From positions 1-24,343 of the forward strand of contig JBGSIV010000180.1 of the NCBI GenBank assembly GCA_041742355.1: a stretch of DNA of 24,343 nt, in the 5' to 3' direction. The notes under the pieces were generated by a model that had not been told where the DNA came from, did not search any database, and saw only the letters and a program-made list of their open reading frames with translations. Below, in pieces: positions 1 to 24,343 of the stretch. How positions within the stretch are numbered: the first letter of the stretch is position 1; each line of letters opens with the position of its first letter. Made by a program: the position numbers and the translations under genes. The stretch is from Candidatus Zixiibacteriota bacterium. Its GTDB lineage: Bacteria > Zixibacteria > MSB-5A5 > GN15 > FEB-12.

Positions 1-2
1 CC

Positions 3-74
3 AGCGGGATTTACCTGTACCGCCTCGAAGCGGGCAGCTTCTCGCAGACTAAAAAGATGGTCCTGCTGAAGTAG
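3..74 (+). CDS. 3' end (partial) of a secreted protein with FlgD-Ig / T9SS type A-like C-terminal sorting domain
   Basis: Frame from nt 3 reads SGIYLYRLEAGSFSQTKKMVLLK-stop (TAG 72-74). This is nearly the same tail as the 936-aa protein at 8952..11762 (SGIYYYRV...RKMVLLK). It is not in the ORF track because the window edge truncates it. Confidence 0.85.
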   Translation, partial: SGIYLYRLEAGSFSQTKKMVLLK

Positions 75-99
75 TTCAGCACCACCTTGGTCCTTACCT

Positions 100-125
100 T
101 CAGAGCCCCCCCACGGGGGCTCTGA
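100..125 (+). terminator. GC-rich hairpin, probable intrinsic terminator
   Basis: TCAGAGCCCCC-ccac-GGGGGCTCTGA, a perfect 11-bp stem 25 nt after the stop codon; weak U-tract. Confidence 0.6.
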
Positions 126-365
126 TCGTTACGGGCAGAATCGTACATGGACTCAAAGGGACAGATTCCCTGGATTGGCGTCCCCCGGCTCTTCCCCAAC
201 CCTCTCCTCCGGCCCCAGTATTTATTCCATGCCCGGGTCCAAACCCGTTGACTTTGAGTCCCCTTTTTGGTATTAATCAATTTCGCGATTTTTCCGGGTT
301 ACCCGGTCGCGACCTGAAAAGATGATTGAGAATCTTTGAATCAATAGAGGTTTGGAGGATACCCG

Positions 366-2447
366 GTGAAGGAATATCCAACTGACAAAATCCGTAATAT
401 CTGCCTGGCGGGGCAGCGGGGATGCGGCAAAACCAGCCTGGCCGACGCCGTGGCCTACGCCAGCGGCGTGAACAACCGCATCGGCCGGGTTGACGACGGT
501 TCCTCGCTGCTGGATTACACCGACAGCGAAATGGCCCGCCGAACCTCCCTGCAGCTCAAGCTGCTCGCGGCGCCGTGGAGAGACTGCAAAATCAACCTGT
601 TCGATGCCCCCGGGCACCTCGATTTCACCGGCGAATACCTCGCCGCCGCCAAGGCGTCCGACGCCGTCTGCTTCGTGGTGAACGCCACCTCGGGCGTCGA
701 GGTTGGCACCCAGCTGCACTGGCGTTCCGTAGCCGACTATCCGCTCGCCCGCTTCCTGTTCGTCAATAAGATCGAAATCGAAAACGCCAAGTGGCAGACC
801 ACGATCGATTCGATCCAGAACGTCTTCGGAACCCATGCCGTGCCGGTCGCGATTCCAATCGGCGAGGCGGACAAATTCCGCGGCGTGATCGATCTCCTCC
901 ACATGAAGGCGTACGAGTTCACGGCCGACGGATCGTCCAAGGAAATCGAAATTCCGGCCGATCTGAAAGATACCGCTCAGGCAGAGCGCGAGGCCCTGAT
1001 TGAGGTCGCAGCCGAAGCAAGTGATGCCCTGATGGAGAAGTTTTTCGACCAGGGGACCCTGCCCGATGAGGATGTCCGCAACGGCCTCCGCAACGGCATC
1101 GCCCAGGGAAAGCTCTATCCCATCCTGGTCGGAGCGGGCGGCAAGAATTGGGGCGTTTCCACGCTCCTGGACTTCATGGTCGAATACCTCCCCTCCCCGA
1201 ATCAGATGCCCCCGGTCAAAGCCAAGCGCAGCGGTCGCGATGAAGCTGTTACCGTGCCCTGTGATCCGAATGCGCCACCGGTCCTGTTTGTCTTCAAGAC
1301 GATTACCGAAGGCCACCTCGGCGAACTGGCCCTGTTCCGGATGTACTCCGGAAGCCTGACTTCCGGTATGGACCTGACCAACCAGCGCACGAGCAACGGC
1401 GAACGGGCCTCCCAGCTCTACACCCAGCAGGGCAAGAACCGTACCGAGATCAGCAAGATAGTCGCCGGAGATATCGGCATGCTGGTTAAGCTCAAAAACA
1501 CGAGCACCAATGACACTCTCGCCGGCGGCAACCTCCAGGTCGAGATGCTGCCGATCAAGTACCCCAACCCGGTTATGGATGTCGCCATCCAGCCGAAGTC
1601 CAAAGGGGACGAGGAAAAAATCGGTATGGGCCTGGCCAAGCTCAACCAGGAAGACCCGACGTTCCGCCTCATCCACGACGGCGCGCTCAAGCAGATGGTC
1701 ATCGTTGGCCAGGGTGCCACTCACATTGAGCTCCTGACAGAAAAACTTAAGAAGCGCTACGGCGTTGATGTCGAACTGGTCCGGCCGAAGATTCCCTACC
1801 GCGAGACAATCCGAGGGAAATCCGAGACCCAGTACCGCCACAAGAAACAATCGGGTGGCCGTGGTCAGTTTGCCGATGTCCACCTGCGCCTTGAGCCGAA
1901 TGAACGCGGTAAGGGTTTCGAGTTCCTTGATGAAATCAAGGGCGGTGTGATCCCCGGTAAGTTCATTCCGGCCATCGAAAAGGGCGTCACCGAAGCCCTG
2001 GCGCATGGTGGTCTGGCTGACTCCCAGGTGGTCGATGTCCGCGTCGCCGTCTTTTACGGCTCCTACCACGAAGTCGACTCCTCCGATATGGCCTTCAAGA
2101 TCGCCGGACTGATGGCCTTCAAGGAGGGTTTCATGCAGGCCAAACCGGTCCTGCTCGAACCGATCTACAGCGTCGAAATCCTCGTGCCGGACGAATTCAC
2201 CGGCGACGTCATGGGCGACCTTTCGTCGCGCCGTGGCAAGATCGCGGGCATGGATCCGGAGGGGCCTAATCAGCGCATTCGCGCACAGGTGCCGCAGGCC
2301 GAAATGTACCAGTACTCGGTCGACCTGCGCTCGATGACCCAGGGTCAGGGCGTCTACACGATGGAATTCTCCCATTATGAGGATATCCCGCACGAAGCCG
2401 CACAGAAAGTGATCGAGGAGGCCAAGGCGGCCAAACAGGAAGCTTAG
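366..2447 (+). CDS. fusA: Elongation factor G-like GTPase (divergent EF-G paralog, EF-G2 type), 693 aa
   Basis: KIRNICL-AGQRGCGKTSL (G1), DAPGHLDF (G3), NKIE (G4); domain IV/V motifs HKKQSGGRGQFADV, GSYHEVDSSDMAF, LLEPI, DLRSMTQGQG. GTG start with GGAGGA SD at 354-359. Confidence 0.93.
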   Translation: MKEYPTDKIRNICLAGQRGCGKTSLADAVAYASGVNNRIGRVDDGSSLLDYTDSEMARRTSLQLKLLAAPWRDCKINLFDAPGHLDFTGEYLAAAKASDAVCFVVNATSGVEVGTQLHWRSVADYPLARFLFVNKIEIENAKWQTTIDSIQNVFGTHAVPVAIPIGEADKFRGVIDLLHMKAYEFTADGSSKEIEIPADLKDTAQAEREALIEVAAEASDALMEKFFDQGTLPDEDVRNGLRNGIAQGKLYPILVGAGGKNWGVSTLLDFMVEYLPSPNQMPPVKAKRSGRDEAVTVPCDPNAPPVLFVFKTITEGHLGELALFRMYSGSLTSGMDLTNQRTSNGERASQLYTQQGKNRTEISKIVAGDIGMLVKLKNTSTNDTLAGGNLQVEMLPIKYPNPVMDVAIQPKSKGDEEKIGMGLAKLNQEDPTFRLIHDGALKQMVIVGQGATHIELLTEKLKKRYGVDVELVRPKIPYRETIRGKSETQYRHKKQSGGRGQFADVHLRLEPNERGKGFEFLDEIKGGVIPGKFIPAIEKGVTEALAHGGLADSQVVDVRVAVFYGSYHEVDSSDMAFKIAGLMAFKEGFMQAKPVLLEPIYSVEILVPDEFTGDVMGDLSSRRGKIAGMDPEGPNQRIRAQVPQAEMYQYSVDLRSMTQGQGVYTMEFSHYEDIPHEAAQKVIEEAKAAKQEA

Positions 2448-2481
2448 CCACCCGATCATCTATTGCTCATCTTGAATCTTC

Positions 2482-2514
2482 AGACGGCCCCGAATTCTTT
2501 TTGGGGCCGTTTTT
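2482..2514 (+). terminator. Rho-independent terminator after the EF-G gene
   Basis: ACGGCCCC...GGGGCCGT stem followed by TTTT. Confidence 0.75.
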
Positions 2515-2593
2515 CTATCGGCCGGTTTCCGCCGAACGCGAACCGCGTGTGCCTGTCAGTATCACATTACGCTGCTTTCCCGAACATTTGGCG

Positions 2594-2622
2594 TTGACAA
2601 CTGAACAGATGGGCACTAATGT
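2594..2622 (+). promoter_or_regulatory. Sigma70-type promoter of lexA
   Basis: TTGACA (2594-2599), 17 nt spacer, TAATGT (2617-2622). Confidence 0.6.
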
Positions 2623-2639
2623 GGTTATAACGCGCAGAT

Positions 2640-3272
2640 ATGAGGACCAAGAACGCTATGAAAGCTGAACTAACCGACAAGCAACGGGCGATTCTGGAGT
2701 ACATAGAGGGCCAGCTCACGGCCAATGGTCATCCACCGACCATTCGTGAAATCGGCCTGAAGTTCGGCATCCGTTCCACCAACGGCGTGCGAACCCACCT
2801 GACCGCTCTCATCAAGAAGGGCTACCTTCGGAAAGAACGCAATATCTCCCGCGGCCTCGGCCTCACCCGGAACGTTGCCACCAACATCCTCCGTGTGCCG
2901 CTGGTCGGCGCTGTACCGGCCGGTGTGCCTATCGATGCGACTGAGAATATCGAAGGGGAAATCGCGGTCGATGCCTCTTTCCTGCCCAAGGGGGACTCCT
3001 TTTCCCTCCGGGTGGTCGGAAATTCCATGCGTAACGCCGGCATTCTCGATGGCGACCTGGTGCTCGTGAAGAAACAGCGCATCGCCCAAGCCGGGGAAAT
3101 AGTTGTCGCGATCATCGGAGGCGAAGCCACGGTGAAACGCTACTTCCCGGAAGGCACACGCATCCGTCTCCAGCCGGAGAACGACGATTTCGAGCCGATA
3201 TACGTGGACAGGAAGTCCGACGAGTTTCGCATCGCCGGCAAAGTGATCGGATTGATGCGCCGGCTCGGATAA
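2640..3272 (+). CDS. lexA: SOS repressor LexA (start may be ATG 2658)
   Basis: N-terminal wHTH (LTDKQRAILEYI...PPTIREIG), Ala-Gly cleavage site (VPAG), catalytic Ser (GNSM) and Lys (ATVKR), C-terminal IAGKVIGLMR. Confidence 0.96.
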   Translation: MRTKNAMKAELTDKQRAILEYIEGQLTANGHPPTIREIGLKFGIRSTNGVRTHLTALIKKGYLRKERNISRGLGLTRNVATNILRVPLVGAVPAGVPIDATENIEGEIAVDASFLPKGDSFSLRVVGNSMRNAGILDGDLVLVKKQRIAQAGEIVVAIIGGEATVKRYFPEGTRIRLQPENDDFEPIYVDRKSDEFRIAGKVIGLMRRLG

Positions 3273-3296
3273 GACTTTGGCCCGATGACGACTATG

Positions 3297-3325
3297 AAAA
3301 AGGCCTGCCGCACGGCAGGCCTTTC
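3297..3325. terminator. Bidirectional intrinsic terminator between convergent lexA and yceI
   Basis: AAAGGCCTGCCG-ca-CGGCAGGCCTTT perfect inverted repeat, with an A-tract on the left and a T-tract on the right. Confidence 0.8.
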
Positions 3326-3349
3326 CTATGTCTGAATCCGGGAGGCCGA

Positions 3350-3970
3350 TTACCCCTGCTGCGCCTCCGGCTTGGCCTGGACTACCGCGAGTTCGATGAT
3401 GATATCAACATTGTCGCTGACTACCAGACCGCCGTTGTCCAGAGCCTTGCTCCACGACACGCCGAAATCCTGACGGTTGATCGATCCGCGAGCCGAAAAA
3501 CCAGCCTTGGTGTTGCCGCGGGGGTCTGTGACCACGCCGTTGAACTCGCCGTCAAAGGTGACCTCCTTGGTCACGCCGCGCATGGTGAGATTGCCGACCA
3601 GCTGAAACTTGCCGCCATCGAGAGGCACGACTTTAGTCGACGTGAACGTGAGCTCCGGGTGCGCGGCAGCGTCGAAAAAGTCAGCGCTCTTCAGGTGCTC
3701 GTCCCGATTTTCATTCTCGGTGTTGATCGAGGCGGTCTGCACCGTCATCGATACCTGAGCCTTCGCCAGGTCGATCTGCCCATCTGCCGTCGGCTCGGCC
3801 TGGACGGTGCCGGTGAAGTCCGTGAAGGTCCCGGGTACTTTTGACACCACCATATGCCGCACCTGGAAACCTATCGATGAGTGGGTACGGTCAATTTTCC
3901 ACTCGGCCGCCGAAACGGCGCCGGCGGCGATAACGAGAGCAGCCAATGATAGCGAAAGTCGCTTGAGCAT
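3350..3970 (-). CDS. yceI: YceI-family periplasmic polyisoprenoid-binding protein, 206 aa, signal peptide
   Basis: WKIDRTHSSIGFQVRH, RDEHLKSADFFD, GNLTMRGVTKEV, INRQDFG. ATG at 3970 is preceded by AGGAGG and followed by a hydrophobic signal peptide ending AVSA. Confidence 0.92.
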   Translation of the reverse strand: MLKRLSLSLAALVIAAGAVSAAEWKIDRTHSSIGFQVRHMVVSKVPGTFTDFTGTVQAEPTADGQIDLAKAQVSMTVQTASINTENENRDEHLKSADFFDAAAHPELTFTSTKVVPLDGGKFQLVGNLTMRGVTKEVTFDGEFNGVVTDPRGNTKAGFSARGSINRQDFGVSWSKALDNGGLVVSDNVDIIIELAVVQAKPEAQQG

Positions 3971-4076
3971 GACAATTCCTCCTGTTGGTGAATTCCTGTT
4001 TGACATGCTCGTTGTAACACGTCGGCAGTCTGTCGGTTCCGGATAAAATTAGACCACGAAACGGTCCTTCGACCGA

Positions 4077-4463
4077 TCAGATCGCCCGGTTCACTGCCAC
4101 TAGCAACCCGCCGGTGATAAACGCCAGCACCCACCAGACGTACGCAACCCGCGAATAGAGGTGCAGGCCACGCCCGACCGGTGCGTCACCGTTGGCGAGA
4201 CGGTGTCGCCACAGGAGAACCGTGTCCGTCAGCATGGCCGCAAGCGACGAATATCCGAGGAGGCCGTGCAGCGTGTACCAGGGATTGGTCGAGCCGAGAA
4301 TCATGCAGATTGTCGCCGTGATGTCGCAGAGCGCGCCGATCGTCAGGGCGGTCAGGACGAACCGCGTGACCCGGTGCTTCCGCTGTTCGGTGATTATGCC
4401 GAGACTGTAGCACAGAAGCGCCACGATGACAATGCTCGTCCCGGCAATGAGTATCGGTTGCAT
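4077..4463 (-). CDS. Four-TM membrane protein, HsmA/TIGR03987-like, 128 aa
   Basis: Four hydrophobic segments with the pattern ALLCYSLG..E, G.LCD.TAT..M, LHGLLG, LH.YS..AY..W. This matches my recollection of the TIGR03987/HsmA family and has not been verified by search. Confidence 0.6.
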   Translation of the reverse strand: MQPILIAGTSIVIVALLCYSLGIITEQRKHRVTRFVLTALTIGALCDITATICMILGSTNPWYTLHGLLGYSSLAAMLTDTVLLWRHRLANGDAPVGRGLHLYSRVAYVWWVLAFITGGLLVAVNRAI

Positions 4464-4542
4464 AGGTCGTTGTAGCCTTCAAAGGGGTTGATTCCGGCGA
4501 CCAAGATACAAGGCTATCCTTGGAGAGGCAATGGAAATTCAA

Positions 4543-5142
4543 CTACCCCTGCGGTCCCGGCTCCGCGTTCTTCCCCCGCCGCTGTCTGACCACCTCGAAC
4601 AGACACACGCCGGCCGCGACCGAAACGTTGAGGTTCTCGACATGCCCCAGCATGGGAATCTTGACCAGAAAGTCACACGACTCCGCGATCAGCCGCCGCA
4701 TCCCCTTCCCCTCGCTCCCCATCACGAGCGCCACCGGTATGGTCAGGTCGACATCATACACGACGCGGGAGGTTGCGTGAGTTGTCCCGACCACCCAGAT
4801 TCCCTCCTCCTTTAACTGCTCGATGGTTCGCGCTAGGTTGGTGACCGCCGCCACCCGAATGTGCTCGGCTGCACCGCTGGCGACGTGACGCACGGTTTCC
4901 GTCAGCCCCACTGCCCGGTCCTTCGGTACCACCACCGCATGCACCCCTGCCGCATCCGCCGACCGGAGGCAGGCTCCTAAGTTGTGCGGATCGGTGACCG
5001 AATCAAGGACGAGCAGGAAAGCCGGCTCCGTCAGACGGTCGATCAGGGCCATCAGATCGTTCTCATCAAGCATGCCCGTCTGTACAGCGTAATCGGTATG
5101 TTTATGACGGCGCCGCTCGGAGCCGAAACGTTCTCTCGGCAT
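4543..5142 (-). CDS. rlmB: SPOUT (SpoU/TrmH) RNA 2'-O-methyltransferase, RlmB-like, 199 aa
   Basis: [61 protein letters not shown] strong SD (GAGGAGGT) lies upstream of ATG 5142. Confidence 0.85.
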
Positions 5143-5226
5143 TCGCTTTACCTCCTCTATTCAGACGGAAGTATACGAGAAATGGCCCGGCCGGCAAATG
5201 TCAAAAGAAGGGCCCCGAATGCGATC

Positions 5227-7047
5227 TCACGCCGGCCTCTCCCCCTGCCATTGGTCCCCGGGCCGAACAAGGCTGACCAGACTGTCCCCCCGCCGAATCG
5301 ACGGCGGATCATTGGCCGTAACCACCCGCAGCTCCCGATATGGCGTAATGACAAACAGCGGCAGCGCTTCATCCCCATACCGCTTCCAGAACTGGTCCAT
5401 GGTGAAGTCTTCGGTTATCCTGGTTCGCTTCACGACCGCCCCCTGCGCCTGCCGGAGTTCCATCTGGCGGTGCGATGATTTTGGGCCGAAGAGCAGGCGC
5501 CCCCGAAGGTGGGAGGGCATATCGTCCTGGATCTGCTCCCGCTCCCTGGCGGGCTCGGGCAACAACTGGTATACCGCCGAACGCCCGAGAATCTCGGCGA
5601 AGCTGATTGCGGCCAGCGAATTGACTTCGTCGTTCGGCGTAACCGCCACGAACGAACCGATGTCTTCCAGTGAAATGCCGGCGACAAAATCCTCGGACAA
5701 CAGATTCCCGTAGTGGGCCGTCAGTCCCGCCTGTCGTGCGGCGGTTACGTTCACCCAGTTGGAATCGACCAGCGCCACAGGGATCCCCTCAGCTGCCAGC
5801 GTTTGGGCCACCTCACGGACCCACGGTTGGGCCCCGCCAAACAGCACACCTTGCGGATTCGGCTTCGCGATTCCCAGCCGTCGCGCCAGGAGCGGCACCG
5901 TGATCCCATACACCATGACTGTCACAAAGATGATTTTGAACATCAGCGGCACCAGGCGGTCCACTCCTTCGATACCGGTTTCCTCGAGGCGCAGCGCAAA
6001 GACCGAGACCACCGCCGCTGCAACAATCCCCCTGGGCGCCAGCCACGAGAGGAACACCCGCCCCGCCGTGGATACGCCCGCACCAATTGTCGCAGCGAAT
6101 ATCGCTGCCGGACGAATCACCAGGATCAGTAGCGCGATATAGACCCACTCCTGCCAGTTGCCGAGCTGGAGATTTTCCACCGGAAGGCGCGCCGCAAGGA
6201 TGATAAACAGGCTCGCAATCAGCAGCACCTGGAGGGATTCCTTGAACTCGCTGAGGTGGCGGATCGATGTATAGCGCTGATTGGCCAGCGCCACCCCCAT
6301 GACCGTCACCGCCAGCAACCCCGATTCCGACTGTATCGCGTTCGAGGCCACGAAGACGATCACCACAAGCATCGTCGCCATCGGATTCTGCAGAAAATCG
6401 GGAATCAGGTACCGCCGCAGCAGGATCACGATGAGCGCCGCACCTACCAGGCCCAGGAGCGAGCCGAGAACGAGCGCCTTCATCACCCCGACCGCCAGAA
6501 CCGATGATACCTCCCCCGATCCCGACACGATGATCTCATACGTGAGCACCGCCAGAATCGCACCGATCGGGTCGTTGACAATCCCCTCCCACTTGGCCAC
6601 CGAGCCGAGCATCCCCACCGGCCTGACCTGCCGCAGGAGCGGAATGATCACGGTCGGGCCGGTCACCGTGAGCACCGCCCCGAGGAGCACCGCGATCTGA
6701 CGATTGAAACCCATGATGTGGTAAGCTCCGAGCGCCGCCAGCACCCAGGTAATGATGATGCCGAAACTGGTCAGACGCGCAACCAGCGGCCCCCCCTCCT
6801 GCAGCTCGCGGAATTTGAGCCTAAGGCTCCCTTCAAACAGGATCAGCGCCACAGATACCGAGATGACCGGGAACAAGAGCTCCCCAAAGACCTCATCCGG
6901 ATTCAGAATCCCCGCCACCGGTCCGGCCGCGATCCCGAAAATCAGCAGTACCAGGATCGCCGGGAGACTCAGCCGCCACGCCAGCCACTGAGCGAAAATG
7001 CCCAGCACGATAATGCTGACAAACCCGATGAGGATGTGTTCGGACAT
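5227..7047 (-). CDS. CPA1/NhaP-type cation:proton antiporter with C-terminal RCK/TrkA_N-like domain, 606 aa
   Basis: About 12-13 TM segments; ILFEG, VTGPTV, EGIVNDPIG, APRGIVAAAV. Cytoplasmic tail with VALVDSN...VAVTPNDEVN. SD AAGGAGG. Confidence 0.88.
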   Translation of the reverse strand: MSEHILIGFVSIIVLGIFAQWLAWRLSLPAILVLLIFGIAAGPVAGILNPDEVFGELLFPVISVSVALILFEGSLRLKFRELQEGGPLVARLTSFGIIITWVLAALGAYHIMGFNRQIAVLLGAVLTVTGPTVIIPLLRQVRPVGMLGSVAKWEGIVNDPIGAILAVLTYEIIVSGSGEVSSVLAVGVMKALVLGSLLGLVGAALIVILLRRYLIPDFLQNPMATMLVVIVFVASNAIQSESGLLAVTVMGVALANQRYTSIRHLSEFKESLQVLLIASLFIILAARLPVENLQLGNWQEWVYIALLILVIRPAAIFAATIGAGVSTAGRVFLSWLAPRGIVAAAVVSVFALRLEETGIEGVDRLVPLMFKIIFVTVMVYGITVPLLARRLGIAKPNPQGVLFGGAQPWVREVAQTLAAEGIPVALVDSNWVNVTAARQAGLTAHYGNLLSEDFVAGISLEDIGSFVAVTPNDEVNSLAAISFAEILGRSAVYQLLPEPAREREQIQDDMPSHLRGRLLFGPKSSHRQMELRQAQGAVVKRTRITEDFTMDQFWKRYGDEALPLFVITPYRELRVVTANDPPSIRRGDSLVSLVRPGDQWQGERPA

Positions 7048-7158
7048 GGCGCCTCCTTTTCGCTTCAGTCCGGCGAAACGCGGCCGTCGGTTAGGCTGTC
7101 ACCGCAGTCACGTCCGGTCCGACGCCGTGAGAGGACAAGGTGCTGCCGCCCCGATCGC

Positions 7159-8601
7159 TTACCGACCCAGGCAGCGCATGAGGTAGTCGATCAATTGCCC
7201 TCGCGGAATCGTTTCCTGGATCTCTTCCGCTTTGAGCCACTGCTCGCGGTCCTGAACCTGCTGGGCCTTGACCCGCCCCGCCTCAAGGTTCTTCACCGTG
7301 ACCAATGACTGCTCAAACTCCTCCGACCCAACAATCACCGCCAGCCGGATCCCTACTTTATCCGCGTATTTGATCTGTTTGGTCAGGTTGCGCGTATCGC
7401 CGGAGTATACCTCCGCCGGTATCCCCGCCGCCCGGATCTCGTGCAGCATCTCCAGGTACTGCGGCAGTTTGTCCTGATCCATTGTCGTGACAATCACCTG
7501 CGAGGTCGCCTGCTGCAAATCAAGGGCCTGCAATTTCAACAACGCCGCCAACAGGCGGTCGATCCCGATCGACGCCCCTACCCCGGAGATATTTTGATTG
7601 ATGAACCGCTCCACCAGATTGTCGTAGCGGCCGCCCGAAAATACCGAGCCGTACTCGGGCAGATCCAACAGCGTCGTCTCGAAGACCGGACCGGTGTAGT
7701 AACCCAGTCCCCGCACGATCGTCAGGTCAATCCCCGTCTTGCTCCGGTCCACCTGCATGGCCGAGAGGTAGCTTTCAATCGCTCGCAACTCCTCGATTCC
7801 CTCCTGCGAGGCCGGAATATCGCCGAGCAGACGTTCGGCCTCGGGCAACTGATCCCGATCGTGCACCAGCGCGACATCGAGGAACTTCTCGATCTGCGCG
7901 ATCCGGTTGTCGGACAGGTTCAGGCCGGGGATCTTGTCCCCCGAGGAATCGGTCCGACCGGGACCCAATTCCAAGATCACCGCTTCCCGCCCCTGCTTTT
8001 CGAGCTTGTCGATGACCCGCATGACATCCGGCCCGACAGCATCGGGAATACCCGCGAAGTGCACCAGGCCGTTAAGCAACTTACGAGTCGAATAGCGTAC
8101 CCGGAAGTTCTTGATCCCGACATGATCCAGCGTAGTCACCATCGCGGCAATTATCTCGGCGTCGGCCAGCAAGTTCTTGGTCCCGACTATATCAATGTCA
8201 AACTGCATGAACTCCCGGAACCGTCCCGGTCCCGGCTTGTCGACCCGCCAGACATTCCCGTACTGGTAGCGGCGGAATGGCAGCGCGAGAGTCGGATTCC
8301 CCGCCACAAAACGCGCCAGCGACACGGTGAACTCGTAGCGCAGGGCCATATCGACCTCATCCGGGCCGTGAAATCCAAACAGCTCGGAGAGATTGTCCCG
8401 GGTGTAATGCGAACCAAGGAGAGTCTCGGCGAATTCGAGCGATGCCGTCTGCAGCGGCAGAAAGCCCATCAGTTCAACCGCCTCGCGGCATTTGGCGAGC
8501 ATATTCTCCCGGGCGATCTGTTCTTCGGGCGGGTAGTCGCGGAAGCCTTTCAGCACCTGCGGCTTCACCTTCTGCAGCTTCTTCTTGTCCTCTTTGGCCA
8601 T
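7159..8601 (-). CDS. hisS: Histidine--tRNA ligase, 480 aa (start taken at MAKEDK, ATG 8601)
   Basis: KGFRDY, LRYEFT, motif 2 WRVDKPGPGRFREFMQFDID, VRGLGYYTG, GGRYDNL, motif 3 GASIGIDRL, C-terminal anticodon-binding domain (KQIKYADK). Confidence 0.96.
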   Translation of the reverse strand: MAKEDKKKLQKVKPQVLKGFRDYPPEEQIARENMLAKCREAVELMGFLPLQTASLEFAETLLGSHYTRDNLSELFGFHGPDEVDMALRYEFTVSLARFVAGNPTLALPFRRYQYGNVWRVDKPGPGRFREFMQFDIDIVGTKNLLADAEIIAAMVTTLDHVGIKNFRVRYSTRKLLNGLVHFAGIPDAVGPDVMRVIDKLEKQGREAVILELGPGRTDSSGDKIPGLNLSDNRIAQIEKFLDVALVHDRDQLPEAERLLGDIPASQEGIEELRAIESYLSAMQVDRSKTGIDLTIVRGLGYYTGPVFETTLLDLPEYGSVFSGGRYDNLVERFINQNISGVGASIGIDRLLAALLKLQALDLQQATSQVIVTTMDQDKLPQYLEMLHEIRAAGIPAEVYSGDTRNLTKQIKYADKVGIRLAVIVGSEEFEQSLVTVKNLEAGRVKAQQVQDREQWLKAEEIQETIPRGQLIDYLMRCLGR

Positions 8602-8828
8602 GGTCCTTCTATACTTCCGATATGGGTTCCTGCCGATGCCAGTCGTTGGGTCACGCCGCACATCTTAGACTTACTCTGCGCGACCCGGAATGTCCGACTA
8701 CTTCGGTCGGGCATTGTCGGGCTGTAATGTAGGCATTTAGCCTCGTTGTGAAAACAGTTTTTTGGCTGCTCCAGATAGACGGAACCCCCTTCCCTTTCGT
8801 CTCTTGGGCAAGGCGGCTCAAGGGCGCA

Positions 8829-8850
8829 CCGAATACCGGCCGAATACCGG
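8829..8850 (+). repeat. Perfect 11-bp tandem direct repeat CCGAATACCGG x2
   Basis: Copies at 8829-8839 and 8840-8850, abutting TTGACA at 8851. Confidence 0.85.
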
Positions 8851-8878
8851 TTGACATATTGGCGAACTTCGCTATCTT
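8851..8878 (+). promoter_or_regulatory. Putative sigma70 promoter for the surface-protein genes
   Basis: TTGACA (8851-8856), 16 nt spacer, TATCTT (8873-8878), about 70 nt upstream of ATG 8952. Confidence 0.5.
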
Positions 8879-8951
8879 TGTCGATGATAGCACATTTGAT
8901 TAACGGTCTGACAATACTATTCTGACTATAGCACTTGGGGATGGGGTTCTT

Positions 8952-11762
8952 ATGTCTCAGCACATGATTGTCCGTTTGCTCCTGACCGCGAGCATCCTCC
9001 TGCTCGCCTCGTCGGTTTTCGCTGTTCCGCCTGATGAATTGCAGCCGCCGGTGTTCGTAGATTGTCCTGGGTCGGTGCGAGCTACGCATTGTGACGATTC
9101 CATCGTCAGGCAGTTCCGCGCCATAATTCCGAACCAGCCGCATGCCCAGGGCCGCGTACGCTACCGACTTGTCGGCGGATGCGGCACCATTGACGAAAAG
9201 TCTGGTCGCTGGGTGTGGTACCCGGAACCCGCTGATACTGCGAGGGCGTATGATGTCACCGTTGCCGCATACATTAACAACACCAACCTCGAGACTACTC
9301 CCGAGAACTACTGCCGCGTGTGGACATGGTACCGCGATAACTTTGGCAAGCTCATTTGGCTCCAACCGCCACTATCGGACTACGGCTATGTCCCAGTGTA
9401 TCGCGTTGATGCGCCGGGGCTGACAATTCTCCCCTATCGGATCAGCGAGCCCGATAGTTGCGACCATCCGGTTGTTTCGGTTTTCCAAATCGATCCAGAA
9501 CCAGCCGGGAGCATCACGTTTATTGATTCCTCTCTTGTCGTCACACTACTCCCTGCAGACAATGGCAAGAAATTCGTCGTGACCTATGAACTCACATCCG
9601 GCCCGTTCACTTATCACGGAACGGTGGTCATCGATACTCGGCCCCCTTTTGTTCCTCAGTTCACCAACTGCCCGGAGACCCTTTATGCCTCCGTGGGATC
9701 GCAGATCAGATATCAGCTTCATGCCGTCGACCCGGAGTACCCTGAGCTTTCTGCCGGCATTTATTACAAGCTGGTAAGCTCGGATTATTCTCGCCCCGGA
9801 TCGTACCGAGACGGTGTGTTCTGGTTTCGGGCCCGTCCTGAAGACGCGGGGCGTGAGTTTGAATTCGAACTCGCCGCCGTCTACGGTGATGCCTCAACCA
9901 CCGGCGACCAGAACTGCCGCTTCTGGGTGAAAGTGATTGAGAATTCTCCGCCTGAGTTCGTGAATTCGCCGTGCGATGTTGTCCAAGTAGCCCATGCGGA
10001 CAGCCCGCTCGAGTTTTCGACCACTGTCACTGCCATCGATCCGGACTCAGGCGACGTGGTCCCCCGGCTGTTCGTCCAGGAAGTCAATCCCACTCCGTTG
10101 AACGGTTACCTATTTGACCCCGGCACTGGCCGCTTCCAGATGACCATCCACCAGTCAGAATTGGGCACACAATTCAGTATCACCATTGGCGCCAGTGATC
10201 TTGTTGACACAGCTTACTGCACGTTCGGGTATCTCCATGATTATGACGCGCTGATCTCCCTTTCGATTGGGCACTCCTTTGGCGCTCCACAGGGCTTTCA
10301 CGAACGGATTGACATTACGGCCACCGAGAATGCCATGGCTCTCTGGGGCTTCGACGTGCTTATCGGTTATAACGCCGCCGTTCTTTCTTTCCAGACAGCC
10401 ATTCCGGGCGAAATCTATGATGAGTGCGCCTGGGAGTATTTCACGTACCGCTATGGCGCCAGTGGCAACTGCAACGGTCGCTGCCCCTCAGGCATGTTGC
10501 GTATCGTCGGTATCGCCGAAACTAACAACGGCAGCGCCCACCCATCCTGCTTTGCTGCCGACGCACCCTTTACTCTGGCGACCTTGGACTTCCTCATAAG
10601 TGACGATAGCACCTACAAATGCACATGGCAGCCGATTAGATTTTGGTGGATCGACTGTGGCGACAACCTATTCTCCTACCACGACGACTGGGACGTAAAC
10701 CCGTATGGTCAATCGCTTGCTACTTCGCGGTACGTTTACGACATTGACTCCACGAACGAGCACCGCCCCTTCTTCTTGTTACCGGATGGGGGCGAGCCAT
10801 TCCCGCGAACTACCGGTGTTCCGGATTCCTGCCTCATCGATGATTTCCATCCCCAATCTCGGCCATTGCGCCTAGTGAACTTCTACAATGGCGGCATCGA
10901 CATCGCCTGTTCCGACAGCGTCGACCGCTGCCAGGCAGGTGACCTGAACCTCAACGGCACTCAATGTGAAATTGCCGATGTTGTACTCTATGTCGATGGC
11001 CTCCTCTATGGCCCACGCATACTCACGGATTCAGTCTGCCAGATGAAGGCGAGCGATGCTAACAAGGATGGCTTCGAATGGTCTCTGGAGGATCTCGTTT
11101 ACTTGACTTACTTCGTAGTCGGACATCCCCTTCCCCCTGTTTCTCCCGATACACCGAGCGCCCACTTTCTCGTCAGCGGGTCAACCATCCGCGTCGATCC
11201 GGAGGTGCCGCTGGGCGCTATCTACATCATCTTTGATGGCTCTGTGGTGCCGACCATGAACGTAGCACGTGAGCACATGGCATATTCCTACGACCAGAAT
11301 GCAGACCTCACGCGTTGTCTCATTTCAGCGCTCTCCGCGGGTGAGTCCATTCATGCCGGCGATCTCATGACTCTCGACCACCCGGCCGCTATCCGAGAAC
11401 TGTCCGCCGTTACGGACTCGGGCGCCTCCGTGAACGAAATCCTTCTGGTGCCAACCGGCATAGATGATCCCGAGCCCCCCCTCCCCGCCTCCTTCTTCCT
11501 CTACCAGAACCACCCCAACCCGTTCAACCTCGAAACCGTCATCCCCTTCGACCTCCCCCAATCCGGCGAGGTCACGCTCGAAATCTTCAACGCCCTCGGC
11601 CAGTCCGTCCACCGTCGCACCGCCGCCTACCCCGCCGGCAACCACCAGTTCACCTGGAATGGCCACACAGACAACGGCGCTGTTGCCTCCAGCGGTATTT
11701 ATTACTATCGTGTCAGCAGCAATGACCACACCCGGACCCGTAAAATGGTGCTGTTGAAATGA
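8952..11762 (+). CDS. Large secreted modular protein: signal peptide, cadherin/Ig-like repeats, cohesin-like domain, dockerin-like domain, FlgD-Ig/T9SS type A-like C-terminal domain, 936 aa
   Basis: Signal peptide ending VFA. Repeats begin PPVFVDCP / VPQFTNCP / PPEFVNSPC. GFDVLIGYNAAVLSF is cohesin-like; paired GDLNLNG...IAD and SDANKDG...LED are dockerin-like Ca-binding loops; C-terminus QNHPNPFN...WNG...SGIYYYRV...KMVLLK. Confidence 0.8.
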   Translation: MSQHMIVRLLLTASILLLASSVFAVPPDELQPPVFVDCPGSVRATHCDDSIVRQFRAIIPNQPHAQGRVRYRLVGGCGTIDEKSGRWVWYPEPADTARAYDVTVAAYINNTNLETTPENYCRVWTWYRDNFGKLIWLQPPLSDYGYVPVYRVDAPGLTILPYRISEPDSCDHPVVSVFQIDPEPAGSITFIDSSLVVTLLPADNGKKFVVTYELTSGPFTYHGTVVIDTRPPFVPQFTNCPETLYASVGSQIRYQLHAVDPEYPELSAGIYYKLVSSDYSRPGSYRDGVFWFRARPEDAGREFEFELAAVYGDASTTGDQNCRFWVKVIENSPPEFVNSPCDVVQVAHADSPLEFSTTVTAIDPDSGDVVPRLFVQEVNPTPLNGYLFDPGTGRFQMTIHQSELGTQFSITIGASDLVDTAYCTFGYLHDYDALISLSIGHSFGAPQGFHERIDITATENAMALWGFDVLIGYNAAVLSFQTAIPGEIYDECAWEYFTYRYGASGNCNGRCPSGMLRIVGIAETNNGSAHPSCFAADAPFTLATLDFLISDDSTYKCTWQPIRFWWIDCGDNLFSYHDDWDVNPYGQSLATSRYVYDIDSTNEHRPFFLLPDGGEPFPRTTGVPDSCLIDDFHPQSRPLRLVNFYNGGIDIACSDSVDRCQAGDLNLNGTQCEIADVVLYVDGLLYGPRILTDSVCQMKASDANKDGFEWSLEDLVYLTYFVVGHPLPPVSPDTPSAHFLVSGSTIRVDPEVPLGAIYIIFDGSVVPTMNVAREHMAYSYDQNADLTRCLISALSAGESIHAGDLMTLDHPAAIRELSAVTDSGASVNEILLVPTGIDDPEPPLPASFFLYQNHPNPFNLETVIPFDLPQSGEVTLEIFNALGQSVHRRTAAYPAGNHQFTWNGHTDNGAVASSGIYYYRVSSNDHTRTRKMVLLK

Positions 11763-13066
11763 CCCGTCCGACTCCACGCGGAGTGTCTCACCTCGCGCTG
11801 CTATCGATTCTGGTTCTGATTTTCACCGGCTCCAGCGCTTCCTCCCAGTCGCTGGAGCCGTTTACTGTCCGCATCGACCGGGTGAACCTCACCACCAGCC
11901 GCGACGAAATCTCGGTCAACGTCGCGCTCCAGGCCGGCTGGGCCAACATGTCCGGTTTCGATTTCCTTATCGCCTACGAAAACGGCCCCCTGAAAATCAA
12001 GAGCATCACTCCCGGCGACCTCGGCAACCTGTGCGACTGGGAGTACTTCGCCTGGCGCTCCGGGCGCAATGGCCCTCGCGACGAATACAACCGCACCACC
12101 GACACCATCCGCGTCAGCGCCGCCGCCAGCCTGAACCTCGACCACCTCCCCGCCTGCTATACCCTCGAGCCGAAGCCGGTCACCCTGTTCACCATGAAAT
12201 TCCAGGTCGTTGCCGGCAGCCAGTGGACCTGCACCTACTCCCCCATCCGGTTCTACTGGCTGTCCTGCTACGATAACCGGATCTCCGTCCCGGCCTCGAT
12301 CATGCCCATGCCCCACGACGAAGTCGAGACGATCGCCCAGCGCGTCTTCGAACCCACCGGCTGGGAGATCTCTGGCAGCCGCACCACCCTTCCCGGATTT
12401 TTCGGCCCCCCCTCCGGCTGCGTTTCTATGGCTGAAAACTCTCCTGTGCCATACATCAATCTGGTCAACGGCGGCATCACGTTTGCCGCCGGATGCAAAC
12501 CCGACCTGCGGGGCGACATCAATCTCAACGGCACCCCGTACGAGATTGAGGATTCCTGGATCTTTGCCAAGTACCTCCTCTTCGGCGACACCACCCTCCG
12601 TCGCGCCGCCCTTGAAGCCACCGACATGAACCGCGACAGCCGTCCGGGGACAGTCGAAGACCTCGTCCTCCTTATGCGCGCCGTGCTCGGGGAGTATACT
12701 CCGGCCAACGTGCTCGCACTGGACGCCCCGTCTGCCAAAAGCAACCCGTTCGCTCCCCCGGCTCCGAGACCTGCCCGGGTCGACCTCTCGTTTGAGGACA
12801 ACGAACTCCTGCTGACCACTGCTGATACGCTCGTAGCCGCCCGCCTCGTGTTCTCCGGCCGGGTCTCGCCCCATCTGTACAACAAGCGGCTTGACCTGTA
12901 CGAGTCCTATATCGACGGTGAGACGCGCTTGCTCATCTACGGATTCTTCACCGACGCCACCTTTACCTCCGGCCCCTTCCTCTATTGGGAAGGTTCCGGC
13001 CGCCTCAAAGAGGCCTCGTTCGCCACCTCCGGTGGCGGGAAGGTCGATGTCCACATACGGCGCTGA
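11759..13066 (+). CDS. Secreted cohesin-like + dockerin-like protein, paralog of the C-terminal half of the upstream gene but lacking the CTD, 435 aa
   Basis: ATGA overlap with the upstream stop; signal peptide. Shares GFDFLIAY, CDWEYF, CTYSPIRFYWLSCYDN, NGGI, GDINLNG and DMNRD...VEDLV with the upstream protein. Confidence 0.8.
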   Translation: MTRPTPRGVSHLALLSILVLIFTGSSASSQSLEPFTVRIDRVNLTTSRDEISVNVALQAGWANMSGFDFLIAYENGPLKIKSITPGDLGNLCDWEYFAWRSGRNGPRDEYNRTTDTIRVSAAASLNLDHLPACYTLEPKPVTLFTMKFQVVAGSQWTCTYSPIRFYWLSCYDNRISVPASIMPMPHDEVETIAQRVFEPTGWEISGSRTTLPGFFGPPSGCVSMAENSPVPYINLVNGGITFAAGCKPDLRGDINLNGTPYEIEDSWIFAKYLLFGDTTLRRAALEATDMNRDSRPGTVEDLVLLMRAVLGEYTPANVLALDAPSAKSNPFAPPAPRPARVDLSFEDNELLLTTADTLVAARLVFSGRVSPHLYNKRLDLYESYIDGETRLLIYGFFTDATFTSGPFLYWEGSGRLKEASFATSGGGKVDVHIRR

Positions 13067-13160
13067 TCTGCCCGGGAATCCCATACAATCCGTTGCACCA
13101 TCCCCGTTTTCGCATTACATTGGCCAAAATACTGCGACCCGCGAAAAGGGAGAATGCCCC

Positions 13161-14567
13161 ATGCGTCCACTCGTCCTGACCACCCTGTTTCTCGCTCTGA
13201 TGAGCGGCCTCTCACTCGCCGCCGCCGATAGTCGCGGCCTCGATCCCGTCCTCATCAACCGCATCCAGGCCACCTTCGATGCCGTCGGCTTCTCGCCGGC
13301 CACCATCAACGCGGTCACCAATAACGATATCAAAGCCCTTTCCCTTTGCCGGGAAAAGGTCTGTGCCTTCGACAACCTCTTTAATGTCCGCCTCAAATCC
13401 ACCGGCATTACCAATCAGGCCGGCTCCGGCCGGTGCTGGCTGTTCGCCGGCTTGAACTGCTTCTCCCCGGGCGTCTGCAAGAAACTCGACCTCTCCCGCT
13501 TCGAATTCTCCCAGCCCTACCTGACGTTCTGGGACAAGATGGAGAAGGCCAACTTCTTCCTCGAGGAAATGATTCGCCTGCGCGAGCGGCCGCTGTACGA
13601 TCGGGAGCTGATGGTCGCGCTTGATGGCCCATTTGGCGACGGCGGCTGGTGGCACTACGCCACCGGTCTGATCGAGAAGTACGGTGTCGTGCCGATCACC
13701 GCCATGCCCGAATCCAAGCAATCCTCCAATACCGGCACAGTCAATTCTCTCGCCGAACGCAAGCTCAAGGGCTTTGCCGCCGAACTGCGCCGGGCGCATA
13801 CCGAAGGTGCCTCCGAAAATCAGCTCCGCCAGCGCAAGGAGCAGATGCTGGCCGAAATCTACCAGCTGCTCGTTTTCGCCTACGGCCGCCCTCCGAAAGA
13901 ATTTGTCTACCGCTACAAGGTCAATGACTCGACTATCACCGACCCGAAAACCTATACCCCAAAATCGTTCTACGACGAGTTCATCGGCGGTCCCATCCCC
14001 GAATACGCTGTCCTGATGAATCACCCCGGCAAGGGGTACGACTCGCTGTATCAGATTCAGGGCAGCCGCAACATGGCCGACCGGGAAGACCTCACTCTGC
14101 TAAACCTCTCCATCGACGCCGTTAAGGACTACTGTCTGAAAGCACTGCTTGACTCCCAGGCAGTGTGGTTCGCCTGCGATGTCGGCGTCGACAACTTCAA
14201 CGACTCCGGCGTCCTCCGCCTCGGCATCTACGACTTCGCGGGTACCCTCGGCATGTCGTTCGACATCGCCAAAGCCGACCGCATCACCCTCGGCGACTCC
14301 TATCCCAACCACGCCATGACCCTCGTCGGAGTCGATACCGCCGCCGACGGCTCCCCGGTCAAGTGGCTCGTCGCCAACAGCTGGGGGGACAAACCCGGCG
14401 ATGACGGCTACTGGACCATGTATAACGACTGGTTTGACATGAACGTGTATCTCGCCGTCATTCGCAAAGACCTCCTCTCCGATGCCGACCGCAGGAAACT
14501 GGATCAGAAGCCGATGGTCCTCCCCTCGTGGGATCCTTTCTACCAGGCGGCCAAACATCTGCAGTAA
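13161..14567 (+). CDS. pepC: Peptidase C1B (aminopeptidase C / bleomycin hydrolase family) with signal peptide, 468 aa
   Basis: NQAGSGRCWLFA (catalytic Cys), FWDKMEKANFFLE, DGGWW, VWFACDV, NHAM (His), ANSWG (Asn). ATG 13161 follows AAGGGAG and precedes a hydrophobic leader. Confidence 0.9.
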   Translation: MRPLVLTTLFLALMSGLSLAAADSRGLDPVLINRIQATFDAVGFSPATINAVTNNDIKALSLCREKVCAFDNLFNVRLKSTGITNQAGSGRCWLFAGLNCFSPGVCKKLDLSRFEFSQPYLTFWDKMEKANFFLEEMIRLRERPLYDRELMVALDGPFGDGGWWHYATGLIEKYGVVPITAMPESKQSSNTGTVNSLAERKLKGFAAELRRAHTEGASENQLRQRKEQMLAEIYQLLVFAYGRPPKEFVYRYKVNDSTITDPKTYTPKSFYDEFIGGPIPEYAVLMNHPGKGYDSLYQIQGSRNMADREDLTLLNLSIDAVKDYCLKALLDSQAVWFACDVGVDNFNDSGVLRLGIYDFAGTLGMSFDIAKADRITLGDSYPNHAMTLVGVDTAADGSPVKWLVANSWGDKPGDDGYWTMYNDWFDMNVYLAVIRKDLLSDADRRKLDQKPMVLPSWDPFYQAAKHLQ

Positions 14568-14580
14568 GCCGGGATTTGAG

Positions 14581-15969
14581 ATGGCCAACGACCAGTTTCT
14601 GACTGAACTCGCCGCCCTGGTGCCCGCCGACCGGTTCTCCGTCCACCCGGATCACCTCCGGGTTGCGGCCCAGGATGAGTCGACGACGGCGGCGGTTATC
14701 CCCCGTGCGGTCATCTGGGCGACCTCGATTGAAGAGATCGCCGCAATCGTGACCCATTGCTACCAGTACCATGTGCCGATAACGACCCGCGCCGGCGGCA
14801 GCGCCCTCGAAGGCTCGGCTGTCCCGGTAGCCAATGGTATCGTGCTGGATGTCAGCCGAATGACCGCAATCCTCAACTACTGGCCCGATGATTTGCAAGT
14901 CGAAGTACAACCAGGGCTTCTCTACGACCATCTAAACAATCGCTTGAAGACCGACGCCCTCTTCTTCCCCCCCTCCCCCGGCGGCTCGGGCGATGTCGCT
15001 TCTATCGGCGGCATGGTTTCCACCAACGCCAGCGGCATCTACTCCGTCAAATACGGCGGCACGCGCGACTATGTCCTCCGCCTCAACGTTGTCACCGGCA
15101 CCGGCGAGATCCTGACCTTCGGCGACCGCGCCATCAAACGCTCCTCCGGCTACAACCTGGTCGACTTGATCAGCGGCTCCGAGGGCACGCTCGCCATAAT
15201 CAGCGCCGTCACCATCCGGCTCGCGGGCCTTCCCGAAGGTCGCCGCAAAGAGGCCTTCGTCTTTCCCGACGAAATCTCGGCCTCCAAAGCCGTCTCGGAA
15301 ATCCGCCGCTACGGCCTTGATCTCGCCGCTATTGAATTCCTCGACCGCAAAGTCATCGAAGCGCTTAACCTGCTCAAAGGGTACGGCTTGACCGAGGCCC
15401 CCTCCCTGTTCCTGGAGTACCATGGCCCCAAACCCGTCCTGGATTCCAACGCCGAGCTCGCCGGCGGTATCTGTACTGAATTGGGCGGCAGCCGGATCGA
15501 ACTTGCCGACGGCCAGAACCCTTGGGAAATCCGCCACTGGGCGACCGACGCCGTCAAACACCGCCGCCCCGGCTATTCCATCCTCCGCAACGACATCGCC
15601 TTCCCTATCTCCCGGCTGGCTGAAATGGTCGGTTATTGCCACGACACCGCCGCCTCCCACGGCATCATGATCCACACGTTCGGCCATGTCGGCATGGGCC
15701 TCCTCCACGCCCTCATGCTTGCCCGTCGCGACCATGCCGACGAATGGGCCACGGCCCGGGACGTCAACGAGTTGATCATCCGCAAAGCCCTCGAGTTCGA
15801 CGGCACCATCTCCGGTGAGCACGGAATCGGCCTTGGTCACAAACGCCTCTTCCAAGAACACCACCGGGACTCGGTCGAATTGATGCGGAAGATCAAGCTG
15901 CAGTTCGACCCCCGTAACATCCTTAACCCCGGAAAGATCTTCGATCTGGAGCGTTCCCAGACGCCCTGA
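14581..15969 (+). CDS. FAD-linked oxidase/dehydrogenase, GlcD / D-lactate dehydrogenase (VAO/PCMH) family, 462 aa
   Basis: RAGGSALEG, ASIGGMVSTNASG, KYGGTRDYVL, SSGYNL, GSEGTL, GTISGEHGIG, FDPRNILNPGK. ATG at 14581, 13 nt after the pepC stop. Confidence 0.9.
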   Translation: MANDQFLTELAALVPADRFSVHPDHLRVAAQDESTTAAVIPRAVIWATSIEEIAAIVTHCYQYHVPITTRAGGSALEGSAVPVANGIVLDVSRMTAILNYWPDDLQVEVQPGLLYDHLNNRLKTDALFFPPSPGGSGDVASIGGMVSTNASGIYSVKYGGTRDYVLRLNVVTGTGEILTFGDRAIKRSSGYNLVDLISGSEGTLAIISAVTIRLAGLPEGRRKEAFVFPDEISASKAVSEIRRYGLDLAAIEFLDRKVIEALNLLKGYGLTEAPSLFLEYHGPKPVLDSNAELAGGICTELGGSRIELADGQNPWEIRHWATDAVKHRRPGYSILRNDIAFPISRLAEMVGYCHDTAASHGIMIHTFGHVGMGLLHALMLARRDHADEWATARDVNELIIRKALEFDGTISGEHGIGLGHKRLFQEHHRDSVELMRKIKLQFDPRNILNPGKIFDLERSQTP

Positions 15970-16046
15970 AAGGCTCTTGTCGGACCCTTCCTCGCCTCAA
16001 GGCGGCCGCCGATAAGCCTACTGCCGGAAGCGCTTTTGATTGTATA

Positions 16047-16075
16047 TTGACCCTGACGGCGATCGACCCTATTAT
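16047..16075 (+). promoter_or_regulatory. Putative sigma70 promoter of the Cys-type DUF1573-like gene
   Basis: TTGACC (16047-16052), 17 nt spacer, TATTAT (16070-16075). Confidence 0.55.
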
Positions 16076-16124
16076 GAAGAAATTGCTGGAACCGAACCAG
16101 TTATAGAGAGCTATAAGAGGCAAG

Positions 16125-16814
16125 ATGAACCGTCTGACATGCATCCTCGTACTCAGTTTTGCCCTGGCGGTCTCCGTCCACGGCCAAAGCCGCCTGATTG
16201 CCCCGGTCGACCGGTTTGAATTCGGCGCCATTCCGACTGGAACCGTTCTCACTCACCATTTCTGGCTCAAGTCGATCGGGCAGGACACCGTTACGATCGA
16301 CACCGTGAAGACCGGCTGTTCCTGCGCCGTCACTCAGCTGGAGAAGACCGTTCTTCCCCCCGGTGACAGCGTTCTTCTCGGTATTCAGTGGGATATCAAG
16401 CGGTCGCAAGGCTCTGTCTTCAGATCCCCCATGATCTTCTACAACGGCAGCGACGAGGCCCTGCGCGTCCACCTTGGCGGAACGGTCTGGGACTACCCCG
16501 ACTCCGCCCGTCCGGCGAACATCAAACCGTTTCGTTTCGAACTCTCCCGTGCCGCGGTGAAGAATGTCGACCGCATCGAGTACAAACTGACGAACCACTC
16601 CGGGGAGACACTCCCGGTCCAGTTGGTCTCGCTCGTCCCCCCGCAGGTGGAACTGACAGTGCCCGACTCGATTCCGGCCAACGGCACAGTCTCCGGCATT
16701 GTCACGCTCCGCCCGGCCTTCCAGAATGAGGAGTTCAGCACGTCGGTGACATTTGTCATCGGGAGTCGCGACATCCAGCGGCTGACTGTCCCTATCCGGA
16801 GGAAATTCTACTAG
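16125..16814 (+). CDS. Exported DUF1573-like Ig-fold protein with CxC motif, 229 aa
   Basis: Signal peptide ending VHG; FEFGAI...HHFWLKSIGQDTVTIDTVKTGCSCAVT...LPPGDS, the typical DUF1573 pattern F.N.G..PL.I..V..SCGCT...I.PG. Confidence 0.8.
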   Translation: MNRLTCILVLSFALAVSVHGQSRLIAPVDRFEFGAIPTGTVLTHHFWLKSIGQDTVTIDTVKTGCSCAVTQLEKTVLPPGDSVLLGIQWDIKRSQGSVFRSPMIFYNGSDEALRVHLGGTVWDYPDSARPANIKPFRFELSRAAVKNVDRIEYKLTNHSGETLPVQLVSLVPPQVELTVPDSIPANGTVSGIVTLRPAFQNEEFSTSVTFVIGSRDIQRLTVPIRRKFY

Positions 16815-16825
16815 TCGGAATGACC

Positions 16826-16854
16826 TCGACAGCCCGCCGTTTTGTTTGTATATT
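16826..16854 (+). promoter_or_regulatory. Putative separate sigma70 promoter for the TGA-containing paralog
   Basis: TCGACA (16826-16831), 17 nt spacer, TATATT (16849-16854). Confidence 0.45.
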
Positions 16855-16899
16855 AGGTAAACCTGAACAAACCCCATAGACGTGGACTCGAAGTACGCT

Positions 16900-17658
16900 A
16901 TGAAGAGATGTAAGATCACGTTCCTCGGCCTGGCAGCTTTAGCAATCGTGGCGGGATCGGCCCTGAGTGCCCCGCGCCTGACAATTCCGGAATCCTCGTT
17001 CGATTTCGGTTTCGTCCCGCAGCACTCCAGCGTCTCCCACTCGTTCTGGCTCTACTCGACGGGAGACGATGAACTGAAGATTCTCAAAGTGGTGCCTGGC
17101 TGAGGCTGCACCAAGGCTCCGCTCGAAAAGACGGAGCTTGCTGTCGGTGACAGCACCCGGATTGAGATCATATTCGATACCAAGACCTACGCCTCGCGCG
17201 TGACAAAGCGGCCCAGCATCCAGACCAACGAGGGCCCGCCGGACAAACACGTGAGCATTATGGCCAATATCGTCCCGCGCCCGGACTCGACCTACCCGAT
17301 TATCATCAACCCGTACAAGGTCGATCTGTCGCAACTCGGAGAAAAGGTCATCGACCAGTCGCCGATCAGTATCGAGAACGTTTCCGATCAGCCGCTGGAG
17401 ATCAGCCTGATCGCCTCGGAAGGCGACTACTTCCGCCTTGACCTGCCCAAGTCGGTTGGCCCGGGACAGAAAGTGACCGGCAAGGTGACCCTGCTCGAAT
17501 CGGCTTTCGGGAATTCGTTCGAGAAGTCCTTTACGATCGAACTTACCGCGCCCGGCGGTGCCGAGGCTACCAAAACCCGTTTCACCGTCCCGGTGAAGCG
17601 CACCGTGCGCGTGGCCAATCAAGCCGGTGCGACCAATGTGCTCGGCGGCGGCCGCTAG
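16900..17658 (+). CDS. Exported DUF1573-like protein with in-frame TGA (codon 68) read as probable selenocysteine (UxC motif), 252 aa
   Basis: Track ORFs 16882..17103 and 17200..17658 share one frame and the only stop between them is TGA 17101-17103. Readthrough gives HSFWLYSTGDDELKILKVVPG-U-GCTKAPLEKTELAVGDS, colinear with the upstream paralog HHFWLKSIGQDTVTIDTVKTG-C-SCAVTQLEKTVLPPGDS. A hairpin follows the TGA. Confidence 0.78.
17108..17144 (+). promoter_or_regulatory. Candidate bacterial SECIS element
   Basis: CAAG-g-CTCCG-c-TC-[GAAAA]-GA-CGGAG-CTTG at 17112-17140, extendable by GCA/TGT. The apical loop starts with G at 17125, 21 nt after the TGA. Confidence 0.65.
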
Positions 17659-17686
17659 TACAGGCCGAAGCCACCGGTATAAACAC

Positions 17687-17723
17687 AGAAAGGCCGTCGA
17701 TCCATCCGGGTCGACGGCCTTCT
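17687..17723. terminator. Hairpin between convergent genes, probable bidirectional terminator
   Basis: AAGGCCGTCGA (17690-17700) ... TCGACGGCCTT (17711-17721), a perfect 11-bp stem. Confidence 0.7.
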
Positions 17724-17746
17724 CGTATCTGTCCTGACAGTCCCGC

Positions 17747-19156
17747 CTACATATCGTCGTTCAGGTCCGGGAAACCTTGCTCTATGATCTCCGCCCACTT
17801 CTTGTCGTAAATCTCCCCGTCGACATTCGAATGCACGAGGCGATATTCGTTGTTGTTCCGATCGTCCACGAAGACGAAAAACTTTCCCTCCTCTATATGC
17901 CAGTAGTACCAGATCTGGTACGGCACCCCGGTCACTGGCATCGATCGATCGTCCACCTGGTCCCACAAACCGTACGTCATGTAGATCCGGCCCCGCTCCG
18001 TTCTCCAACCGTCATCGCCGGTTTCGGTCACCGAAAAACGGTCGTTGGCGTACCGGTACCGCCGGAGCATCTCGGCTTTGTTCTCATTGACCGGAGTCGA
18101 CGGCGTGGGATCATGTTCCTGCCAGTACTGCTGCACGAAAGTCCGCTTCCCGTCGGGCGCGAGCCTGTCCAGCGTCTGGCGCTGGGCCGGGGTCAGCAGG
18201 TACCAGGTTAGGGCCACCTGTTGTTCCAGCGTGAGGCTGCTGTCGTCGTCCCCTTCACCCGCGAACGCCACCGGCGCCACGATCGCGAAGCGGATGCCAC
18301 AGGTATCGCTCGTACCGGACGAGGGATCATCGGCCACTACCTGGAGACGGTACCCGCCCGACAGCCAGCCCCGGATATCGATCGGCTCACCGAAAGCCAC
18401 CGACGCACCCTCGGCCGATCGCTTTCGACTGCTGATCGTGCGAATTGGCACCCCCTGGGCATCGAGCAGATCAAACGTCAGTCGGAACTCCTCGCCCTTC
18501 CCGTCCGCCGGAAGGTTGTACACCTCGCCGTAGACGTACATCATGCTGTCGCTCGTGCTGAACACCCCGACCGGATTGGGCAGCACCAGAAAACCGTTCC
18601 GGACCAGCCGCATGTTCACCGCCAGCGTGTCCGCAACCGGGGTCGCCCGATACGCCATGATCGGTCCGCCGACGGCAATCTGCCCCCGCACCGGCGGTTC
18701 CACCACGATTTCGTCCAGCAGCGCCGAACCGGTGCGCTTGCTGACGACATCGTACACCGTCAGTCGGGCCGTATAGATGCCCGGCTTCACGAACAGCATA
18801 AGCTTGTTGAACAGCCGGATTCCCGGAGCCGAAGCCTCGGCTTCATCGGCCACCCGCACCGAGAAGTACGTCGATCCCGAGTCCTGCGGAACCCCCGCTG
18901 AATTCAGCAAATCCACCTGGGCAAAGATCCGGGCATAGAGGAAACTATCCGCCTCATTGGGCCGGAAGAACTCGAATTCGCTGCGCGTCAGCGAAAACGG
19001 GAATTCCACCAGCGCCAGGGAGTCGTACGCCGGATCGGCAAACACCGCCGATCCCGCATAGATCGTCAGACCGCCGTCCCCGGACTGGCCCAGGACTGCG
19101 CCCGACGCACAGACCAACAGCACCAGGGTTGTATGAATCAATCGTGTGAGCTGCAT
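17747..19156 (-). CDS. GWxTD domain-containing exported protein, 469 aa
   Basis: Signal peptide; C-terminal YWQEHDPTPSTPVNE...RYRYANDRF...GWRTERGRIYMTYG...YQIWYY...FVFVD. Confidence 0.85.
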   Translation of the reverse strand: MQLTRLIHTTLVLLVCASGAVLGQSGDGGLTIYAGSAVFADPAYDSLALVEFPFSLTRSEFEFFRPNEADSFLYARIFAQVDLLNSAGVPQDSGSTYFSVRVADEAEASAPGIRLFNKLMLFVKPGIYTARLTVYDVVSKRTGSALLDEIVVEPPVRGQIAVGGPIMAYRATPVADTLAVNMRLVRNGFLVLPNPVGVFSTSDSMMYVYGEVYNLPADGKGEEFRLTFDLLDAQGVPIRTISSRKRSAEGASVAFGEPIDIRGWLSGGYRLQVVADDPSSGTSDTCGIRFAIVAPVAFAGEGDDDSSLTLEQQVALTWYLLTPAQRQTLDRLAPDGKRTFVQQYWQEHDPTPSTPVNENKAEMLRRYRYANDRFSVTETGDDGWRTERGRIYMTYGLWDQVDDRSMPVTGVPYQIWYYWHIEEGKFFVFVDDRNNNEYRLVHSNVDGEIYDKKWAEIIEQGFPDLNDDM

Positions 19157-19179
19157 GGATGAAGTCCCTTCAGGCTAAC

Positions 19180-20538
19180 TCAGAAATCCGGCCTCTGATT
19201 GAGACCGTCGTATGGATATTGCAGCCGGTACTCGCCGTCCTCGTTGACATCAACGAAAACAAACTTCCGATACCGGCCGTCACGGTAGTAGTGCCACTCC
19301 TGGTACGGATAGCGATCCGGGACCAGCGGATAGTCGTCGATCTGGTCCGGCTCGCCATACCGGATAAGAACCCGTCCCCGGTCCGTCCGCCACCCTTCCC
19401 GATTGAGCACCGAGAACAGCCGGTTGGCGGCATCGACCCGGTAGTAAAATGCGACCTTCAACTCGTTCACCGATGTCGACGGATCCGGATCCCGCTCGGC
19501 CCAAAAGTGCTCTATCGCCCTGACGCGCTCGGCAAGATCTTCGATCTTCCGCATCGGCTTCACATCTTTTCCGTCGGCGATCAGCTCCAGCTGATCCAGC
19601 GCGGCATCCCAATCGTGCCGGAGGATCGCGCTCGACGTCCACGGCACCCGGAAGGGCACCTTCTTCTCGTCGAGCTTCTTGTACCGTCGGCCGTGGAGCG
19701 ATACGGTCAACTCGTACTCGCCCGGCCGAAAATCCACCAGCGAAATCTCGCGCAACTGCCGCGTGACCCGCTCGTCCAACAATGCCGTCAAGCTGTCCCG
19801 GTAGACCATTCCCCTGGAATCCTGCCGGAGACTCGTCTCGATCGTCACCTCGCCCGAAGAATCGCTCCCCCGATGAATCTCGAGGTAAAACATCATCTTC
19901 CCCTGCTCCTCGGCGCTGAACGTACCGGTCAAGGACGGCACGACCATGAGCTTTCCCTTGGTGAAATCCTGCGGGACATCCCCCTCGGGCATCGGTCCCG
20001 CCGCCTGCACCAGTTCCACATCCGACAACTGCGGATTCTTGCTGTCGAACGGCTTCAGCTCGACATCGAAATCCCGCTTGTGCACCGACGACGAACCGAC
20101 CGATTCAAGGAGAAAGCCCAGTTCGTACTTCCCCGGCTCCAGATCAAAATTGACCTGCGCCGTCCGGAAGTCCCCCGTCGACTTGGTCTTGATCAACTGG
20201 TCAACCGTCGCCTCGCGTTCCTGCCGCGCGCTCTGGACAACCGTATCGGCGTCTTCGTCGATCACTCGGACCGTGGCCACATACCTTGCCCGGAACAGCT
20301 GGTCGGTGACCCGCTGGAACTCCAGACCGTAGTTGTATATCTGGTAGTAGATCTCGAGTCGGACCCGACCCGGGTCCTGGGAGGGAAATACACCGTAATC
20401 GACTATCAGCTTCCGATCTTCCGAGGGCACCGCGTTGCGCAGCATAAAGGGCTGCCCCGCCGCTTCCGCCGCCGTTAAGACCAGCAGCAACAAAAGGGCG
20501 GTCAGGCCGCCCCGGATATGCGCTTGTATCACACTCAT
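19180..20538 (-). CDS. GWxTD domain-containing exported protein, about 452 aa (start taken at MSVIQ, ATG 20538)
   Basis: FWAERDPDPSTSVNE...RVDAANRLF...GWRTDRGRVLIRYGEPD...YQEWHY...FVFVD; hydrophobic leader after ATG 20538. Confidence 0.85.
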   Translation of the reverse strand: MSVIQAHIRGGLTALLLLLVLTAAEAAGQPFMLRNAVPSEDRKLIVDYGVFPSQDPGRVRLEIYYQIYNYGLEFQRVTDQLFRARYVATVRVIDEDADTVVQSARQEREATVDQLIKTKSTGDFRTAQVNFDLEPGKYELGFLLESVGSSSVHKRDFDVELKPFDSKNPQLSDVELVQAAGPMPEGDVPQDFTKGKLMVVPSLTGTFSAEEQGKMMFYLEIHRGSDSSGEVTIETSLRQDSRGMVYRDSLTALLDERVTRQLREISLVDFRPGEYELTVSLHGRRYKKLDEKKVPFRVPWTSSAILRHDWDAALDQLELIADGKDVKPMRKIEDLAERVRAIEHFWAERDPDPSTSVNELKVAFYYRVDAANRLFSVLNREGWRTDRGRVLIRYGEPDQIDDYPLVPDRYPYQEWHYYRDGRYRKFVFVDVNEDGEYRLQYPYDGLNQRPDF

Positions 20539-20626
20539 TAAACGACCGGTGTCAAATCGCTGTTCCAAGTTACCGACGCACAGACCGGGGGGCAACATCA
20601 AAAACTATTTTCGAAAAGACGGGAAT

Positions 20627-21880
20627 TTACTCGTACCGAAGCGCCTCGATCGGATCCAGCCGGGCGGCTTTTACCGCCGGGTACATGCCCGACACCATGC
20701 CCACCGAAACCGCCACCGCAAACCCGATCAGGATCCAGAAGAGCGAGACCGTCAGCGGAAAACCCGCGAGGCTGTTAACACCAACCCCGAGAAGAACCCC
20801 GATCACGATCCCAATCAGCCCCCCGGTGGCGCTCAGGGTCGTGGCTTCCGTGAGAAATTGCAGCAGAATATTGGACTTCTTGGCCCCGATCGCCTTGCGC
20901 ACCCCAATCTCCCGGGTCCGCTCGGTGACCGAAACCAGCATGATATTCATCACCCCGATTCCCCCCACCATCAGCCCCACCGACGTAATCACCAGCATCG
21001 CGATGTAAATCACTCCGGTGATCTCCTCCACCTTCTCCTTGTACGTATCCTGGGTCACCAGCTCGAAGTTGTTCTCCTTCCCGAAGGGAACTCTCCGGTA
21101 CACCCGCAGCGCGTTGATAATCTCCTCCTCGGCCTGCTCGAGCTTGTCCAGCGACTCCGCTCGAACCGACAGGCTCAACGCTTCTTCCCAGGGATGGATC
21201 TTTTCAAACGTCGACAACGGTATCGCCACCCACTGGTTCTCGTATGATTCTCCGAAATTCGACTCGATCTTCTCGAAGACCCCGATCACCTCGAACCGGT
21301 TCCCGTTGACCCGAATCTCCTGTCCGATCGGTTGATCCCCCTCGAACAACGAGTTCGCAATCTCGTGGCCGATCACCGCCACCTGGGCGCGACGCTCAAC
21401 GTCCCCTTCCGTGATAAACCTGCCCTGCTGCAGCGACCGATCCGCCACCCGGACATAGTCGGGCCACGTCCCGAGGTAGGTTATATTCGTCGCTTTCCGG
21501 TTCTTGTACTTGGCCACGTTCCCCCCAGGCGCCCAGTACCGGTTGGTCGGCGCCACACCGTCGACCGACGGGCAGTTGGCTTTGATCGCCATCGCCTCCC
21601 CGACCGTCAGCTCCGGACGGTTGCGCTGATCTTCGGTCATATCGTCCCAGTCCATGAACTCCGGCAGCCGCCGCACATCGATAATGGCCGCCGACCCCAT
21701 GTTGGCGATCTCCTCCTCCATCGCCAGGTTCAGCCCATTGATGATCGACGCCAGGCCGATCACGGCCGCCACGCCGATGAGCACACCCAGGATTGTCAGG
21801 AACGACCGCAGCTTGTTCGCGCGCAGCGAACCCAGCGCCATCCCGATTGAGTCCCGTATTTCGACCGTCGTCAGTACCAT
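20627..21880 (-). CDS. MacB/FtsX-family ABC transporter permease, 417 aa
   Basis: NKLRSFLTILGVLIGV, large periplasmic domain, VGGIGVMNIMLVSVTERTREIGVRKAIGA, PAVKAARLDPIEALRYE. Confidence 0.93.
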   Translation of the reverse strand: MVLTTVEIRDSIGMALGSLRANKLRSFLTILGVLIGVAAVIGLASIINGLNLAMEEEIANMGSAAIIDVRRLPEFMDWDDMTEDQRNRPELTVGEAMAIKANCPSVDGVAPTNRYWAPGGNVAKYKNRKATNITYLGTWPDYVRVADRSLQQGRFITEGDVERRAQVAVIGHEIANSLFEGDQPIGQEIRVNGNRFEVIGVFEKIESNFGESYENQWVAIPLSTFEKIHPWEEALSLSVRAESLDKLEQAEEEIINALRVYRRVPFGKENNFELVTQDTYKEKVEEITGVIYIAMLVITSVGLMVGGIGVMNIMLVSVTERTREIGVRKAIGAKKSNILLQFLTEATTLSATGGLIGIVIGVLLGVGVNSLAGFPLTVSLFWILIGFAVAVSVGMVSGMYPAVKAARLDPIEALRYE

Positions 21881-21884
21881 TACC

Positions 21885-23105
21885 CTACTCGTAGCTCAGC
21901 GCTTTTATGGGATCCATCCGGGCCGCTTTCATCGCCGGGAATATCCCGAAGACCAAACCGACCGACGTCGAGATCGTCAGCCCCATCGCAATGGCCAGGC
22001 CCGACGGGGATATGTTTATGTTGATCATAGCGATCACCGCCTTGGCGATGAAGAACCCCAGCACGATGCCGATGACTCCGCCCAGCAGCGTCGTAATAAG
22101 GGCTTCAAACAGGAATTGCATCAGGATGTGGTTCTGCTTGGCCCCAACCGCCTTGCGGATGCCGATCTCCCGCGTGCGCTCGGTCACCGCCACCATCATG
22201 ATGTTCATGACCACGATCCCCCCGACCACGATCGAGATCATCGAAATTCCGAACAACCCGAACCGGAACAACCGGGTCGCGTTGTTGAGCACCTCGAGGA
22301 TAGTGTCCGCCGTCAGCACGTCGAAATCATCCGGCTTGTCAAAAGACACGTGCCGCGCCGACCGCAACACCATGCGCACCTGGTCCATCGCCTCAGGAAG
22401 CTGCGCCACGGAGAGCGCCTTCACCACTATGTGAATGCCCCGGTCAAAACTCCCGAAGTCCCGACGGTGCGTGCTGAACGGGATGTAGATGCGCTCATCC
22501 TGCTCCGCCCCGAACAATCCGCCCACCTCTTTGCCCAAACCGATCACCGTGTACTTCCGCCCCGCGACTCGAATATCTTTGCCGATCGGGTCTAACCCGT
22601 TGAACAGCTCTTCATACACCTTGTGGCCGATAAACGCCACCCGCCGCTTGTGCAGGTCGTCTTCGGCCGAGTGGAAACGCCCCTCGGCCACCTCGAGATC
22701 GACAATTTCTATTCGATTGGACGTCACCCCGACGACAGGAACATCCCGCAGCGATCGATCGCCGTACTTGACGTCCGACTGCCCCCACGTTCCCGGGGAC
22801 ACCTTCTCGCACAGGTCGCACCCCTCCTCGATCATCGCCGTGTACTCCTCGCGAAGCGGCTTCCGCTTGATCTTCTCCAGCCACTCCTTCTCCGACATCG
22901 CCATCGCGATCCGCTGCACGAAAAACGTCGCAGGGCCCATCTTGTCGAACTCCGCCTCGATCGAATCCTGCATCCCCTCCAGGGCCGAAATAATCGTGAT
23001 GACCGAGGTCACCCCGATAATGATGCCGAGGAGTGTCAGCCCCGACCGGAGCTTGTTGGCCCACAGGGCCGCAAATGAGAGGCGCAGTATCGACCCGGTA
23101 ATCAT
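21885..23105 (-). CDS. MacB/FtsX-family ABC transporter permease (second paralog; ATG 23105 or TTG 23111)
   Basis: NKLRSGLTLLGIIIGV, VGGIVVMNIMMVAVTERTREIGIRKAVGA, PAMKAARMDPIKALSYE. Confidence 0.93.
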   Translation of the reverse strand: MITGSILRLSFAALWANKLRSGLTLLGIIIGVTSVITIISALEGMQDSIEAEFDKMGPATFFVQRIAMAMSEKEWLEKIKRKPLREEYTAMIEEGCDLCEKVSPGTWGQSDVKYGDRSLRDVPVVGVTSNRIEIVDLEVAEGRFHSAEDDLHKRRVAFIGHKVYEELFNGLDPIGKDIRVAGRKYTVIGLGKEVGGLFGAEQDERIYIPFSTHRRDFGSFDRGIHIVVKALSVAQLPEAMDQVRMVLRSARHVSFDKPDDFDVLTADTILEVLNNATRLFRFGLFGISMISIVVGGIVVMNIMMVAVTERTREIGIRKAVGAKQNHILMQFLFEALITTLLGGVIGIVLGFFIAKAVIAMININISPSGLAIAMGLTISTSVGLVFGIFPAMKAARMDPIKALSYE

Positions 23106-23107
23106 GC

Positions 23108-23818
23108 TCAACTCTGGTAGGTCATCCGCGTATGTTCCGGAACAACTTCGTCGCTGGCGATCTGTCCGTCAAAGATAGACAGTACCCGCCGCGCGTGTTT
23201 CGCGATATCCGGCTCGTGCGTCACGAGAATAATCGTGTTCCCCAGCCGGTGCAGCTGATCGAACAGCCGCATAATGTCGATCGAGGTCTTGCTGTCGAGG
23301 TTGCCGGTAGGCTCGTCGGCCAGAATGAGCGACGGCTTGTTGACCAGCGCCCGGGCAATCGCCACCCGCTGCCGCTGGCCGCCCGAAAGCTCGTTCGGCT
23401 TGTGGTGCATCCGGTCCGTCAGTTCCACGCGCCCGAGCGCATCCTCCGCCATCGCCCGACGCTCTGTCGCCGAGGATCCGTTGTAGATCAGCGGCAACTC
23501 GACGTTGTGCAGCGCCGTCGCCCGAGGCAGCAGGTTGAAGGTCTGAAAGACGAACCCGATCTCCCGGTTGCGGATATTGGCCAGCTCGTCGTCGTTCATC
23601 CCGGCGACTGCTTTCCCGTTGAGAAAGTACTCGCCGCTGGAGGGTGTATCGAGACACCCGATCAGGTTCATCAGAGTCGACTTGCCCGACCCCGACGGCC
23701 CCATGATCGCCACGTACTCCCCGCGCTCGATCGCAATGGTCACCCCCCGCAGCGCGTTGACCGTCTCCGCCCCCATCTGGTATTTCTTCCAGAGATCTTT
23801 CGTTTCAATGAGCGCCAT
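23108..23818 (-). CDS. ABC transporter ATP-binding protein, MacB/LolD-type, 236 aa
   Basis: Walker [20 protein letters not shown], signature LSGGQRQR, Walker [16 protein letters not shown]. Confidence 0.95.
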
Positions 23819-23820
23819 GC

Positions 23821-24342
23821 TTACTCGGATTTCTCGTCCACGACGTTTTTGTCAATCTGCACCGCATCGCCCGGATTGATCGTCCGCAACACGCGGTATG
23901 GACCCGACACGACCGAATCCTTCTCGTTCAGTCCCGATGTCACTTCGATGAACTTCTGGTCAGCGATCCCGGTCTGGATCGGGACGAAATCGACCTTGCC
24001 CTCGCGAATGACGTACACACCCTTGAGTTCCTCGCGTTTCTTATCGCCGGCCGCGGACCCCGTGTCACTCGTTTCAGCCGCATGGACCGCCCCGACGGTC
24101 GATCCCGTCTCCGAGGCGGCCGTCGCACTGCCGGCCTGCGCCTGCTCCAGCGAATCCGCATCGACCGACCGTATCACCACCGCCGCGTACGGAATAGTCA
24201 ATACATGATCCCGCCGCGAGGTCTCTATATCGACCGTCGCCGACATCCCCGGACGGACCTTCTTGTTCACGTCAGCGAAAATCACCTTCACCCGGAAATT
24301 GGTCGACTGATTCTCTCCCCCCATGTTGGCCAGGATCGCCGT
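23821..24342 (-). CDS. C-terminal part (5'-truncated by window) of a MacA/HlyD-family periplasmic adaptor
   Basis: FRVKV...[11 protein letters not shown]...VLTIPYAAV...VYVIREG...IQTGIAD...[15 protein letters not shown]; the frame stays open to the window edge. Confidence 0.9.
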
Positions 24343-24343
24343 A

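Follow-up and report, generated by a model that had tools for sequence, protein, structure and literature searches.

Proteins with a DUF1573 domain already form a catalogued selenoprotein family, known as OS_HP2 (pfam07610, with the motif UxC or UGC). OS_HP2 was named among the new selenoproteins of Olavius symbionts (Zhang and Gladyshev, 2007; PMC1976440), appears in the list of a 2008 ocean-sampling study as "OS_HP2, pfam07610, UxC" (PMC2398784), and is entered in the tables of reviews from 2022 (PMC9312934) and 2026 (PMC13188914) as "DUF1573 domain-containing protein, pfam07610/PF07610, UGC". The gene described here is a new, two-domain member of this family from Zixibacteria. In canonical bacterial selenoprotein genes, such as E. 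coli fdhF and Moorella fdhA, the SECIS element is a hairpin with a GGUC-type apical loop that is bound by SelB. Searches for bacterial SECIS elements use a window of 16-37 nt after the UGA.

We analyzed a window of 24,343 nucleotides, positions 1 to 24,343 of contig JBGSIV010000180.1 from a Candidatus Zixiibacteriota assembly (GCA_041742355.1). Judged from sequence comparisons, 16900-17658 is very probably one gene, which would encode an exported DUF1573 selenoprotein with two Ig-like domains and whose UGA would be decoded as selenocysteine (Sec) under the direction of the RNA. A single frame of 252 codons runs from the ATG at 16900 to the TAG at 17656-17658, and its sole interruption is the TGA at 17101-17103. 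ORF calling with table 11 divides this frame into a 73-aa ORF (16882-17103) and a 152-aa ORF with a GTG start (17200-17658). The coordinates of the gene, its parts, and its surroundings are collected in Table 1.

Table 1. Features of the Sec-form DUF1573 locus and its flanks, in window coordinates
Feature	Position	Strand	Basis
Upstream tandem DUF1573 paralogue, C-S-C motif (Cys form)	16125..16814	+	Pfam and alignment
Sigma-70-like promoter match ahead of the Sec gene	16826..16854	+	Consensus match only, 10/12 positions
Sec-form DUF1573 CDS	16900..17658	+	Translation with TGA as U; 252 residues, Sec at codon 68, stop TAG 17656-17658
Predicted Sec-type signal peptide, residues 1-23, cleavage after ALS	16900..16968	+	By-eye reading
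DUF1573 / HYDIN-VesB-type Ig-like domain, residues 28-124, holding U-G-C	16981..17271	+	Pfam
In-frame TGA, almost certainly the Sec codon (U68)	17101..17103	+	Same column in orthologues, Cys in paralogues
Cys70 codon TGC, partner in the U-x-C motif	17107..17109	+	C70 invariant in 69-protein alignment
Hairpin 1, 8-bp stem (17114-17121 with 17132-17139)	17114..17139	+	Fold; apical loop 18-28 nt after UGA
Hairpin 2, GCUGUC-GGU-GACAGC, 6-bp stem, GGN loop	17140..17154	+	RNAalifold consensus; starts 36 nt after UGA
Second beta-sandwich domain, residues ~126-235	17275..17604	+	Model strands 134-234, block pLDDT 84-98
9-bp palindromic hairpin (GGCCGTCGA ... TCGACGGCC) between convergent gene ends	17692..17719		Read from sequence
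Convergent GWxTD-domain gene (PF20094)	17747..19156	-	Pfam; conserved neighbour

A preliminary description of this DNA had held that the two ORFs are one frame without another stop or frameshift, that gene callers would split it, that TGA is an ordinary stop elsewhere in the window, and that the product begins with a signal peptide. Translation with TGA as U bore out the first of these claims. The second agrees with the table 11 pieces and with the presence of the window's own 152-aa fragment in the protein catalogue, and the third with the ORFs ending at 11762, 13066, and 15969, all of which stop at TGA. Because TGA terminates these other ORFs, genome-wide recoding of TGA does not account for the open frame. 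By eye, the N terminus, with MKRCK, a hydrophobic stretch, and an ALS/AP junction, looks like a Sec-type signal peptide, through which the DUF1573 selenoprotein would be exported. Long spurious ORFs are frequent in this G+C-rich window, and the TGA-containing gene rises above chance because of the comparisons described below, not because its frame is open. The region scanned for promoters contains four sigma-70-like sites against 0.5 expected. The palindromic hairpin between the convergent gene ends may be a putative bidirectional terminator; a terminator scan did not call it.

To follow the TGA among relatives, we searched for the read-through protein in 61 genomes, consisting of its own and 60 others from the same genus, family, and order. 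All 61 contained matches, and most of the best matches had exactly one in-frame TGA. All 30 Sec-form genes of the first 30 loci have their TGA in a single alignment column; among the 65 aligned DUF1573 ORFs of these loci, the other 35 show Cys (33), Thr (one), or a gap (one) there. A further 35 regions were fetched, bringing the total to 63 Sec-form genes. Among the matches listed, these genes represent 55 of the 61 genomes and carry TGA in the same column, within the motif [P/T]G-U-[G/S/A]-C (VVPG-U-G-C-T in the present gene). No Sec form was found among the matches listed for the remaining six genomes, three of which are <90% complete. Two rows with one TGA were rejected as Sec forms, as they proved to be Cys forms with the terminal stop read through. 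In a sample of 201 genomes from the phylum, the best 150 matches listed come nearly all from four families of the gene's own order, and most of them carry one TGA; the best E-values from other orders were mostly much weaker.

We compared selection on either side of the TGA using six orthologues. Upstream, dN/dS was 0.07-0.10 where defined; downstream, residues 69-125 gave 0.08-0.20 and residues 126-240 gave 0.13-0.22, all of these values being rough because dS is saturated (about 1 or more). Purifying selection thus acts on both halves of the gene, including the one that follows the TGA (dN/dS 0.08-0.22).

The genome that carries the gene (93.8% complete, 310 contigs) contains selA, selB, selC, and selD, all four of which the preliminary description had named as machinery to be confirmed. 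The matches comprise SelA (407.7 bits), a tRNA-Sec (66.8 bits; called SeC by ARAGORN, with anticodon TCA), the C-terminal 455 residues of SelB, the rest of which is lost at a contig end, and SelD (377.8 bits), whose gene also contains an in-frame TGA (motif CAGUASK). Other TGA-bearing genes encode a peroxiredoxin (FTFVUPTE), a BCP-type peroxiredoxin (TPGUKNQ), and a thioredoxin-type protein (DWUKYC). A second TGA-bearing DUF1573 gene lies on another contig. The earlier reading of the gene as encoding a selenoprotein is supported: relatives across the order keep TGA at the same codon (55/61 genomes), and paralogues have TGC or TGT. With the conserved TGA, the Sec machinery, the selection on the downstream half, and an RNA signal specific to the Sec forms (below) all in its support, the TGA at 17101-17103 is almost certainly a selenocysteine codon.

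Immediately upstream lies a tandem paralogue in the Cys form. The two proteins share 32% identity over 234 residues (E 2e-30), and VKTG-C-S-C of the paralogue aligns with VVPG-U-G-C, with similarity on both sides of the TGA; the alignment agrees with the proposal that the TGA occupies the position of the first Cys of the paralogue's CxC motif. A match to the Cys paralogue occurs in 35 of 35 related loci and adjoins the Sec gene upstream in most. The GWxTD gene is found beside the Sec gene in 33 of 35 loci, and upstream, 14 of the 35 show an FAD-linked oxidase, a count to be read in light of the many flanks too short to show this gene.

A quick tree of 96 rows resolved the DUF1573 proteins into two clades. 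The 24 rows of the first are all Cys forms and correspond to the upstream paralogue. The second is mixed, with 62 Sec and 10 Cys forms among its 72 rows, and in several cases a Cys member of the tree sits beside the Sec gene of its own locus. Parsimony gives 10 changes between Sec and Cys, of which well-supported branches force at least 3. The tree suggests that Sec was repeatedly replaced by Cys after tandem duplication, with the direction of change putative.

We examined the RNA downstream of the UGA for a signal that could direct recoding from within the coding sequence. The preliminary description had pointed to a hairpin just after the TGA. A hairpin is present there (hairpin 1 in Table 1), but it does not stand out in the single sequence, since the 81-nt stretch that surrounds the TGA is not significantly more stable than its shuffled versions (z = -1.26; 19 of 200 shuffles fold as well). 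An Rfam scan of 16800-17800, with E up to 10, returned no SECIS family and two chance matches. Comparison among relatives did reveal an RNA signal, although its best-supported element is hairpin 2, at 17140-17154, rather than the hairpin that directly follows the TGA.

For this comparison, we used an ungapped alignment of the 63 Sec forms in which column 1 is window position 17101. The two-hairpin structure has 88.2% of its cells paired and a covariation score of 0.142, compared to 0.076 in shuffled alignments (0 of 500 reach the observed value) and at most 0.060 when pairing partners are slid. Hairpin 1 varies in sequence, with 80.6% of its cells paired and about 19% unpaired, and shows compensatory changes at two pairs: pair 18-35 is UA in 29 forms, AU in 9, GC in 7, and GU in 7, and pair 21-32 is UA in 31 and GC in 11. 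In hairpin 2, 98.4% of cells are paired. Run blind, RNAalifold predicted hairpin 2 as the main helix and did not predict hairpin 1. A long-range helix between 17105-17112 and 17146-17154, which would enclose hairpin 1, was considered and rejected. Its variable columns are uncompensated, with 25 unpaired cells at pair 6-53, 12 at pair 10-48, and 19 at pair 12-46.

Hairpin 2 also separates Sec forms from Cys forms. Of 62 Sec forms, 61 have all six of its pairs; none of the 33 Cys forms does, four pairs being the most that any of them reaches. The same division extends to the codons involved. In this comparison, for which all Cys rows were drawn from loci adjoining Sec genes and so do not sample the family at random, Ala is encoded by GCT in 61/61 Sec forms and 4/22 Cys forms, Asp by GAC in 62/62 and 25/33, Ser by AGC in 60/62 and 17/33, and the second Cys by TGC in 57/62 and 16/33, respectively. 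At the level of aligned genes, these counts show a constraint on the RNA that is confined to the Sec forms and reaches down to synonymous codons.

The two hairpins lie at different distances from the UGA. For hairpin 2, the GGU loop begins 42 nt downstream of this codon, beyond the window used in bacterial SECIS searches; the 36 nt that precede the hairpin consist of 10 free nt and the 26 nt of hairpin 1. When we read other selenoprotein genes of this genome by eye, the three for the peroxiredoxins and the thioredoxin-type protein showed GGUC within or close to an apical loop ~16-27 nt downstream of the UGA, and the SelD gene had a GU-containing loop at a similar distance. Hairpin 2 is likely the part of the SECIS signal that binds SelB. 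Because the GGUC loops of the other genes lie nearer the UGA and hairpin 1 fills the gap, we propose that hairpin 1 could act as a structured spacer that brings hairpin 2 into range. Recoding would then be directed by RNA structure that lies entirely within the coding sequence.

The roles could be reversed, with hairpin 1 binding SelB and hairpin 2 being accessory, for example by pausing the ribosome or stabilizing the fold. The apical loop of hairpin 1 does lie at the distance seen in the other selenoprotein genes of the genome, and it shows compensatory changes at two pairs. However, we regard this assignment as rather unlikely, given that hairpin 1 is variable in sequence, has about a fifth of its cells unpaired, and is absent from the RNAalifold prediction, while the sequence of hairpin 2 is invariant and its GGU loop resembles the GGUC loops elsewhere in the genome. 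We therefore retain hairpin 2 as the likely SelB site.

We next consider the protein. Pfam PF07610 (DUF1573) matches the read-through translation with 76.7 bits (cut-off 26.1) over profile positions 2-98 of 98, across the TGA, and the HYDIN/VesB Ig-like family matches as well; the second domain (residues ~126-235) has no Pfam match. AlphaFold2, run with a 69-sequence alignment and with Cys standing in for Sec, modelled two beta-sandwich domains with a mean pLDDT of 92.7 and a pTM of 0.85. In the DUF1573 domain, 10-residue blocks average pLDDT 92-98, and residues 2-20 are modelled as a helix. The U-G-C motif is placed in the loop region between strands 59-65 and 85-93 of the first beta-sandwich. 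The 69-protein alignment shows no variation at G67, at the Sec position (C68), or at C70, and next to none at H47, D84, and S85.

Foldseek matched the model only to generic tandem Ig-like domains of the ASH/PapD-like type (E 2.4e-13 to 1e-8), and none of these matches is listed as an enzyme or described as a redox protein. A sequence search of the PDB with E up to 1 found no match. The same tandem beta-sandwich fold occurs in ASH/PapD-like (MSP-fold) proteins, such as HYDIN and other ciliary central-apparatus proteins and the SPD-2 domain of CEP192, and in PDB 2qsv, a Porphyromonas gingivalis protein of unknown function. Pfam PF22544 matches the present protein with 57.2 bits. These relatives differ in that theirs are structural or scaffolding domains, and TM-scores against the present model are low (0.31-0.37), in part because the domains are differently oriented.

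The U/C-x-C motif is the probable active site of DUF1573. Among possible activities, we tentatively favor a vicinal selenol/thiol pair that would cycle through a selenenylsulfide outside the cytoplasm. We lean to redox chemistry because Sec takes the place of the first Cys in CxC, because most catalogued selenoproteins are redox enzymes, and because this genome exports other Sec-containing redox proteins.

The main alternative, which we consider rather unlikely, is that U-G-C, perhaps together with His47 and Asp84, serves in the periplasm as a binding site for soft metals or metalloids (Cu(I), Hg, Cd, or As). CxC motifs bind metals in several protein families, and the near-invariance of H47, D84, and S85 beside the invariant C68 and C70 would fit a binding site. 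Metal-related selenoproteins are also among those tabulated in earlier surveys, for example mercuric transport proteins, a cation ATPase, and a YHS domain protein (PMC9312934, PMC13188914, PMC2398784). Against metal binding, no metal-handling genes were seen next to the Sec gene within the window, and the prevalence of redox enzymes among catalogued selenoproteins also weighs on the other side. Redox cycling thus remains our tentative choice.

A broader proposal, which we hold to be doubtful, is that DUF1573 constitutes an unrecognized extracytoplasmic class for redox chemistry or chalcophile metals, built on an ASH/PapD-like beta-sandwich, in which the U-G-C and the tandem C-x-C would form a relay and the mRNA might use a two-part SECIS. 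If the two-part SECIS is real, a SelB-binding GGU hairpin can lie outside the distance window that bacterial SECIS searches assume.

Other readings of the UGA fare far worse. Readthrough that does not involve Sec, through near-cognate insertion of Trp or Cys or some other suppression, is very improbable: some pipelines do translate homologues with W at the Sec position, which reflects the choice of genetic code and not biology, but TGA is an ordinary stop for other genes of the window, the genome has complete Sec machinery with a SelD that itself carries Sec, the TGA aligns with a Cys of the CxC motif, and the RNA element is specific to the Sec forms. There is next to no chance that the locus is a pseudogene, a private nonsense mutation, a sequencing error, or two genes (a 67-residue peptide and the 152-aa ORF from the GTG at 17200), since, even if table 11 yields exactly those two pieces, 63 genes from 55 genomes have TGA at this very codon, the most distant of them being about 36-44% identical, and residues 69-100, between the TGA and the GTG, are conserved (dN/dS 0.08-0.20) and fall inside the Pfam domain.

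We also asked how the gene and its relatives appear in current protein collections. For the query and its best 120 matches in the protein catalogue, 110 sequences have CxC, 5 have W at the Sec position, and 6 lack the motif; as the catalogue displays U as C, the 110 may include annotated Sec forms. Four of the six sequences without the motif are fragments of 152-179 residues, among the catalogue entries being the window's own 152-aa piece. Source names in the catalogue are restricted to "DUF1573 domain-containing protein" and "hypothetical protein". Against NCBIfam NF041425 (OS_HP2_seleno, a subfamily_domain model), which has a cut-off of 100 bits, the present protein reaches 62.3 bits and so falls outside this narrow model; none of the six DUF1573 genes of the genome attains the cut-off. 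Judged by the titles listed, a literature search on Zixibacteria and selenocysteine returned nothing on this selenoprotein family, and one on DUF1573 returned no work on its function apart from selenoprotein studies.

For an order of uncultured Zixibacteria, the analysis corrects how a conserved gene is annotated; in these genomes it has been cut in two or given Trp at the Sec position. It also marks the probable active site of DUF1573, a widespread domain, and does not introduce a new kind of system. Three observations are worth keeping. One is the invariant hairpin, which is specific to the Sec forms and lies at an unusual distance from the UGA. Another is that, within one order of Zixibacteria, the gene is nearly universal. 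The third is that Cys copies without the hairpin have appeared repeatedly. Sec forms can be compared naturally with their tandem Cys duplicates, as the hairpin and its fixed synonymous codons occur in no Cys form, and this comparison could help to define SelB recognition in the phylum and to tune selenoprotein finders.

Compared to the canonical bacterial SECIS, the present gene likewise has a stem-loop inside the coding sequence downstream of the UGA, with a G-G-U loop on a G+C-rich stem. It differs in that hairpin 2 starts only after 36 nt, most of which are taken up by a second hairpin, and in that the loop of hairpin 2 has 3 nt (GGN) and is not GGUC; no Rfam family matched the region. Compared to the OS_HP2/DUF1573 selenoproteins as their tabulated descriptions, rather than their sequences, present them, the likeness lies in the same Pfam domain, the U-G-C motif, and Sec at the first Cys of CxC; in those tables, as here, the protein is a predicted selenoprotein without a stated function. 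The original members are described from deltaproteobacterial worm symbionts and ocean metagenomes, whereas the present protein has ~250 residues in two domains, comes from Zixibacteria, and is accompanied by a conserved tandem Cys paralogue.

In several relatives (loci L016, L021, L028, L031, L032, L035, L040 and L043), the Sec gene, which encodes the putatively exported DUF1573 selenoprotein with a U-G-C motif, is adjoined by a close duplicate with Cys at the Sec position. These tandem Cys-form duplicates lack hairpin 2, the GCUGUC-GGN-GACAGC element that marks Sec forms, and several of them group in the tree with the Sec gene of their own locus. This placement in the sequence tree suggests that Sec was replaced by Cys repeatedly, after duplication. 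One relative carries a second Sec-form copy (L077; G017:C7:86976-87941) that appears broken: past about query residue 144 its reading frame changes, with the C-terminal part aligning in another one.

Five proteins from the catalogue searched (P0007, P0018, P0068, P0072 and P0086) contain PGWGCT, in which W takes the place of Sec. Each of them has the AVGDS signature of Sec forms, and the W probably results from a TGA=Trp code applied to these proteins by the source pipeline.

The window's own genome (G000) contains five other genes whose frames are interrupted by an in-frame TGA (see table). In three of the five, GGUC occurs within or close to a loop that lies about 16-27 nt 3′ of the UGA.

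Features of the window and other selenoprotein genes of its genome
Feature	Location	Strand	Remarks
728-aa ORF	window 273-2459	-	
936-aa protein	window 8952-11762	+	C-terminal type IX secretion sorting domain
435-aa ORF	window 11759-13066	+	
9-bp perfect palindrome, GGCCGTCGA / TCGACGGCC	window 17692-17719		between ends of Sec gene and convergent GWxTD gene
GWxTD-domain gene, first of tandem two	window 17747-19156	-	convergent with DUF1573 pair
GWxTD-domain gene, second of tandem two	window 19180-20601	-	convergent with DUF1573 pair
MacB/FtsX-type ABC transporter module	window 20627-23818	-	downstream of GWxTD genes
Thioredoxin-type protein	G000 C121:35336-35596	-	TGA-interrupted; DWUKYC
BCP-type peroxiredoxin	G000 C165:2901-3266	+	TGA-interrupted; TPGUKNQ
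Peroxiredoxin	G000 C179:11408-11806	-	TGA-interrupted; FTFVUPTE
SelD	G000 C212:3483-4403	-	TGA-interrupted; CAGUASK
Second DUF1573 gene	G000 C240:280-927	-	TGA-interrupted; U-G-C

Elsewhere in the window, neither the 728-aa nor the 435-aa ORF had a Pfam match; the ATG of the latter and the TGA that ends the gene before it form a four-base overlap (ATGA). On the convergent side, the ABC module comprises an ATPase and two permeases with MacB periplasmic domains. The palindrome, which was not called in a scan for the terminator consensus, may be a bidirectional terminator. Beyond it lies the first GWxTD gene, whose place alongside the Sec gene is conserved: 33 of 35 related loci have it there.
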